A DNA stretch of 60,911 bases, filler included, from 9 parts of 9 records of this genome joined end to end with filler, not necessarily neighbours in it; one strand, 5' to 3'. Counted from the first letter of the whole stretch, positions 1 through 60,911 are shown. The notes: generated by a model not told the origin, from the letters alone. Made by a program: numbers and translations.

Positions 1-38
1 CGTTTTCGGGCCGACAGGAAAAGAACCGTGCTTATTAT

Positions 39-656
39 TCAATCAATTATGAAGGAGGTGCGTATCGTTTCAAAAAAGTTCTCCATGGTGAACATTTCCG
101 GCGGAATAAAATCCTTGACCGCAATGACCTGGAAATAATGGCTTACAAACATGGCCGCCAAAAAGCGGACGTCCACATCGCTGACCAGGATTCCTTTCTT
201 TTTTGCTGAGGCTAAAACATTTTCAATCGTTTCAATACTGGTTTGCATTATTTCATTGAAATCATCTTCAAACTCGGGATTGTTCTTATAACTCAGCAAG
301 TGGACAAGAAACATGGATTTGTGCGGGTTGTTTTCCACAAAATCTACATACGTTTTTATAATGCCCTTCAAATAAGCTACTTCATCATCCGGGTTGGCCC
401 TATACAATTTCCGGTAGGAGGAAAAAAGTTCGTCCGTGATTGAACGGAAACAGGCTTGAAACAGGGCCTTTTTATTTTTGAAATGTTTATACATGGTCGG
501 TTCGGATATTCCGGCCGCTTTGGCCAATTCGGCCGTGGTCGCCCCGTTGTAGCCCCTGGCGTTAAAAAGGCGGATCGCCTGTTCAAGAATTTCAAAATGC
601 CGTCTCTCATATTCCAGGTATCTTTCCTTGGTCTTCTCAACTATGTTTTTGGCCAT
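39..656 (-). CDS. TetR/AcrR family transcriptional regulator
   Basis: N-terminal TetR HTH (ILEQAIRLFNARGYNGATTAELAKAAGISEPTMYKHFKNK); 205 aa. Confidence 0.93.
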   Translation of the reverse strand: MAKNIVEKTKERYLEYERRHFEILEQAIRLFNARGYNGATTAELAKAAGISEPTMYKHFKNKKALFQACFRSITDELFSSYRKLYRANPDDEVAYLKGIIKTYVDFVENNPHKSMFLVHLLSYKNNPEFEDDFNEIMQTSIETIENVLASAKKKGILVSDVDVRFLAAMFVSHYFQVIAVKDFIPPEMFTMENFFETIRTSFIID

Positions 657-720
657 GATATTACTTAAATCCTGTTTGCTCTTGATGAATACTTGGATAT
701 TAATTAATTGTTAATCCATA

Positions 721-736
721 GTTAGTAGTTACTAAC
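721..736. promoter_or_regulatory. Palindromic operator GTTAGTA-GT-TACTAAC between divergent tetR and trmB
   Basis: Perfect 7-2-7 inverted repeat. It overlaps the expected -10 position of a minus-strand TTGACA (749-754) pointing at tetR. Confidence 0.55.
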
Positions 737-893
737 AAATTTGTGAGCTGTCAAGGACAACTGAGAAATGATTTGATGTAAAAGAAAATATAAGTTATTC
801 TAAATAATTATGAAAAAAGTCGGCGGGGCGCTCCTGCCCGGGACATGCCATGTTTTGCATGCGTCCCATAATACCTGTTAATTGGTCGGGAAA

Positions 894-1682
894 ATGAAAA
901 TTTCGGATAGCTTGTTAAATCTTGGTCTCACCCAGTATGAAATAACCGCGTACCTCGGACTGGTCGGCAAGCATCCGGTCAACGGCTCCCAACTCAGCCG
1001 TAAGACCGGAATACCAAGGGCCAGGATATATGACGTCCTCCATTCGCTTCGGGATAAAGGGCTGGTCGTGGATCTCGACGGCGGGCAGTACGCCCCATTG
1101 CCGCCCAAGGAACTGATTAAAAGGCTGCGCAGCGCTTTTGAAACGGACATATCCAATCTTGAAGATAGAATCAAAAAGTCGGCCGCCCCGGAATCATATG
1201 AATATGTCTGGACTATCAGAGGTTATGAAGAAGTCATGGCCAAGGCCCGGGCCATGATCGAAGCGGCTGAAACGGAGGTTTTCGTCCGCTTGTTTCCCAG
1301 GGAAGGCCGTATGCTGTCCGATGAATTGAATCGGGCTGCCGCGCGCGGCGTTCAGATCAAATACATTTCCATGGGCGGCCGTCAACCTGAATTCGATATA
1401 ATGGTTGTGCATCCGGATGCCGAAAGTATGGAAGACAAACTGGGCGGACGTTCTTTCGACCTGGTCGCAGACCGGCAGGAACTGCTGGTCGGCTTGTTCG
1501 AATCAGGAAATGAAAACGACTCTCCAATAAACTGGGCCAAGAATCACTGGTTTGTTGTGGCCGCTCGGGACAGTCTGCGCCACGACTTTTTCCATTATTT
1601 CCTATATAAAACATACGATCTCAAGGAAGAACTGACGGAAAAGGAAAAAGATATATACGAACTGATCTCCGGCGACTATTGA
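894..1682 (+). CDS. TrmB family transcriptional regulator
   Basis: TrmB HTH (LGLTQYEITAYLGL...SRKTGIPRARIYDVLHSL) plus C-terminal effector domain. ATG 894 preferred over TTG 882. Confidence 0.9.
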   Translation: MKISDSLLNLGLTQYEITAYLGLVGKHPVNGSQLSRKTGIPRARIYDVLHSLRDKGLVVDLDGGQYAPLPPKELIKRLRSAFETDISNLEDRIKKSAAPESYEYVWTIRGYEEVMAKARAMIEAAETEVFVRLFPREGRMLSDELNRAAARGVQIKYISMGGRQPEFDIMVVHPDAESMEDKLGGRSFDLVADRQELLVGLFESGNENDSPINWAKNHWFVVAARDSLRHDFFHYFLYKTYDLKEELTEKEKDIYELISGDY

Positions 1683-1733
1683 AATATCAGAATTTCACAT
1701 CCTTACAATGAGACCAGCGCTGCCGGCTTTGCT

Positions 1734-2873
1734 TTATTTACTTCTGATATCCGAAGCCATTTCCCTGGCGATAATATAGCGTTGTATCTGGTTGGCGCCC
1801 TCGAAAATTTGAGTGAGCTTGGCGTCCCTGAACATTCTTTCAAGCGGAAAATCTTTTATATACCCGTACCCTCCCAATATTTGGACCATATCCGTGGTCA
1901 CTTTCATGGCCATGTCGCTGCAAAAGCACTTGGCCATAGATGCAAGCCTGGTGTTTCTGTTTTTAGTGTCGTAGGCCAAGGCTGCTTTTTCCATCAGCCC
2001 CCGCCCGGCTTCTATTTGCATGGCCGCGTCCGCGAACATAAACGCTATCGCCTGGTGATCCAGCAGCGGCTTGCCGAATGTCATCCTTTCATTCGCATAA
2101 GGCAAGGCCTGCTCGAGAGCGCCCTCGGCAATCCCGAGCGCCAGCGCAGCCACCGTGGGCCTGGACATATCAAAGTCGGCCATGGAAATCAAAAAGCCGT
2201 CCCCCGGAGATCCCAGCAGGTTGGTCTTGGGCACGCAAACGTCATCCAGTATAACCTCGGCTGTATTACTTCCCCTGAAGCCGCATTTGTCCTCTATTTT
2301 TCCTATTTCAACCCCTTTTCGATCCCGCTCCACAATAAAAAATGAAAGCTCTTCCGGACCTGTCCTCGCCAACACCGAATATAACCCGGCCACGGCGCCG
2401 TTGGTGGCGAATACCTTTCTGCCGCTGATTACATAATTATCTCCCTGTATTTCAGCTTTAGTGGATACGGCCGCCACATCGGAGCCGGCTCCGGGCTCGG
2501 TCACCAAATAACCCATCAGTTTTTTTTCCGTGGATATCATGGGGAAATATTTTTCTTTTTGCTCGTCACTGCCTGCATGAATCAGGGGGAAGCTGCCCAC
2601 CGCCTGAATAACCAGCATTAAGGCCGTGGATGCGCATACCTTGGCAACCTCTTCCACGCACAGGCAAAGAGTGTAACCAGGGTTATCCGGCCATCCGCCG
2701 TATTCCTCGGGCAACAATATCTTCAAAAGGCCCAGATCCCACAACAGGTCCGCCGCCTCCCGGTCAAACACCCCTTCAAGGTCGGTTTTCGCCGCCTTGG
2801 GACCGATTTCCTCACGGGCCGCCCGTTTTACGCTTTCCAATAGAATCTTCTGCTCGGATGACAATTCAAACAT
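1734..2873 (-). CDS. Acyl-CoA dehydrogenase
   Basis: TEPGAGSD, GRKVFATNG, ERMTFGKPL, QILGGYGY, QIFEGANQIQR with conventional catalytic Glu; GGAGG RBS. Confidence 0.95.
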   Translation of the reverse strand: MFELSSEQKILLESVKRAAREEIGPKAAKTDLEGVFDREAADLLWDLGLLKILLPEEYGGWPDNPGYTLCLCVEEVAKVCASTALMLVIQAVGSFPLIHAGSDEQKEKYFPMISTEKKLMGYLVTEPGAGSDVAAVSTKAEIQGDNYVISGRKVFATNGAVAGLYSVLARTGPEELSFFIVERDRKGVEIGKIEDKCGFRGSNTAEVILDDVCVPKTNLLGSPGDGFLISMADFDMSRPTVAALALGIAEGALEQALPYANERMTFGKPLLDHQAIAFMFADAAMQIEAGRGLMEKAALAYDTKNRNTRLASMAKCFCSDMAMKVTTDMVQILGGYGYIKDFPLERMFRDAKLTQIFEGANQIQRYIIAREMASDIRSK

Positions 2874-2968
2874 GAATGATTTAACCTCCCGGCAACGGTC
2901 TGTTAAAGCGCCCGGCGCCGCCCTGGCCGGTAATTACGCTTCTTTTTCAACTTGTTTTCGGATTAACG

Positions 2969-3002
2969 ATTCAACACTATCTTTTGCAGGTTGAATAGTC
3001 AA
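2969..3002 (-). promoter_or_regulatory. Putative sigma70 promoter of the acyl-CoA dehydrogenase with overlapping inverted repeat
   Basis: Minus strand TTGACT-17-TAGTGT (3002-2974); ATTCAAC-N14-GTTGAAT at 2969-2996. Confidence 0.45.
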
Positions 3003-3053
3003 GAATTCCGGGCATCCAATGGCTTGGCGCCCTGGCAATATTGAATTCAATTT

Positions 3054-3079
3054 GTAGCGGCGCGCCTCTGTGGGCGCCG
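3054..3079 (+). repeat. Possible GTAG-type REP-like hairpin
   Basis: GTAG followed by CGGCGC-N10-GCGCCG stem-loop in an intergenic region; single copy only. Confidence 0.3.
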
Positions 3080-3118
3080 AATTATCAAACTCGTCCCTTA
3101 CAAATGGTTTCTAATCAA

Positions 3119-3147
3119 TTGACATAGAGTTCAATGGCTGCTATAAT
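3119..3147 (+). promoter_or_regulatory. Consensus sigma70 promoter of the aminotransferase-AOR-moaD operon
   Basis: Perfect TTGACA (3119-3124), 17 bp spacer, TATAAT (3142-3147). Confidence 0.85.
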
Positions 3148-3169
3148 GTTACCCGGTTAGTAGTAACAT
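3146..3169. promoter_or_regulatory. Operator-like inverted repeat ATGTTAC-N10-GTAACAT
   Basis: Overlaps the -10 box and transcription start region; contains GTTAGTAGT, also present at 721-729. Confidence 0.55.
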
Positions 3170-3196
3170 AATGTGTCTCGAAAAAGGAGGGGCAAT

Positions 3197-4543
3197 ATGC
3201 ACAAGGTAAGTCATCCCAAGCTCGTTACGGAACTTCCCGGCCCGAAGGCCAGGGCGGTTCTGGAAAAAGACAAACGTTATATCTCTCCTTCATACACCCG
3301 CGGATATCCACTGGTCATAGAAAAAGGCGAAGGCGTCATTGTCACGGACGTTGACGGCAACACCTTTCTGGATTTCACATCTGGAATCGCGGTCTGCAAC
3401 ACCGGCCACGTACACCCCGAAGTCGTCGAAGCCATTGTCGACCAAACCCAAAAGTTTATCCACATGTCCGGAACGGATTTCTATTACCAAATCCAGGCCG
3501 AATTGGCGGAAAAGTTGGCCGGATTCGCCAAGGGCGATAACGGCCGGAAAGTCTTTTATTGCAACTCGGGCGCCGAAGCCATTGAAGCCGCCCTCAAGCT
3601 GGCCCGATATCATGCTAAAAGAACCAGGGTCCTTTCCTTTTTCGGCAGTTTCCACGGCCGGACCATGGGCGCTTTATCCCTGTCCGCGAGTAAAGCCATC
3701 CATGAAAAAGGCTTCGCTCCCCTGGTTCCCGGAGTAAGCCATATACCTTACGCCTATTGTTACCGCTGCCCCTATAATTTAAAATACCCGGCCTGCGACG
3801 CCTATTGCGTGGACTGGATACGGGAAGACCTTTTCAAAAGGTCTATTCCGCCGGACGAAGTTGCCGCCATATTCGTGGAACCCATTCAGGGTGAAGGCGG
3901 ATACGTGGTTCCCCCCAAGCTTTTTCATCAAAAATTATACGAACTCTGCAAGGAATTCGAAATACTCTACGTAGCCGATGAAATTCAGACCGGCATGGGC
4001 CGAACGGGTAAAATGCTGGCCTGCGATCATTTTGATATCGATCCGGATATATTCACCCTGGCCAAGGGAATAGCATCGGGCATGCCTCTGGGCGCCATGA
4101 CGGCCCGTGAATCTATAATGAACTGGGTGCCGGGCTCCCACGCCTCGACATTCGGCGGCAATCCCGTTAGCTGCCGCGCGGCCATAGCCACCATAAAAGT
4201 ATTGGAAGACGGCTTGATTGACAATGCCGCGGCCATGGGTGAATATTTAAGAAACGGATTGTATGAACTGCAAAAGAATCACAGGCTCATCGGCGATATC
4301 AGGGGCCTGGGACTCATGACAGCCATAGAACTTGTCCGCGACCGGGAAAAGAAAACCAAGGCTGTTGAAGAACGCAACCAGACCGTTAATAACGCCTTTT
4401 CCAAGGGACTCCTTTTATTGGGCTGCGGCGAAAATTCCATCCGCTTCATACCCGCACTCATGGTTGACCGGGAAGATATAGATACATGTCTTTCCATATT
4501 GGATGAAACCCTAACGGAAATCGAAGCCAGTTGCTTCGAATAG
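3197..4543 (+). CDS. Class-III PLP aminotransferase (4-aminobutyrate/acetylornithine family)
   Basis: NSGAEAIEAA, SFHGRTMG, EPIQGEGG, DEIQTGMGRTG, TLAKG (PLP lysine), STFGGNP; AGGAGG RBS before ATG 3197. Confidence 0.93.
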   Translation: MHKVSHPKLVTELPGPKARAVLEKDKRYISPSYTRGYPLVIEKGEGVIVTDVDGNTFLDFTSGIAVCNTGHVHPEVVEAIVDQTQKFIHMSGTDFYYQIQAELAEKLAGFAKGDNGRKVFYCNSGAEAIEAALKLARYHAKRTRVLSFFGSFHGRTMGALSLSASKAIHEKGFAPLVPGVSHIPYAYCYRCPYNLKYPACDAYCVDWIREDLFKRSIPPDEVAAIFVEPIQGEGGYVVPPKLFHQKLYELCKEFEILYVADEIQTGMGRTGKMLACDHFDIDPDIFTLAKGIASGMPLGAMTARESIMNWVPGSHASTFGGNPVSCRAAIATIKVLEDGLIDNAAAMGEYLRNGLYELQKNHRLIGDIRGLGLMTAIELVRDREKKTKAVEERNQTVNNAFSKGLLLLGCGENSIRFIPALMVDREDIDTCLSILDETLTEIEASCFE

Positions 4544-4556
4544 ATGGAGGCGATCC

Positions 4557-6386
4557 ATGTCCGGCTGGATGGGTAAGGTATTACGGGTTAATCTGACCAC
4601 TGGTGTAATAAAAGACGAAGCCCTTGATCCGAAAGTCGCCAAGGACTTTATCGGCGGCCGTGGTCTGGGCGTATACTACCTTTTAAAAGAAATGGCCCCC
4701 GGGTGCGACCCATTGTCTCCTGAAAACATAATGGTTATGGCTACAGGTCCCCTGACCGGGACCAAGGCTCCAACCGGCGCCCGTTACATGGTCGTGACCA
4801 AGTCGCCTCTTACCGGTGCTATCACCTGTTCAAACTCGGGAGGGTTTTTTCCGACCCACTTTAAAAGAACCGGTTTCGACGCCTTTATTTTCGAAGGGAA
4901 ATCTCCGCATCCGGTATACCTGTATGTTGAAGACGGCCGGGCCGAATTACGCCCGTCCGATCATCTGGCCGGTAAAACAACCCACGAAACAGATGACCTG
5001 ATCCGGGCCGAAACCGATGAAAAAGTAAAAATAGCCTGTATCGGTCCGGCCGGCGAAAAGGGCGTTCTATTCGCTTCCATCATGAACGACAGGGACCGCG
5101 CCGCGGGGCGTTCCGGCGTGGGCGCGGTTATGGGTTCAAAAAATCTCAAGGCCGTGGCCGTCAGAGGAACCCAAAGCATACCCCTTCACGATGAGAACAG
5201 ATTCAATGAATATTGTGGCGAAATAGTCGGCGCCTTCAAGGACGCAGCAAAAATCAATCCTCCTTCCCTGAGAATCAACGGCACTGCCGGCGTAGTGGCC
5301 GTCACCCAGAGCTTCGGAGTATTGCCGACCAAAAACTGGCAGCAAGGGGTGTTCGAACACTGGGAATCCATACATGGGGAAACCCTGACCAAAACATACC
5401 TGGTCAGTAATAAAGCTTGTTTTTCGTGCCCAATCGCTTGCGGCCGAGTGACAAAAGTGGAAGTCCCCGGGTTCGAAGGGGAAGGGGAGGGGCCTGAATA
5501 CGAAACAATTTACGCCCTCGGGTCCAACTGCTGCGTGGGCAGCCTGGCCGCTGTCGCCAAGGCCAATTACGTCTGTAATGAACTAGGGCTCGATACCATA
5601 ACCATGGGCGCGACCATTGCCTGCGCCATGGAAATGTATGAAAAAGGAATAATTACCGAAGAAGAAATTGGCCGCCCGCTTAATTTCGGCGATGCCGAAG
5701 GTCTTGTGGAAATGACCCGTCTTACCGGTCTGCGCCAGGGATTCGGCGATATGCTCGCCCTGGGCAGCAAGCGACTGGCCGAGCATTACGGCCGCCCGGA
5801 CCTGGCCATGCATGCCAAGGGACAGGAATTCCCCGGTTATGAACCCAGAGGTGAACAGGGAATGGGCCTGGCCTACGCCACTTCCCCAATAGGCGGCTCC
5901 CACATGAGGGGCGATCCGGCCTATTTCGAACTTTTCGGCATTCCAGAACCAATGGATCCGCATTCCTGGGAAGATAAACCCCCCGTGGTGGCCAAATGGC
6001 AGGATCTTTCCGCTATTATAGATTCCGCGGGCCTGTGCATTTTTTTCGCCACCCGCAGTCTCATCCGGCCCAAGTTGACCGCCGAACCGGAAGGAATACT
6101 CAATTTACTCAACCTGGCAACAGGCGCCGAATACAGCCTGGATGAGCTTGAAAAAGCAGGGGAACGCATCTTTAACGCGGAGCGACTCTTTTTGAACCGG
6201 GCTGGTTTTTCACGACAACAAGACGCCCTGCCGGATCGACTCACCAGGGAGCCCATGCCCGAAGGCCCGTCAAAAGGCATGGTCTGCCACCTGGAAGAAA
6301 TGCTCGACCCCTATTACAATGTCAGGGGCTGGAACAGCCAGGGCGCTCCGACCGAACAGAAACTCAATCAGTTGGGGCTGGCCTGA
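4557..6386 (+). CDS. aor: Tungsten-dependent aldehyde:ferredoxin oxidoreductase (AOR family)
   Basis: KSPLTG, IGPAGE, GRSGVGAVMGSKNLKA, CFSCPIAC and DSAGLC Fe-S ligands, GPEYET, YEPRG. Confidence 0.93.
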   Translation: MSGWMGKVLRVNLTTGVIKDEALDPKVAKDFIGGRGLGVYYLLKEMAPGCDPLSPENIMVMATGPLTGTKAPTGARYMVVTKSPLTGAITCSNSGGFFPTHFKRTGFDAFIFEGKSPHPVYLYVEDGRAELRPSDHLAGKTTHETDDLIRAETDEKVKIACIGPAGEKGVLFASIMNDRDRAAGRSGVGAVMGSKNLKAVAVRGTQSIPLHDENRFNEYCGEIVGAFKDAAKINPPSLRINGTAGVVAVTQSFGVLPTKNWQQGVFEHWESIHGETLTKTYLVSNKACFSCPIACGRVTKVEVPGFEGEGEGPEYETIYALGSNCCVGSLAAVAKANYVCNELGLDTITMGATIACAMEMYEKGIITEEEIGRPLNFGDAEGLVEMTRLTGLRQGFGDMLALGSKRLAEHYGRPDLAMHAKGQEFPGYEPRGEQGMGLAYATSPIGGSHMRGDPAYFELFGIPEPMDPHSWEDKPPVVAKWQDLSAIIDSAGLCIFFATRSLIRPKLTAEPEGILNLLNLATGAEYSLDELEKAGERIFNAERLFLNRAGFSRQQDALPDRLTREPMPEGPSKGMVCHLEEMLDPYYNVRGWNSQGAPTEQKLNQLGLA

Positions 6387-6389
6387 AAA

Positions 6390-6623
6390 ATGCTTATAGA
6401 CGTCCGGTTATTGTTTCATCTGCGCAAATATGCAGGCCATGATTCAGGCCGGACGTCCCTTGAATTACCGGAAGGCGCAACCATCGACCATTTAAAAAAA
6501 ATATTGGCCATTCCGGATACTCAAAAAACAACCGTCCTGGTCAACGGGCGGCGCGCTGTCGAAGGACGCGTCCTTGAAAACAACGACCAAATAACCTTTT
6601 TCCCGCCTGTTGACGGCGGCTGA
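6390..6623 (+). CDS. MoaD/ThiS family sulfur carrier
   Basis: 77 aa ubiquitin-like protein ending FPPVDGG, directly after aor. Confidence 0.9.
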   Translation: MLIDVRLLFHLRKYAGHDSGRTSLELPEGATIDHLKKILAIPDTQKTTVLVNGRRAVEGRVLENNDQITFFPPVDGG

Positions 6624-6754
6624 ACCATTTCCTCACCCAAATTCCATTATCAGTTGACAGCATCCGAATAGAATACTATTAGTCTTATTTTTGTAATGGA
6701 CAATCCCTTGTCCATAATCACATCTTCTGCAAAAATAATGTCGGGAGAATTATA

Positions 6755-7447
6755 ATGGCCGATTACTACGAATATAAAAAAGAAGTATTGGAATACGCCC
6801 GCAAATTATCATCCCAGGGATTTTTCGGAACCGCAACCGGCACGGGCGGCAATGTGTCCCTGCGCATCGACGGTGCAGACGCTGTCGCGGTTACTCCTTC
6901 AAGTCTTAAATACGACGAAATAACTCCGGATGACATCTGTATCGTCAACAGCGACTTTGAACTCATCGAAGGACCGCACAATCCTTCCGTTGAAACCAAA
7001 ATGCATCTGGCCGTATATAAACACAGGCTGGACGCGAATGCGGTTATTCACACCCATCAGATCAACGCAAGCGTGTTCACCCTCATTAACAAGGGCATTC
7101 CCGCACTATTTGATGAAGCCGCCCTGGCCATGGGTCCGGAAGCCGAAATCGTTCCCTACGCCTTGTCAGGCAGCCCTGAACTGATCGACAACCTGGTCGC
7201 CAAGCTCGATAATCGCTGCAGCAGCTACCTGCTGCAAAATCACGGCGTCGTGTCCCTGGGCGTCGACCTGGCCAAGGCATATCATTGCACCGAATTGTTG
7301 GAAAAAACAGCCAAAATCTATTTGGCGGCTCTTGCAACAGGTCAAGAAGTCACTACTCTGCCCGGCGATATGGTCGACCTTCTTTTTCTTATACTTAAAA
7401 GTGAACAGGACAAGGAAATAGCCAGAAAAAAAGGCGAAACCGCCTGA
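6755..7447 (+). CDS. Class II aldolase/adducin family protein (FucA-like)
   Basis: GGNVS, TPSS, PSVETKMH, HTH and QNHG zinc-binding motifs. Confidence 0.9.
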   Translation: MADYYEYKKEVLEYARKLSSQGFFGTATGTGGNVSLRIDGADAVAVTPSSLKYDEITPDDICIVNSDFELIEGPHNPSVETKMHLAVYKHRLDANAVIHTHQINASVFTLINKGIPALFDEAALAMGPEAEIVPYALSGSPELIDNLVAKLDNRCSSYLLQNHGVVSLGVDLAKAYHCTELLEKTAKIYLAALATGQEVTTLPGDMVDLLFLILKSEQDKEIARKKGETA

Positions 7448-7486
7448 CAGGCTTCGCCCTGATTATAATATTTTATTAATGGCGCC

Positions 7487-7521
7487 GGGGAACGGGATTA
7501 AGTGATTCTTCCCTGTTCCCC
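7487..7521. terminator. Possible hairpin terminator between convergent genes
   Basis: GGGGAACGGGA...TCCCTGTTCCCC stem with one bulge. Confidence 0.35.
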
Positions 7522-7522
7522 C

Positions 7523-8110
7523 TTACTTGTTCTTCCCTTTACCTTTACCCTTGCCTTTGCTTTTCGTCTTTTTCTTGTTAACTTTAGATTTTTTCCAGTC
7601 GTCATTCTTGTTCTTGTGGCCCACGCCTAATGAACCGGGATGCATGCCCATTTCCTTGGCGATAACTCCCCAGCCTTTTCCGGTTTTCCTCAGTTCCCTT
7701 ATTTTCGAAGGTTCAACTCCCAGGTTTTGGGCCGAAACCTCAACCCTGGCCGCTTCGAGTTTTATCTCCAGGTTTTCCAGGTTCTTGACCGCCTCTTCTA
7801 TTTTCTCCGCCTTTTCTCCGATCCTCTTCATTTCATCAATGGCTTCCCTGGCTTTTACAACTTCCTTGAGAACCGGTTCCACGGCCTTGTCAATAACTGC
7901 GTCGACAGGGTCGAGAATATCAGTGTCCACGGAAACGCTGACCCCGGCGGCCAATGCATTAAATGACATTGAGATAAAAAAGAAAAAAATACCAATGGCT
8001 GTAAAAGCCTTAATCACGCCGACTAATTTAATATTACTATTATTCATCACAACCAGGGCCTCCTCGGATTGTTCATGTTTTAATAATACTCCAATCACAT
8101 ACGACTTCAA
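7523..8110 (-). CDS. Exported/membrane-anchored hypothetical protein with GWGVIAKEMGMHPG motif and Lys-rich tail
   Basis: Hydrophobic signal ending ALA, coiled-coil core, basic KGKGKG C-terminus. True start may be downstream (MNNSN...). Confidence 0.65.
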   Translation of the reverse strand: MKSYVIGVLLKHEQSEEALVVMNNSNIKLVGVIKAFTAIGIFFFFISMSFNALAAGVSVSVDTDILDPVDAVIDKAVEPVLKEVVKAREAIDEMKRIGEKAEKIEEAVKNLENLEIKLEAARVEVSAQNLGVEPSKIRELRKTGKGWGVIAKEMGMHPGSLGVGHKNKNDDWKKSKVNKKKTKSKGKGKGKGKNK

Positions 8111-8338
8111 CGCATGGTCACTTGAAAACAGTCTAAAGTCATGAGAGTAACAGCAGCTTCAAGCCGTCGGCGCTCAATTCCGGTTAGCCGCTTGTCTGTT
8201 AAACCCATGAAATTGAAATCCGAATCTAAGATCATTTTGCTTCATTCGTAAAATTAATATCATGATATGTTATCATCCGGTAGGAATTGTAAATGAATAT
8301 GATGAGGAATAATTTTGTAATGTCATCAAGGAGGACAT

Positions 8339-8695
8339 ATGCGCAGCTATCTAAAAATCCTTATTATCTCTCTGGGGTTGGCATTACTTATCTCGCCAAT
8401 CGCCATGGCCATGGACGCGGAAAAAATCAAGGAAGAAAAAAGGCCTGTTATCGGTAAGATCCTGATTGAGTTTGACGAAAGCGTAAATACGGAGAGCGTT
8501 TATATAATCGAAGCCAAAACCGGAAAAAAAATATGGCTGGAAATGTTGCGTGAAATTAAAGGCGACTTTAAGAACTTTTTACAAAAGGCCTCTAAAAGCG
8601 GCAAAAATGTAAAACTGACCGGCGTTGTTGAATATTGGACGGACGGGATGGTTATGAGGCCGTCGAGGGTCGTTAAATACGAAGTAATAAAGTAA
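8339..8695 (+). CDS. Small exported hypothetical protein
   Basis: Strong AAGGAGGA RBS; signal peptide MRSYLKILIISLGLALLISPIAMA. Confidence 0.75.
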   Translation: MRSYLKILIISLGLALLISPIAMAMDAEKIKEEKRPVIGKILIEFDESVNTESVYIIEAKTGKKIWLEMLREIKGDFKNFLQKASKSGKNVKLTGVVEYWTDGMVMRPSRVVKYEVIK

Positions 8696-8710
8696 AAAGA
8701 CGGATATAAT

Positions 8711-9037
8711 TCAGGCTTTGCCCGAAATAGCCTTCTGAGCCGCTTCCCTGACATATTCGTCAGCGTCTGATTCAGCCGCTTTTTCCAATATGGGCAAAGC
8801 CTTCTTGCTCCCCATCTCGCCCAATACTTCGGCTGCTCTTTCCCTGACCATGGGGTGCTCGTCATTTTGAAGAGCATCAATAAGAAATTCAACAGATTTT
8901 GTCGGTTCAATCCTGTTCATATCGTCAATAATCATAGTCCGGATGTTCCATTGATGGTCTGTTTTCAAAGCCTTGAGCAGCGCCTCATACGCTGTTGGGT
9001 TTTTGCCATGCACCGCCATTTCAATCAAGGCTTTGCA
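8711..9037 (-). CDS. HEAT/PBS-lyase repeat protein, 5'-truncated
   Basis: Repeats such as VRERAAEVLGEMG and VREAAQKAI; frame is open to the contig edge. Confidence 0.8.
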   Translation of the reverse strand, partial: CKALIEMAVHGKNPTAYEALLKALKTDHQWNIRTMIIDDMNRIEPTKSVEFLIDALQNDEHPMVRERAAEVLGEMGSKKALPILEKAAESDADEYVREAAQKAISGKA

Positions 9038-9137
9038 NNNNNNNNNNNNNNNNNNNNNNNNNNNNNNNNNNNNNNNNNNNNTTAATTAATTAANNNNNNN
9101 NNNNNNNNNNNNNNNNNNNNNNNNNNNNNNNNNNNNN
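9038..9137. other. Artificial contig spacer
   Basis: 44 N + TTAATTAATTAA (stops in six frames) + 44 N. Confidence 0.99.
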
Positions 9138-9169
9138 TCCTCGAACCAGTAGATCCATTTTGATTCCAT
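9138..9169 (-). CDS. First codons (MESKWIYWFE) of a probable PEP/pyruvate-binding (PpsB-like) subunit, truncated
   Basis: ATG at 9169 after purine-rich GGAGAAAGGG. The WIYWFE start resembles PEP-synthase nucleotide-binding domains, and it lies directly downstream of the PpsA-like gene. Confidence 0.6.
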
Positions 9170-9233
9170 GCGGATCAAACCCTTTCTCCGTCGGAGCGGC
9201 CGCCCCGAAAGCCGCCCCGGCAATTTTCCGCTT

Positions 9234-10913
9234 CTAACCAGTAATATAGACAACGCCCAAGTTGGCGTCGACTTTGATCTTCTGACCGGATTTGATCTTG
9301 GCGGTTCCCTCGAACACATTCATGACGACCGGGATGCCGTATTCCCTGCCCACGATTGCCGCGTGGGAAAGGCTGGCTCCACGATCCACAACAACGCCCT
9401 GGATCATGGAAAAGACCGGCGTCCAGCTCGGGGAGGTGCTGGCCGCTACCAGGATATCCCCTTCCTGAACAAGATGGAGTTCATCCTCGGTCATGATAAC
9501 ACGCGCGGTTCCTTCAGCCACACCAGGCGAACCGCAGGTGCCGTACAGGTCGGCTTTGAGTTCGGGCCGCACTTCCGGCATCGAGCCTACTACCACCTTG
9601 AGAGCGATTGGGTCCATGGATTGGACCAACACTCCCATGGCCTGGTCCATATCAAAGCCGTCAGCCAGAATAGCCGGCGGGTTTGGCTCTTTTTGCCATT
9701 CGAGCCATTCTTCCCTACGACGATTCACGATGTACCTGAGGTCGAACTGGTCCGGGTTGATGCCCGCGCGCCGGATCTCGTCAGGGATCAGGAAAAAGAT
9801 ATCCTCATGATGGTCCAGGGCCCCATTCTCAACGAACCGGCGACCCAGGCCGAGGGCGCTGCGCCGCATCATGGCGTGGGTGTACAGGTCCAGGTAGTGA
9901 TCGTGCTCCTCGCTGAAAATGCCGCTTTTCTGGGCCAGCCTTAAAAGTTGTTCGAACCAGGCTTGCTGGTCCTGGGGAACCTTGGCCAGAACCTCTTTTT
10001 CCGCCTCCTCCCTCTTCTGCGTAAGCCGGGACCTTTCGACGTCCAGGTTGAAATCTCCGCCCTTTTGCAGAAATTGCTTCACGCTGACCAGTGCGGGCGT
10101 GGGATCCTCAACCCAGGTGGGCAGATTGATCTCGCTCATTCGCTGCATGCGCCAGCCGTCCTCATTCATGAAGTCCATAAAATCCTTCATGAAGGCCTGC
10201 CCGGCATCCGAAGCTTCAAGCGCAGCTTGAATATCACCGGCCTCGTTGTTAAGGAAAACGTCGGCCAGTCCTTCCTTGTCGGCCCGCTTCGAAAATTCCC
10301 AAATTTTACGATCCACCTGGAAGACCTTGTTGTCGAATCCGGAAACGAGGTTGTGGAACAAGGGCGACGTGTCGTCTATGTCGGCCAGCGAACGGCACAT
10401 GTTTTCAAATAGAATGTACGCCGTGTACGTGCCGTACATCATGTACATGTGTATTTCCCACATCCGGCGGCAGGTGTTGATTGTTTCCTCGAAGTTGTCC
10501 AGAAGCTCAATTCCTGTTGCAGTGTCCATATCCAATTCTTTCAGCTTCTCGTACCTAGCCAGGATTTCCTCTACAAAGCCGTTCCAGAGCCCTTCGTAAT
10601 CCTGTATAAAGGGCATGATGGCCTTGCGGAAACGCTCTTCGCGGCGTTGCTTTTCCTCCTCGGACTTGACCAGAAGCAGGGTCAGGTAGCCCCCGCCCTT
10701 GTGGAACCTCCAGTCCCAACCTTTAACCGTGGGCAGGCTCAATGTTTCCGCGCCGTATTGCATTCCATGGCGGCAGAAATTGATCCAGAACCAACCGAAC
10801 ATTGGCGTCCATGGCGGCACGGAATGGGTGCCGTCCAGGAACCAGGCCGGTGATTGGGCCAGGTCCCTTTCGGGATCGAACTCCAGCCCGGGAACCACAT
10901 CATAAACTTTCAT
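9234..10913 (-). CDS. PEP-utilizing phospho-His enzyme, phenylphosphate synthase alpha (PpsA)-like
   Basis: C-terminal mobile domain (SPGVAEGTARVI, TSPSWTP, SHAAIVGREYGIP) and WFLDGTH N-terminal motif; no ATP-grasp domain; AAGGAGGAGG RBS. Confidence 0.85.
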   Translation of the reverse strand: MKVYDVVPGLEFDPERDLAQSPAWFLDGTHSVPPWTPMFGWFWINFCRHGMQYGAETLSLPTVKGWDWRFHKGGGYLTLLLVKSEEEKQRREERFRKAIMPFIQDYEGLWNGFVEEILARYEKLKELDMDTATGIELLDNFEETINTCRRMWEIHMYMMYGTYTAYILFENMCRSLADIDDTSPLFHNLVSGFDNKVFQVDRKIWEFSKRADKEGLADVFLNNEAGDIQAALEASDAGQAFMKDFMDFMNEDGWRMQRMSEINLPTWVEDPTPALVSVKQFLQKGGDFNLDVERSRLTQKREEAEKEVLAKVPQDQQAWFEQLLRLAQKSGIFSEEHDHYLDLYTHAMMRRSALGLGRRFVENGALDHHEDIFFLIPDEIRRAGINPDQFDLRYIVNRRREEWLEWQKEPNPPAILADGFDMDQAMGVLVQSMDPIALKVVVGSMPEVRPELKADLYGTCGSPGVAEGTARVIMTEDELHLVQEGDILVAASTSPSWTPVFSMIQGVVVDRGASLSHAAIVGREYGIPVVMNVFEGTAKIKSGQKIKVDANLGVVYITG

Positions 10914-11059
10914 TTTCCTCCTCCTTCCCCGTAAATGGCGGATAGGCAGCGGGCGACCATCCGATCAAACGGCCTCCCATTTTTGATAAAAACCCCTATT
11001 ATCGATACGCCTTGATCCGATCCTGTCGGGCCGGACGAATTTTCGCCCCGCAAAACCGA

Positions 11060-12886
11060 TTACTCCTGATCTTCCGCCTCATCGAGCCTCAAGTTCCTTA
11101 TTGTTCCTGGTTCCGGGATGCCATTAGAATCGTATCCCAAGGCCTTGTAATACTCGTCCAGTAAGCCGTCAAGGTTTTCCACAACGCAGCCTTCAGCCGG
11201 TCCTGCGTTTTTCAATGGTTCGGAAGTCAGGCGTTCAGGGAGGGCGTCATCCGCGCGGGTAAAACCTTCCCGAACGTTGAAAAGACGTTCCAGGCACATG
11301 ATCCGCTCCCCGATCCTTAGCATCTCGTCCGGCCCGTCAAAGCCTTCGATCCCCGTCCCGGCGGTAACGGCCTCGGCATAGAACGACATATCCAAGCCGG
11401 TATTGGAAAAGGTACAGGCCACCAGGCTGTCTTCCACGGCCTGCTCCTTTTGTACTTCCGCCACGGCGGCGCCTTTGTTCGTTTCCGAGTACGGGTCCAC
11501 CTTGCCGGACAGTTCGTCTCTTGGACGACCGTACATATGGCTTCCGCCTATGTTACTGACAGCCATGCTCAGGGCGTACCCTTTGACTCCCCGGGGGTCG
11601 TATCCCGGCAGCTCCAGCCCCTTGATATGCATGGCCATGCGTCCAGCCCCTCGCCCGATTCGTTCGGCTGCGATTTTTACGCCTTCCCCGAGCAGTTCGC
11701 CCGCGCCTTCCCGACGGCCGATTTTATCGATCAGGGAGAACGCGGCGTCGACGTCGCCCCATACCGGTTCTATTCCATCGAGATCTCCGGCGGAAAAAAT
11801 TCCCTTTTCGAACAGCTCGAAAGCGAAGGCCAGGCAGACGCCGGTACTGATGGCGTCAAGACCGTGGTAGTCACAGAGTGCATTGGCATCCACCACGAAT
11901 TGAGGATCGGAGATTCCTAAAAGCGGCCCAAAGGAGTAGATGGATTCATACTCCGGGCCGTCGATTTCGGATCCGCCAAACGGCCCGCGCCCCACCTCGC
12001 GCAAACCGCCGCAACGGGTCATGCAGCCGAAACACCCGGTCCTGGCTTTCTTGAGCTTCAGAAATTCCTCCCCGGCTATTTTTTCAATGCCCGCCAAACG
12101 ACCTTCCTGGAAATTTTTTACCGGCAGTATACCCAGCCCGTCGACCACGGTGGTGATGTAGGGCGTTCCCAAAGTGTTCATGTTTTTCCGGCGTGGATGG
12201 TCCCGGAGTATTCCAACCTGGCGCCGAATCAGGTCCTTGAACTGTTCCGGGCGGGCGGGCCGGGGGGAGGCCACCATTGTATCGATGGAGACGGCCTTGA
12301 GATTCTTGGATCCCATGACCGTGCCCATGCCGCCCCGGGAAGCGGTTCTCTCCCCCGAAGTGATCACGGCGTACCTCACGCCCTTTTCGCCGGCCGGTCC
12401 GATACAAGCCGAAGCTGTCCGGGGGCCGTGGCTGCTTTTGAGCGCCTCTTGCAGGCGCCTGTGATCCAGGCCCCACAAGTCCCGGGCGTCCAGGAAACGC
12501 ACCCCCGACTCGTCCACATGCACGTATACGGGTTGATCGGCCCGCCCCTCAATAATCATCAGGTCGTACCCGGCGTACTTCATCCAAACGCCGAAATCGC
12601 CCCCGGCAAAAGAGCGGAAAATGGACCCGGTCAGCGGGCTCTTGGACATGGCGGCCCACTTGGAAAATCCTTGCATTCCCGTGCCGCCCAAAGCGCCGGT
12701 CAGGAAAATTAATTTGTTTTCCGGACCCAGCGGATCCAAACCCGGGGCAAGCTCGTCGTATAAAAATTTCGCCCCAAGACCGCGCGCCGACAGGAACCGC
12801 CGGTAACTATCGGCAGGCACATCCTCCACCGCAGCGGACCGTCGCCCCAGATCTATCCTCAGGGCCCGGCCCGTAAGAATGCTCAT
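11060..12886 (-). CDS. aor: Aldehyde:ferredoxin oxidoreductase (AOR family)
   Basis: KSPLTG, IGPAGE, GMGTVMGSKNLKA, CFGCMTRC, GPEYES, GYDPRG, DSLVAC. Confidence 0.92.
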   Translation of the reverse strand: MSILTGRALRIDLGRRSAAVEDVPADSYRRFLSARGLGAKFLYDELAPGLDPLGPENKLIFLTGALGGTGMQGFSKWAAMSKSPLTGSIFRSFAGGDFGVWMKYAGYDLMIIEGRADQPVYVHVDESGVRFLDARDLWGLDHRRLQEALKSSHGPRTASACIGPAGEKGVRYAVITSGERTASRGGMGTVMGSKNLKAVSIDTMVASPRPARPEQFKDLIRRQVGILRDHPRRKNMNTLGTPYITTVVDGLGILPVKNFQEGRLAGIEKIAGEEFLKLKKARTGCFGCMTRCGGLREVGRGPFGGSEIDGPEYESIYSFGPLLGISDPQFVVDANALCDYHGLDAISTGVCLAFAFELFEKGIFSAGDLDGIEPVWGDVDAAFSLIDKIGRREGAGELLGEGVKIAAERIGRGAGRMAMHIKGLELPGYDPRGVKGYALSMAVSNIGGSHMYGRPRDELSGKVDPYSETNKGAAVAEVQKEQAVEDSLVACTFSNTGLDMSFYAEAVTAGTGIEGFDGPDEMLRIGERIMCLERLFNVREGFTRADDALPERLTSEPLKNAGPAEGCVVENLDGLLDEYYKALGYDSNGIPEPGTIRNLRLDEAEDQE

Positions 12887-13518
12887 GGCTTGCCTCCGCC
12901 ACCGATGTGTCCGGATGGCGCCAAGGCCTTACAGCCGTATCCGGAGACAAGGCGTAAAAGCTTGAGCGTCGCCCTCTGGTAGACTTCGCTTTCCAGCATT
13001 CGCCCCAGGCTTTCCGGATCGCCGGTTCGGGCTTCGATGATTACGTTGGGTGTGGCGCCTATGGCTACTGACCAAACCCCGACGATTTCCAGCCCGAAGC
13101 GCTCGAGAGTGGGGATGTGCTCGCTTTGAGAAAAAGCAAGGTATTCGTAATAGTCCGCCGAGTTCACATTGAAGTGTTGTGTGAATTTAAATCCTCGCTC
13201 CACTTCGACCACAGACGGTTCAATTTCACCGAAAGGCGCCAACAGTTTGGTTGCGTAATCACAAACCATAGCCTTCAGGCTGCGTCGTAACTCCAGAAAG
13301 AAGGCGCCGCCGATCAGGGACTCCACCCGGGCCAGGGAATCCGCTGTCCCCTCGGCGATGAACGAGGGGCCTTCCCCTGAAGCCACGGACCAGGACCCGA
13401 CCATCCTCATCAGGCCGGACTCGTTAATTTCAGGCACAAATCGTCCGGTGAAAAAGTCGTCGAATGCGTCACGGCTTGCTTCTTTCACGTTCCAATACTG
13501 GAGAAACTTGACCGACAT
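12883..13518 (-). CDS. Hypothetical protein with two NIPSNAP-like (dimeric alpha-beta barrel) repeats
   Basis: Internal duplication (KFLQYWNV...GSWSVASGEGP / KFTQHFNV...GVWSVAIGATP); paralog of the next gene; 4-bp overlap with aor. Confidence 0.7.
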   Translation of the reverse strand: MSVKFLQYWNVKEASRDAFDDFFTGRFVPEINESGLMRMVGSWSVASGEGPSFIAEGTADSLARVESLIGGAFFLELRRSLKAMVCDYATKLLAPFGEIEPSVVEVERGFKFTQHFNVNSADYYEYLAFSQSEHIPTLERFGLEIVGVWSVAIGATPNVIIEARTGDPESLGRMLESEVYQRATLKLLRLVSGYGCKALAPSGHIGGGGKP

Positions 13519-13524
13519 ATCGCC

Positions 13525-14142
13525 TCAGTCCTCAACCAAAGCAGGGGAAAGAATTTTACTGCCGAAACCACTGACCAGAGTAAACATCTCACGTATCATC
13601 CCCTGGTACTCCGGGCTTGCAATGTTTCTCATAATCCGGGCGATGCCGTCGGAAGCGCCCTCAATAACAAAACCCGGACCCGGGCCCACCGCCTCCTCCC
13701 AGGCGCCGATGACATCTATTCCTGCGTCTTTCATAAGAGGAAGATAAGTTTCGCTGAAAAAACGTTCAAATTCATCACGGGCGTCGGCGCCAACTTCAAA
13801 GTGGTGATTAAATCTGAAATGTCGTCCTTGGGGCCGGCGAGCTTCGACGAGTCCGCTTTGAAGGAGCATTTTGGACTTGTAATTGGTGACCAGGAAATGA
13901 AGCAGCCGGTTAAGCTTAACAAAGTCGTCCAACTCGAGCAGACGGTGGACTCGGCCGACGGATTCGGCAGCGCTTTCGAAAATGCAATACGGTCCTTCAC
14001 CGCAGGCCACATACCAGGCCCCTATCGGCTGCACCAATCCGATATCCCGAAGCGTCGGGAAGTAGCTTTCCAGGGAGAAACTCCGGAATTCCTCCTCCTG
14101 TCCGGAAACCACGTCGAAATATTGGATAAATTTGACCGTCAT
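13525..14142 (-). CDS. Hypothetical protein with two NIPSNAP-like repeats (paralog)
   Basis: KFIQYFDV...GAWYVACGEGP / RFNHHFEV...GAWEEAVGPGP. Confidence 0.7.
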   Translation of the reverse strand: MTVKFIQYFDVVSGQEEEFRSFSLESYFPTLRDIGLVQPIGAWYVACGEGPYCIFESAAESVGRVHRLLELDDFVKLNRLLHFLVTNYKSKMLLQSGLVEARRPQGRHFRFNHHFEVGADARDEFERFFSETYLPLMKDAGIDVIGAWEEAVGPGPGFVIEGASDGIARIMRNIASPEYQGMIREMFTLVSGFGSKILSPALVED

Positions 14143-14164
14143 ATCCCTACCTTGCTCGCCTTCG

Positions 14165-14570
14165 TTAATGCATGGCCCGGCCTCCGTCCACCAGCAGGGT
14201 CTGCCCGGTGATAAAATCGCTTTCTCCGGAGACTAAAAACACGGCCGCCCCTGTCAAGTCGTCAGGGCGCTCAAGTCTTCCAAGCGGAGTTTTCGAGGTA
14301 TCGTATTTACTGACGTCGGCCAGGTTGCGGCTGGCTTCCGTGTCCGTGAATCCCGGCGCCAGACAATTCACGCAGATGTTGTGTGATCCCAACTCAACGG
14401 CCAGGGCGCGGGTGAGGCCGATGATTCCGCCTTTGGAAGCCACGTAGTGCACAAATCCGTGGGAACCGGTAAAAAAAACTTCCGAGGCCAGGTTAAGAAT
14501 CTTCCCGCCGCCCTGTTTTTGCATTGTCGGGAAGACGGCCCGGGAGGCCAGAAAAGCGCCTTTTACATTC
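14165..14570 (-). CDS. SDR family oxidoreductase, 5'-truncated
   Basis: YVASKGG catalytic YxxxK, NCLAPG, FITGQTLLVDGG. Confidence 0.92.
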
Positions 14571-14670
14571 NNNNNNNNNNNNNNNNNNNNNNNNNNNNNN
14601 NNNNNNNNNNNNNNTTAATTAATTAANNNNNNNNNNNNNNNNNNNNNNNNNNNNNNNNNNNNNNNNNNNN
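14571..14670. other. Artificial contig spacer
   Basis: N44-TTAATTAATTAA-N44. Confidence 0.99.
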
Positions 14671-14907
14671 AGCCTCTTCAATGCTGACCAATGCGTGGGT
14701 GTACCATAGTGCGCCGTCGGGATCCAGAACATGGAACTTTTCTATGAATAGTTTGAAAACCTCGGTGGGCGAAGCCAAAAGAGTTGAAGGGACAATCTGG
14801 AACTTAACGGCCGCCTCCCAGACAACCAAAAATGTAATAATACTCAGGTACGGATAAATCTTCTGGCCAAGTTGGCTTTTGGTTTTTCCGGGATTGGACG
14901 CTTCCAT
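14671..14907 (-). CDS. ABC transporter permease (SsuC/TauC-like), 3'-truncated
   Basis: FLVVWEAAV...LLASPTEV...LWYTHALVS N-terminus; follows the binding protein; GAGGTG RBS. Confidence 0.85.
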
Positions 14908-14971
14908 CTTAACTCACCTCGTCTTGGTCGCTGTAGGGTGCTTTCGTCTTTTAAATAAACGGATTTCGTTT

Positions 14972-15003
14972 AAATATCAGGCGGGCCGCCCCGCCTGATA
15001 TTT
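14972..15003 (-). terminator. Strong hairpin between binding-protein and permease genes
   Basis: AAATATCAGGCGGG-CCGC-CCCGCCTGATATTT, a perfect 14-bp stem. Confidence 0.7.
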
Positions 15004-15009
15004 CATTCC

Positions 15010-16077
15010 CTATTTGAAATTCTTACCTATCATGTTCAGGTATTTATCGGTCAGGTAGGGAGTTTTGATTGCTTTCTCAGCTTCTTCGGGTTTGATTTTA
15101 CCAACATTTACAAAAAAGTTGGTCAGGTCCTTCTGCCATTGGAAAGCCTTGCTTTCAAACGGAGATCCTTTAAAAGCGTCCAACTGGCCCTGGTAGTTTA
15201 CAAACGGCCTGGCTTTGAGTTCCCTGAGGCAGAGTTCCTCGGAAACTTCATAGCCGCACCATTCCAGGTAAAATCTCTGGACTTCCTTGGCGAATTTTTC
15301 GGGATTCTTGTTTATCAGCTCCTGGCCCTTTATCTGTAAGGTCAGGAATTTAAGGAGTTGTTCCTGGTGCTCTTTCGCAAAATCGTCCCTGGCGATAAGA
15401 ACCTGCATAATGGGGGCCTTGGTCGTCTTTAATGTGCCCACTTCCACGGCGCCCTTGTCCTCGGCATAGAATTGGTGCGGCGCCCACAGGGCCAGAAAAT
15501 CGCCGACGCCGGTTTCAAAAGCAGCCACGGCCTGGGACTGGCTCATGTTTTTGACAACTACATCCTTATCGGTCAGGCCGAAAACCTTTAAATAGTTGCT
15601 CATGGCATAGTGGGCCGAAGTAATCATGGTCGTTAAAAACGTCTTGCCTTTTACGCTTTCCGGCGTGCCCAAAACATCGGGATAGTCCTTGTTCCAACCC
15701 TTGGTCTTTGTAGCCGCGCTGTCTTTTCTAGCCAGAACGCCTTCCGCCAGGTCGTCCATGTAGGTAATACCCACAACCTTGGTGTTATAACGAATGGCGC
15801 CCCAAATTGCCGGAACTGCGCCAATATTCCCGGCATCCCAGGTTTTGGATGGAATTGCTTCCAACATGGCCGGGCCCGAGTCAAAGAGTATCATTTCAAT
15901 ATCCAGACCCATTTTCTTGTCCCAGCCCATTTCCTTGTAATACCATGGCACAAATGCTTCCAGCGAAGCAAACCAACAGGTTTTAATTTTAAATGGCTTT
16001 TCGGCTGCCATGCCGAACGTCGGCGTCAAAAAAATCACTGCGAGTAAACATACAATTATTTTTGTTATCCTGGACAT
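15010..16077 (-). CDS. ABC substrate-binding protein (SsuA/TauA/NMT1-like)
   Basis: Signal peptide from ATG 16077 (MSRITKIIVCLLAVIFL); FDSGPAMLEA, IGAVPA, ALWAP motifs. Confidence 0.87.
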   Translation of the reverse strand: MSRITKIIVCLLAVIFLTPTFGMAAEKPFKIKTCWFASLEAFVPWYYKEMGWDKKMGLDIEMILFDSGPAMLEAIPSKTWDAGNIGAVPAIWGAIRYNTKVVGITYMDDLAEGVLARKDSAATKTKGWNKDYPDVLGTPESVKGKTFLTTMITSAHYAMSNYLKVFGLTDKDVVVKNMSQSQAVAAFETGVGDFLALWAPHQFYAEDKGAVEVGTLKTTKAPIMQVLIARDDFAKEHQEQLLKFLTLQIKGQELINKNPEKFAKEVQRFYLEWCGYEVSEELCLRELKARPFVNYQGQLDAFKGSPFESKAFQWQKDLTNFFVNVGKIKPEEAEKAIKTPYLTDKYLNMIGKNFK

Positions 16078-16475
16078 GTTCCCATCCTTTCCTTGCGGCC
16101 GGTATCCGCTCCTCATTGATGCTGTTGAAGGTTTATAATTTCGGAAATCCATCCCTAAAGCGCCTGTTGAAACTTTCCGCGTATCCGTGCGGCGGGGCCG
16201 GCCGGCTATATGTGAAATGTTTCAAAGCTTAGGTTGTCAAGCCTATTCCTGACCTTTATCAATAAGAACTCGGAGCCCTTGTCCGAGAGGATGCAGTTAA
16301 ATAAGCTGCATCAGACAATCATTGGATTCAACAGGGACAGGATCTGGAAGTTGATAATCAAACTGTTGAATCCGGGACAATTCCTTTTTTTTCTGCCGGT
16401 CGATCAAGCCAGATTGCTGTGATTTCTTTAATGCACCCCGTCGCTATTTTTCCAAATCCTCGGGGCGCAATGCAG

Positions 16476-17306
16476 CTAGGCTCTTATCCTCTGCTTTTGC
16501 AGTTCGTTGTACCAGTCAATCTCTTTTTGTCTTTCTTCCGGAGTGGGAAGGCTGGGCTTGATCCAGGATGAGACCTGGGCCACCCTGTACCCTAATCGCC
16601 TGGCGTATTCCATGCCGATCCAGTCTTTTTCCATCCAGTTTGTCTTGCCGACTTTTCTAGCATTCCAGACTCCCGGATAATGAGCAACTCCGCCGATATA
16701 AGGGGCCAGGTCCGGAACAAAGGATTTGTAATATTCATCGTTTTCATACCTGGCCTGAAACTCTTCGATTTCCTGTCTATCCGCTGCATGGAAACTGACC
16801 GGGATCATGCCGGATATTCTCATCCATTGCTCGCAATCCACGACCGTCATTTCCTGGCCGCCATGCCGACCGTGGGCAACAGCAATGGCGCCGCCGACCT
16901 TGTTTCTCAGTCCCCAGAATCTTCTCATCTTCAACCAGCAGGTCCGGTCAAAAACAGCCTTGAGCTGCGCGGTTACTCCACCGAAATGAACCGGAGTGCT
17001 GATGAGGATTCCATCGGCCCTTAGCATTTTTTCGTAAATCTCATTGGTCAGATCGTCATTATGAAAACACCTTTTAAAACCGCAATGGACGCCTGGATTC
17101 TCACCTTTGGGATCTGTACAGGCGTTACAGGGCTTTATATCTTTTTCAGCGAGATATATAATCTCGGTCTCAACATTGACCTTCTCGTTTGCAAATGATT
17201 TGGCGCCTTCCATGGCTTTTTCAGTAACCACGGCCGAACTTGAATTTTCTCTAGGCTGCGGGCTGGCGGACAACCCAAGGATAAAGATGTCTAATTTGTC
17301 TTCCAT
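16476..17306 (-). CDS. Flavodoxin-fold FMN protein, iron-sulfur flavoprotein (Isf)-like
   Basis: LSASP, four-Cys segment, ADGILISTPVHFG, LKAVFDR, NKVGGAIAVAHGRHGGQE. Confidence 0.8.
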   Translation of the reverse strand: MEDKLDIFILGLSASPQPRENSSSAVVTEKAMEGAKSFANEKVNVETEIIYLAEKDIKPCNACTDPKGENPGVHCGFKRCFHNDDLTNEIYEKMLRADGILISTPVHFGGVTAQLKAVFDRTCWLKMRRFWGLRNKVGGAIAVAHGRHGGQEMTVVDCEQWMRISGMIPVSFHAADRQEIEEFQARYENDEYYKSFVPDLAPYIGGVAHYPGVWNARKVGKTNWMEKDWIGMEYARRLGYRVAQVSSWIKPSLPTPEERQKEIDWYNELQKQRIRA

Positions 17307-17326
17307 TTCTCTACTCCTAAAATTAT

Positions 17327-18208
17327 CTACAGATTTAAAAACGCTTTGGCATTCAGGCCTAAAATCTTTTCGATTTCAGCACCGCTTAATTGGGGCAGGT
17401 TTTGACTGTCCAAAATATTATTTATAGTGGTTTTAATCATGGGCGTGTAATCCGCCTGCTTCAAACACGGGTAATCCGTACCGTACATTATACGATCAAG
17501 CATCCCGAATTCCCTGGCCCGATGGAGATTCATAGCCAGGTCATTCGGCCTGACGCCCAGGGCGGCTATATCGGCATAAATGTTTTTATTGTTGCGCATC
17601 AGGCCCATTAGCTGATTTTCCCAGGGATAGGCCATATGGGCCGCGCAGATTTTCAAGTCCGGAAAATCCTTGGCCACATCGTCCAGATGGCCTGGATTGC
17701 CGCATTCAAACCTGGCCGGACCGAAACTTGTAGTGCCCATATGAAGCAAAACAGGAACGTTCCGCTCCACGCAAATCTGGTAAAAAGGGTACATTCGCTT
17801 ATCATTTGGAGCAAAATGACAATAGCTGGGATTGGATTTGAGCCCCTTAAACCCTAAGTCGTCCAAGGCGTGCTTAAAGTCATTGATTTTTTGCTGGCAT
17901 AAAAACCCGTGTTCATCAAAAGGCTGGACGCCGGCGAATCCAATGAACTTATCAGGGTAAGGCTTGACGTACTCATTATATATATAGTCCGAATCTATCC
18001 TGGTGCCGAAATTAAAAGCCGTTATATCCATGCCCAGGATAACCATCTTGTCGACGCCGGCCTCGGCCATGTCTTCAAGAATAGCGTCCCTTTTTATGGT
18101 CCACATTTCGTGGGGATCCTGACCGAAGGCGCCGCCGATTATCCGCGCGAACTTTTCCGAATAGTGAGTCAGGTACTCCCCGACGTGACCATGGATATCT
18201 ATGATCAT
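17327..18208 (-). CDS. Amidohydrolase family protein (Amidohydro_2)
   Basis: IIDIHGH, LLHMG, AHMAYPW, YGTDYP; 4-bp overlap with the Mo subunit gene. Confidence 0.9.
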   Translation of the reverse strand: MIIDIHGHVGEYLTHYSEKFARIIGGAFGQDPHEMWTIKRDAILEDMAEAGVDKMVILGMDITAFNFGTRIDSDYIYNEYVKPYPDKFIGFAGVQPFDEHGFLCQQKINDFKHALDDLGFKGLKSNPSYCHFAPNDKRMYPFYQICVERNVPVLLHMGTTSFGPARFECGNPGHLDDVAKDFPDLKICAAHMAYPWENQLMGLMRNNKNIYADIAALGVRPNDLAMNLHRAREFGMLDRIMYGTDYPCLKQADYTPMIKTTINNILDSQNLPQLSGAEIEKILGLNAKAFLNL

Positions 18209-21024
18209 TTCTTCTCCTTGTGAATTTTCTTGTAAATTTCTTCAAATGTGAGGGGCAGCTTATGAAATTCCCGGTTCGAGGCCTCGGCTACGGCATTGGC
18301 CAGTGCCGCGGGCGTGGCGATTAAAGGATTTTCAGCCACGCCCTTTGCGCCGAACGGACCTGTGGGTTCATTCGATTCCACCAGTAGCGCCTTGAGTCCC
18401 GGGATATCCATGGATGTGGCTATTTTATAGTCTTCCATGCCGATATTTCTAACCAGGCCGTCCTTGACGGCCATGTCTTCCAGGGCTCCCAACCCAAGTC
18501 CCATGATCGCGGCGCCCTCTATCTGACCCCGGCAAAGATCGGGATTAATGGCAAAGCCGCAATCTGAAGCGGAAATAATATCCAACACTTCATAAGCGCC
18601 TGTCTGGGTGTCCAGCTTGATTACAACGCCGGTAATGTTGTAAAGAAATGCGCCGGCAATGGAACCCAGGTTTGTTTCAGGCTCCCTCACCGTACCCTTA
18701 TGGTCGTAATAGCCCGATGCAAACACCGGCTCATACTTGGAATTGGTCAGGGAAAGAATAGACAGATCGTGCAGGCTGATGCATTTTTCTGGGTTGTTTT
18801 TTACAAAAATCCGGCTGGATTTAATATCCATATCTTCAGTATCCACGTCCAGATAATCTGCGGCCATGGCCTTGATTTTTTCCTTGGCCCTGGAAGCGGC
18901 AATGCGTGCGGCCATGCCTCCGATCATCAATGACCGGCTGGAATAAGCGCCCTGGCCGAATGGGACAACGTCCGTATCACCCTGGATAACCGTAACGTCG
19001 CAAAAATTAACGCCTATCTCCTCGGCTATAATTTGGGCCATGCCGGTCAGGTTGCCCGTCCCGTGATCCGTCTCTCCGGTAAAAGCCCGTATTTTGCCGT
19101 CATTGTCCAGTTTTAAAAAGCAGGATGAAGGGTCTGTATTGACAAGACCCATATGATTTTCAAAACCCGCCTTCCAACCGCTGCCGTGGGGGCCTATGGC
19201 CAGGCCCCGCCCGATTCTGTACCTGCCGTCATCCGTGTAGGCGTCTTCATATTTTTTCCACTCGGGCGACGAGTCGATCGCATGCAGGCACTCTTTCAGG
19301 CCGCAGCTTTGCAACACCCAGTCGAAAGGCAGCCTGTAACCTGTCTCCACGACATTTTTCAGGCGAATTTCAAAAGGGGTCATACCAACTCTGGCCGCCA
19401 ATAAGTCCATGTGGGATTCGACGGCAAATGTCTGCTGAGGGCCGCCGAATCCCCTCATGGACCCGCCAACGGGGGAGTTGGTGTACATTGTGAAACCTTC
19501 GTACTTGATGTTGGGAATTTTATATACCGCGCAAAAGAAATTCCCGGCCCACTGAACGACTGTATCTCCGGAATCGACGTAAGCCCCGGTATTGGCATAC
19601 AACTTCAGATGCCTGGCCGTGACTGTCCCGTCTTTATTTATCCCGGATTTGATATACATTACGGCCGGGTGCCTGATGGTTGAAGCCATGGCCTCTTCGG
19701 TCCGGGTGTGCATATACCTGACGCTGCTCAGTATCCCCGCCTTTTTAGCCAGCGCCGCGGTAATAATCAACGACTGGACCTTGGCTTTGCCGCCAAAGTC
19801 TCCGCCCAATCCGTCCACAATGAGCCGGACTCTTTTCTGGTCGATACCCAAAGCGCCCGCCATCATTACCTTGGCCCCGAATTTCACGTGGGTGCTGGCC
19901 CAGCAGGTAAAGGATCCGTCGGATTCGTACCGGACCACGTTAGCCTCGGTTTCCAGTGGGGCATGCTCCTGGGGGCCGATCTCGTACCTTGTCTCCAAAA
20001 CAAAATCCGATTCGGCCAAGGCTTTTTCCACATCGCCATGGTCTTCAACCCTTACCGATGCAATATTGCCCTGCTCGTGAACCAGCGGCGCATCTTCAAG
20101 AGAAGCCTCTTCAGGGTTGAAAACCGCCGGTAAATCTTCAAACTCAATCTCGATCAGGTCTACAGCCTTCTCGGCAATTTCCTCCGTGGTTGCAGCCACG
20201 GCCGCAATTGCTTCTCCATAAAAGCGAACTTTGTCTCTGGCCAAGGGATAACGATCGGCAATGGTATACCCTGTTTTGGCGTTTTCGCCAAAATCATCCG
20301 CCGTGATCACCGCCCTTACGCCCTCAAGATTTTCCGCTTCACTAGTATCAATGGATTTAATCAGAGCGTGGGCCCTGGGGCTTCTTAAAACCTTTGCCCT
20401 GAGCATATTGGGAAGATAAACATCAGAAGGATATTTAAGCTGCCCGGTTACTTTTTGGCTGGAAGTAATACTCGGAAAAGATTTACCTAACGGCGAAAAC
20501 TCCTTTTGATCGCCTGTTTCGTCATTTCTTGCTCTTTTGGGTTTTTCATTCCCGCCGGCGGCGGTCTCTACCGCATCAATAATTTTCTTATACCCGGTGC
20601 ACCTGCATAGAACTCCAGAAAGACCTTCCTTTATTTCTTCTTCATTGGGATTCGGATTATTCTTTAGAAGACCTTTGGTGGACATGATCATACCGGGCGT
20701 ACAAAATCCGCACTGGACCGCGTGGGAGTCAATGAAGCTTTCCTGGACCGGGTCCAGCTTTTCACCACTGGAAAGCCCTTCAATGGTCTGGATGCTCTTG
20801 CCTTCCAGGGTGCGGGCCAAAAGAAGACACGCCAGCATAGGCTTGTCGTCTATGAGCACGGTGCAGGCGCCGCACTGCCCCTGGCCGCAGCCTTCCTTGG
20901 TTCCGGTGTAACCAAGTTCCTCCCTTAACACCTCCAGAAGAGTTGCGGACGGTTTTACCCGAACATTGATTTTTTGCCCGTTTATATTCAGTGTTATCGA
21001 TTTGTCCCTGTTCTCAAATTCCAT
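18205..21024 (-). CDS. Xanthine dehydrogenase-family molybdoenzyme, fused 2x[2Fe-2S] and Mo-binding subunits
   Basis: GCGQGQCGAC, QCGFCTPG, CRCTGY, then QEHAPLE, GGDFGGK, MRGFGGPQ, AYSSRS, GAKGVAE. Confidence 0.93.
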   Translation of the reverse strand: MEFENRDKSITLNINGQKINVRVKPSATLLEVLREELGYTGTKEGCGQGQCGACTVLIDDKPMLACLLLARTLEGKSIQTIEGLSSGEKLDPVQESFIDSHAVQCGFCTPGMIMSTKGLLKNNPNPNEEEIKEGLSGVLCRCTGYKKIIDAVETAAGGNEKPKRARNDETGDQKEFSPLGKSFPSITSSQKVTGQLKYPSDVYLPNMLRAKVLRSPRAHALIKSIDTSEAENLEGVRAVITADDFGENAKTGYTIADRYPLARDKVRFYGEAIAAVAATTEEIAEKAVDLIEIEFEDLPAVFNPEEASLEDAPLVHEQGNIASVRVEDHGDVEKALAESDFVLETRYEIGPQEHAPLETEANVVRYESDGSFTCWASTHVKFGAKVMMAGALGIDQKRVRLIVDGLGGDFGGKAKVQSLIITAALAKKAGILSSVRYMHTRTEEAMASTIRHPAVMYIKSGINKDGTVTARHLKLYANTGAYVDSGDTVVQWAGNFFCAVYKIPNIKYEGFTMYTNSPVGGSMRGFGGPQQTFAVESHMDLLAARVGMTPFEIRLKNVVETGYRLPFDWVLQSCGLKECLHAIDSSPEWKKYEDAYTDDGRYRIGRGLAIGPHGSGWKAGFENHMGLVNTDPSSCFLKLDNDGKIRAFTGETDHGTGNLTGMAQIIAEEIGVNFCDVTVIQGDTDVVPFGQGAYSSRSLMIGGMAARIAASRAKEKIKAMAADYLDVDTEDMDIKSSRIFVKNNPEKCISLHDLSILSLTNSKYEPVFASGYYDHKGTVREPETNLGSIAGAFLYNITGVVIKLDTQTGAYEVLDIISASDCGFAINPDLCRGQIEGAAIMGLGLGALEDMAVKDGLVRNIGMEDYKIATSMDIPGLKALLVESNEPTGPFGAKGVAENPLIATPAALANAVAEASNREFHKLPLTFEEIYKKIHKEKK

Positions 21025-21027
21025 CGT

Positions 21028-22035
21028 CTATTCCCTCCCTTCGCTTGAGCGGACGGAAAAATCAGCCAGCATGTCCAGTGTCATGGACTTGATCATTCTT
21101 TTACGTTGGAGAGGGCTTACTACGAGATTATTTACCGGCCTGGCGGCCTTGAAACACCGTTGGGCGATTTCTTCTATTAGCCCCTCGTCGCTCAGACGGG
21201 AATTCGGCATGATCAGTTCTTCCAACCCTTCCACCAATACCGGCCTGCGCTCAACTCCGCCCAGGGCAAAGGACAGCTTGACAATATTTCGGTCTGCATC
21301 CAGGCAGACCAGGCCGGCTACTGAAGCAAGCGGGAAATCAATCGCCTTCCTGAGGCGAAATTTTTTATAATCCGTGAAAACCATTCCAGGGCCGGACAGA
21401 GAATCCAAAGGTACGGCGACTTTCGTTAATAGTTCGTCAGGCTTCCTGGTCAACGGGCGCGCCCCGTCGCCGGAGTAGTATTCGTTCAGCTTGATAGTTC
21501 TTTCGCCCTCTTGGGAAGACAATGTAATGTCCGCCCCCAAGGCCAAAAACACCGGGGCCGTATCGCTTGAAAAAACTGCAAAACAGTCCGTTCCCCTGCC
21601 GATGGCGTGACATATTCCGCCCCCGGCCTTGGCGCAGACAGGCAGACATTTACGCCATTCAACTTCTTTATTGAAATAGATGCACCTGGTCTCCAGGCTC
21701 AAGTTGCCGCCCAGGGATCCCATTTCCCTTAACTGCGGACCGGCGACGGCCCGGGCGCCCTCGGCAATGACTTGCAGAGCTTGATTTGAAAAACCATGCC
21801 CGGCCAGATCGGCCAATTTCACTCCCGCTCCAAGCTCAAGCCGGTTTGGCGACTCATCTATATAGTCAAGTTCCTGAAGCTCTCCCAAAGCAACAACTGC
21901 GCCTTCAATATGTTTGTATTTATAAAGAGGGATTAAATCCGTGCCGCCGCCCATGGGTCGCATTTCAACCCCTCCTGAAGCTAGAACTGATAATGCTTCG
22001 GTTAGGTTTTTGGGTATGATCAAATCAAAATCCAT
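21028..22035 (-). CDS. FAD-binding subunit of xanthine dehydrogenase family with HcrB-type [4Fe-4S] insert
   Basis: GGGTDL, QLREMGSLGGNL, C-x15-C-x7-C-x8-C insert, RKAIDFPL; start ATG 22035 after AAGGGGGA. Confidence 0.9.
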   Translation of the reverse strand: MDFDLIIPKNLTEALSVLASGGVEMRPMGGGTDLIPLYKYKHIEGAVVALGELQELDYIDESPNRLELGAGVKLADLAGHGFSNQALQVIAEGARAVAGPQLREMGSLGGNLSLETRCIYFNKEVEWRKCLPVCAKAGGGICHAIGRGTDCFAVFSSDTAPVFLALGADITLSSQEGERTIKLNEYYSGDGARPLTRKPDELLTKVAVPLDSLSGPGMVFTDYKKFRLRKAIDFPLASVAGLVCLDADRNIVKLSFALGGVERRPVLVEGLEELIMPNSRLSDEGLIEEIAQRCFKAARPVNNLVVSPLQRKRMIKSMTLDMLADFSVRSSEGRE

Positions 22036-22126
22036 GGGAAATCCCCCTTGAATGATGGTCCAGGCCTGCACGTTGTTCATGCCCGGGTCTGATTATTCTT
22101 TCTTTGTTCACCAATTTACCTGCGCC

Positions 22127-22232
22127 CTACTTTTGGCTGCCGCCCATTTTCACCGTCAGGATCGCGGCGGCTTCAAGAACACGCTTCACCCTTTCCTGCA
22201 GCGTTGCTCCTTCATATTCATTTACAGTCCCC
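22127..22232 (-). CDS. C-terminal fragment of a probable IclR family regulator
   Basis: Manual translation GTVNEYEGATLQERVKRVLEAAAILTVKMGGSQK* resembles the IclR C-terminal helix; not in the ORF track. Confidence 0.5.
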
Positions 22233-22332
22233 NNNNNNNNNNNNNNNNNNNNNNNNNNNNNNNNNNNNNNNNNNNNTTAATTAATTAANNNNNNNNNNNN
22301 NNNNNNNNNNNNNNNNNNNNNNNNNNNNNNNN
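22233..22332. other. Artificial contig spacer
   Basis: N44-TTAATTAATTAA-N44. Confidence 0.99.
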
Positions 22333-23017
22333 GATCGTCCGTCAATTCGAGTAGCCGTTTAATGTCTGGGTTGATCCGTTTTAGAATTTGACGGATCTCC
22401 CTTTCGGCTTTCGGTTTCAACTTCGACTTTTCCGGGCTCATCAAGGACTCCCAAGCTGCCGTTGGCGACAGTTAATCGCGGTGTCGCGGCAGAGTCAAAC
22501 GAGGATGCGTTGGGAGGGGTGATTTGAAAGTTGTCATTTTTCGCGCGACGGTTGGGGCGCCACACCATTGGCCGGCGTCGGATGTGGTATCTGACCGGTT
22601 TCTGCGGTTTCCGTGACTTCGGGGCAATCCATCGGCGACTGATTGACAGGTCTGACGCAAGGACAGGTTGCGGTGCGAAAGAAGGAACACCAATTAGCCA
22701 GAATACGATGTTGGGAGCGCGCCTCATGCAATGACGTCGATGGTCCAATGCCGATTCGGGACGCAATCCCTCGGAGTTTCCGGTTTGAGACGAGGCAGGA
22801 CCGGCGGTTCCGCTGAAGGGGGCCGGAGTCGGGTCCATCAATTGATTTTTATTGCAATCGACAAAGTGGCAACGCATGTCATCTGTCAAAATCCGTCTGG
22901 CCCGGGAACCATGGATTCCCGTTGATCGAGTGTAAGATATTTAATGCGCATGTCTCTTGACGCGGATACGAAAATCCGCGTTTCCTTTGTGATAATTCGT
23001 TTGAATGGCATTCAATC

Positions 23018-24313
23018 ATGGATTCGACCACGGCCCGATTTATCGTTTTGTTGTTGGCGCCACTCGCGATCGTTTTCGCGATACTGAGCCTTCTCGGGCA
23101 TATAGGCAGTTCATCGGCTTTGGCCGGCGCCCTGCTTGCGGGGGCCGGTGTCGTTTGGGCCGCCCGGCACATCAAGGGCGAGTTGGATGGCGAGACCGAA
23201 TCCCAAGCCCAATTCGACGATTCGCTGCAAAGGGAGTTCGTTCGCCAAGCGCGGTTGGCCGAAAATTATGAGGTCATCCTGGATGCGATACCCGAACCGG
23301 TCCTGGTTTTGCGCAAGGACCGCCGCATCCTTCACGCTAACAAGGCGGTCATCGATCTTCTCGGCCACGATCCGATCGATTCCGACCTGACGACGGCGAT
23401 TCGTCATCCCAACGTTCTGGATGCGGTCGAGGAGGTTTTGTCCGGCGAACAGGAATCGGCAACAGTCGATTTTGCCCGAGGGGCAGAGGTCGAACAGCAT
23501 TTGATCGCACGGTTGGTGCGGCTTTCGGGAGGGCGGGAAGCCGGCCCCCTGGTCGTGATCGCTTTGCACGATTTGACGGCGATTCGAAAAACCATGGAAA
23601 TGCGTGCCGATTTTGTCGCCAATGTCAGCCACGAACTGCGCACACCGCTATCGACCCTTGTCGGGGTCATCGAAACCCTGCGCGGACCGGCGAAGGGTGA
23701 CGATGAAGCCCAGGAGAAATTTCTGGCGCTGATGGACGAACAGGGCGCGCGCATGACCCGCCTGGTCGAGGACCTGTTGTCGTTGTCGCAGATCCAGGCG
23801 AACGAACATACACGGCCGACCGAAATCGTCCGCATCCAGGATATCGTGCCGACGGTGGCCCGCATGCTTGAGCCCGACGCCGAGAAAAAGTCGCTTCGCA
23901 TCGTCGTCGAGCTGGCTCCGGATTTGCCCTCTGTCGTCGGCGAATCGGATCAAATTCTTCAGGTATTCCAGAACCTGATGCACAACGCCGTGAAATACGG
24001 CGCCGATGGCAGCGTTGTTCAGGTTGTCGCCCGCGTGGAAGAAGGAAATACGATCGCGGTTTCGGTTGCCGATCAGGGCGAAGGCATCCCGGCCGAGCAT
24101 ATTCCGCGATTGACGGAACGGTTCTACCGTGTCGACAAGGCACGAAGCCGGGCGTTGGGAGGCACCGGATTGGGCCTTGCGATCGTCAAGCACATCCTCA
24201 ATCGCCACCAGGGGCGCCTGCATGTCGACAGCGAAGTCGGTGTCGGCAGCACTTTCACGGTGATCCTGCCGATTCGACGGAGCGAGGGCGTCGAATCCGA
24301 ATATTCGGACTGA
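23018..24313 (+). CDS. phoR: Phosphate regulon sensor kinase PhoR
   Basis: Two TM segments, PAS, DFVANVSHELRTPL, ERFYRVDKARSRALGGTGLGLAIVKH; directly upstream of pstS. Confidence 0.93.
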   Translation: MDSTTARFIVLLLAPLAIVFAILSLLGHIGSSSALAGALLAGAGVVWAARHIKGELDGETESQAQFDDSLQREFVRQARLAENYEVILDAIPEPVLVLRKDRRILHANKAVIDLLGHDPIDSDLTTAIRHPNVLDAVEEVLSGEQESATVDFARGAEVEQHLIARLVRLSGGREAGPLVVIALHDLTAIRKTMEMRADFVANVSHELRTPLSTLVGVIETLRGPAKGDDEAQEKFLALMDEQGARMTRLVEDLLSLSQIQANEHTRPTEIVRIQDIVPTVARMLEPDAEKKSLRIVVELAPDLPSVVGESDQILQVFQNLMHNAVKYGADGSVVQVVARVEEGNTIAVSVADQGEGIPAEHIPRLTERFYRVDKARSRALGGTGLGLAIVKHILNRHQGRLHVDSEVGVGSTFTVILPIRRSEGVESEYSD

Positions 24314-24326
24314 TAAATCCCGTCTA

Positions 24327-24366
24327 CCGTCACAAAATTGCAATACATTCGTCATATAAATGTAAG
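24327..24366 (+). promoter_or_regulatory. Tandem Pho boxes (PhoB sites)
   Basis: Four 11-bp-period units CCGTCAC-AAAA-TTGCAAT-ACAT-TCGTCAT-ATAA-ATGTAAG, resembling CTGTCAT-N4. Confidence 0.85.
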
Positions 24367-24468
24367 GCGCGGTTCCTACAGTCGGCTCACCGGCGCCGAG
24401 GGGAATCGCCGGTTTCGCAAACCCATGTCTGCGCCCCTAGAGATTCTTTGTTGCAGGAGAAATTCATC

Positions 24469-25479
24469 ATGAAAAAAACGCTTATGATCGCTGCTATCGC
24501 GGCTGTCGCCGTCGCCGGTGCGGCGGAAGCGCGTGACCAGATTCGGATCGTCGGTTCGTCGACCGTTTATCCCTTTGCCACGGCTGTGGCCGAGCAGTTC
24601 GGCAAAACCACCAGTTTCAAGACCCCGGTTATTGAAAGCACGGGTTCGGGCGGTGGACTGAAGCTGTTCTGCGCCGGCGTCGGCGTTGAGCACCCGGACA
24701 TCACCAACGCTTCGCGCGCCATCAAGAAATCCGAGATCGAGACGTGCAAAAAGAACGGCGTCTCGAGCGTTACCGAAGTGAAGGTCGGCTATGACGGAAT
24801 CGTCATCGCCAATTCGAAAGCTTCGAAGCAGATGAAAGTTACCCGCGCGCAGCTGTTCCTGGCGTTGGCCAAACAGGTTCCGATGAACGGTAAGCTGGTA
24901 GACAATCCCTACAAGATGTGGAGCGATGTCGACGCTTCCCTGCCGGCCACCAAAATCGAAGTCCTCGGCCCGCCGCCGACCTCCGGCACGCGTGACGCGT
25001 TCGCCGAACTAGCCATGGAAAAAGGCTGCGGCAAGGTTGCCGGCGCTGCCGATCTCGGCCTCAAGAAAAAGGCCTGCCATGCCATCCGCGAAGACGGCGC
25101 CTATGTTGAAGCCGGCGAAAACGACGTTCTGATCGTCCGCAAGCTGGAAGCCAACTCGGATGCCTTCGGCATCTTCGGTTTCAGCTTCCTCGATCAGAAT
25201 GCCGACAAGATCCAGGGTTCCGTGGTCGAAGGTGTTGCGCCTGAGTTCGAGGCCATCGCCGACGGTTCGTACCCGGTTTCGCGTCCGCTGTTCTTCTACG
25301 TCAAGAACGCCCACGTTGGCACGATCCCCGGCATCAAGGAATACCTGGCCGAGTTCACCAGCGACAAAGCCTGGGGCCCGGAAGGCTACCTTTCCGACAA
25401 GGGTCTGGTGCCGATGCCCGACGCCGAGCGCAACAAGTACATGAGCGACGCGGCGAACACGGTTAACAACATCATGTAA
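24469..25479 (+). CDS. pstS: Phosphate ABC transporter substrate-binding protein
   Basis: Signal peptide; VGSSTVYP, STGSGGG, SGTRDAF, YPVSRPL; AGGAG RBS before ATG 24469. Confidence 0.95.
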   Translation: MKKTLMIAAIAAVAVAGAAEARDQIRIVGSSTVYPFATAVAEQFGKTTSFKTPVIESTGSGGGLKLFCAGVGVEHPDITNASRAIKKSEIETCKKNGVSSVTEVKVGYDGIVIANSKASKQMKVTRAQLFLALAKQVPMNGKLVDNPYKMWSDVDASLPATKIEVLGPPPTSGTRDAFAELAMEKGCGKVAGAADLGLKKKACHAIREDGAYVEAGENDVLIVRKLEANSDAFGIFGFSFLDQNADKIQGSVVEGVAPEFEAIADGSYPVSRPLFFYVKNAHVGTIPGIKEYLAEFTSDKAWGPEGYLSDKGLVPMPDAERNKYMSDAANTVNNIM

Positions 25480-25488
25480 TTGCGGATC

Positions 25489-25521
25489 GGAGGCGCCGTA
25501 TCGGAAATGGTCGGCGCCTCC
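25489..25521 (+). terminator. Intercistronic hairpin after pstS
   Basis: GGAGGCGCCG...CGGCGCCTCC 10-bp stem. Confidence 0.6.
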
Positions 25522-25587
25522 TTCCCACCATTGTTTAGACGCTTTTGAACGAAGTCGCTCTCTGACCATCGATTTGGTTTTACCGAT

Positions 25588-26970
25588 ATGCAGACAATAA
25601 TTCTTGTTGCGACATTGATGGTCCTGAGCATCATTGGGTACTATTTGGGACGGTCCCGGGCGCTTGTGGCCTCTTCCGGTATTTCCGGTCGGCTTCATTC
25701 GCTTCCCGCCTATTACGGCTTTTATGTCTCCGTCTGGTGCGGCATTCCGGCGATTGCCGTCATGGTTCTGTGGCTCATCCTGGAACCCAGCATCATCGAA
25801 ATGATGTTGGTTACGACGTTGCCCGACGCCGCCCAGGCATTGCCGGATAACCGGCTCAATTTGCTGTTGAATGATATTCGCAATCTGGCCAGCGGCAATA
25901 TCGTCAGCCGCGAGGTCGATCCCGAACTTCAGGCCGCGGCGGATCATTACGCATCGATGACGACCATTTCGCTGGTTGCCAAATGGCTGGTTGTTTTGTG
26001 CCTTGCAATGGTCGGGCTGATTGCCGGACGGCACTTCATCGAACCGAGTTTGCGGGCGCGCAACAAGGTCGAGCGTGTCATCAAGGTATTCCTGGTTATC
26101 AGTTCGACGGTCGCCATCCTGACGACGATCGGCATCGTGCTCTCGCTTTTATTCGAATCGATCCGTTTCTTCCGACTTGTTTCGCCGGTCGAATTCCTGT
26201 TCGGTTTGGAATGGAGCCCGCAAACCGCCTTGCGCGCCGATCAGGTCGGCAGTTCCGGCAAATTCGGTGCCGTGCCGTTGTTCGCTGGAACCATGCTGAT
26301 CTCGTTCATTGCCATGTGCGTGGCGGTGCCGGTCGGGCTGATGGCGGCAATCTATATGGCAGAATACGCGGCGCCGCGCCTGCGCGCCTCGGTCAAGCCG
26401 ATGTTGGAAATCCTGGCCGGCGTGCCGACGGTCGTGTACGGCTTTTTCGCGGCCCTCACCGTGGCGCCGTTCTTTCGAAGTTCAGGCAGTTTCATGGGCC
26501 TCAATATTTCTTCGGAAAGCGCCTTGGCGGCGGGTGCGGTCATGGGGATCATGATCATCCCGTTCGTGTCGTCGCTTTCCGATGACGTGATTACGGCCGT
26601 TCCGCAAAGCCTGCGTGAAGGCTCGATGGGCCTCGGTGCGACGAAATCGGAAACCATCCGCCGGGTCATTTTTCCGGCTGCATTACCGGGTATCGTCGGC
26701 GGCATCCTTTTGGCCGTGTCCCGCGCCATCGGCGAAACGATGATTGTGGTGATGGCGGCGGGGCTGGCGGCAAATCTGACGGCCAACCCGCTCGAAGCCG
26801 TGACCACCGTGACGGTACAGATCGTCACCCTCTTGGTCGGGGACCAGGAATTCGACAGCGCCAAAACTCTGGCCGCCTTCGCCCTTGGATTGGTGCTTTT
26901 CTGCGTCACCCTGTGCTTGAACGTGATCGCCCTTCGGGTCGTTCGGAAATATCGAGAACAATATGAGTGA
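25588..26970 (+). CDS. pstC: Phosphate ABC permease PstC (long form with N-terminal extension)
   Basis: LAGVPTVVYG, REGSMGLGATKSETI, SRAIGETM; LHSLPAYYG N-terminal extension. Confidence 0.95.
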   Translation: MQTIILVATLMVLSIIGYYLGRSRALVASSGISGRLHSLPAYYGFYVSVWCGIPAIAVMVLWLILEPSIIEMMLVTTLPDAAQALPDNRLNLLLNDIRNLASGNIVSREVDPELQAAADHYASMTTISLVAKWLVVLCLAMVGLIAGRHFIEPSLRARNKVERVIKVFLVISSTVAILTTIGIVLSLLFESIRFFRLVSPVEFLFGLEWSPQTALRADQVGSSGKFGAVPLFAGTMLISFIAMCVAVPVGLMAAIYMAEYAAPRLRASVKPMLEILAGVPTVVYGFFAALTVAPFFRSSGSFMGLNISSESALAAGAVMGIMIIPFVSSLSDDVITAVPQSLREGSMGLGATKSETIRRVIFPAALPGIVGGILLAVSRAIGETMIVVMAAGLAANLTANPLEAVTTVTVQIVTLLVGDQEFDSAKTLAAFALGLVLFCVTLCLNVIALRVVRKYREQYE

Positions 26971-27594
26971 AACGACGTCGACCCCGCAGAACAGCCTGTT
27001 TGCCCACCGCGCCAACAGCGGTATGTCGGTGAGCGAAACCGTCAATGCCGGACTGAAGAAACGATACGCTTCGGAACGGCGTTTTCGCGCCTTCGGCATT
27101 GCCGCCATCGCGTTCGCGGTTCTTTGTCTGGCGACGCTGTTTACGACGATCTTCAGTTCCGGCATTTCCGCCTTTACGCAGACCATGATCCGGCTTGACG
27201 TGACGCTGTATCCCCAGGACATCGACCCCGAGGGAACGCGAGATTCCAAGGTCCTGTCGACGGCGAACTACCAGAAGCTGATCAGGCAGGCGATGTTCGA
27301 TTTGTTCCCGGAAGTGACCAATCGCCGCGATCGTCGGACTCTGATGTCGATCGTCAGCCCCGGGGCGACCTTCCAGGTTCGCCAGGAAGTGCTGGACAAT
27401 CCGGACCTGATCGGACAGCGCATCGAAATTCTGGTTGCCGCATCGGACGACATCGACCAGTTCGCCAAAGGGCATATTCCGCGCGACGTGCCGGAGAATT
27501 CGCGGCGCGTCTCCGACAAACAGATCGACTGGTTCGAACGCCTTCAGGACCGCAACATGATCGAAACCAGTTTTAACTGGTGGTTTCTTACCGA
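26963..27594 (+). CDS. pstA: Phosphate ABC permease PstA, 3'-truncated
   Basis: LKKRYASERRFRAFGIAAI N-terminus with extended periplasmic insert; overlaps pstC stop. Confidence 0.88.
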
Positions 27595-27694
27595 NNNNNN
27601 NNNNNNNNNNNNNNNNNNNNNNNNNNNNNNNNNNNNNNTTAATTAATTAANNNNNNNNNNNNNNNNNNNNNNNNNNNNNNNNNNNNNNNNNNNN
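27595..27694. other. Artificial contig spacer
   Basis: N44-TTAATTAATTAA-N44. Confidence 0.99.
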
Positions 27695-28509
27695 GTCGGT
27701 GAAAGCTCTGTCAATAAAGGCGTTTACTTCTTTCAGCAGTACTTAGGCCACCCTCAATTCCAGGGCGAGCTTTAGTGTTTGATGAGTGTTCCCAGAAGTA
27801 TCGATTGCCTTTATTGGTAATAATTTCAATGGCACTTAATTCCATTAGTGCGCCCCTGAAATTGGTCAACAAAGATACAAATTCATCCAATTTGAAGATA
27901 TATGAAAAGGATTGGAATAACAGGCAACGTCTATTGTGCTTATTAGCTTAAAAAAGTGAGAGCATAGAACCAAACAGCAATAACGGTAAATAAAATATCC
28001 AAGGCAGGTTTTTCGACATCAGGAACAAAATAGAATTGTTTCTCCAGGGGTGTTGTTTGTGCGACCAAGGGCTTCAGGTGCGCAAAAACTTCATATTACC
28101 AAATTCCCAACAATTCCCAACCATTTAATTACATTAATGTAGTGATATATCTTTAAGCAAATTGCATAGAACAGCCACGGGCTGACCGGGCATATCAATT
28201 GTCAGGTTTAGCCCACAACAAAACAAGAAAGTAACTTAACAACTTATTGAGACGGTCTAAGGCCGATCATAAAATGGGCCCCTCATGAGAAAAACCGATT
28301 CAGAACACTATCAATTCATTGTGATTCCACCGGTATTTTTCAGGTTCTAAAAGTATGAGTACAAAGTGGCCGAAGTTATGATCAAGCCCGACTTTCTGAT
28401 AAAAGGATTCATAAAACATCTAAATTAATATAGTCAACTTGATAACTACTTAAAAACTAATTCAATATCAAAAACCACCCTGCGCTTGGGTCACCAGCTA
28501 CTATCTAAT

Positions 28510-28525
28510 TGGCACACTAACTGCA
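28510..28525 (+). promoter_or_regulatory. Putative sigma54 promoter upstream of the Amt fusion
   Basis: TGGCAC-ACTAA-CTGCA with GG-N10-GC spacing, about 100 bp before ATG. Confidence 0.6.
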
Positions 28526-28626
28526 TCGAAAAAATCGAAATAATACTAAGTCTGGTGCTTTTGTTGATATTTTGAGACGGCGCTGCACAACCAGAGCCGA
28601 AAACTGTTAAAATTAAGAGTAGGTTT

Positions 28627-31600
28627 ATGGGAAGTTCCATTATTGATAATTTTTGGGTCATCGTTTCAGCAGTACTTGTCTTTTTAATGCAACCAGGCTT
28701 CATGTGCCTTGAATCAGGGCTAACTCGTCAAAAGAACAGCATCAATGTCGCCATCAAGAATCTTGCCGATTTTGTATTCTCCTTCATGATCTTCTGGCTT
28801 GTGGGCTTCGGTATGATGTTCGGCCTTTCTTTTGCTGGTATAATCGGCACTAGGAGCTTCACACCGGAATTCGGAAACAGTATTCATTTGGTATCTTTTT
28901 TCCTGTTCCAAGCGATGTTCTGCGGTACTGCCACCACCATTTTTTCCGGTGCAGTGGCCGAACGGATGAGGTTCTCCTCTTACCTGACCATTGCCGTATT
29001 GATGTCCGCTTTTATCTATCCCTTATACGGTCATTGGGCCTGGAACGGCATAGACAAGGGCACCGCCTCCGGATGGCTGGGGGCTGCTGGCTTTGTCGAT
29101 TTTGCCGGTTCAACCGTGGTGCACAGCGTCGGGGGGTGGATGGCGCTGGCCGTCCTCATTATCATCGGTGCGAGAAAAGGCCGGTTTTCACCAAAGGGGA
29201 AGCCGGTAGAAATATGCGGGAGCAATCTGCCCCTTTCCGTTCTCGGAACGCTTCTGCTCTGGATCGGCTGGATTGGATTCAATGGCGGCTCCACCCTGAC
29301 AATGGATGGCCGAGTTCCTGGAATTATCCTCAATACAATGATGGCAGCTGTCTCAGGAGCGATATTTTCACTTTCCATCGGCTTCATGCTGAACCGCGTC
29401 TCTAAGGTTTCTTTTTTAATCAACGGATCATTAGGAGGGCTTGTGGCCATCACTGCCTGCTGCCATTGTGTCAGTACCTTGGAATCGGTTGTAATCGGCG
29501 CCATTTCCGGCGGGGTCTGTCTCTTCTTTGAAGAGCTTTTTCTTTATTACGGCATTGATGACGCCGTTGGCGCTGTCCCGGTCCACCTGGGCTGCGGTAT
29601 CTGGGGAACCCTGGCCGTAGCGCTGTTCGGCGATCCTGAAATACTCGGCACCGGCCTTGAGTTTCTCCCACAATTAAAGATCCAGGTGACCGGCATTGTT
29701 GCTGCTTTTGTTGTGGCTTTTCTGATACCGCTTTTCATTATCAGGGAAATAAACCGGCGCTCTCCGCTCCGGGTCTCACCAGAGGATGAATACATCGGCC
29801 TGAATATTTCCGAGCACGATGCAAAAACAGAAGCTGCGGAATTTCTCCGGGTGATGCAAATCCAGGAAAAAACAGGGGACCTTTCTCTGCGGGTGCCGGC
29901 GGACCCGTTCACGGATACAGGGGTTATAGCCACACGTTATAATAAGATGATGGATGCCTTGCACCGGATCGGTGCCACCTTTCAACAGTTGTTCGACGGC
30001 TCTCCCCAGGCTGTGATTTCAACAGATATTGACGGCTGTATCACCAGGGTCAATAAAGGATTTCAATCATTGTTCGGGCATCCTGCAGCAAAAGTAGTGG
30101 GCGCCTGTCATGTTGATATTATCGTACCTGACAGCCACTGTCTCGAAAGCGTTACTCTCACCCAGGCTGTTCTCAGCGGCAAAAGCATTGAAAAAGAGAC
30201 ACAGAGAAAGCACCATACCGGAAAGTTGATACCGGTTTCCCTGCTGGGATTCCCCCTGATTGTCAACAATGCGATTGAAGGCGTTTTCTATATCTATCAG
30301 GACATTACCGAACGAAAGAGCATGGAGGACGAGCTTTACCGCAAAGCGTTTTATGACAGCCTGACCGGTATCCCCAACCGGGTCTTGTTCATGGAACGGC
30401 TGAAACATGCCTTTAAGAGAACGCAACGAAAAGAAAAATTCAATTTTACCGTTTTGTTTATCGACTTGGACAGCTTTAAGTGGGTGAACGATAATCTGGG
30501 GCACCAGTCCGGTGATATCCTTCTCAGAAAAGTTGTCCAGCGATTCCTCAGCTGCCTCCGTTCCGTGGATACCATTGCCCGCCTCGGCGGAGACGAATTT
30601 GCCGTTCTTCTGGAAGATATCACCAACCCTAAAGAGATTGTCGCCATTGCCCGGCGGCTCAGGAATGAGGCAGTACGGCCATTCACCCTTCAGGGCACAG
30701 AGGCATTGATCAGCGCAAGTATCGGCGTTATTCTTAATACATCCCAGTATACCAAACCCGACCATATCCTGAGGGATGCCGACATTGCCATGTACCGGGC
30801 AAAAACCACCGGGAAGTCAAGAATCAGGGTTTTTAGCAAAAGATTGCATCAGATGAGCCATGAAGCCCTACAATTGGAAAACGAACTTAAAAAGGCAGTT
30901 GAGCGAGATGAGTTTACCCTTTTTTACCAGCCTATTGTCTGTTCAAAAACCCAATCCCTCTGGGGCTTCGAAGCACTAATCAGGTGGGAGCACCCTGAAA
31001 AAGGAAAGATACCGCCTGGTGATTTCATCCCTCTTGCCAAAGAAACCGGCTTGATCGTCCCCATTGGTCAATGGGTGATTAAAACCGCCTGCTGCCAGCT
31101 GAACGAGTGGCGAACCCGTATTTTCGGAGCACAAAATCTGGCTGTGAGCGTAAATATATCCGCCCAGCAGTTTGTCCACAACGATCTTGAACAGATCGTT
31201 GAAAATACCCTCAGGCTCTCAGACCTCCCCCCCGGCTGCCTGATGCTTGAGCTGACAGAAAGCAGTATTATTGAAAAACCCGAGATCATGATCGCACACC
31301 TCAACCGGCTCAAGAAAATCGGGATCAAAATTGCCATTGATGATTTCGGAACCGGGTATTTCTCTTTGGCCTATTTAAAACATTTTCCCATAGATTACCT
31401 TAAAATTGACAAAAGTTTTGTAAATGAAATCAATACCAGCCATGAAAACCTACAGATTGCTAAAACCATCATCATCCTGGCCCGGCATCTGGATCTGCAA
31501 GTGGTGGCCGAAGGCATAGAAAACCATGAGCAGCTTGAAACCATCCGTGGCTTGGATTGCAATTTTATACAAGGATATTATTACTCAGAGCCCTTATCGG

Positions 31601-31674
31601 TCAGAGACGCAGAGGGCTGGATGCAGCAGATGGTGGCCGGTGACCGTTTGCGCATAAGATTGAGAAAAGGTTAA
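28627..31674 (+). CDS. Ammonium transporter-PAS-GGDEF-EAL fusion protein
   Basis: Amt (MQPGFMCLESG, SGAVAER, DFAGSTVVH, GWIGFNGGS, DDAVGAVPVH), PAS ending DITERK, RSVD-TIARL-GGDEF, FEALIRW, DDFGTGYFS, KIDKSF, VAEGIE. Confidence 0.93.
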   Translation: MGSSIIDNFWVIVSAVLVFLMQPGFMCLESGLTRQKNSINVAIKNLADFVFSFMIFWLVGFGMMFGLSFAGIIGTRSFTPEFGNSIHLVSFFLFQAMFCGTATTIFSGAVAERMRFSSYLTIAVLMSAFIYPLYGHWAWNGIDKGTASGWLGAAGFVDFAGSTVVHSVGGWMALAVLIIIGARKGRFSPKGKPVEICGSNLPLSVLGTLLLWIGWIGFNGGSTLTMDGRVPGIILNTMMAAVSGAIFSLSIGFMLNRVSKVSFLINGSLGGLVAITACCHCVSTLESVVIGAISGGVCLFFEELFLYYGIDDAVGAVPVHLGCGIWGTLAVALFGDPEILGTGLEFLPQLKIQVTGIVAAFVVAFLIPLFIIREINRRSPLRVSPEDEYIGLNISEHDAKTEAAEFLRVMQIQEKTGDLSLRVPADPFTDTGVIATRYNKMMDALHRIGATFQQLFDGSPQAVISTDIDGCITRVNKGFQSLFGHPAAKVVGACHVDIIVPDSHCLESVTLTQAVLSGKSIEKETQRKHHTGKLIPVSLLGFPLIVNNAIEGVFYIYQDITERKSMEDELYRKAFYDSLTGIPNRVLFMERLKHAFKRTQRKEKFNFTVLFIDLDSFKWVNDNLGHQSGDILLRKVVQRFLSCLRSVDTIARLGGDEFAVLLEDITNPKEIVAIARRLRNEAVRPFTLQGTEALISASIGVILNTSQYTKPDHILRDADIAMYRAKTTGKSRIRVFSKRLHQMSHEALQLENELKKAVERDEFTLFYQPIVCSKTQSLWGFEALIRWEHPEKGKIPPGDFIPLAKETGLIVPIGQWVIKTACCQLNEWRTRIFGAQNLAVSVNISAQQFVHNDLEQIVENTLRLSDLPPGCLMLELTESSIIEKPEIMIAHLNRLKKIGIKIAIDDFGTGYFSLAYLKHFPIDYLKIDKSFVNEINTSHENLQIAKTIIILARHLDLQVVAEGIENHEQLETIRGLDCNFIQGYYYSEPLSVRDAEGWMQQMVAGDRLRIRLRKG

Positions 31675-33056
31675 ATTTTCAGATCGCAGCACAGTACGCA
31701 ATCTCCTTGTGCGCAGGTAAACTTCATGGACAGGGTCACGCACATGTGAGCCCCTGTAATGGAAAGATAGGGCCGAGTGACCTGGAGTTGGTCTGGATGG
31801 TAGATGGCGCGTCTTAGGTAATGGCGGCGGAACCAGTCGGCACTGCTTGCATCTTCCAGGGGTTTGAACCGCTTGTCTTTCATGGCGTTATACATAGAAG
31901 CCACCAGGGTCTGACCGATCTGTATCCCATTGGTATCGATGCGGTAGCAGCGGACAATTTCGAGAGTTGACAACATGTTCTTGCAGGCTGCCGACATCTC
32001 TTTCCCTGCTTTGAGCATGGATATGGCCTTCTCAAACAAGATACGGTGCCTTTGGATACGTTGCCAGAACTTTGTTTCGCTGTAGTGAGATTTGCTTTTA
32101 AAATCTGCCAGGAGATGGTTAAATCCGTCGAACTCCGGTGGAGGTTGCCTCAGATTGGTGAAAGGCCTGTCGAAAAAAAAACCCTGTACGAAATCCACAT
32201 CACTTTCGATGGCTATCATGGCCTGATCCTTGGTTTCAACCCCTTCCATGAGTACCAGGGCGCCGGCCTGGTGGAGGAGTGTAACAATTCCGGAGAGAAT
32301 TTGCCTAATTTCCGGATTGAGACTGGCCCTGACCATAAAGGAACGGTCCAGTTTGACAATATCCGGTCGAAGCGTCCAGATCCGGTCAAAGTTGGAATAT
32401 CCGGCCCCGAAATCATCAATGGCAATCAGGCAGCCAAGTTTCTTGAAATAGGCAATGGTCTCCATGAGTTGAGCGTTTTCACTGGTGGGATGCTCCACCA
32501 CCTCAACCACAATACGGTGGGGTGGAAAATCATGAAACTCCAAGAGCTCACTGAAATACGAGCCGTATGTTCTTCTTCCTCTACTGATGGTTATGGGGGG
32601 AATGTTGAGGAATAACCAGTTCATAGAATCATTGATAATCCGGTAGTTATGTATGTGGATAAACCGACAGAGCCGGTCCAGCTGAATGGTCTCGACAGCA
32701 GAGTGCTCCTGCTCAAAAAGGGTGGCCGGTGATACGGGGCCCCCGACTTCATCCTTGATCCGCACCAGAGCTTCATGGCCTACTACCCGTTTGTGAGCAA
32801 GGCTGTATATAGGCTGCAAGGCCGTCATCAAATTCAGGTTATTGAATTTACCGGTCATGAAAGGGGCGTGATGTTCCACCTGTTGCTGTATATAATTTAG
32901 GTCGAGATTTAATGTCTTTTTCATCTTGGTGTCATTTTTTTCCTGCATTACGGTTTTGTGTGTTTGCCTCTTGTCGGAGCGTCTTAAAATATAGCAAATA
33001 GTATACCAGGCCGAAAATACAATCAAATAAACCATAGTCAAACTATAAACATTCAA
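31671..33056 (-). CDS. EAL-domain c-di-GMP phosphodiesterase with C-terminal YkuI/Cache-like domain
   Basis: LQPI, HEALVR, DDFGAGYSN, VKLDRS, MEGVET, QGFF; C-terminal DWFRRHY...PYLSITGAHMCVTLS. True start is probably 32948 or 32924. Confidence 0.88.
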   Translation of the reverse strand: MNVYSLTMVYLIVFSAWYTICYILRRSDKRQTHKTVMQEKNDTKMKKTLNLDLNYIQQQVEHHAPFMTGKFNNLNLMTALQPIYSLAHKRVVGHEALVRIKDEVGGPVSPATLFEQEHSAVETIQLDRLCRFIHIHNYRIINDSMNWLFLNIPPITISRGRRTYGSYFSELLEFHDFPPHRIVVEVVEHPTSENAQLMETIAYFKKLGCLIAIDDFGAGYSNFDRIWTLRPDIVKLDRSFMVRASLNPEIRQILSGIVTLLHQAGALVLMEGVETKDQAMIAIESDVDFVQGFFFDRPFTNLRQPPPEFDGFNHLLADFKSKSHYSETKFWQRIQRHRILFEKAISMLKAGKEMSAACKNMLSTLEIVRCYRIDTNGIQIGQTLVASMYNAMKDKRFKPLEDASSADWFRRHYLRRAIYHPDQLQVTRPYLSITGAHMCVTLSMKFTCAQGDCVLCCDLKI

Positions 33057-33106
33057 AAATGTAATTAAGTAGAGGATATAAGTTACATTTTTGGATATAA
33101 AGTACA
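33055..33106. promoter_or_regulatory. Candidate activator/regulator sites in the divergent EAL/MCP spacer
   Basis: Perfect inverted repeat AAAAATGTAA-N18-TTACATTTTT (33055-33092); direct repeat GGATATAAGTTACA/GGATATAAAGTACA (33074, 33093). Confidence 0.45.
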
Positions 33107-33161
33107 GCTAAACAACAATATCCCCACTGAAAAGTAACATATCTATAGTTAGATGACTACC

Positions 33162-33177
33162 TGGCATCCAATTTGCT
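33162..33177 (+). promoter_or_regulatory. Sigma54 promoter of the soluble chemoreceptor
   Basis: TGGCAT-CCAAT-TTGCT, near-consensus -24/-12. Confidence 0.75.
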
Positions 33178-33235
33178 TCTTTAAAATTTTGCAAAAAAAA
33201 TTGTAGCGCCGATTAAAATGAATAGGAGAGGCAAG

Positions 33236-34666
33236 ATGTTGTTCGGATTTATGAAAAACAGGGTAACTGAAGCGGAATCAGACCCAATGAGTGAAATCGA
33301 AATAATGTTGAAAAACACCTGGGATCTTACCAAGAAGCATGTCGTCAAAAACAAAGAGCCTGACGCCAGGGCTATAAATGCTTTTAATAGTTTTTTTGAA
33401 AAACTTAACCGCACTATTACCGCCCTTCTAAGAAACATAGTAGCCCTGGCTGCACTGACACCTGAGCTTACCGCTTTTTCCAAAACTTTCCGACAGCTGG
33501 TCGGTGAACAAGAAGCTAAAGTGGCCGACATTGCCGAGGCTGGGGACAGGGTCACCCTGGGTATTGAGGACATTTCAACCAGTACGGGTGAGCTGAACCA
33601 GAAATTCACTGCTATGAAGGTGGATGTGGAAACCGCCATGAACCAGGGAAATCTTAGTATGACAGGGTTCAACGAAATAAAATCACAGGTAAACATTCTC
33701 GTGAATACCATTCAAGCCCTCAGAGAGAATTCAGCCTCAATCGGTTCCATATCAGATACCATCAACGCCATATCCGACGAGAGCAATATCCTTTCTCTCA
33801 ATGCCCGTATTGAAGCAGCAAAGGGGCAGGCCGACGGAAAAGGATTCAAAGTTATCGCCGAAGAAGTGGGGCTCCTGGCAAAACAGTCTAAAGCTGCCAC
33901 CAATGATATCAAGGCGCGGCTGGGGCTGCTGGGAGAAAAAATAGCGGCAACTGTTACTGCCGTAGAAACAGTGGAACAACATGTTACGGCTTGTGAACGA
34001 CAGATCCTGGATGCCAATATGTCCCTGGACCATGTTTATTCCCAATTCATCCCCCTCTCCAAAAGCGTGGACACAATCAGTTGCGCCACCCAACAACAGA
34101 CCCAAAATATAAAACGGGTAACATTGAATATAGATGAAATTAAAGCTTCAGCCAGGCGTCAGACAACTGATGTAAAGACCATCCTGACCATTGCGGACCG
34201 TGTGGCTTCCGCCTGCGACGGAATGGTTACAGACGCCGGGGGATTCCATATTTCCGGCCACGGCAGCGCCAGAACTGCCGCCCTTGAAATGGCGAGCAAC
34301 ATGGATATAATAAGCGGTGAACCCAGTATCAGAGAGAAAACGTTAACGACATTTCTTGACCGGTTCCCATTTATTGAGTTAGCCTATATCACCGATACGA
34401 ACGGCAGGCAGGTCTCCTCCAATATTTATGCAAAGGCTTTGGCCGGAAGAAAAGGACTCACAACAGGTATAGGCAGTGACTGGTCCGGCAAGGAATGGTT
34501 CACCAAAGCACTTAGCAATAACACACCCTTTATATCAAAGGTATATCGCTCATCCGCCACCCGGGAATTCTGCTTTACCGTTTCGCTACCCCTCAGGTAT
34601 GCCGGCGGGAACATCGTAGGGGTTCTAAGTATTGATGTGAATTTCAGAGATATGCTGGACATATAA
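33236..34666 (+). CDS. Soluble methyl-accepting chemotaxis protein with C-terminal Cache/PDC-like domain
   Basis: ILSLNARIEAAKGQADGKGFKVIAEEV signalling tip, no TM segments, C-terminal DWSGKEWF...VYRSSATREFCFTVS; AGGAG RBS before ATG 33236. Confidence 0.88.
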   Translation: MLFGFMKNRVTEAESDPMSEIEIMLKNTWDLTKKHVVKNKEPDARAINAFNSFFEKLNRTITALLRNIVALAALTPELTAFSKTFRQLVGEQEAKVADIAEAGDRVTLGIEDISTSTGELNQKFTAMKVDVETAMNQGNLSMTGFNEIKSQVNILVNTIQALRENSASIGSISDTINAISDESNILSLNARIEAAKGQADGKGFKVIAEEVGLLAKQSKAATNDIKARLGLLGEKIAATVTAVETVEQHVTACERQILDANMSLDHVYSQFIPLSKSVDTISCATQQQTQNIKRVTLNIDEIKASARRQTTDVKTILTIADRVASACDGMVTDAGGFHISGHGSARTAALEMASNMDIISGEPSIREKTLTTFLDRFPFIELAYITDTNGRQVSSNIYAKALAGRKGLTTGIGSDWSGKEWFTKALSNNTPFISKVYRSSATREFCFTVSLPLRYAGGNIVGVLSIDVNFRDMLDI

Positions 34667-34745
34667 AGAATTATTTCAAAAACACAATACCATCAATGTC
34701 GGATTTCAAACCCCAGACTATTATTAAGAACTGAACCGCTACGCG

Positions 34746-34845
34746 NNNNNNNNNNNNNNNNNNNNNNNNNNNNNNNNNNNNNNNNNNNNTTAATTAATTA
34801 ANNNNNNNNNNNNNNNNNNNNNNNNNNNNNNNNNNNNNNNNNNNN
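34746..34845. other. Artificial contig spacer
   Basis: N44-TTAATTAATTAA-N44. Confidence 0.99.
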
Positions 34846-34938
34846 CATGACAAATTCACGCTAATCCGCGATGAGCCAAAATTAATAAAGATTAACCCCC
34901 CTTTCCGGATGGTAAAGTTGGATGAATGAGGGCTCCAT

Positions 34939-37311
34939 ATGACGGAAATTTTGATTGTAGATGACGATTGGCTGATAAGGCTCGAAATTGCAAGGATGAT
35001 CACCGATCTCGGTTATGAGGTGGCTGGGCAGGCGGAAACAGGAATGGAAGCCATTTCCATGGCCAGGGACCTTAAACCCGATCTTATTCTCATGGATGTG
35101 ATGATGCCGGGTGGAATGAACGGTATCGATGCCGCCATGAAAATCAAGACGGAATCGGATATTCCCATCGTATTCATATCCGGATACGGAGATCCGGAAC
35201 TCATTGAAAAAGCAAAAATGATTGAACCGTTCGGCTACGTTATGAAGCCCTTTGATGAAACCGAAGTCAAAGCGTTTGTGGAAATCGCTCTTTATAAGAG
35301 CAAAATGGAAAGGAAATTGGGACAGGCCAATAAACAATTGAATGATATGAACCTCTCCTTACAAGAGGAAATAATAAGCCGGAAATATGCCGAAGAGGTG
35401 CTATCGGATTCACAACGCTTCGCCAAGCTGGGAAGTTGGGAGCTTGATCTCAATAACCGGATCATCACCCTTAGCAAAGAACATCAATTTATGGTCGGAA
35501 AGGAACCCGTAGAAACCGCGCTACCCTTATCCCAATATTCCAGGGATTATGTTGTTGAAAAAGATGTCCCCATTATTCAGGACCGATTGGCTTATGCCAT
35601 TGAAAATAAAGAAAATTACAGTTATAAAGATAGCTTTGAATACCGTCTGAAGACGAATGATGTGGACGGATATAAATATTTTTCTGTTGAAAGCCGATTA
35701 AAATCAAAAGGCATCATCAAGGGCGTCACCCAGGACATCAGCCAACGAAAACGGGCGGAAGAGGCCCTGCGGTCGAGCGAAAAGAAATACCGAACCATCC
35801 TCGAAAGCATTGGAGATGGCTACTTTGAAGTTGATATGGCTGGAAATCTGACATTCTTTAATGATTCATTTTGCAAGATCGTCGGCTATTCGGAAGATGA
35901 ATTGATGGGCACCAACTACAGGAAGAATACGGATAAGGCGGCAGAGAAAAAAATATATGAAGTGTTCAACATGGTTTATGCGACGGGAAAGCCCGTCAAC
36001 GGAGTCCGGCATGTGTTTTCAGGGAAAGGGGGTCGCAAGGTACATCTTGAGATCTCGGTATCTTTGATAAAAAATTCAGAGGGGCGGAGAATCGGATTTC
36101 GAGGTGTCGCACGCGATGTTACGGAAAGGATGGTTGCCGAAGAAGCGCGGATAAAGCTTGAAGAGCAACTCCACCGTGCCCAGAAGATGGCGGCACTGGG
36201 GACATTGGTGGCAGGCGTCGCCCATGAGATCAACAATCCCAACAACTTTATAACCCTCAACGCACCCATGTTAAACAAGGCATGGCGAAGTATCATTCCG
36301 ATCCTTGAAGTGTACTATGATCATCACGGAGATTTCAGTGTGGGCGGCCTGCCCTATACGACCATGCAAGAAAGAGTGCCGCAACTCCTGGCGGGCATAT
36401 CCGACGGAAGCGGGAGAATCAAAAAAATCGTTTCCGATTTGAAACGTTTTGCAAGCCCGGATTCGGCAGTCTCCTTTGAGCCTGTGGATATCAATAGTGC
36501 TGTAAAATCAGCACTGACACTTGTTTCCAATCTGCTCAAAAAATCAACGGACAATTTCAAGGTTGAATATGGCCGCAACATGCCGAAGATAAATGGGAAT
36601 CATCAACATATCGAACAGGTTGTCATTAATTTGGTACAAAACGCCTGCCAGGCACTTCGTGACAAAAAAGAAGAGATCCGTATCTCCACAACCTACCGGG
36701 AAGAGGATGAAATCATCCTGATCAAGGTTCGGGACCAGGGCGTGGGTATTCCGGGTGAATCCCTGCCGAGGATAATGGACCCTTTTTATACCACCAGACG
36801 AAACTCCGGAGGAACGGGCCTGGGACTTTCAGTCTCATTTTCCATAATAGAAAAACACTCGGGAAATCTGACCGTCACCAGTGAGGAAGGGAAGGGATCC
36901 GTCTTTACGGTCTCTTTGCCTGTTAAAGGGAAAAACAATCGGATAAAAGTTCTGGTGGTGGATGACGATGATATGGTTCGGGAAACCATCGTTGAGACCC
37001 TTGAGAAGGATTTCATGTTTTCCATAGAGGAAGCGCCCAATGGAATGGATGCCTGCATCAAGCTGGGGGCATTTAAACCCGACCTTCTCATCCTGGATAT
37101 CCGGATGCCGGACATGAACGGGGTCGAGGTATGTAAAAGAATCAAGGCGAAACCGGAGTTTGACAACATGAAGGTGATTATCATCACCGGGTTTCCGGGT
37201 GGTGATAATGCCGAAAAAATTGCCGGGATGGGATTCGGCAATTTTTGCACCAAACCGGTCAAATTGACGGATTTTAAGGCGATGGTGCAAAAGGTACTGA
37301 GTAGAGATTGA
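34939..37311 (+). CDS. Cytoplasmic hybrid histidine kinase REC-PAS-PAS-HisKA-HATPase-REC
   Basis: ILIVDDD/LMDVMMP, two PAS domains, GVAHEINNPN, DPFYTT..GGTGLGL, C-terminal VLVVDDD/LDIRMP. Confidence 0.92.
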   Translation: MTEILIVDDDWLIRLEIARMITDLGYEVAGQAETGMEAISMARDLKPDLILMDVMMPGGMNGIDAAMKIKTESDIPIVFISGYGDPELIEKAKMIEPFGYVMKPFDETEVKAFVEIALYKSKMERKLGQANKQLNDMNLSLQEEIISRKYAEEVLSDSQRFAKLGSWELDLNNRIITLSKEHQFMVGKEPVETALPLSQYSRDYVVEKDVPIIQDRLAYAIENKENYSYKDSFEYRLKTNDVDGYKYFSVESRLKSKGIIKGVTQDISQRKRAEEALRSSEKKYRTILESIGDGYFEVDMAGNLTFFNDSFCKIVGYSEDELMGTNYRKNTDKAAEKKIYEVFNMVYATGKPVNGVRHVFSGKGGRKVHLEISVSLIKNSEGRRIGFRGVARDVTERMVAEEARIKLEEQLHRAQKMAALGTLVAGVAHEINNPNNFITLNAPMLNKAWRSIIPILEVYYDHHGDFSVGGLPYTTMQERVPQLLAGISDGSGRIKKIVSDLKRFASPDSAVSFEPVDINSAVKSALTLVSNLLKKSTDNFKVEYGRNMPKINGNHQHIEQVVINLVQNACQALRDKKEEIRISTTYREEDEIILIKVRDQGVGIPGESLPRIMDPFYTTRRNSGGTGLGLSVSFSIIEKHSGNLTVTSEEGKGSVFTVSLPVKGKNNRIKVLVVDDDDMVRETIVETLEKDFMFSIEEAPNGMDACIKLGAFKPDLLILDIRMPDMNGVEVCKRIKAKPEFDNMKVIIITGFPGGDNAEKIAGMGFGNFCTKPVKLTDFKAMVQKVLSRD

Positions 37312-37356
37312 AAGATGCCGAAACAGATGGCTTATGACTCTGAAGCGAGGTGAAAA

Positions 37357-38790
37357 TTGCAACCCGCCGAACTCCCTTCTCTTCCCGTTTTGATGGTGGA
37401 TGACGAAGAGCACCTGCTGATCAGCTTTGACACGGTTCTCCGCACAAACGGAATCAACAACATCCTTTTATGTCATGACGCCCGTGAGGTGGCGGCGGTC
37501 CTTTCCCAAAATCAGGTGGGGGTGATGTTGCTTGACCTTATAATGCCTCACATATCGGGCGAAGAGGTCCTTTCAAGGGTCTCCCGTGATTTCCCCGAGA
37601 TTCCCATTATAGTGGTCACCGGGGTGGATGAAATTGACACCGCCGTCAAATGTGTTAAATCGGGTGCCTTCGACTACATGGTAAAGCCCGTTGAAGAAGG
37701 GAGGCTCGTGACCACCATAAAACGGGCAATCCATTTCAGAGAACTACAGCGTGAAAACAGTTCCCTCAAAACCAGGATTATATCAAGAAAACTTGATCAT
37801 CCCGAAGCCTTTTCCGAAATAAAGACGGTGAATGGGACCATGCACGGTCTGTTTCAATATGCCGAGGCAATTGCCGACAGCCCCATGCCCATATTGACAA
37901 CGGGAGAGACGGGCACGGGAAAAGAACTCCTGGTCAATGCCATTCACTCGCTCAGCCCTTGTAAAGGTGAGCTTGTGAAGGTCAACATCGCCGGTCTCGA
38001 TGAGCATATGTTTGCGGATACCCTTTTCGGGCACAGAAAAGGGGCGTTTACAGGTGCCGGTAACACACGCCCAGGGCTCATTGAACGTGCATCCGGGGGG
38101 ACATTGTTCCTGGATGAAATCGGAGATCTGAACCCATCTTCACAGGTCAAACTGCTTCGGCTTTTACAGGACCGGGAATATTATCCCATCGGTGAGGACC
38201 TCCCTCAATTCACGGATGCCAGAATTATTGCGGCAACAAGCCTGACCCTTCAGGACCTTTTCCGGTCGGACATTTTCCGCAAAGACCTTTACTACAGGCT
38301 CCAGACCCATCATCTCCATATCCCTCCCCTCAGGGAACGGATTGAGGACATCAGGGTTCTCCTGCCTCATTTTCTGATAAAGGCCTCCCGGGAACTGGGT
38401 AAAAAAACGCCCACACCCCCCAAGGAGTTGTATACCCTTCTTTCCACCTACCATTTTCCGGGAAACATAAGGGAACTTCAGTCAATGGTCTATGACGCCG
38501 TCGGCAAACATGGGTCTGGAAAGCTGCCCATGAAGGTATTCGCATCTTATATGGATGAGAGGCGTTCATCGGAGGAACCAAAGGCCGTACGGATTGAAGC
38601 AACACGGTATTACCCCCTTTCCCCCTCCCAACCGCTCCCCACCCTTAAGGATGCTGAAAACAGCCTGATCGCCGAAGCGTTAAAACGTTCCGAAGGCAAT
38701 CAAAGCATGGCGGCCCGGCTTTTGGGTATCAGCAGGCAGGCACTCAACAGAAGGATGAAGGCCAAATCCCACCGATCCGTGACCGACTGA
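37357..38790 (+). CDS. Sigma54-dependent response regulator (NtrC family)
   Basis: [33 protein letters not shown], Fis HTH; GAGGTG RBS before TTG. Confidence 0.93.
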
Positions 38791-38880
38791 AAGGGTAACC
38801 GGTTTCTTACAGTCGTCCGAAACCGGACACCTGATTTAACCCATTGAAAATAAAATAAATATCGTGAAAGTCTCCGGTCC

Positions 38881-38899
38881 GTGTCAACATATGTTGCAC
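38881..38899. promoter_or_regulatory. Palindrome CAACATATGTTG, candidate enhancer site
   Basis: Perfect 12-bp palindrome (38885-38896) within GTGTCAACATATGTTGCAC, between the sigma54 activator and cheW. Confidence 0.45.
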
Positions 38900-39071
38900 C
38901 CTTTTAAATGTTCCGTCCACCCCCTGGATCCCCACAAAAAGTAGTTTTATATCTTCAGTACAAGAAAAGTTTAATGGAATGGTATCTTTTTGTTTTTATG
39001 GCATTATTCTCCTTATCCCCTTTCCCTGTCACGCCTCCGTCAATGCCGCCCCAAGCCCTATGAGCAATTTC

Positions 39072-39087
39072 TGGCACGCGTCTTCCA
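39072..39087 (+). promoter_or_regulatory. Possible sigma54 promoter for the cheW operon
   Basis: TGGCAC-GCGTC-TTCCA; the -12 box deviates (TTCC instead of TTGC). Confidence 0.35.
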
Positions 39088-39175
39088 TAATCCTTATGAC
39101 CAAAGACCGTAGGTTTGGGTTCGGAACAAGTCTTTTGGTAATGATTCTTAGTCGGAATATGGAGAGAAAAAGGCA

Positions 39176-39688
39176 ATGACTGAATTATTGAAAACAATGG
39201 AATCGGCAGTAGAGGTTATGGCGGAAAGGGAGGGGAAATACCTCACATTCACCTTGGCCGAAGAGGCGTATGGAATCGGCATCCTGAAAATTAAGGAGAT
39301 CATCGGAATGATGCCCGTCACATCCGTGCCCCGGACACCGGAATTTGTGAAAGGCGTCATTAACCTGAGGGGGAAAGTGATCCCCGTGATGGACTTGAGG
39401 CTCAAGTTCGGAGTGGAAGCAATGGACTACACCGAGCGTACCTGCATCATCGTGGTGGAGGTTGAAGGGCAAACCGGCACCATTATGATCGGTATCGTAG
39501 TGGATGCCGTATCCGAAGTCATAAACATCAAGGCTGACGACATTGAGAGCACCCCCGCCTTCGGCGCAAAGCTGAACACGGAATATATCCTCGGTATGGC
39601 CAAGATGGAAGGGAGTGTTAAGATTTTACTCGACATCGACCGGGTATTGAACGTCCAAGAATTCGGCATGTTGGCGGACGCGGCCTAG
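39176..39688 (+). CDS. cheW: Chemotaxis coupling protein CheW
   Basis: KYLTFTL, GVINLRGKVIPVMDLR, GIVVDAVSEV. Confidence 0.95.
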   Translation: MTELLKTMESAVEVMAEREGKYLTFTLAEEAYGIGILKIKEIIGMMPVTSVPRTPEFVKGVINLRGKVIPVMDLRLKFGVEAMDYTERTCIIVVEVEGQTGTIMIGIVVDAVSEVINIKADDIESTPAFGAKLNTEYILGMAKMEGSVKILLDIDRVLNVQEFGMLADAA

Positions 39689-39734
39689 TCACATCATCAA
39701 ACCGGGAACAATCCATAAACCAAGGATATCAAAC

Positions 39735-39929
39735 ATGTTTAAACGGATGACCGTGGGAGGGAATATCGTTCTCGGATTTACTGCGCTTAACATACTGCTT
39801 GTTGCCGTTAAGACGTTTCAAAAAAACAGGGGAGGCAAATGTGCAGAGAGGAGAATTTCATTTTTTTTGAATTCCATACCCATCGGGAACCGGTTTTTGA
39901 AGCCATTGATAATTCGGAAAAATTCCTGA
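39735..39929 (+). pseudogene. Remnant of a chemoreceptor N-terminus
   Basis: AAGGA RBS then MFKRMTVGGNIVLGFTALNILLVAV, typical of an MCP leader and TM1; similarity ends and it runs out of frame into the next gene. Confidence 0.45.
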
Positions 39930-40252
39930 CCCAATACATCACTGAATCGGAAGCGGTGGGCGTCAAGGTGATACTGAGGGAATTATTGATGAACGCCATC
40001 ATTCACGGAAACGGATCCAACGGGGAATTGCTTGTAAAATGCATCGTTGAGCACTTGGGAGATAAAAATTTCAAGATTTCGGTGGAAGATGAGGGAGGGG
40101 GTTTTGACTATCCGAATGTGGCCAATGATGATCAGGATTTTCCATATCCTGAAAAGGGAAGGGGATACTTACTGATCAACAGGCTTTCCGATCGGATCCG
40201 GTTCAATGAGCAGGGGAATCGGGTTACCGTATATCTTAAAGCCAAGGCTTGA
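39839..40252 (+). CDS. RsbW-like ATP-binding protein (HATPase_c_2)
   Basis: RELLMNAIIHGN, VEDEGGGFD, GRGYLLI, GNRV; GGGGAGG RBS. Confidence 0.85.
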   Translation: MCREENFIFFEFHTHREPVFEAIDNSEKFLTQYITESEAVGVKVILRELLMNAIIHGNGSNGELLVKCIVEHLGDKNFKISVEDEGGGFDYPNVANDDQDFPYPEKGRGYLLINRLSDRIRFNEQGNRVTVYLKAKA

Positions 40253-40318
40253 GGGGAATCCAATTGTCCGGCACTTAGTGTTATTTATCAATAACCACAT
40301 AGAGAAAGGGGAACGGCC

Positions 40319-41494
40319 ATGTTGAAAAATTTCAAACTAAGCGGAAAACTCTGGGGTTTAACCGTTATACTTCTCTTGGCGGTTTTATTGGTCGCCGGTA
40401 ATTCCGTTTGGTCCATCAGGGATATCCTTTCCGCCAATAAGCATTATGCGGGCGCTGCTGATTCCAACATATTTATGCTCCAAAAAGAGGTGGACCACCT
40501 GAACTGGGTGAAGAAGGTAGAGGACCTGTTTCTGGAAAACCAGGTTGCGCTTGATGTGCAACTTGACCCCGCCGAATGCGGCTTGGGTAAATTCCTGGCA
40601 GGAGAGGAAGGGAAGAAACTGGCCCAAAGCGACCCCAAGCTTGCCGGTCTCCTGGAAGCGATCAAAGAACCTCACAACCGTGTCCACGAATCGGGTGCCC
40701 ACATAAGGGATGTATGGCAACAGATCCATCCGGGCTTGAACCTGACCCTTGCGGCCCGTCTTGATGACCACAGGCGTTGGGCCGCCAATGTCTCTAACGC
40801 GATTCTGGGGAATCGGGATATCAAAGTCCAGATGGATCCCGATAAATGCGGGTTCGGGAAATGGTTGGTAGGGGATGAATGTAAGAAACTGGGTGCCCAA
40901 TGGCCCGAGTTTAGCGCCATTATTCAAAAGGTGAAAGGCCATCACGATAAATTGCACAAATCAGCATCCGAGATCAACAGCGCGTCGACAGAAGCTGAAA
41001 AGAAAAGAATTTTTGCCCAGGTGACACTCCCGGAATTGGCTTCGGTTGCCGGCCTGTTCCAAGAAGCCAGGCAACTTGAAGAGGCCCGGAATGAGGCGCA
41101 AAAAAAAGCAAAGCATATTTTTGAGACACAGACACTTCCTGCCCTCACCATTACCCAGGGAAAAATGAAAGCCCTGGCGGATCAGTTGGAAGAAATGAAG
41201 AAATCATCCGAAGAAGAAATGGCCTCAACAGGACATAGATCGGAGATATCGTCCATAATTTTTACCGTGGCAGCCTTTATCTTGGGCATATTTTTAAGTT
41301 TCTTTCTTATCCGGTCCATCACCAAACCCATTAACCGGACCATCGCCGGCTTAAATGAGGGGGCTGAACAGGTTTCATCGGCCTCCGGTCAGGTATCGGC
41401 TGCCAGCCAGTCCCTGGCCGAAGGGTCATCCCAACAGGCCGCATCCCTTGAGGAGACATCGGCTTCATTGGAAGAGATGTCTTCCATGACCAAA
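40319..41494 (+). CDS. Methyl-accepting chemotaxis protein with two CZB domains, 3'-truncated
   Basis: TM1; DHLNW..CGLGKF..HNRVH; DHRRW..CGFGKW..HDKLH; TM2; SQSLAEGSSQQAASLEETSASLEEM. Confidence 0.88.
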
Positions 41495-41594
41495 NNNNNN
41501 NNNNNNNNNNNNNNNNNNNNNNNNNNNNNNNNNNNNNNTTAATTAATTAANNNNNNNNNNNNNNNNNNNNNNNNNNNNNNNNNNNNNNNNNNNN
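41495..41594. other. Artificial contig spacer
   Basis: N44-TTAATTAATTAA-N44. Confidence 0.99.
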
Positions 41595-42321
41595 CAAAGT
41601 CCGGGGGGGCGGCATGGATGGCAATATGGAGATCTTTTTGTTGGCTTTCACCACTCAATATGGATTGGCCTGCCGTCCTGCCCATGAGATGGGAAAGGCG
41701 CAAATGGGGGTTCGAGGATGCGGGGAGATGTAAAATTCCTTTTTCACCCTCTTCCAGGCGAAAGGAAATGTTCGGAAACGGCATGGCGGCCCTTAAGACC
41801 GTATCCACAATATGGTTCATTTCCGTGCGGGGGGTTTTTAGAAATTTCCGTCGCGCCGGTATGTTAAAAAACAGGTCCTTTATTTCTACAATGGTGCCTG
41901 GTGGGGCGCCCACCTCCTCTATGGCCAGCAGTTTTCCGCCGGAAATTCTGACCCGGTTTCCCAGAAGCGCCATTTGAGGGAGTGAGGTGATCTGCATGCG
42001 TGATATTGAAGATATGCTGGGGATGGCTTCCCCCCTGAATCCGAAAGATGTGACCTCCATAAGATCCGATGCCGTTCTGATTTTGCTCGTGGCGTGTCTT
42101 TCAAAAGAGAGGAGAAGATCATCCCTGCTCATACCGAGGCCGTTGTCCGTGACTTTGATGAGGCCTTTGCCGCCTCTTTCCGTTTTGACTGAGATTCTAT
42201 CGGCTTTTGCGTCGATGCTGTTATCAATTAATTCTCTGACAACGGAAGCAGGCCTTTCAATGACCTCGCCTGCCGCAATTTGGGTGGCAACCTTCTCCGG
42301 GAGAATTCTGATGGTGTTCAT
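41595..42321 (-). CDS. mutL: DNA mismatch repair protein MutL, 3'-truncated
   Basis: QIAAGEVIERPASVVREL, RHATSKI, SFGFRGEA, LFFNIPARRKFLK. Confidence 0.96.
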
Positions 42322-43187
42322 AAGTAGAGGAGTTTATCATCCACTTCGAAGTGAGGGCTGGTGGTAGCTGTTTTAAAGATCCTGGGGGGGAAAGACCGTT
42401 TCCCTTTTGCAATGAGAAGGTTTTTGGCACCCATGGGATCAAAGTGCAGGCAGGGGGTTGATTGAGGATGCTTTAAGAAATCAAAAACCAACCGGCGGGA
42501 GAGGTCCACCATTCCCGCAAGATACTCATGGAAAACGCGTCCCCGCGTGCCCCTGGTTTCAAAGAAAAGGTTGCGGGTTGTGTAAAGATAATCCGAAAAT
42601 TTGACGGTCTGGGTGAAAACACGTTTTTTGGTTTTAAGCCGGTTTCTTTTTTTTCCGCCGAGGAGCTTCAGAAGATCGTCACACACCTGGTGGTCCATAT
42701 TGAGGACGCCGTTTGCAATACTGGTATAACCGGTTCCGATCAGATAATCAGACCGTATTTCCCAGAACAAATGCCCCATTTTTCCTTTGCCCGGGTAGGC
42801 GCTGAAAAGATTTGGGATAAAATAATTATGGGCGATAACATCCGCCGCCAGATGTGAGAGAAACCCCAGGGCGTAAGACCTTTCCCGGTCGTCGCTTGCG
42901 TCGCTCAGGAATTTGAAGCCCCCTTCCCAGTTGTGGGGTGCGCCTGAACGCTTTTTTTTTCCTTTTCCGATAAAGAAATCGGCGGAAAGGGACCCGTAGA
43001 GATATTCAATGGGAAAGGCGGTGATGGTCCTGCCGATGGAAGGCAGTAGCTGATATGCGGCGTCAAGGGAGCCCAATGCAATGGCGGTGTGAACGCCGGG
43101 TCCCCACGCAAAGGCGCTTTCAGGGTGTAGAAATTGTACGACGAGATAACCAACAAAAAACACAACAAACTTCAGAAAAAGGGTCAT
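42318..43187 (-). CDS. Zinc-dependent phospholipase C family protein
   Basis: Signal ending AFA followed by WGPGVH; SHLAADVIAHN; GHLFWE; 4-bp overlap with mutL. Confidence 0.8.
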   Translation of the reverse strand: MTLFLKFVVFFVGYLVVQFLHPESAFAWGPGVHTAIALGSLDAAYQLLPSIGRTITAFPIEYLYGSLSADFFIGKGKKKRSGAPHNWEGGFKFLSDASDDRERSYALGFLSHLAADVIAHNYFIPNLFSAYPGKGKMGHLFWEIRSDYLIGTGYTSIANGVLNMDHQVCDDLLKLLGGKKRNRLKTKKRVFTQTVKFSDYLYTTRNLFFETRGTRGRVFHEYLAGMVDLSRRLVFDFLKHPQSTPCLHFDPMGAKNLLIAKGKRSFPPRIFKTATTSPHFEVDDKLLYL

Positions 43188-43536
43188 AAATTCAAAAACC
43201 TCTTGTTATCCTTGCTCTTTAAGGTTTCCTTGCGAAAGAAAAGATTCAAGATTTACCCAATGGGCAGCATCGTAACACAATGCTTTTGGGGGCTCAATGG
43301 TTTACTGTTCATACGGATGATCAAAATATCCAGGATCGCTGTTAACACCCTAAAATAAGGCGGCCTTTTTTTCTGTCAAGGGTTTCATTTTTTTGCGTGT
43401 TCCTGACGGGTTTTCCTTTGCCTTGACACCTGACCACAGGTGGGTTACATGTCCACAGGTAAAAGATCCAGGTTCAGGAGCGAAACGAAAAAAATGGCAA
43501 GGTTCGTCAAAGTGTTTAAAAAGGCTATATATAAAA

Positions 43537-44070
43537 ATGATGCTTCATCCCGTATCCGTTAACTGCCCCGTGAAAGAAAGGATTGCCTGGGCCGAATCCT
43601 GTTTTCAAGGATCCGGGGATCTTTTTCTGAAGGATGAGAAAATTGCCGGCCTTCTCTCCCGGTTTAAGTCCGCTGTTAAAGCTTCCAGACAAGAGATGGA
43701 TAAGACCGGCGTGGTGGCTTTGTGCCGGGAATGCGATCAGGAAGAGGGCGGTTCCTGTTGTGGTAAGGGGCTCGAAAACAGGTATGATGCGTGGCTTCTT
43801 TTAATTAACAGGCTGCTTGGCGTGGACCTTCCCCGAGCACGTCAACAGGCGGACGGCTGCTTTTTCCTGGGTGAAAAGGGCTGCCTGTTGATGGCGCGGC
43901 ATGTGATCTGCATTAACTATATGTGCAAGAAAATAACAAATGATATCCAACCCTCCGCCCTAAACACCCTTCGGGAAATGGAGGGGGCGGAAATTAACTG
44001 CCTCTTTATGTTGAATGAACAGATTAAAGGCGTACATAGAAAATGGACAACCCAACAAAAAACAGCTTGA
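43537..44070 (+). CDS. Cysteine-cluster protein (YkgJ/CxxCxxCC-like)
   Basis: CREC-x7-CC and CFFLGEKGC-x8-CINYMC; ATG 43537 preferred over TTG 43393. Confidence 0.7.
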   Translation: MMLHPVSVNCPVKERIAWAESCFQGSGDLFLKDEKIAGLLSRFKSAVKASRQEMDKTGVVALCRECDQEEGGSCCGKGLENRYDAWLLLINRLLGVDLPRARQQADGCFFLGEKGCLLMARHVICINYMCKKITNDIQPSALNTLREMEGAEINCLFMLNEQIKGVHRKWTTQQKTA

Positions 44071-44654
44071 AAAAAACCGCGGAATTCTTTGATGCAAGGC
44101 AAGTGGGGGATGTGGGTCCTTTGGGATTCAGGCGGTCCACAAATTTGACCACCCTTCTGGCCTGCGCCAAGCGTTTAATTCCGGAGAACATCATAAAGCC
44201 GGGTCGGAGCACTTTTCTGGATCTGGGATGCGCTGATGGCAGGGTGAACCTTTTTTTCAGTTTCCTGATGCGCCTCTCCGTTGGTGTTGAACTGGACGAA
44301 TGGACATTGGATGAATATGATCCACTCAGAACAGAACTGGCGGAAACCCTGGCAGATGCCGGAATGGCGATCCCAAAGGAAAATGTTTACCTGTTTCAGG
44401 GGGATGCTACGGATGAAGCGGTTCATGATCAGATTATTCATGAAACAGGACTCAATCTGGCCGATTTCGATTTTTTTTACACCTACCTGATCATGCATGA
44501 GGAGTTTGCCCATATGCTGGCGGAAAAGGCTAAGAAAGGCGCCATTTACATGGTTTACGGGTTGCACAAGATCATGCCCCGTTATCCGGGGTTTAGGCTC
44601 CTAAAGGAGCTGAGCCCCATGGAAGGGGTTCTGGCCCTTTATGAGAAAGAATGA
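44043..44654 (+). CDS. Class I SAM-dependent methyltransferase-like protein
   Basis: FLDLGCADGR, VGVELD, FQGDAT. Confidence 0.75.
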   Translation: MDNPTKNSLKKTAEFFDARQVGDVGPLGFRRSTNLTTLLACAKRLIPENIIKPGRSTFLDLGCADGRVNLFFSFLMRLSVGVELDEWTLDEYDPLRTELAETLADAGMAIPKENVYLFQGDATDEAVHDQIIHETGLNLADFDFFYTYLIMHEEFAHMLAEKAKKGAIYMVYGLHKIMPRYPGFRLLKELSPMEGVLALYEKE

Positions 44655-45618
44655 GAAATTTCGAGATGAAGAGAGGCAACGCAAAATAATGGATATGACA
44701 TTTTTAGGAACCGGCGCTGCATGGGGAGTGCCGGAAATCAACTGCCACTGCGCCATCTGCCGCGAAATGAGAGCGCAACGGGAGCAACGGGATCGCACAT
44801 CGATTCTTTTGACGGAAAATGATGCCAATTTGCTCATGGACTGCGGACCCGATGCCAAATCACAGCTGTCGCGAAACAACGTGACAAAAATTGATGCGGT
44901 TCTGATCAGCCATGAACATAATGATCACTATATCGGGCTGGACGAACTTTTTGTATATAAAAGGGTGTTGCCGAAGGAAGATTTTTCCCCCATTCCGGTC
45001 TATTTGACCCATGAGACACGTGAAACGGTTGAGGCCAGATTCGCCTATCTGGAAAAACTGGGGGTGATCCGTTTTGTGGAGATTGAACCCGGGAAATGGT
45101 TCGAGCAGGGGCCATTTCGGATTTTCCCCTTCAAGACGGACCACGGAAATTTTGCCAGGGGATCGGTGGGGTTTGTGATTCAGGGTCGGGATCGTACCGG
45201 TGGGAAAATGAGGTTTCTGTACACCTCCGATTTTGCCGGGATTCCGCATATGTCATCAGAGTTGGTGGGGTGCGATTATTTGATTATGCAGTCTTTCTGG
45301 CTCAATGAGCCTGTTGACAACCGGCCGAGTCACATGAGTTTCCAGAACGCCATTGAATATATCAAACGGCTCAAGCCCCGAAAAGAAACCTTTCTGGTCC
45401 ACATGGGGGATGCGGACAGGGTTCCGGGGGATCCGGCGAACCATATGGCCAAGAAATACGAACCCAAAGATCCCTTGAAGCCGCCTCACGGGAAGCAGCC
45501 ATACCCTATTCCCGGAAGCCAGGCACAATGGCAGAAAACCGTGGATCAAATCCTTTCGGACCATCATGTGCCCCATGCCGTTACCGTGGCACATGATAAC
45601 ATGACGGTTCGGATTTGA
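44641..45618 (+). CDS. MBL-fold metallo-hydrolase, PhnP-like
   Basis: FLGTGAAWGVPEINCHCAIC, DCGPD, SHEHNDHYIG, YTSD; start may be 44689. Confidence 0.85.
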   Translation: MRKNEKFRDEERQRKIMDMTFLGTGAAWGVPEINCHCAICREMRAQREQRDRTSILLTENDANLLMDCGPDAKSQLSRNNVTKIDAVLISHEHNDHYIGLDELFVYKRVLPKEDFSPIPVYLTHETRETVEARFAYLEKLGVIRFVEIEPGKWFEQGPFRIFPFKTDHGNFARGSVGFVIQGRDRTGGKMRFLYTSDFAGIPHMSSELVGCDYLIMQSFWLNEPVDNRPSHMSFQNAIEYIKRLKPRKETFLVHMGDADRVPGDPANHMAKKYEPKDPLKPPHGKQPYPIPGSQAQWQKTVDQILSDHHVPHAVTVAHDNMTVRI

Positions 45619-45653
45619 TGTGATCAGCAGCATCCCGCTGCGGTTGACGGTTT

Positions 45654-46226
45654 CTAGCTTCTGAAAAAGGGGTTGAATTTTCGTTCCTGGCCGATGGTGC
45701 TGTGGGGACCATGACCGGGATAAACGCGCGATTCATCTCCCAGGGGAAAAATCTTTTCCACAACGCCTTGGATCAATTGCGGGTGGTTGCCACCGGGAAA
45801 GTCCGTCCGTCCGATGGAACCGGCGAACAGGGTGTCCCCGGTGAAAACGGCTCCCGGTCCATGGAAGCAGACGCCTCCCATGGAATGGCCCGGAGTGTGG
45901 ATTACCGAAAGGGTGAATTTCCCCAAAGGGATTTCCTGGCCTTCAAATAAATCTCCATCAGAGGGGAAGCCTAAGGCACCCGCGTCCCGGGGGTGTATCC
46001 ATACGGGGGCTTTGATAATATTTTTCAATTCCCCGGCACCCCCCACATGATCCACATGCCCGTGGGTGATGAGGATATACCGGATCTTAAGTCCTAACTT
46101 GGAGATCTCCGTTACGATGCGAACGGCTTCACCGCCAGGGTCGATGACCAGACCCTCTTTGGTCTGATCGCAACCCAGAATATAACAGTTGGCCTGGTAA
46201 GGGCCCACTGCGAGTTTTCTCAGCAT
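45654..46226 (-). CDS. MBL-fold hydrolase (glyoxalase II-like)
   Basis: THGHVDHVGG, TPGHS, FTGDTLFAGSIGRTD, YPGHG, NPF. Confidence 0.92.
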   Translation of the reverse strand: MLRKLAVGPYQANCYILGCDQTKEGLVIDPGGEAVRIVTEISKLGLKIRYILITHGHVDHVGGAGELKNIIKAPVWIHPRDAGALGFPSDGDLFEGQEIPLGKFTLSVIHTPGHSMGGVCFHGPGAVFTGDTLFAGSIGRTDFPGGNHPQLIQGVVEKIFPLGDESRVYPGHGPHSTIGQERKFNPFFRS

Positions 46227-46241
46227 TATGATTGCCTCGGT

Positions 46242-48005
46242 TTAGTCATTTTCCCGGCATACGCCGCAGCGAACACACTCTCCCACCCTGCAAATATCCG
46301 ATAACCTGCCCTCGAGTGCCAAATGGTATTCCGTTTTGAGATGCTTCTTTGTAATTCCGTGATCAATAAAATCCCACGGAAGCAGTTCATCCAGGTCTTT
46401 AGGGCGGTACACAAAAAAATCAGGGTTTATCTGGGAAAGCTGCATGGCTTTTTTCCAGTTGCCGTTCAGCTTGTGGGCGCTTTGTAGTATGGTGCCGACC
46501 CGTCTGTCCCCAAGTGAGAGCAACGCCTGAATATAGGCCCATTTGGGAACATCTGAATTGACCACAATGCCGCCGGATTTAACAAGTGTTTTTTTTAATC
46601 GCTGTTGCTTTTTTTTCAGCGATCCGATTTCTTCCATGGGAAACCACTGAAACGGGGTAAAGGGTTTGGGAATAAAACAATTGACACTCAGTTTAATGCG
46701 ACCAATTTTTCCCCTGGCCGCCGATTCCTTGACCATCCGGTGTTTGATCCTTTTGACCAGTTCGGAAATTCCATTTTCATCACGGGGGGTTTCGGTGGGA
46801 AGCCCCATGAGGAAATAAAGTCTTAAGGAAAAATCGCCGGTACCGGCGATCATGCGCACAGCGCCAAGAATCTGTTCCTCCGTCAAATGCTTATTGATAA
46901 TGTTCCGAAGTCGCTGGCTCCCGGCCTCCGGTGCAATGGTGATGGTCTTTTGACCGGATTCTTTCAGATGTTCCAGAAACCTTTTGTTCAGCTTTTCGGC
47001 CCTCAGAGATGAAACTGAAAACTTCCCGCCATTTTTGCAAATCGTTCCGATCAGTTCTTCTATTCCCGGTGCGTCCGATACGGCAGGGCTCACCAAGCCC
47101 ACCTGGGAACACCTTTCAAGGGCTTCGTTAACACCTTTATGAAGTTTGGATTCTTCGTAAACCCGCGGCGGTCGATAAACATAACCTGCCGCGCAGAAAC
47201 GGCATGCATGACCACAGCCCCTGCCCACTTCCATAAGGACCTTGCTGCCGAATTCCGTGTCCGGCGTGGTAATGCACGAAAGGGGCATTCCGGTTCCCGT
47301 AAATCCCCCTTTTGGAGAATAGACCGCCCGTACTTTCTCGGGCACATCCTTTGTGGAAGGGATAAAATGCTTAAGCGTTCCGTTTTTTTTGTATGCCACA
47401 TCATAGAGAGATGGTGCGTAAAGGCCCGGTACATTCATTGCCAGTTGCAGGAGCACATCGCGCCGTTTGAAAGATTGTCTTCCAAATTCCAGAAAGGCAT
47501 CCACGAATGGATCCAGGTTTTGTTCCGCCTCGCCCAGCAAGAAGAAATCCACAAAGGGTGCTAATGGCTCCGGGTTGAGAAATGAAGCAACGCCTCCCGC
47601 CATGATAAAAGGGTCTTTTTCCGTTCTTTCCTCTGAAAGGAGTGGAATCTTCCCCATTTCCAACATTTGTAGAACATTGGGGTAATCGTTTTCAAAGGAA
47701 ATGGAGAAGGCCGCCAGATCAAATTTCGAAAGCGGCGTCTGTGATTCCAGGGAAACAAGCGGCCCCCGGGACCGAAGATAGATGGCCATTTCCCGATCTT
47801 GGGGCAGGAAAAAGCGCTCAGCCACCACATCCGTTCTTTCGTTCAACATGCGGTAGACGATCTGAAGCCCCAGGTTTGACATGCCCAGTCGATATTGGTT
47901 GGGAAATGCCAGTGCAACAGAGAGCTTCCCCCCCCAATCTTTTCGAATGGCGCCCTTTTCTTTTGCCCATATGGCACGGTAAAGGGCTGTGATGTCGTCA
48001 GGCAC
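46242..48005 (-). CDS. Radical SAM protein (TIGR03960-like)
   Basis: YRLGMSNLG, EVGRGCGHACRFC (CxxxCxxC), TIAPEAGSQRLR, FIPKPFTPFQW, C-terminal C-x4-C-x2-C-x2-C. Confidence 0.88.
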   Translation of the reverse strand: MPDDITALYRAIWAKEKGAIRKDWGGKLSVALAFPNQYRLGMSNLGLQIVYRMLNERTDVVAERFFLPQDREMAIYLRSRGPLVSLESQTPLSKFDLAAFSISFENDYPNVLQMLEMGKIPLLSEERTEKDPFIMAGGVASFLNPEPLAPFVDFFLLGEAEQNLDPFVDAFLEFGRQSFKRRDVLLQLAMNVPGLYAPSLYDVAYKKNGTLKHFIPSTKDVPEKVRAVYSPKGGFTGTGMPLSCITTPDTEFGSKVLMEVGRGCGHACRFCAAGYVYRPPRVYEESKLHKGVNEALERCSQVGLVSPAVSDAPGIEELIGTICKNGGKFSVSSLRAEKLNKRFLEHLKESGQKTITIAPEAGSQRLRNIINKHLTEEQILGAVRMIAGTGDFSLRLYFLMGLPTETPRDENGISELVKRIKHRMVKESAARGKIGRIKLSVNCFIPKPFTPFQWFPMEEIGSLKKKQQRLKKTLVKSGGIVVNSDVPKWAYIQALLSLGDRRVGTILQSAHKLNGNWKKAMQLSQINPDFFVYRPKDLDELLPWDFIDHGITKKHLKTEYHLALEGRLSDICRVGECVRCGVCREND

Positions 48006-48053
48006 GGTTTATAAACCTATTTCAATACCGGTTTATTCATTCGGATCAGCGTC

Positions 48054-49322
48054 CTAATCCGCCTTTGCACGGAGAAAAGTGGGATAATCCAGGCCTTCCT
48101 TAAGACGGAATTTATCAAAAAAACTTTTTTTCTTTTTTTTCTCAAATTTTTCTTCAAGGGAATTATCGGGGTTTGATCCCATTCTAGCAAAGGTTGGTGT
48201 GTCCAGACATACACCATCTTTTTTCACGGTCCATTCGTCTTCAATGTCCTCAATGGTGACATCTCTCAAATTGACCACATTATCATAGTCCTGAATGGAT
48301 TTCTTATGAACTTCGCTGTTCAGTTCCACCACGCGACCACGGGCCTTTGTCTCCTCCAGACCATCTATTCCGGTGGCGACCACGGTGACCTGAATTTCAT
48401 CTCCCATGTTGTCATCATAAACGAGACCCCAGAATACCTCTGCTTCCTTTGCTTCTTCCTTGATATAACTGGAGGCTTCATCCACTTCTTCCATGGTCAT
48501 ATCGGAAGGGCCGGTCAGGTTCATCAAAAGGCCTTTTGCACCCTCAATGGAAATATCCTCCAGGAGTGGACTGTTAATGGCCTGTTGGGCCGCATCAACG
48601 GCCCGTTTTTCTCCTGATGCTCTGCCCATGCCCATGATGGCCGTTCCATTCCTCGACATCACCTTTCTCACATCGGCAAAATCAAGGTTGATGAAGCCGC
48701 TGCTCATGATCAGATCCGAGATCCCTTTGACGGCCTGAAGCAGGACATCGTCCGCTTTGGCGATCAGTTCCTTAAAAGATGTCGTTTTTTCTCCAATGGT
48801 TTTGAGCCGTTCGTTGGGGATGACAATAATGCTGTCAACTTCGTTTTTGAGTTGTTCAATGCCCTTAAGCGCCTGTTTCATCCGTTTTTCACCTTCGAAC
48901 TTGAAGGGTTTGGTGACGACCGCCACGGTAAGGGCATCGTTTTCCTTACTTTCCCGGGCTGCCACGGGGGAGGCCCCGGTTCCCGTTCCGCCGCCCATTC
49001 CAGCCGTTATAAAGACCATGTCGGATTGATCCAGTGCTTCCCGGAGCTCATGAAGACTCTCCTCGGCGGAGGATCTGCCGATTTCCGGGTCCGCCCCGGC
49101 ACCAAGGCCCATGGTGATTTCAGGTCCCAGCTGAATTTTCCGGGTGCAGGATGATCGATCAAGATCCTGGCAATCCGTATTGGCCACAACAAATTCAACG
49201 CCCCGTAGGTCAGAATTAATCATGTTGTTGATGGCATTTCCGCCGGCGCCGCCGATACCGAGAACTTTGATTCTGGCATGGTAGGCTCCCTTTTCCACTT
49301 CATCGACAAATTCGAATTTCAT
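48054..49322 (-). CDS. ftsZ: Cell division protein FtsZ
   Basis: GMGGGTGTG, INLDFADV, C-terminal LDYPTFLR. Confidence 0.98.
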   Translation of the reverse strand: MKFEFVDEVEKGAYHARIKVLGIGGAGGNAINNMINSDLRGVEFVVANTDCQDLDRSSCTRKIQLGPEITMGLGAGADPEIGRSSAEESLHELREALDQSDMVFITAGMGGGTGTGASPVAARESKENDALTVAVVTKPFKFEGEKRMKQALKGIEQLKNEVDSIIVIPNERLKTIGEKTTSFKELIAKADDVLLQAVKGISDLIMSSGFINLDFADVRKVMSRNGTAIMGMGRASGEKRAVDAAQQAINSPLLEDISIEGAKGLLMNLTGPSDMTMEEVDEASSYIKEEAKEAEVFWGLVYDDNMGDEIQVTVVATGIDGLEETKARGRVVELNSEVHKKSIQDYDNVVNLRDVTIEDIEDEWTVKKDGVCLDTPTFARMGSNPDNSLEEKFEKKKKKSFFDKFRLKEGLDYPTFLRAKAD

Positions 49323-49346
49323 TGTTCCCTCCTTTTTTCTTAAAAG

Positions 49347-49832
49347 TTAAACAATATCTTTAAACCATCTTTTCATCCTGGCTATAACCGTATGGAAAAT
49401 ATTTGAATCCCGAATTCTGAACTTCTTTTTCTGCTTATAGGTTTTGGCGCCGTACAGGACAAGCCCCACGGCTGTGGCATACATGGGTTTGTTAATCAGA
49501 TCCACAAGGCCGTCGACTTCCTGAGGATACCCCACGCGGGCCGGGGCGTTGAATATCTGTTCGGCCATTTCACTGATGCCCGGGAGTTCGGCGGAGCCCC
49601 CTGTCACCACCACCCCCGAACTGGCAAGCTCATCGTATCCCGAATGGACCAACTCCTGATAAATCAGAGTGAATATCTCCTCAACTCTCGGTTCCAGGAT
49701 CTCCCCCAGGATTTGTCTGGAGAGTGTCCTTGGCTTTCTGCCGCCGACCCCCGGGACTTCAATGGTTTCATCCTTGCCGATCATGGATGAAAGGGCGCTC
49801 CCGTATTTGATTTTTATCTTTTCCGCTTCCAG
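49347..49832 (-). CDS. ftsA: Cell division protein FtsA, 5'-truncated
   Basis: AEKIKIKYG, EPRVEEIF, GVVVTGGSA, YATAVGLVLYG, C-terminal KRWF helix; upstream of ftsZ. Confidence 0.95.
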   Translation of the reverse strand: MEAEKIKIKYGSALSSMIGKDETIEVPGVGGRKPRTLSRQILGEILEPRVEEIFTLIYQELVHSGYDELASSGVVVTGGSAELPGISEMAEQIFNAPARVGYPQEVDGLVDLINKPMYATAVGLVLYGAKTYKQKKKFRIRDSNIFHTVIARMKRWFKDIV

Positions 49833-49932
49833 NNNNNNNNNNNNNNNNNNNNNNNNNNNNNNNNNNNNNNNNNNNNTTAATTAATTAANNNNNNNNNNNN
49901 NNNNNNNNNNNNNNNNNNNNNNNNNNNNNNNN
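49833..49932. other. Artificial contig spacer
   Basis: N44-TTAATTAATTAA-N44. Confidence 0.99.
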
Positions 49933-51501
49933 CGCAAGATCTCCCTGGCCACGGGAACATTCACGACCCTCCTCCTCATCCTGATCGGAACCCTTGTGTT
50001 CCAGCAGTGGTTCAGCGCCATGCGCAAGCAGATGGAGCTCTCCGCCCGGGACCAGGCCCTGACCATCGCCGACATGGAAGGGGTGCAGAGGGACCTGACC
50101 CGTACCAACGGCAGTATCTCGATCCAGCGGAAGATGGAGAGCCTGCGCCTGTCCACCAGGAGCCAGTACATTTACGTGCTCAATCGGGAGGGGCGCTTCT
50201 ACTCCCACAACTATCCCGCCCTTCTGGGCACCCTTACGGAGGATGAGCTTCTCCTCTCCCTGCTGGATTCCCCCCGGGTGGTGGTCCGGGAGACGGGGAA
50301 CGCCAGCTTTCCGGCGGTGGAGGGGATCGCTCCTGTCTTTTTCCAGGGAGAGGCGGTGGGACTGGTCGTGGCCGGTCTCCTCAACGGCCGGGTCTATCAG
50401 GAGATCAGCCTGAATATACAGATCTTCATCTTCTTTCTGATCGTCGCCCTGTTTATCAGCCTCTACTCCTCCACCTTCCTCTCCCACAGCATCAAGAAGT
50501 CCATGTCCGGTCTGGAGCCCCGGGAGATCTCCCGGCTTCTGGGGCAGAGGGCCATGACCCTGGAGAACCTCCGGGAGGGGATCATCACGGTGGATCAGGA
50601 CGGGAAGATCATCTACTTCAATGCCTCCGCCGCCTCTCTGGCCGGTCTGAAATCCGCCGACCTGGAACAGCCTGTCGACCTGTACGGTTTCGGCAAGGGT
50701 TTCCGCGTCTGCCTGGAGAACGGCATAGCGGTACAGCATGAGCTGTTTTCCAGGATGGGAGACGCCCTGCAGTACCGCTTCGAACCCATTCCGGATGAGG
50801 GGAGCGGTCAGATCCTGGGGGCCACGGCCATTCTGGAGGATCTGACGACCGTCCGGGTCAGGGCGGAGGAGCTGACGGGGATCAGGCAGATCAACGAAGG
50901 CCTCAGGGCGCAGAATCATGAGTTCCTGAACAAGCTCCACACCATCGCCGGCCTGATCGAGCTGGAGGAGTATGACGAGGCGGTCGGCTATATCAGCGAG
51001 ATCAGCCACAGCCGGAGCGAGATCACGGGGCAGCTCAACAGCCTGATCCGCGAGCCCTCCACGGCGGGGCTCCTTCTGGGGAAATTCAACAAGGCCCAGG
51101 AACAGAAGATCCTGTTCTGCCTGGATGAGGACAGTTCCCTTCCCGTGGGCTGTCTCCATAAAAATACGGTTCATCTCGTTCTGGGGAATCTGATAGAGAA
51201 CAGCCTCGAGGAGCTGGCCGGCCGGGCGGACGGGAGGATCGACGTGACCGTCCGCAGGGAGAGCGGAAGGCTTTTTCTGGAGGTCCGGGACAACGGCCGG
51301 GGGATGGATGACCAGGAACGCTGTTTTGAAAAGGGATTCAGCACCAAGGGAGACGACCGGGGACTGGGGCTCTATATGGTGGCCCGAAGGGTCAGGCTGA
51401 AGGGGGGAGACCTGCGGGTGGTCTCCGTCCCCGGCGAGTGCCGGATCACCGTCACCCTTCCCCTGGACGCGGATGATCCCGATATGAGAGCGAGGAGATA
51501 A
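49933..51501 (+). CDS. CitA/DcuS family sensor histidine kinase, 5'-truncated
   Basis: GLEPREI, LRAQNHEFLNKLHTIAGL, GNLIEN, GFSTKG..RGLGL; frame open from the contig edge (RKISLATG...TM1). Confidence 0.92.
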   Translation, partial: RKISLATGTFTTLLLILIGTLVFQQWFSAMRKQMELSARDQALTIADMEGVQRDLTRTNGSISIQRKMESLRLSTRSQYIYVLNREGRFYSHNYPALLGTLTEDELLLSLLDSPRVVVRETGNASFPAVEGIAPVFFQGEAVGLVVAGLLNGRVYQEISLNIQIFIFFLIVALFISLYSSTFLSHSIKKSMSGLEPREISRLLGQRAMTLENLREGIITVDQDGKIIYFNASAASLAGLKSADLEQPVDLYGFGKGFRVCLENGIAVQHELFSRMGDALQYRFEPIPDEGSGQILGATAILEDLTTVRVRAEELTGIRQINEGLRAQNHEFLNKLHTIAGLIELEEYDEAVGYISEISHSRSEITGQLNSLIREPSTAGLLLGKFNKAQEQKILFCLDEDSSLPVGCLHKNTVHLVLGNLIENSLEELAGRADGRIDVTVRRESGRLFLEVRDNGRGMDDQERCFEKGFSTKGDDRGLGLYMVARRVRLKGGDLRVVSVPGECRITVTLPLDADDPDMRARR

Positions 51502-51504
51502 GCA

Positions 51505-52188
51505 ATGAACGTTCTGATCGTAGAAGACGACCCCATGGTGGGAGATATCAACAGCCGCTTCGCATCCCGGCTTCCCTTTGTGGAGAAGGTCACTGTGGCG
51601 GACAGCCTGGAGAAGGCCCGGGAGCTTCTGGAGGCCGAGCCCTTCGACCTGATGCTGCTGGATGTCTATTTTCCCACCGGCCGGGGACCCGATCTCCTCC
51701 AGTGGGTCCGCAGCCGTGAGATCCCGATTGACGTGATCTTCATCACCGCCGACAAGAGTCCCCCCACCGTGGAACGGGCCCTCCATCTGGGGGCGGCCGA
51801 CTATCTGGTGAAGCCCTTTACCTTCGCCCGGTTCAAACAGGCGGTGGAGGACGTCCGCGAGAGAATGGGCGGGGTGGACCGCCGGCAGGACTTCGATCAG
51901 GAGGCCCTGGACCAGGTCTTCAAAAAGGGCGGGAACACGGAACGGCCCCTTCCCGAAGAGCTGGACAAGGGGATGAGTTATAAAACCTATGAGCTGGTGA
52001 GAAAAGAGGTCCTGGGCGAGTCGGAGCCCTTTACGGCCGAGCAGATGGGAGAGCGCCTGGGCATCGCCCGGGTAACCATCCGCCGGTATCTGGATTTTAT
52101 GGAGAAACAGGAGCTTCTGGAGGTGGAGCTTCGTTACGGCAAGATAGGCCGGCCCCAGCACTACTACCGGGTCAGAGGAGCCGAATGA
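51505..52188 (+). CDS. CitB/DcuR family response regulator
   Basis: IVEDDPMV, LLDVYFP, DYLVKPF, GIARVTIRRYL, YGKIGRP. Confidence 0.93.
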   Translation: MNVLIVEDDPMVGDINSRFASRLPFVEKVTVADSLEKARELLEAEPFDLMLLDVYFPTGRGPDLLQWVRSREIPIDVIFITADKSPPTVERALHLGAADYLVKPFTFARFKQAVEDVRERMGGVDRRQDFDQEALDQVFKKGGNTERPLPEELDKGMSYKTYELVRKEVLGESEPFTAEQMGERLGIARVTIRRYLDFMEKQELLEVELRYGKIGRPQHYYRVRGAE

Positions 52189-53576
52189 AGGCTCTCAGCG
52201 TCCTTTTCCTCATAACCCTGCTGATCTTCGGCGGGGTGACCGTCTCCTTCTATCTGCCCGAAGAGGTGGATGTGGTTGTCATAGGAGCCGGTGCGGCGGG
52301 GATGTCGGCGGCCCTGGCCTGTCATGAGGAGACCGGCTCCCTTGTGGTCCTCGAGAAGATGCCCTATGCGGGGGGGAACAGCAGCAGGGCGTCTGCGGGG
52401 TTCAATGCCGCCGTCTCTATGGAGGATGTGGACCCCTATATCTCGGATACCAGCGAGGCCGGCCGCTATACGGGCGATCCCGAGCTGATCCGCACCATGG
52501 TGGAGGGCAGCTGGGCCGTCCTGAGCGGTCTGAAGAACCTGGGGGCCGATCTGTCTGATCAGGGCCTTCTCGCGGGGCACAGCGAAAGCCGGACCTTCCG
52601 TCCCTCCGGGGGAAAGCCCGTGGGTCTGGAGGTGAGCGGCGTTCTCTTTCGCGAGCTGGAGCGGCAGGGCATCGATCTGAGAACGGAGAACCGGGCCCTG
52701 AGCATATCGCAGGAGAGGAAGGGCCTGCTGGTCCGTGTGGAGAACCGGACGGGACGGGTGTACAGCATTAAGGCGGATGCCGTGATCATCGCCACCGGCG
52801 GCTTCGGGGGAAGCCCCGAGATGGTCGCCCGGGCCAACCCCTCCCTCAAAGGCTTCCTTACCACAAACGCAGCCAGCGCTTCAGGGGACTTCGTCGCCCT
52901 GACCGAGGATCTGCCGACTGTATTGATCAATATGGGAGACATCCAGATCCATCCCACCGTGGAGCCGGACTTCGGGATACTGATCACCGAGGCCCTGCGG
53001 GGAAACGGAGGCATCCTCCTCAACAAAGCGGGGCGGCGCTTCACCGATGAGATGAGGTTCCGGGAGCCCCTGAGCCGGAGCATCCTGAGTCAGGAAGGGG
53101 GAGAGGCCTGGCTGGTCTTCGACCGGGGGATACGGGAAAGCCTCCTGGCCGTGGAGTACTACTTCGACCTGGAGCTGGTCCGCCGGGGGGACTCTTCCGA
53201 CGCGCTTGCCGAGGAGCTCGGGATGCCTCCCGCAGGGCTTCGGGAGGCGTTGGAGAACTGGAACAAGGCCATCGCTCAGGGACGGGACGGCGCCTTCGGG
53301 CGGAAGGACCTGAACCGCAGCCCCTTTTCCCCTCCCTTTTATGCGATAAAGGTTCGGCCGGGGATCCACTACTGCATGGGCGGTCTGCATATCGACAGAA
53401 GGGCCCGGGTGCTGGATATGGACGGGAAACCCATTCCCGGACTCTATGCGGCGGGAGAGGCCACCGGGGGGATCCACGGCAGCGACCGTCTGGGGGGGAA
53501 CTCTCTGACCGACGCTATGGTCTTCGGGCAGATCGCCGGCCGTGAGGCGGCGGGGCTGACAAAAAAACGCCCCTGA
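52185..53576 (+). CDS. Flavocytochrome c-type FAD oxidoreductase (fumarate reductase-like, no heme domain)
   Basis: N-terminal hydrophobic anchor; GAGAAG, IQIHPT, TEALRGNG, IHYCMGG, GSDRLGGNSL; no CxxCH. Confidence 0.88.
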   Translation: MKALSVLFLITLLIFGGVTVSFYLPEEVDVVVIGAGAAGMSAALACHEETGSLVVLEKMPYAGGNSSRASAGFNAAVSMEDVDPYISDTSEAGRYTGDPELIRTMVEGSWAVLSGLKNLGADLSDQGLLAGHSESRTFRPSGGKPVGLEVSGVLFRELERQGIDLRTENRALSISQERKGLLVRVENRTGRVYSIKADAVIIATGGFGGSPEMVARANPSLKGFLTTNAASASGDFVALTEDLPTVLINMGDIQIHPTVEPDFGILITEALRGNGGILLNKAGRRFTDEMRFREPLSRSILSQEGGEAWLVFDRGIRESLLAVEYYFDLELVRRGDSSDALAEELGMPPAGLREALENWNKAIAQGRDGAFGRKDLNRSPFSPPFYAIKVRPGIHYCMGGLHIDRRARVLDMDGKPIPGLYAAGEATGGIHGSDRLGGNSLTDAMVFGQIAGREAAGLTKKRP

Positions 53577-53641
53577 GAAAGGGGCCGGTAATTACGGTCT
53601 TTTAGGTCTCGCTTTATTCCCGATCAAGTCCTTTTTTCCTG

Positions 53642-53670
53642 TTCCAAAGAGGGGCCGAAATTCCTATAAT
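53642..53670 (+). promoter_or_regulatory. Sigma70 promoter, probably for a leaderless U32 transcript
   Basis: TTCCAA-17-TATAAT (53665-53670); ATG 7 nt downstream with no SD. Confidence 0.55.
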
Positions 53671-53677
53671 GTTCGGC

Positions 53678-55419
53678 ATGCAAAGACAATGGAACAACAG
53701 GTCCCTGGAGCTTCTGGCTCCCGCCGGGACATTCGATATCTTCAGACAGATCTGCGATTCCTCCTGCGACGCCGTCTACTGCGGCGGGCGGCACCTCAAT
53801 ATGAGGATGATCCGCAAGGGCTATAACCTCAGCAACCGGGAGCTGAAGGACGCCGTGGAGCTGGCCAGGGAGAAGGGGAAGAAAACCTATATCACCGTGA
53901 ACAGCCTTCTGGATCCGGCCGAAATGAACCAGGCCGATGAGTATCTGGATGCCCTGCGGGAGATCTCTCCCGACGCTCTGATCGTACAGGATACGGCCGT
54001 CGTCGCCATGGCGAGGGAAAAGGGCTTGGCCATACCCCTTCACGCCTCGGTGATGATGAACGTCCACAACCTGGATATGATCCGCCGCTTCGAGGGCTGG
54101 GGGATCAGCCGGGTGGTCCTCTCCCGGGAGATGAGCCTGGATCAGGTCCGGAATCTGTCTGGTCATACAAACATGGAGCTGGAGTACTTTACCCACGGGG
54201 ACATGTGCGCCGTTCACGGCTCCCAGTGTCTCTACAGCTCCTATCTCTTCGGCATGTCCAGCAACCGCGGACGCTGTCTCAAGCCCTGCCGCTGGCCCAT
54301 CTCCGGAGCCTCCGAGCCCTTCCCCCTGGCGGTGAAGGACCTCAGCCTCTACGCCCATCTCTCCGATATGATCCTGGCGGGGATCAGTTCCTTCAAGATC
54401 GAGGGCAGGATGAGGACCGCCGACTTTATCGTTCCCCTGATCAACCGTTACGGCGAGGCCCTGGACCGCTTCCTGGACGATCCGGTCGCCCATGCCCATG
54501 GGGATATGGAACAGATGGAGCCCTTCAGGAAGAGGGATTTCTCCACGGCCTATGCCTTCGGGAAGCCGGGTACGACCAACATCAACCGCCGGGGGGAGGG
54601 GAGCGGCAAGTTCTACTCCACCGGGAAGATGTTCAGCACCCCCGCCAGGGAGCCCAGGATCGATCCGGATGAGACGCCTGCCGCAGCCGCTGCGGGGGCC
54701 GTCCTCTCTGATAACGGGCGGAGCACCGGTCTTCCCCTGACCTTCAGCGTAAAGGTCGGCAGTACCGAACAGGCCCGGCGGGCCCTGGACTTCGGCCCCG
54801 CCCGCATCTATCTCTCCGCAGAGCCCTTCGCACCCCTGACTCCCGCCGTCCGGCAGGAGATCGCCGGGCTTGGCCGGGCCTGCCATGAAAAGGGCGCGGA
54901 GCTCTTTCTGGCCCTTCCCCGGATGACGGATGAGGGACAGCGAGAGCTCTTCGAGGCCCTCTTCGCCTCCCATCCCGATCTGAAAGAGAATCTGGACGGC
55001 CTACTGATCGGCCACGCGGGACAGCTCGAATGGGACGCCGCTTCGGGAATGAGGATCCACTGTGACAGCAGTATGAACCTTTACAACCCGCGGGCCGCCG
55101 CCTTTATGGCGGAGCAGGGGGCCTCCGGATGGACGCCCTCCCTGGAGCTGCCCTTCGACTCCCTGTTGAAACTTCCGGCCGGACTGAAAGCCGAAAGGGC
55201 TGAGGCTATGGCGGCCGAGCCCCTTCTGCACGGCGTTCCCACCCTGATGTATATGGATCACGATGTGAGCGGAACCGCCGCCGACGAGATCGTTCTGGAT
55301 ACGGGAGAGAGCGCCTTGAGGATTCGAAAGGATATCTGGGAGCGCTATCATCTGCTGCCCGAGACGGAGTACAGCCTCCTCCCCCGTCTGGAGGAGCTTG
55401 TCGCGGCAGGCTACCGCAG
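53678..55419 (+). CDS. Peptidase U32 family protein (RlhA/TrhP-like Fe-S hydroxylation protein), 3'-truncated
   Basis: ELLAPAG, HASVMMN, VVLSRE, HGDMC..QC..SSNRGRCLKPCR, FKIEGRMR. Confidence 0.9.
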
Positions 55420-55519
55420 NNNNNNNNNNNNNNNNNNNNNNNNNNNNNNNNNNNNNNNNNNNNTTAATTAATTAANNNNNNNNNNNNNNNNNNNNNNNNN
55501 NNNNNNNNNNNNNNNNNNN
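55420..55519. other. Artificial contig spacer
   Basis: N44-TTAATTAATTAA-N44. Confidence 0.99.
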
Positions 55520-57130
55520 CCTGACCTTGCGGTCGAGGAACGAGAGCATGAGATCCGCGATGAGATCGCCGTCCTCTTCGAGGGCGAAGTGGCCGGTGTC
55601 CAGGATATGGAACCCCAGATCCTGGAGGTCACGCTGGTAGGGATAGGCGCCCTCGGCCGGGAAGATGGGATCGTTCTTGCCCCAGACGATCAGGGTCGGC
55701 GGCTGGTGCTGGCGGAAGTAGCGTTGCCACGTGGGGTAGCGCGATGGATTGCTGCCGTAATCGTAGAACAGAGCCAATTGGATCTCGCTGTTGCCCGGAC
55801 GGTCGAGCAGGGGCTGGACGTGTTCCCAGTTCTCCGGGCTGATGGCTTCGGGGTTGCGCACGCCCGTGAGGTATTGCCACTTGGTGGCCTCCAAGGTCAG
55901 CAGGCCGCGCAGGGGCTCGGCGTTCTCGGCCGTCCGTCGTTTCCAGTACGTCTTGATGGGGTCCCAAAACTCGCGCAGGCCTTCATCGTAGGCGTTGCCG
56001 TTCTGCACGACGATGGACTGTACGCGTTCGGGATGCTTGGTGGCCAGGCGAAAGCCCACCGGGGCGCCGTAGTCCATGACATAGAGACTGTAGCGGCTGA
56101 TATTCAGACGCTCGGTGAATTGATCGACGATTTCCGCCAGGCGATCGAAGGTGTAGTCGAACTCATCGACCGTGGGCATGGAACTGCCGCCAAAGCCCGG
56201 GTAGTCGGGCGCCACCACATGATACCGTCCGGCCAGTCTGGGGATGAGGTTGCGGAACATGTGCGACGAGGTGGGAAAGCCGTGCAGCAGCAGGACCGTG
56301 GGATGGCTGCGCTGCCCGGCCTCGCGGTAGAAAATGTCCAGACCGTCAATGTGGAGGGTGCGGTGCTGCACCCGGGTCGCTGGGACCGCCTGCCGCACGC
56401 GCCTGAAGGCCTCGTCAGTGGACCACACGGTGTTGGCGATGAAGCGGAAATTGGTCAGGGCCGAGGCATAGCCATCACCGTCCGGGACCACCGCCGCGGC
56501 GGTGGCGTCACTGACCACAGCCACTTCGAAGCCCTGTTCGATCAGTTCGCGCATGTGCGACTCGGTACAGAGATTGGCGGACATGCCGGCCAGGATCACC
56601 TTGTCGATTCGGCGCTTGCGCAACTGGAGGACGAGGTCGTTGGTCTCGGGGCCGTACACTTTGTGCGGATTGACGACGACGGTGTCACCGTCTTCGATGT
56701 ACTTCTTGTAGCGCTGCAACCAGTCAGCGCCCGAGCCCTCGAACTGCTCCAGACTCAGCGCGCCTTTGCGATCGAACATGCCGATGCTGTGCATGAGTTT
56801 CTCCAGAGCCCCTTCGAACTGCCAGCCGTGATCGGTCGGGTAGTAGTAGTGGGGGGACACGAAGACCGGCAGGCCGGCTTTCTTGGCGATGGCGAACAGG
56901 CGATCGATATTCTCCACGGTGTTGTTGGCCTGCACGCTCTTGCCCACGACGCCCCAGGTGACGCCCTCAGGACTGAGAAAATCGTTCTGGGGATCGGTCA
57001 CCAGCAGGGCGGTCCGGGCCGGATCGATGGTCATGCCCGGATCGGGCAATTGGGCGGGCGTGTTGCCAGCAATCACGGCAACAACGAATGCCACTGTAAT
57101 CAGGGTCCATTGCTTGGCGTTCGTCTTCAT
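55520..57130 (-). CDS. Signal peptide + isochorismatase-family cysteine hydrolase fused to alpha/beta hydrolase; stop not reached
   Basis: [22 protein letters not shown] (D-K-C triad); then LLHGFP, MDYGAP, GHFALE. Confidence 0.88.
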
Positions 57131-57188
57131 GATGGTGCTCCTTTCGCATGACTGCGTTTGATGGGGTCAATTGACGTTCAGCTTGTTT

Positions 57189-58067
57189 CTAGGCCGAGGT
57201 GGCTACTGTGGAGGGTTTCTTCGATTCCCACACGCCGTCTGCGGCCGCAACTCGAGCGAAGTCTGAGAAGTCGCGCGGGGCACGCCCCAGTGCGCGTTGG
57301 ACGCCGTCGGCCACAAACGCATTGCGGCCGTCGAGCACTTCGCCGAACAGGTACTTCAGCAGCCACACGGCCTCGGCCGGAGTTTGCTGCGCGGCTAGCC
57401 CGGCATCGAATTCGTCGGGCGTGATCTTCTGGTAGGCGACGGGGAGGCCGGAGGCCGTGGCGATCTCGGCGACGGCTTCGGCAAAGGTCCACAGGCGGGG
57501 GCCCGTGACCTCGTACAGTTCGCCCGCGTGGCCCGGCTCAGTCAGTGCCGCGACGGCCACGTCGGCAATATCATCGGCGTCGATAAACGGTTCGGCGACA
57601 TTCCCGACCGGTAACGCAATGACGCCGCTGAGGACGAGATCCAGGAATGCGCCCTCGCTGAAGTTCTGGTTGAACCAACTGGCGCGAACGATGGTCCACT
57701 CGGCGCCGCAGTTCTGCACGATGCGTTCACAGCGCTGGGCTTGTTCTTCGCCGCGGCCCGAGAGCAGGACCAACTTACCGACGCCACAGCGCACGGCCAG
57801 TTCCGTGAATTGCTGGATCGCGTCCGGGGCGGCCGGAACCGCCAGGTCGGGCGTGTACACGACATAGGCGGCGGTGACGCCTTGCAGCGCCTGTGTCCAC
57901 GTGGTCGGATCATCCCAGTCGAACGGAATCGCGGCCGAGCGCGATCCCCGCCGGACGGCCACGCCGCGCTGTTCGAGTCGATCGGCCACGCGCTTGCCGG
58001 TCTTGCCACCGGCCGCGAGGACGAGGATCAGTTCATTGGTTGTTTGGTTGTTCGATGGTGTCTTCAT
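57189..58067 (-). CDS. NmrA-like NAD(P)-binding protein
   Basis: GKTGKRV, FDWDD, LLSGRGE, WFNQNFSEG, DADDIADV. Confidence 0.88.
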   Translation of the reverse strand: MKTPSNNQTTNELILVLAAGGKTGKRVADRLEQRGVAVRRGSRSAAIPFDWDDPTTWTQALQGVTAAYVVYTPDLAVPAAPDAIQQFTELAVRCGVGKLVLLSGRGEEQAQRCERIVQNCGAEWTIVRASWFNQNFSEGAFLDLVLSGVIALPVGNVAEPFIDADDIADVAVAALTEPGHAGELYEVTGPRLWTFAEAVAEIATASGLPVAYQKITPDEFDAGLAAQQTPAEAVWLLKYLFGEVLDGRNAFVADGVQRALGRAPRDFSDFARVAAADGVWESKKPSTVATSA

Positions 58068-58080
58068 GGGGGTTGCTCCT

Positions 58081-58626
58081 CTAGGCCAGGGCCAGGGTTT
58101 TCGCTTTGGGAAAGTCGATCGGTATTGCGGCAGTGAGGTTGAAGTAGTTGGTGAAGATGGCGTGTGCGGTCACGCCCACGAGTTCGGCGATCTGCCCATC
58201 GTCGAAACCGGCTTCTCGCACCTGCTCCACGTCAGACGCGCTGACTTGGCCGTGCTTGTCCACCAGGGCGCTTGCGAAGGCCAAGGCCGCCCGCGTCGCT
58301 TCGTCGGCGGATTCGCCCCGCCGATTGTCGAAGATTTCCTCTTCGGCCAGCCCGAGCATCCGACCGATAGCCGAGTGCGCCGCCAGGCAGTACTGACAGC
58401 CGTTGCGCTGCGAAACCGCCAGAGCGACTTGCTCGCGCAGCCGCGCGGAGATGCGACTGCCGGCCAAGGCCTCGTTCATCTCCAGAAAGGCCGCCAGCAC
58501 CGCCGGGGCATTGGCCATCCCTTTGAACATGTTGGGCAGGCGACCGAGTTTGTTCTGGATGGCTTCGAGCCGTGCCCGTGTTTCCGGGTCCGCCTGTTGC
58601 GGTTCGATTAAGCGAAACTGTGACAT
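58081..58626 (-). CDS. Carboxymuconolactone decarboxylase/AhpD-like peroxidase-related protein
   Basis: REQVALAVSQRNGCQYCLAAH (CxxC), NYFN, IDFP; AAGGAG RBS before ATG 58626. Confidence 0.9.
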   Translation of the reverse strand: MSQFRLIEPQQADPETRARLEAIQNKLGRLPNMFKGMANAPAVLAAFLEMNEALAGSRISARLREQVALAVSQRNGCQYCLAAHSAIGRMLGLAEEEIFDNRRGESADEATRAALAFASALVDKHGQVSASDVEQVREAGFDDGQIAELVGVTAHAIFTNYFNLTAAIPIDFPKAKTLALA

Positions 58627-58674
58627 GGTCAACTCCTTTTCAAGGAAGCTCGTTTTCATGGATGTCCCTCGCTA

Positions 58675-58690
58675 TGCAAGAGCCGTGCCA
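58675..58690 (-). promoter_or_regulatory. Sigma54 promoter of the CMD-NmrA-hydrolase operon
   Basis: Minus strand TGGCAC-GGCTC-TTGCA, a perfect consensus. Confidence 0.9.
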
Positions 58691-58760
58691 GTCTGGGCGT
58701 CGCGACGCAACTGCTTATTGGCACAGCTATTAGAGAAAACGTGGATGTGCGTCACCGCTC

Positions 58761-58810
58761 ACGAGATTTCGTCGACAACGATATTTCGCTTGCACGCGAC
58801 GAAGAATCGT
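58761..58810. promoter_or_regulatory. Three ACGA-N4-TCGT palindromes (upstream activator sequences)
   Basis: ACGAGATTTCGT (58761), ACGATATTTCGC (58778), ACGAAGAATCGT (58799); 70-120 bp upstream of the sigma54 promoter. Confidence 0.75.
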
Positions 58811-58823
58811 TTCAAGTGGCGGC

Positions 58824-60434
58824 ATGAATATTGAGTTCCTACAAGCGGTGGCCCTGTCCGTGGCGAATGAGCGGTGCATCAAGGACATTCTCAAGCGGAT
58901 CGTCTCGGGACTGGCCGACCGGCCCGAGATGGTCCTGGCTCGCATTTGGCTGCACGGCCCGGCGGACATTTGTGGCGAGTGTCCGGCGCAGTGGGACTGT
59001 CCGGATCAGACGGGCTGTCTCCACCTGGTGGCCTCCGACGGGCATCCGCTGGACGCCTCGACGCCGCGACCGGTCCGGCTCGATGGCAGGTTCCGGCGCT
59101 TTCCCTTGGGCGTCAGGAAGGTCGGCCGCATCGGGGCTACCGGGGAAGGCATCCTGCTCAATGATGTGGAGTCCAACCCGAGCTGGCTCAAAGATCCGGA
59201 GTGGGCGAAAGCCGAACAGGTGCGCAGCTTCGCCGGTCAGCCGCTGATCTTTCGCGGCGATATCCTGGGCGTCCTGGCGATTTTCAGCCGCGCCGAGGTG
59301 ACAAGGGCTCAGGCGGCACTGCTGCGAACGTTTGCGGACAATGCCGCCGCGGCCATCGCCAATGCGCGAGCCTTTCAAGAGATCGAAAGACTCCAGAGAC
59401 AGATCGAAGATGAGAATGAATACCTGCGGGAGGAAGTGCGAACCGCGTATTCGTCGGACGAGATCATCGGCGCCAGCCCCGCCATCGCCAAGATCCTCGA
59501 GGACATCGAGTCGGTGGCTGCGACCGACTCGACCGTCCTTATCCAAGGGGAATCCGGGACGGGCAAGGAATTGGTCGCCCGCGAGATTCACAAGCAGAGC
59601 ACGCGCTCGGCCAAGCCGCTTATCCGTGTGAACTGTGCTACCGTGCCGGGTGAACTCTTCGAAAGCGAGTTCTTCGGTCACGTCAAGGGCTCGTTCACCG
59701 GGGCCTTGCGCGATCGCGTCGGGCGTTTCCAACTCGCCGACCGCGGCACGCTCTTTCTGGATGAGGTGGGCGAGATCCCGCTGGATCTTCAGGCCAAACT
59801 GCTGCGCGTCCTCCAGGAGGGAGAATTTGAGCCGATCGGCGAAGACCGGTCGCGCTCGGTCGACGTCCGGATCATCGCCGCGACCAATCGCGATCTAAAG
59901 GCCGAGATCGAGCAGGGGCGGTTCCGGGAGGACCTGTTCTATCGTCTGAGCGTCTTCCCGATCCAGGTCCCGCCGCTGCGTGAGCATCGCGAGGACATCG
60001 GTTTGCTCGCGGCCCATCTCCTGTGCGGTATTGCCACCCGCCTGAGAGTGTCTCAGCCGCGCCTCAAGCAGAAGCACGTCAGTGCATTGGAGGCCTACGA
60101 CTGGCCGGGCAATGTCCGCGAACTCGAGAACGTCATCGAGCGCGCTCTGATCACGCGGCGGGGCGATGAACTGACCTTCGATCTCCAATCGCATTCGCAT
60201 CGGCAAGGCGCGCAGGCGACGACCGCCCATGCCGAGACCTCGACGGCGCAGCCGGCGCCGGCGGTCTTAACCGCCGAGGAGATGCGGGACCTGGAGCGCG
60301 CGAATCTCATCGCGGCCCTGGAGGCCTGTCACTGGAAGATCGGTGGTCCCGACGGCGCCGCCGCACTGCTGGGCACCAGGCCCACGACCCTCTCGTCCAG
60401 GCTCAAAGCCCTGCACATCCAGCGCCCCCGCTAA
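58824..60434 (+). CDS. GAF-domain sigma54-dependent activator (FhlA-like) with Cys cluster
   Basis: GAF with C-x2-C-x5-C-x5-C; GESGTGKE, GSFTGA, FLDEVGE, WPGNVRELEN, HTH. Confidence 0.93.
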   Translation: MNIEFLQAVALSVANERCIKDILKRIVSGLADRPEMVLARIWLHGPADICGECPAQWDCPDQTGCLHLVASDGHPLDASTPRPVRLDGRFRRFPLGVRKVGRIGATGEGILLNDVESNPSWLKDPEWAKAEQVRSFAGQPLIFRGDILGVLAIFSRAEVTRAQAALLRTFADNAAAAIANARAFQEIERLQRQIEDENEYLREEVRTAYSSDEIIGASPAIAKILEDIESVAATDSTVLIQGESGTGKELVAREIHKQSTRSAKPLIRVNCATVPGELFESEFFGHVKGSFTGALRDRVGRFQLADRGTLFLDEVGEIPLDLQAKLLRVLQEGEFEPIGEDRSRSVDVRIIAATNRDLKAEIEQGRFREDLFYRLSVFPIQVPPLREHREDIGLLAAHLLCGIATRLRVSQPRLKQKHVSALEAYDWPGNVRELENVIERALITRRGDELTFDLQSHSHRQGAQATTAHAETSTAQPAPAVLTAEEMRDLERANLIAALEACHWKIGGPDGAAALLGTRPTTLSSRLKALHIQRPR

Positions 60435-60453
60435 CGCCTCGCACCGCTCCATC

Positions 60454-60797
60454 CCCGGATTTCCCAAGTAGTCAGTGACGTACAAGCAGGCTTGCAGGTT
60501 ACGACGATACGAATGACGCCGAACCGCTGGCTTCTGACCCCGTCATGCGACATGTTTCCGGTGGCCGAGCCGTGGCACGGTCGGCAGTTTCCACCAGCGT
60601 CATGAGCAGATTTGAGGGTGTGTCGAAGAACCGTCAAGATACTCGATTGTCGGCGAATGGACGCGTTTGGGGCCGTACTAGCACGTGTCTTGACCGAGGT
60701 GATGGCCAGAAGCGTTGGAATCCCCGGTCTGATTGTGGTATTATTGGCAAGGTTGCGTGCAGGAGTACCGATCATGAAGTTAAATGGGAAATCTCGG
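60454..60797 (+). mobile_element. Internally deleted IS1380-family-like element
   Basis: Terminal inverted repeats CCCGGATTTCCCAAGTA and (reverse complement) CCGAGATTTCCCATTTA match 13/17. Internal 60485-60616 encodes SRLAGYDDTNDAEPLASDPVMRHVSGGRA...STSVMSRFE, resembling IS1380 transposase. Confidence 0.7.
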
Positions 60798-60911
60798 CTG
60801 ATAGGAGCCAGACGCCTAACAGCGTAGGACGTTCACATTATTGTCATCTGGAGGAATGGTCATGTGCAAGAAACTGATGCTCATATGCGTGGCATTGGTT
60901 GCGGCGTTGGG

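Follow-up and report, generated by a model that had tools for sequence, protein, structure and literature searches.

In Corynebacterium glutamicum, 4-cresol is degraded by the Cre pathway. CreHI is described as the kinase, CreJEF as a P450, CreG as an alcohol dehydrogenase, CreC as an aldehyde dehydrogenase and CreD as a phosphohydrolase (PMC7764795, PMC12167813, PMC9618137). Two Rhodococcus plasmid clusters (L082 and L084) have the order IclR-P450-CreI-CreH-SDR-Fdx-FdR-HD-ALDH, which agrees with the creC-creJ order and roles given in PMC7764795; R. ruber L082 was the only Rhodococcus cluster used for the identities given below. Phenylphosphate synthase, PpsABC (Thauera/Aromatoleum; represented here by L081, a plasmid of Azoarcus sp. 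KH32C), belongs to anaerobic hosts, is split into alpha and beta subunits encoded in that order, has a CBS protein (PpsC) as its third gene and adjoins a UbiD/UbiX carboxylase module. The hydroxyphenylethanone kinases HpeHI and AcvAB are two-component dikinases resembling rifampin phosphotransferase (RPH), and there, too, phosphorylation precedes side-chain chemistry: a biotin enzyme carboxylates the phosphorylated ketone and the phosphatase is of the NagD type (PMC12167813, PMC9618137). RPH itself (5fbt, 5hv1) is an antibiotic-resistance enzyme that works by a swivelling phospho-His mechanism and carries its ATP-grasp domain on the same, fused chain.

The window analysed here, a stretch of 60,911 nucleotides, is made up of joined MAG contigs separated by spacers of the form N44-TTAATTAATTAA-N44. 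Positions 9138-14570 are exactly one whole MAG contig of 5,433 bp, on which every gene lies on the minus strand:

14165..14570, minus strand: SDR-family dehydrogenase, C-terminal 134 aa (PF13561 1.2e-32, PF00106 3.8e-23)
13525..14142, minus strand: tandem alpha+beta-barrel (DABB) protein 1, 205 aa (by AF2 fold)
12883..13518, minus strand: tandem alpha+beta-barrel (DABB) protein 2, 211 aa (paralogue of DABB protein 1)
11060..12886, minus strand: aldehyde:ferredoxin oxidoreductase (tungsten-pterin AOR family), 608 aa (AFOR_N 4e-69, AFOR_C 9e-114)
9234..10913, minus strand: PpsA-like alpha subunit of a putative two-component small-molecule dikinase (PpsA'), 559 aa (PF00391 5.5e-22)
9138..9169, minus strand: start of a PpsB-like ATP-grasp beta subunit (PpsB'), MESKWIYWFE (by orthologous loci)

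The SDR gene is cut by the contig end at 14570 and lacks its N-terminus, and PpsB' starts with an ATG at 9169 and runs for ten codons until the contig ends at 9138. We compared this contig with a genome collection that contained 188 relatives; 80 loci were examined, 54 of them at least 15 kb long. The co-oriented series of SDR, twin barrel, AOR and PpsA-like genes described in the initial annotation was found again in these relatives, with the order SDR-barrel-barrel-AOR-PpsA'-PpsB' recurring in 8 of the 80 loci (L004, L005, L009, L010, L013, L018, L022 and L023); co-orientation is therefore not a matter of chance. In relatives the operon also encodes a pair of CtmAB-type flavoenzymes, a phosphatase and a third barrel protein. 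The contig has neither the flavoenzyme nor the phosphatase nor the 219-aa barrel protein, and it lacks most of PpsB'; all these were deduced from the eight relatives of identical gene order (window-order loci). The contig is a piece of a larger conserved operon of anaerobes, which is probably catabolic.

The gene set was also found to be conserved together, as had been anticipated. In the 54 long loci, which come from at least three phyla, we detected the kinase pair in every case, a barrel protein in 48, the SDR in 45, a CtmAB-type flavoenzyme in 47 (two copies in 26), an aldehyde oxidiser in 50 (W-AOR 31, Mo-AOR 15, NAD-ALDH 6) and an HD or DUF89 phosphatase in 43 (HD in 30). In about 20 of the 54, ETF and a membrane Fe-S/CCG oxidoreductase accompany the flavoprotein. 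What the comparison shows directly is which genes are present, what they are homologous to, and that their synteny and co-occurrence are conserved. Accidental adjacency of functionally unrelated genes might be suspected in a short contig from a MAG whose contigs vary in GC content, but the identical neighbours across the long loci, and same-strand coding regions that lie almost end to end or overlap (the barrel protein 2 stop and the AOR start overlap by 4 nt), make it vanishingly improbable. The cluster is widespread among oxygen-free bacteria, and unstudied; in a sample of Desulfobacterota, 22 of 401 genomes (about 5%) carried the operon.

The kinase had been described as a 559-aa phospho-His enzyme without an ATP domain of its own, followed by a PpsB-like gene, and both descriptions were correct. 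The sole Pfam domain of PpsA' is the PEP-utilizers swivel domain PF00391 (residues 483-553, 5.5e-22), and the protein consists of an N-terminal substrate-binding domain and a C-terminal phospho-His swivel domain. Orthologues of PpsB' are 342 aa long, carry the PPDK_N ATP-grasp domain (PF01326, 5e-83) and begin with M..(K/Q)W(I)(Y/F)WF; PpsB' adjoins PpsA' in 74 of the 80 loci, including all 54 long ones. The predicted phosphocarrier of PpsA' is His517, within ...GASLSHAAIVGRE, which was invariant in an alignment of 52 sequences. It is preceded by Ser, as has also been reported for PpsA and CreH (PMC12167813), whereas HpeH has Cys-His. NCBIfam PRK08296 models align with the full length of PpsA', yet score 222 bits against a cut-off of 578. 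Foldseek searches with an AF2 model of PpsA' (pLDDT 93.7) returned RPH structures 5fbt, 5fbu and 5hv1 as top matches (TM 0.64-0.68, ~580 columns), the best structural match across the whole protein, at 18% identity; other dikinases matched via the swivel domain alone. The N-terminal domain of the model has the rifampin-binding-domain fold, and the HpeH model likewise joins a RIF-binding-like domain to the swivel domain. The operon kinase would share the swivelling mechanism with RPH but is divided between two chains and would be catabolic.

In both trees PpsA' fell into a two-component clade with PpsA and CreH, outside the fused RPH-like proteins (support 98-99), with PpsA/CreH forming a clade (support 100) apart from that of PpsA'. 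PpsA' shares 26.8% identity with Azoarcus PpsA and 26.6% with the Rhodococcus CreH-like protein, whereas these two share 43%; identities of ~43-45% among PpsA, CreH and HpeH served as the yardstick for PpsA membership. The beta subunit is 36.6% identical to its PpsABC counterpart and 36.9% to the Rhodococcus CreI-like protein, and the median identity of the window PpsA' to its homologues in the 80 loci is 83%. The suggested divergence from bona fide PpsA was thus upheld, and the identities together with the separate clade argue strongly against both phenylphosphate synthase identity and CreHI orthology. Sequence comparison places PpsA'/PpsB' as a probable two-component RPH-like small-molecule dikinase (PpsAB/CreHI/HpeHI subfamily), which would phosphorylate a small molecule with ATP, yielding AMP and Pi.

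These data bear on whether the operon simply encodes a phenylphosphate synthase that serves phenol carboxylation, its UbiD-type carboxylase lying somewhere else in the genome. The subunit layout and the Ser-His phosphocarrier are identical, 4 of the 80 loci have UbiD-family (PpcB-like) genes within their fetched flanks, and a PpsC-like CBS protein (37% identical to Azoarcus PpsC) is present in 6 of the 54 long loci, not adjacent to the kinase. However, besides the distance of PpsA' from PpsA, the third gene of the operon encodes a barrel protein and not a CBS protein. The expectation that no carboxylase lies just past the contig edge was confirmed, with no UbiD-family gene in the fetched flanks of the eight window-order loci; three window-order genomes searched whole contained 1-2 UbiD genes each, none next to the operon, which is coupled instead to alcohol and aldehyde oxidation. 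Moreover, true PpsA is encoded alongside PpsA' in L024 (62% identical to Azoarcus PpsA), L021 (43%) and G001. We consider a phenylphosphate synthase highly improbable. The operon has neither a biotin carboxylase nor a NagD-type phosphatase gene of the HpeHI/AcvAB kind.

The twin barrel proteins are paralogous, as had been suggested, with 33% identity to each other. Barrel protein 1 is 31% identical to the 219-aa protein encoded after PpsB' in relatives, where, among 68 loci long enough to contain one, 61 have a barrel gene no more than 400 bp downstream of PpsB'; barrel protein 2 and its counterparts in the eight window-like loci share 48-55% identity. No Pfam match at E<=0.01 was obtained for either protein, nor any NCBIfam match for barrel protein 1. 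The AF2 model of barrel protein 1 (pLDDT 92.5) has two ferredoxin-like halves in a tandem alpha+beta barrel, and its secondary structure, two beta-alpha-beta-beta-alpha-alpha-beta halves, is that of a dimeric alpha+beta barrel. The best Foldseek matches (TM ~0.63-0.66, 10-14% identity) were the tandem ABM-type 'putative monooxygenases' 3f44, 3mcs and 2pgc, with coproheme decarboxylase/chlorite dismutase also among them. We found no invariant His or Cys in the barrel protein 1 family. The likeness to NIPSNAP that had been noted stands at the level of fold (AF2/Foldseek), but membership of the PF07978 family was ruled out for the window proteins by the lack of a Pfam match at E<=0.01; the 219-aa paralogue scored 22.4 bits against PF07978 (cut-off 22.3), with no single stretch passing. 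The three tandem-barrel paralogues are probably accessory proteins peculiar to the window kinase clade, and they may bind a substrate or intermediate, or act as subunits, rather than being metal or haem enzymes.

The window SDR shares 84-88% identity with those of the six window-like loci in which this stretch is present. Its 48% identity to the SDR of the Rhodococcus Cre-type cluster is not discriminating, because generic plasmid SDRs reach 44%. The best solved relatives of the window AOR were the classical AORs 9g7j (378 bits) and 1aor (368 bits), whereas BamB (4z3w) gave 185 bits, with the N-terminal part alone. A C-x2-C-x3-C motif and a later Cys align with the cysteines that we take to be the cluster ligands of 1aor. 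The protein belongs to the tungsten-type AOR family, nearer to classical AORs than to BamB, and we propose that it has a tungsten cofactor and oxidises an aldehyde. The coupling to alcohol and aldehyde redox enzymes, already inferred from the contig, gained strength from the interchangeable W-AOR, Mo-AOR and NAD-ALDH: three unrelated aldehyde oxidisers share one slot, suggesting an aldehyde intermediate.

Tungsten AORs can reduce acids using reduced ferredoxin, which would allow the whole series to run in the reductive direction, with the AOR converting acid to aldehyde, the SDR converting aldehyde to alcohol and the dikinase making a leaving group for elimination or transfer. The position of the kinase directly downstream of AOR in window-order operons is compatible with this, and the role of the barrel proteins leaves room for it. 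Against it, the W-AOR slot is taken in long loci of other lineages by an NAD-dependent ALDH (6/54) or a Mo aldehyde oxidoreductase (15/54), both oxidative, the ETF with the membrane Fe-S/CCG oxidoreductase fits electron disposal to quinone, and phosphatases are conserved partners. The reductive direction is very unlikely.

Two unrelated phosphatases share one slot, suggesting that a phosphate is added and later removed. DUF89 is present in five window-order loci (L004, L005, L009, L013 and L022); no HD gene was seen in the gene strings of seven of the eight, the exception being L023, where it lies upstream in the opposite orientation. The HD protein of the operon had three matches at E<=1e-8 in 72,556 plasmids, all of them inside the two Rhodococcus Cre-type clusters. 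Compared with R. ruber L082, identities were 34-38% for HD, 46-48% for SDR, 39% for ALDH, 37% for kinase beta and 27% for kinase alpha. A two-component dikinase, an SDR, an aldehyde oxidiser and, in 30 of the 54 long loci, an HD phosphohydrolase are common to the operon and the Cre pathway, and so is the apparent logic, in which a phosphate is put on, a side chain is oxidised to the acid and the phosphate is taken off; the Cre pathway of 4-cresol appears to be the aerobic precedent. The two differ in that the P450 system is replaced in the operon by the CtmAB-type flavoenzyme with ETF (the P450 of L082 as query found no match in the 80 loci at E<=1e-5), most loci would use a W-AOR or Mo-AOR for the aldehyde step, the kinase falls into a different clade, tandem-barrel proteins are added and window-order operons have DUF89 in place of HD. 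In addition, the operon hosts are anaerobes whereas the Cre pathway is aerobic.

We propose, giving it about an even chance, that the operon is an oxygen-free counterpart of the Cre pathway. We infer the substrate and every chemical step of this route as follows. PpsB' would bind ATP and His517 of PpsA' would become phosphorylated, a mechanism borrowed from PpsAB/HpeHI; the phosphate would then pass to the hydroxyl of a small, most likely phenolic, substrate held in the PpsA' N-terminal domain, with release of AMP and Pi. The CtmAB-type flavoenzyme, which relatives encode immediately upstream but which is missing here at the contig end, would oxidise an alkyl side chain, a methyl group, as far as the alcohol. 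Its electrons would be taken up either by ETF together with the membrane Fe-S oxidoreductase or by a second flavoprotein subunit. The SDR would convert alcohol to aldehyde and the tungsten AOR aldehyde to acid, reducing ferredoxin. Finally, the phosphate would be taken off by the DUF89 phosphatase in window-order operons, or by the CreD-like HD phosphatase in others, and the hydroxy-aromatic acid would enter the benzoyl-CoA pathway.

The flavoproteins of the relatives are CrtI-family proteins (best solved match 4dgk, 1e-8). The first-copy motif GFLHNTHA was found in 25 of 82 family ORFs, with the variants GFLQNPCAH and GFRQNPHAH in second copies. GFLHNTHA fits the covalent-flavin motif G-F-L/R-X-N/S-T/L-H-A of CtmAB and delta24-desaturase (PMC11061730), and the likeness to CtmA/B is one of motif and family. 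The flavoproteins, encoded off this contig, resemble the paired subunits of those enzymes in occurring as two copies in 26 of the 54 long loci, and as with Castellaniella GeoA/GeoB, alcohol and aldehyde dehydrogenases come after the flavoenzyme. CtmAB uses the ferredoxin CtmE and the reductase CtmF, whereas the partners in the operon are ETF or an 86-aa protein, and the operon flavoenzyme sits in a kinase operon of sulfate-reducer relatives.

Several observations count against the Cre-like route. All characterised CtmAB/delta24-SD enzymes act on isoprenoids (PMC11061730), and limonene dehydrogenase is argued in PMC12583861 to need a positive-potential acceptor and perhaps to fail in sulfate reducers or methanogens. 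By our own reasoning, an O-phosphate should hinder, not ease, benzylic hydride abstraction. The 27% identity of the alpha subunit to characterised phenol/cresol kinases also speaks against assigning a substrate class. The operon might instead degrade a non-aromatic substrate, a terpenoid/isoprenoid alcohol or an enolisable ketone: the dikinase would phosphorylate the alcohol or enol and the CtmAB-type enzyme would hydroxylate or desaturate an allylic position, as happens in the breakdown of limonene or of sterol side chains, before oxidation through alcohol and aldehyde to the acid. In keeping with this, characterised members of the flavoenzyme family act only on limonene and stigmasterol, among NCBIfam models the flavoprotein scores best, though well under the cut-off, with CrtO (174 bits), a carotenoid ketolase that performs an allylic oxidation, a geranylgeranyl-reductase-like gene is present in 9 of the 54 long loci, a neighbouring AMP-ligase matches fatty-acid-type ligases best, and the kinase relatives RPH and PigC/RedH (NCBIfam matches) phosphorylate non-phenolic hydroxyls. 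What speaks against a non-aromatic substrate is the specifically Cre-cluster-like HD phosphatase (3/3 plasmid matches) and the grouping of the kinase with PpsA/CreH and not with fused RPH-like proteins.

The genomic surroundings point the same way. One genome has the operon directly beside a genuine phenol module, UbiX-PpsA-PpsB-UbiD with an HcrA/C-like pair, and true phenol-module genes adjoin it in L021, L024, L058, L064 and L068. The 4-hydroxybenzoate hydroxylase PobA was found in 4 of 5 non-Desulfobacterota carriers. BamA/Oah (TIGR03200) scored above cut-off in 5/5 Desulfobacterota and 5/5 alphaproteobacterial or Anaerolineales carriers, and in none of 14 control genomes. In the 401 genomes across the phylum, BamA was present in 21 of 22 carriers versus 89 of 379 others (Fisher p=6e-12, a test that ignores kinship and genome size). 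BamA-like ring hydrolases open monoterpene rings too, according to PMC12583861, and HcrA did not exceed the TIGR03194 cut-off in any of five genomes (609-624 bits versus 995 in three window-order genomes); both count against the Cre-like route. Overall, we regard a non-aromatic substrate as unlikely, if deserving real weight. The substrate range first put forward, aromatic, heterocyclic or enolisable, can be narrowed accordingly: an aromatic one is favoured, and heterocyclic or simple enolisable ones are less so.

A more specific form of the Cre-like route, which we offer tentatively and would not expect to hold in full, is a third, undescribed anaerobic attack on cresol-type alkylphenols via an aryl phosphate. 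The phenol would be converted to the aryl phosphate by a new two-component dikinase clade needing a tandem-barrel third protein. The CtmAB-type flavoenzyme would then oxidise the side chain with water at low redox potential, via ETF, and the tungsten AOR would oxidise the aldehyde and return low-potential electrons, the phosphate leaving at the acid stage only. If true, this route would join the flavocytochrome methyl-hydroxylases and fumarate addition as a way in which strict anaerobes attack cresols.

The interval 9138-14570 is exactly one contig of 5,433 bp in a chain of at least nine MAG contigs that makes up the window, with spacers of the form N44-TTAATTAATTAA-N44 between them. Every gene on it lies on the minus strand:

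14165-14570, minus strand: SDR, last 134 residues only, the contig end falling inside the gene (PF13561, 1.2e-32)
13525-14142, minus strand: barrel protein 1, 205 aa, 33% identical to barrel protein 2
12883-13518, minus strand: barrel protein 2, 211 aa, paralogue of barrel protein 1
11060-12886, minus strand: AOR, 608 aa, its start overlapping the preceding stop by 4 nt
9234-10913, minus strand: PpsA', 559 aa, the alpha subunit of a PpsAB-like dikinase; its sole Pfam domain is the PEP-utilizers swivel (residues 483-553)
ATG at 9169 to the contig end, minus strand: start of PpsB', the partner subunit, first ten codons MESKWIYWFE, gene cut by the contig end

These ORFs, their Pfam assignments and their common strand agree with the initial annotation, which had listed co-oriented genes for an SDR, two paralogous barrel proteins, an AOR, a 559-aa phospho-His protein and a protein starting MESKWIYWFE. 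The other contigs of the window were searched for the missing parts of the operon and none were found there. Scanning the contig gave three promoter-like sites (1.9 expected) and 12 terminator-like sites (7.2 expected), none of them convincing. GC content varied from ~43% to 63% between stretches of the window (60-63% at 50-61 kb), so the bin may be mixed. Elsewhere in the window we noted a second AOR-family gene on the first contig (4557-6386, plus strand; 609 aa, sharing 39% identity with the representative AOR of the operon type) and a 939-aa molybdenum enzyme of the xanthine dehydrogenase family (18205-21024, minus strand; 32% identity to the representative Mo aldehyde oxidoreductase), around which lie co-oriented ORFs of 350, 293 and 276 aa.

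We used the 559-aa protein to scan one genome per prokaryotic species. This gave 188 relatives, of which the best 80 loci were fetched; most came from Desulfobacterota MAGs, six were alphaproteobacterial and one belonged to Anaerolineales. Across the 80, PpsA' identity had a median of 83% (range 66-86%). ORFs were called and clustered, clusters were named by Pfam and NCBIfam, and presence was scored by tblastn with cluster representatives. Component counts were restricted to loci of at least 15 kb.

Operon components among the 54 loci that are 15 kb or longer
PPDK_N ATP-grasp partner (PpsB'): 54/54
Tandem-barrel protein: 48/54
CrtI-family flavoprotein: 47/54, with two copies in 26
SDR: 45/54
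Any aldehyde oxidiser: 50/54 (W-AOR 31, Mo aldehyde oxidoreductase 15, NAD-ALDH 6)
HD or DUF89 phosphatase: 43/54 (HD 30, DUF89 17)
ETF and membrane Fe-S/CCG oxidoreductase: ~20/54

A 219-aa barrel protein was encoded at most 400 bp downstream of PpsB' in 61 of the 68 loci that extend far enough to contain one. The window's gene order, in which a pair of barrel proteins and the AOR precede the kinase, recurred in eight loci, where the full order is LysR / flavoprotein - 86-aa protein - flavoprotein - SDR - barrel - barrel - AOR - PpsA' - PpsB' - barrel - DUF89. The order of the contig sits inside this longer set, so it represents the central part of a longer operon. Beyond the contig ends we predict LysR and CtmAB-like flavoprotein genes on the SDR side, and PpsB', the 219-aa barrel protein and DUF89 on the other. 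Synteny across the loci supports a gene set that is kept together, in the same order in eight loci and with its components in most of the 54. Compared with the eight same-order loci, PpsA' was 83-86% identical, the AOR 63-67% and the barrel proteins 46-55%; the SDR was 84-88% identical in the six that contain this stretch. Identity differs gene by gene, showing unusually strong constraint on the kinase, and recent transfer of the block as a whole does not by itself explain the pattern.

In 26 of the 54 long loci, a conserved small protein is encoded between two genes resembling those of CtmAB, a limonene dehydrogenase (e.g. L048 7033-7293, L005 3377-3799). Its core of ~86 aa (MKVNSTGLGKTTMVAHF...) has no Cys motif and no Pfam match, and the protein is a candidate third subunit of the flavoenzyme. 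Six loci (L046, L048, L051, L058, L064, L068) share a recurrent block upstream of LysR, consisting of an AMP-ligase, a UPF0261 protein and a CBS-pair protein that shares 37% identity with Azoarcus PpsC. As this block runs into a phenol module in the Desulfomonile-labelled MAG G001, it may belong to phenol and not to the operon.

PpsA' aligned end to end with the NCBIfam PRK08296 models, far under their cut-offs. Its AlphaFold model (pLDDT 93.7) matched rifampin phosphotransferase (RPH) over ~580 columns (TM 0.64-0.68), and other dikinases matched it via the swivel domain only; the same structural pattern has been reported for HpeH (PMC12167813). His517, located in GASLSHAAIVGRE, was invariant in 52 aligned sequences and, as in PpsA and CreH, the phospho-His is preceded by Ser. 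The references used were an Azoarcus sp. KH32C plasmid locus (L081; ppsA-ppsB-CBS(ppsC)-ppcBDAG-UbiD-UbiX) and a Rhodococcus ruber Cre-type cluster (L082). PpsA' was 26.8% identical to Azoarcus PpsA and 26.6% to the Rhodococcus CreH-like protein, a pair that share 43%, while PpsB' was 37% identical to both reference partner subunits, which share 51%. A library search found 794 cluster representatives matching PpsA' at E<=1e-30, the best 150 of which (at least 195 bits) all lay above the scores that PpsA (177 bits) and CreH (160 bits) obtained by BLAST. A protein with 99% identity sits on a 32-kb contig (P0001), and the UniRef name of another match (P0023) indicates a homologue in Desulfomonile tiedjei. 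Trees were built with FastTree (123 rows) and IQ-TREE (quick, 42 rows). In both, PpsA, CreH and the true PpsA paralogues of three fetched loci (L021, L024 and L083, the last from G001) formed one clade with support of 100, and the window clade (97-99) fell within a separate clade of unnamed proteins (99 in IQ-TREE, 83 in FastTree). These two clades are nested in a two-component clade (98-99) that is distinct from the fused RPH-like proteins. The earlier view of a divergent homolog was upheld by this phylogeny, in which it does not cluster with PpsA, and judged by these trees and scores the contig kinase is not a phenylphosphate synthase.

Two Desulfatiglandales loci (L056 and L059, ~6100-11700) carry two PpsA'-type genes in tandem, preceded by a long PpsB-type ORF of 526 aa; of the two, the copy lying upstream falls in a sister clade (41% identity). 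A further kinase gene copy, found in a phylum sample of genomes (G234:C140:76134-77804, 78% identity), has four in-frame stops (two TGA, one TAG, one TAA) and is probably a pseudogene.

The operon had been proposed to depart from the usual pairing of such kinases with UbiD-type carboxylases, and its surroundings bear this out. UbiD-family genes were found in the fetched flanks of 4 of the 80 loci and UbiX-like genes in two more; neither was found in the flanks of the eight same-order loci. Three same-order genomes searched whole have one or two UbiD genes each, none beside the operon. In G001, the operon is immediately preceded on its own strand by a true phenol module (L083 1-5200, G001:C37:229000-234200), in the order UbiX-like, 173-aa ORF, PpsA (610 aa), PpsB (362 aa), UbiD/PpcB-like, and an HcrA/C-like pair (791 and 160 aa) is encoded ~10 kb further upstream.

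The closest solved structures to the contig AOR were 9g7j (378 bits) and 1aor (368 bits). Its C-x2-C-x3-C motif and a Cys further along the chain line up with the equivalent residues of 1aor, which we take to be cluster ligands, and by these alignments the protein is a classical aldehyde:ferredoxin oxidoreductase. A BamB-type (benzoyl-CoA reductase) assignment was rejected, since BamB matches just the N-terminal part and scores 185 bits, compared with 378 for classical AOR. Some loci (L029, L040, L056) have an HdrA-like flavoprotein of 1,016 aa before the AOR and a 122-aa ORF overlapping the AOR stop by 4 nt. Selenocysteine read-through from the AOR into such an ORF was ruled out, as this is a separate gene with a 4-nt overlap; in L016 it is fused to the AOR (726 aa in total).

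Barrel proteins 1 and 2 gave no match in Pfam or NCBIfam. Barrel protein 1 was modelled by AlphaFold (pLDDT 92.5) as a tandem ferredoxin-like alpha+beta barrel. The structures closest to it are tandem ABM-type 'putative monooxygenases' and coproheme decarboxylase/chlorite dismutase (10-14% identity); the label 'NIPSNAP-like' holds for the fold and does not extend beyond it. No invariant His or Cys was found in the aligned barrel proteins, making a haem or metal site unlikely. In L070, three barrel genes follow PpsB' in a row, in place of two upstream of the AOR and one downstream, which suggests that the three paralogues act together.

Two Rhodococcus plasmid clusters (L082 and L084) have the order IclR-P450-CreI-CreH-SDR-ferredoxin-reductase-HD-ALDH, mirroring the creC-creJ order and roles tabulated for the Cre (4-cresol) pathway (PMC7764795). 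Operon proteins were 34-38% (HD), 39% (ALDH) and 46-48% (SDR) identical to those of L082, although the SDR value does not discriminate, since generic plasmid SDRs reach 44%. When the operon HD protein was compared with 72,556 plasmids, three matches were obtained at E<=1e-8, all within L082/L084. The systems differ in that the Cre clusters contain a P450, whereas P450 was absent from all 80 operon loci and CtmAB-type flavoenzyme genes occur in most of the long ones. These flavoproteins are of the CrtI family (best solved match 4dgk, 1e-8) and gave only unnamed matches among plasmids (~27% identity). GFLHNTHA, present in the first flavoprotein copy (25 of 82 ORFs; variants in the second), fits the covalent-flavin motif of CtmAB and sterol delta24-desaturase (PMC11061730). 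The likeness to these two enzymes lies in the flavin motif and CrtI family. CtmAB catalyses water-dependent hydroxylation of an allylic methyl, followed by alcohol dehydrogenase and aldehyde dehydrogenase (PMC4109377). Literature searches for this cluster or an anaerobic Cre-like route found no description; the kinase-tree figures of PMC9618137 (Figs S3, S4) might include the clade, and its supplement text does not mention Desulfo- or Syntroph- names or alkylphenol.

The phenol module of G001 and the true PpsA paralogues of L021 and L024 tie the operon to aromatic metabolism, as does the distribution of a ring hydrolase. This hydrolase, BamA/Oah (TIGR03200), exceeded its curated cut-off in 5/5 Desulfobacterota carriers, in 5/5 Alphaproteobacteria/Anaerolineales carriers (four of which also had PobA) and in 0/14 control genomes. 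In the phylum sample (401 evenly drawn genomes; carriers defined by the kinase clade at >=62% identity, BamA called at E<=1e-130), 22 genomes carry the operon kinase clade and 110 carry BamA. BamA was present in 21 of the 22 carriers and 89 of the 379 others (Fisher p=6e-12 on raw counts, which ignore kinship and genome size); the sole carrier lacking it is a 1.9-Mb genome.

The same slots are filled by aldehyde oxidisers of three unrelated kinds and by phosphatases of two, which points to a pathway with an aldehyde intermediate, in which phosphate is added and then removed. Side-chain oxidation of a phenolic substrate is the most likely function. PpsB' and PpsA' would phosphorylate the phenolic hydroxyl via His517, by analogy with PpsAB and HpeHI, after which the CtmAB-type enzyme would convert the alkyl side chain to an alcohol, the SDR would oxidise this to the aldehyde and the W-AOR would yield the acid and reduced ferredoxin. 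DUF89 or HD would take the phosphate off, and the product would enter the benzoyl-CoA pathway. The operon would thus encode a phosphorylation-initiated side-chain oxidation with different, oxygen-independent oxidisers, a separate dikinase clade and an extra protein.

Several observations count against a phenolic substrate and keep a terpenoid or ketone as a serious rival, albeit one that we regard as rather unlikely. The kinase is remote from known phenol kinases, and the characterised CtmAB-family enzymes all act on isoprenoids. The neighbouring AMP-ligase looks fatty-acid-type, and a geranylgeranyl-reductase-like gene is present in 9 of the 54 loci. HcrA (TIGR03194) was over its cut-off in none of the five genomes searched, and BamA-like hydrolases open monoterpene rings too (PMC12583861). 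According to the same paper, limonene dehydrogenase depends on an acceptor of positive potential and may fail in sulfate-reducing or methanogenic cells. In addition, hydride abstraction at the benzylic position should be hindered by an O-phosphate, which also weighs against the phenolic reading.

For annotation, the PpsA' and PpsB' genes should not be named PEP synthase or phenylphosphate synthase. The operon marks out a large branch of small-molecule dikinases that is as yet uncharacterised, and it gives a testable role to an unannotated family of tandem-barrel proteins. It is common in sediment and soil relatives of sulfate reducers (188 species-level genomes matched; 22/401 in the phylum sample). 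Alkylphenols such as p-cresol arise wherever protein and lignin decay without oxygen, and there are two textbook routes for their anaerobic activation. If phenolic side-chain oxidation is indeed its function, the operon would add a phosphorylation-gated, water-dependent route to these, and would bring CtmAB-type flavin hydroxylases into low-potential metabolism, a role judged unlikely in a recent paper.
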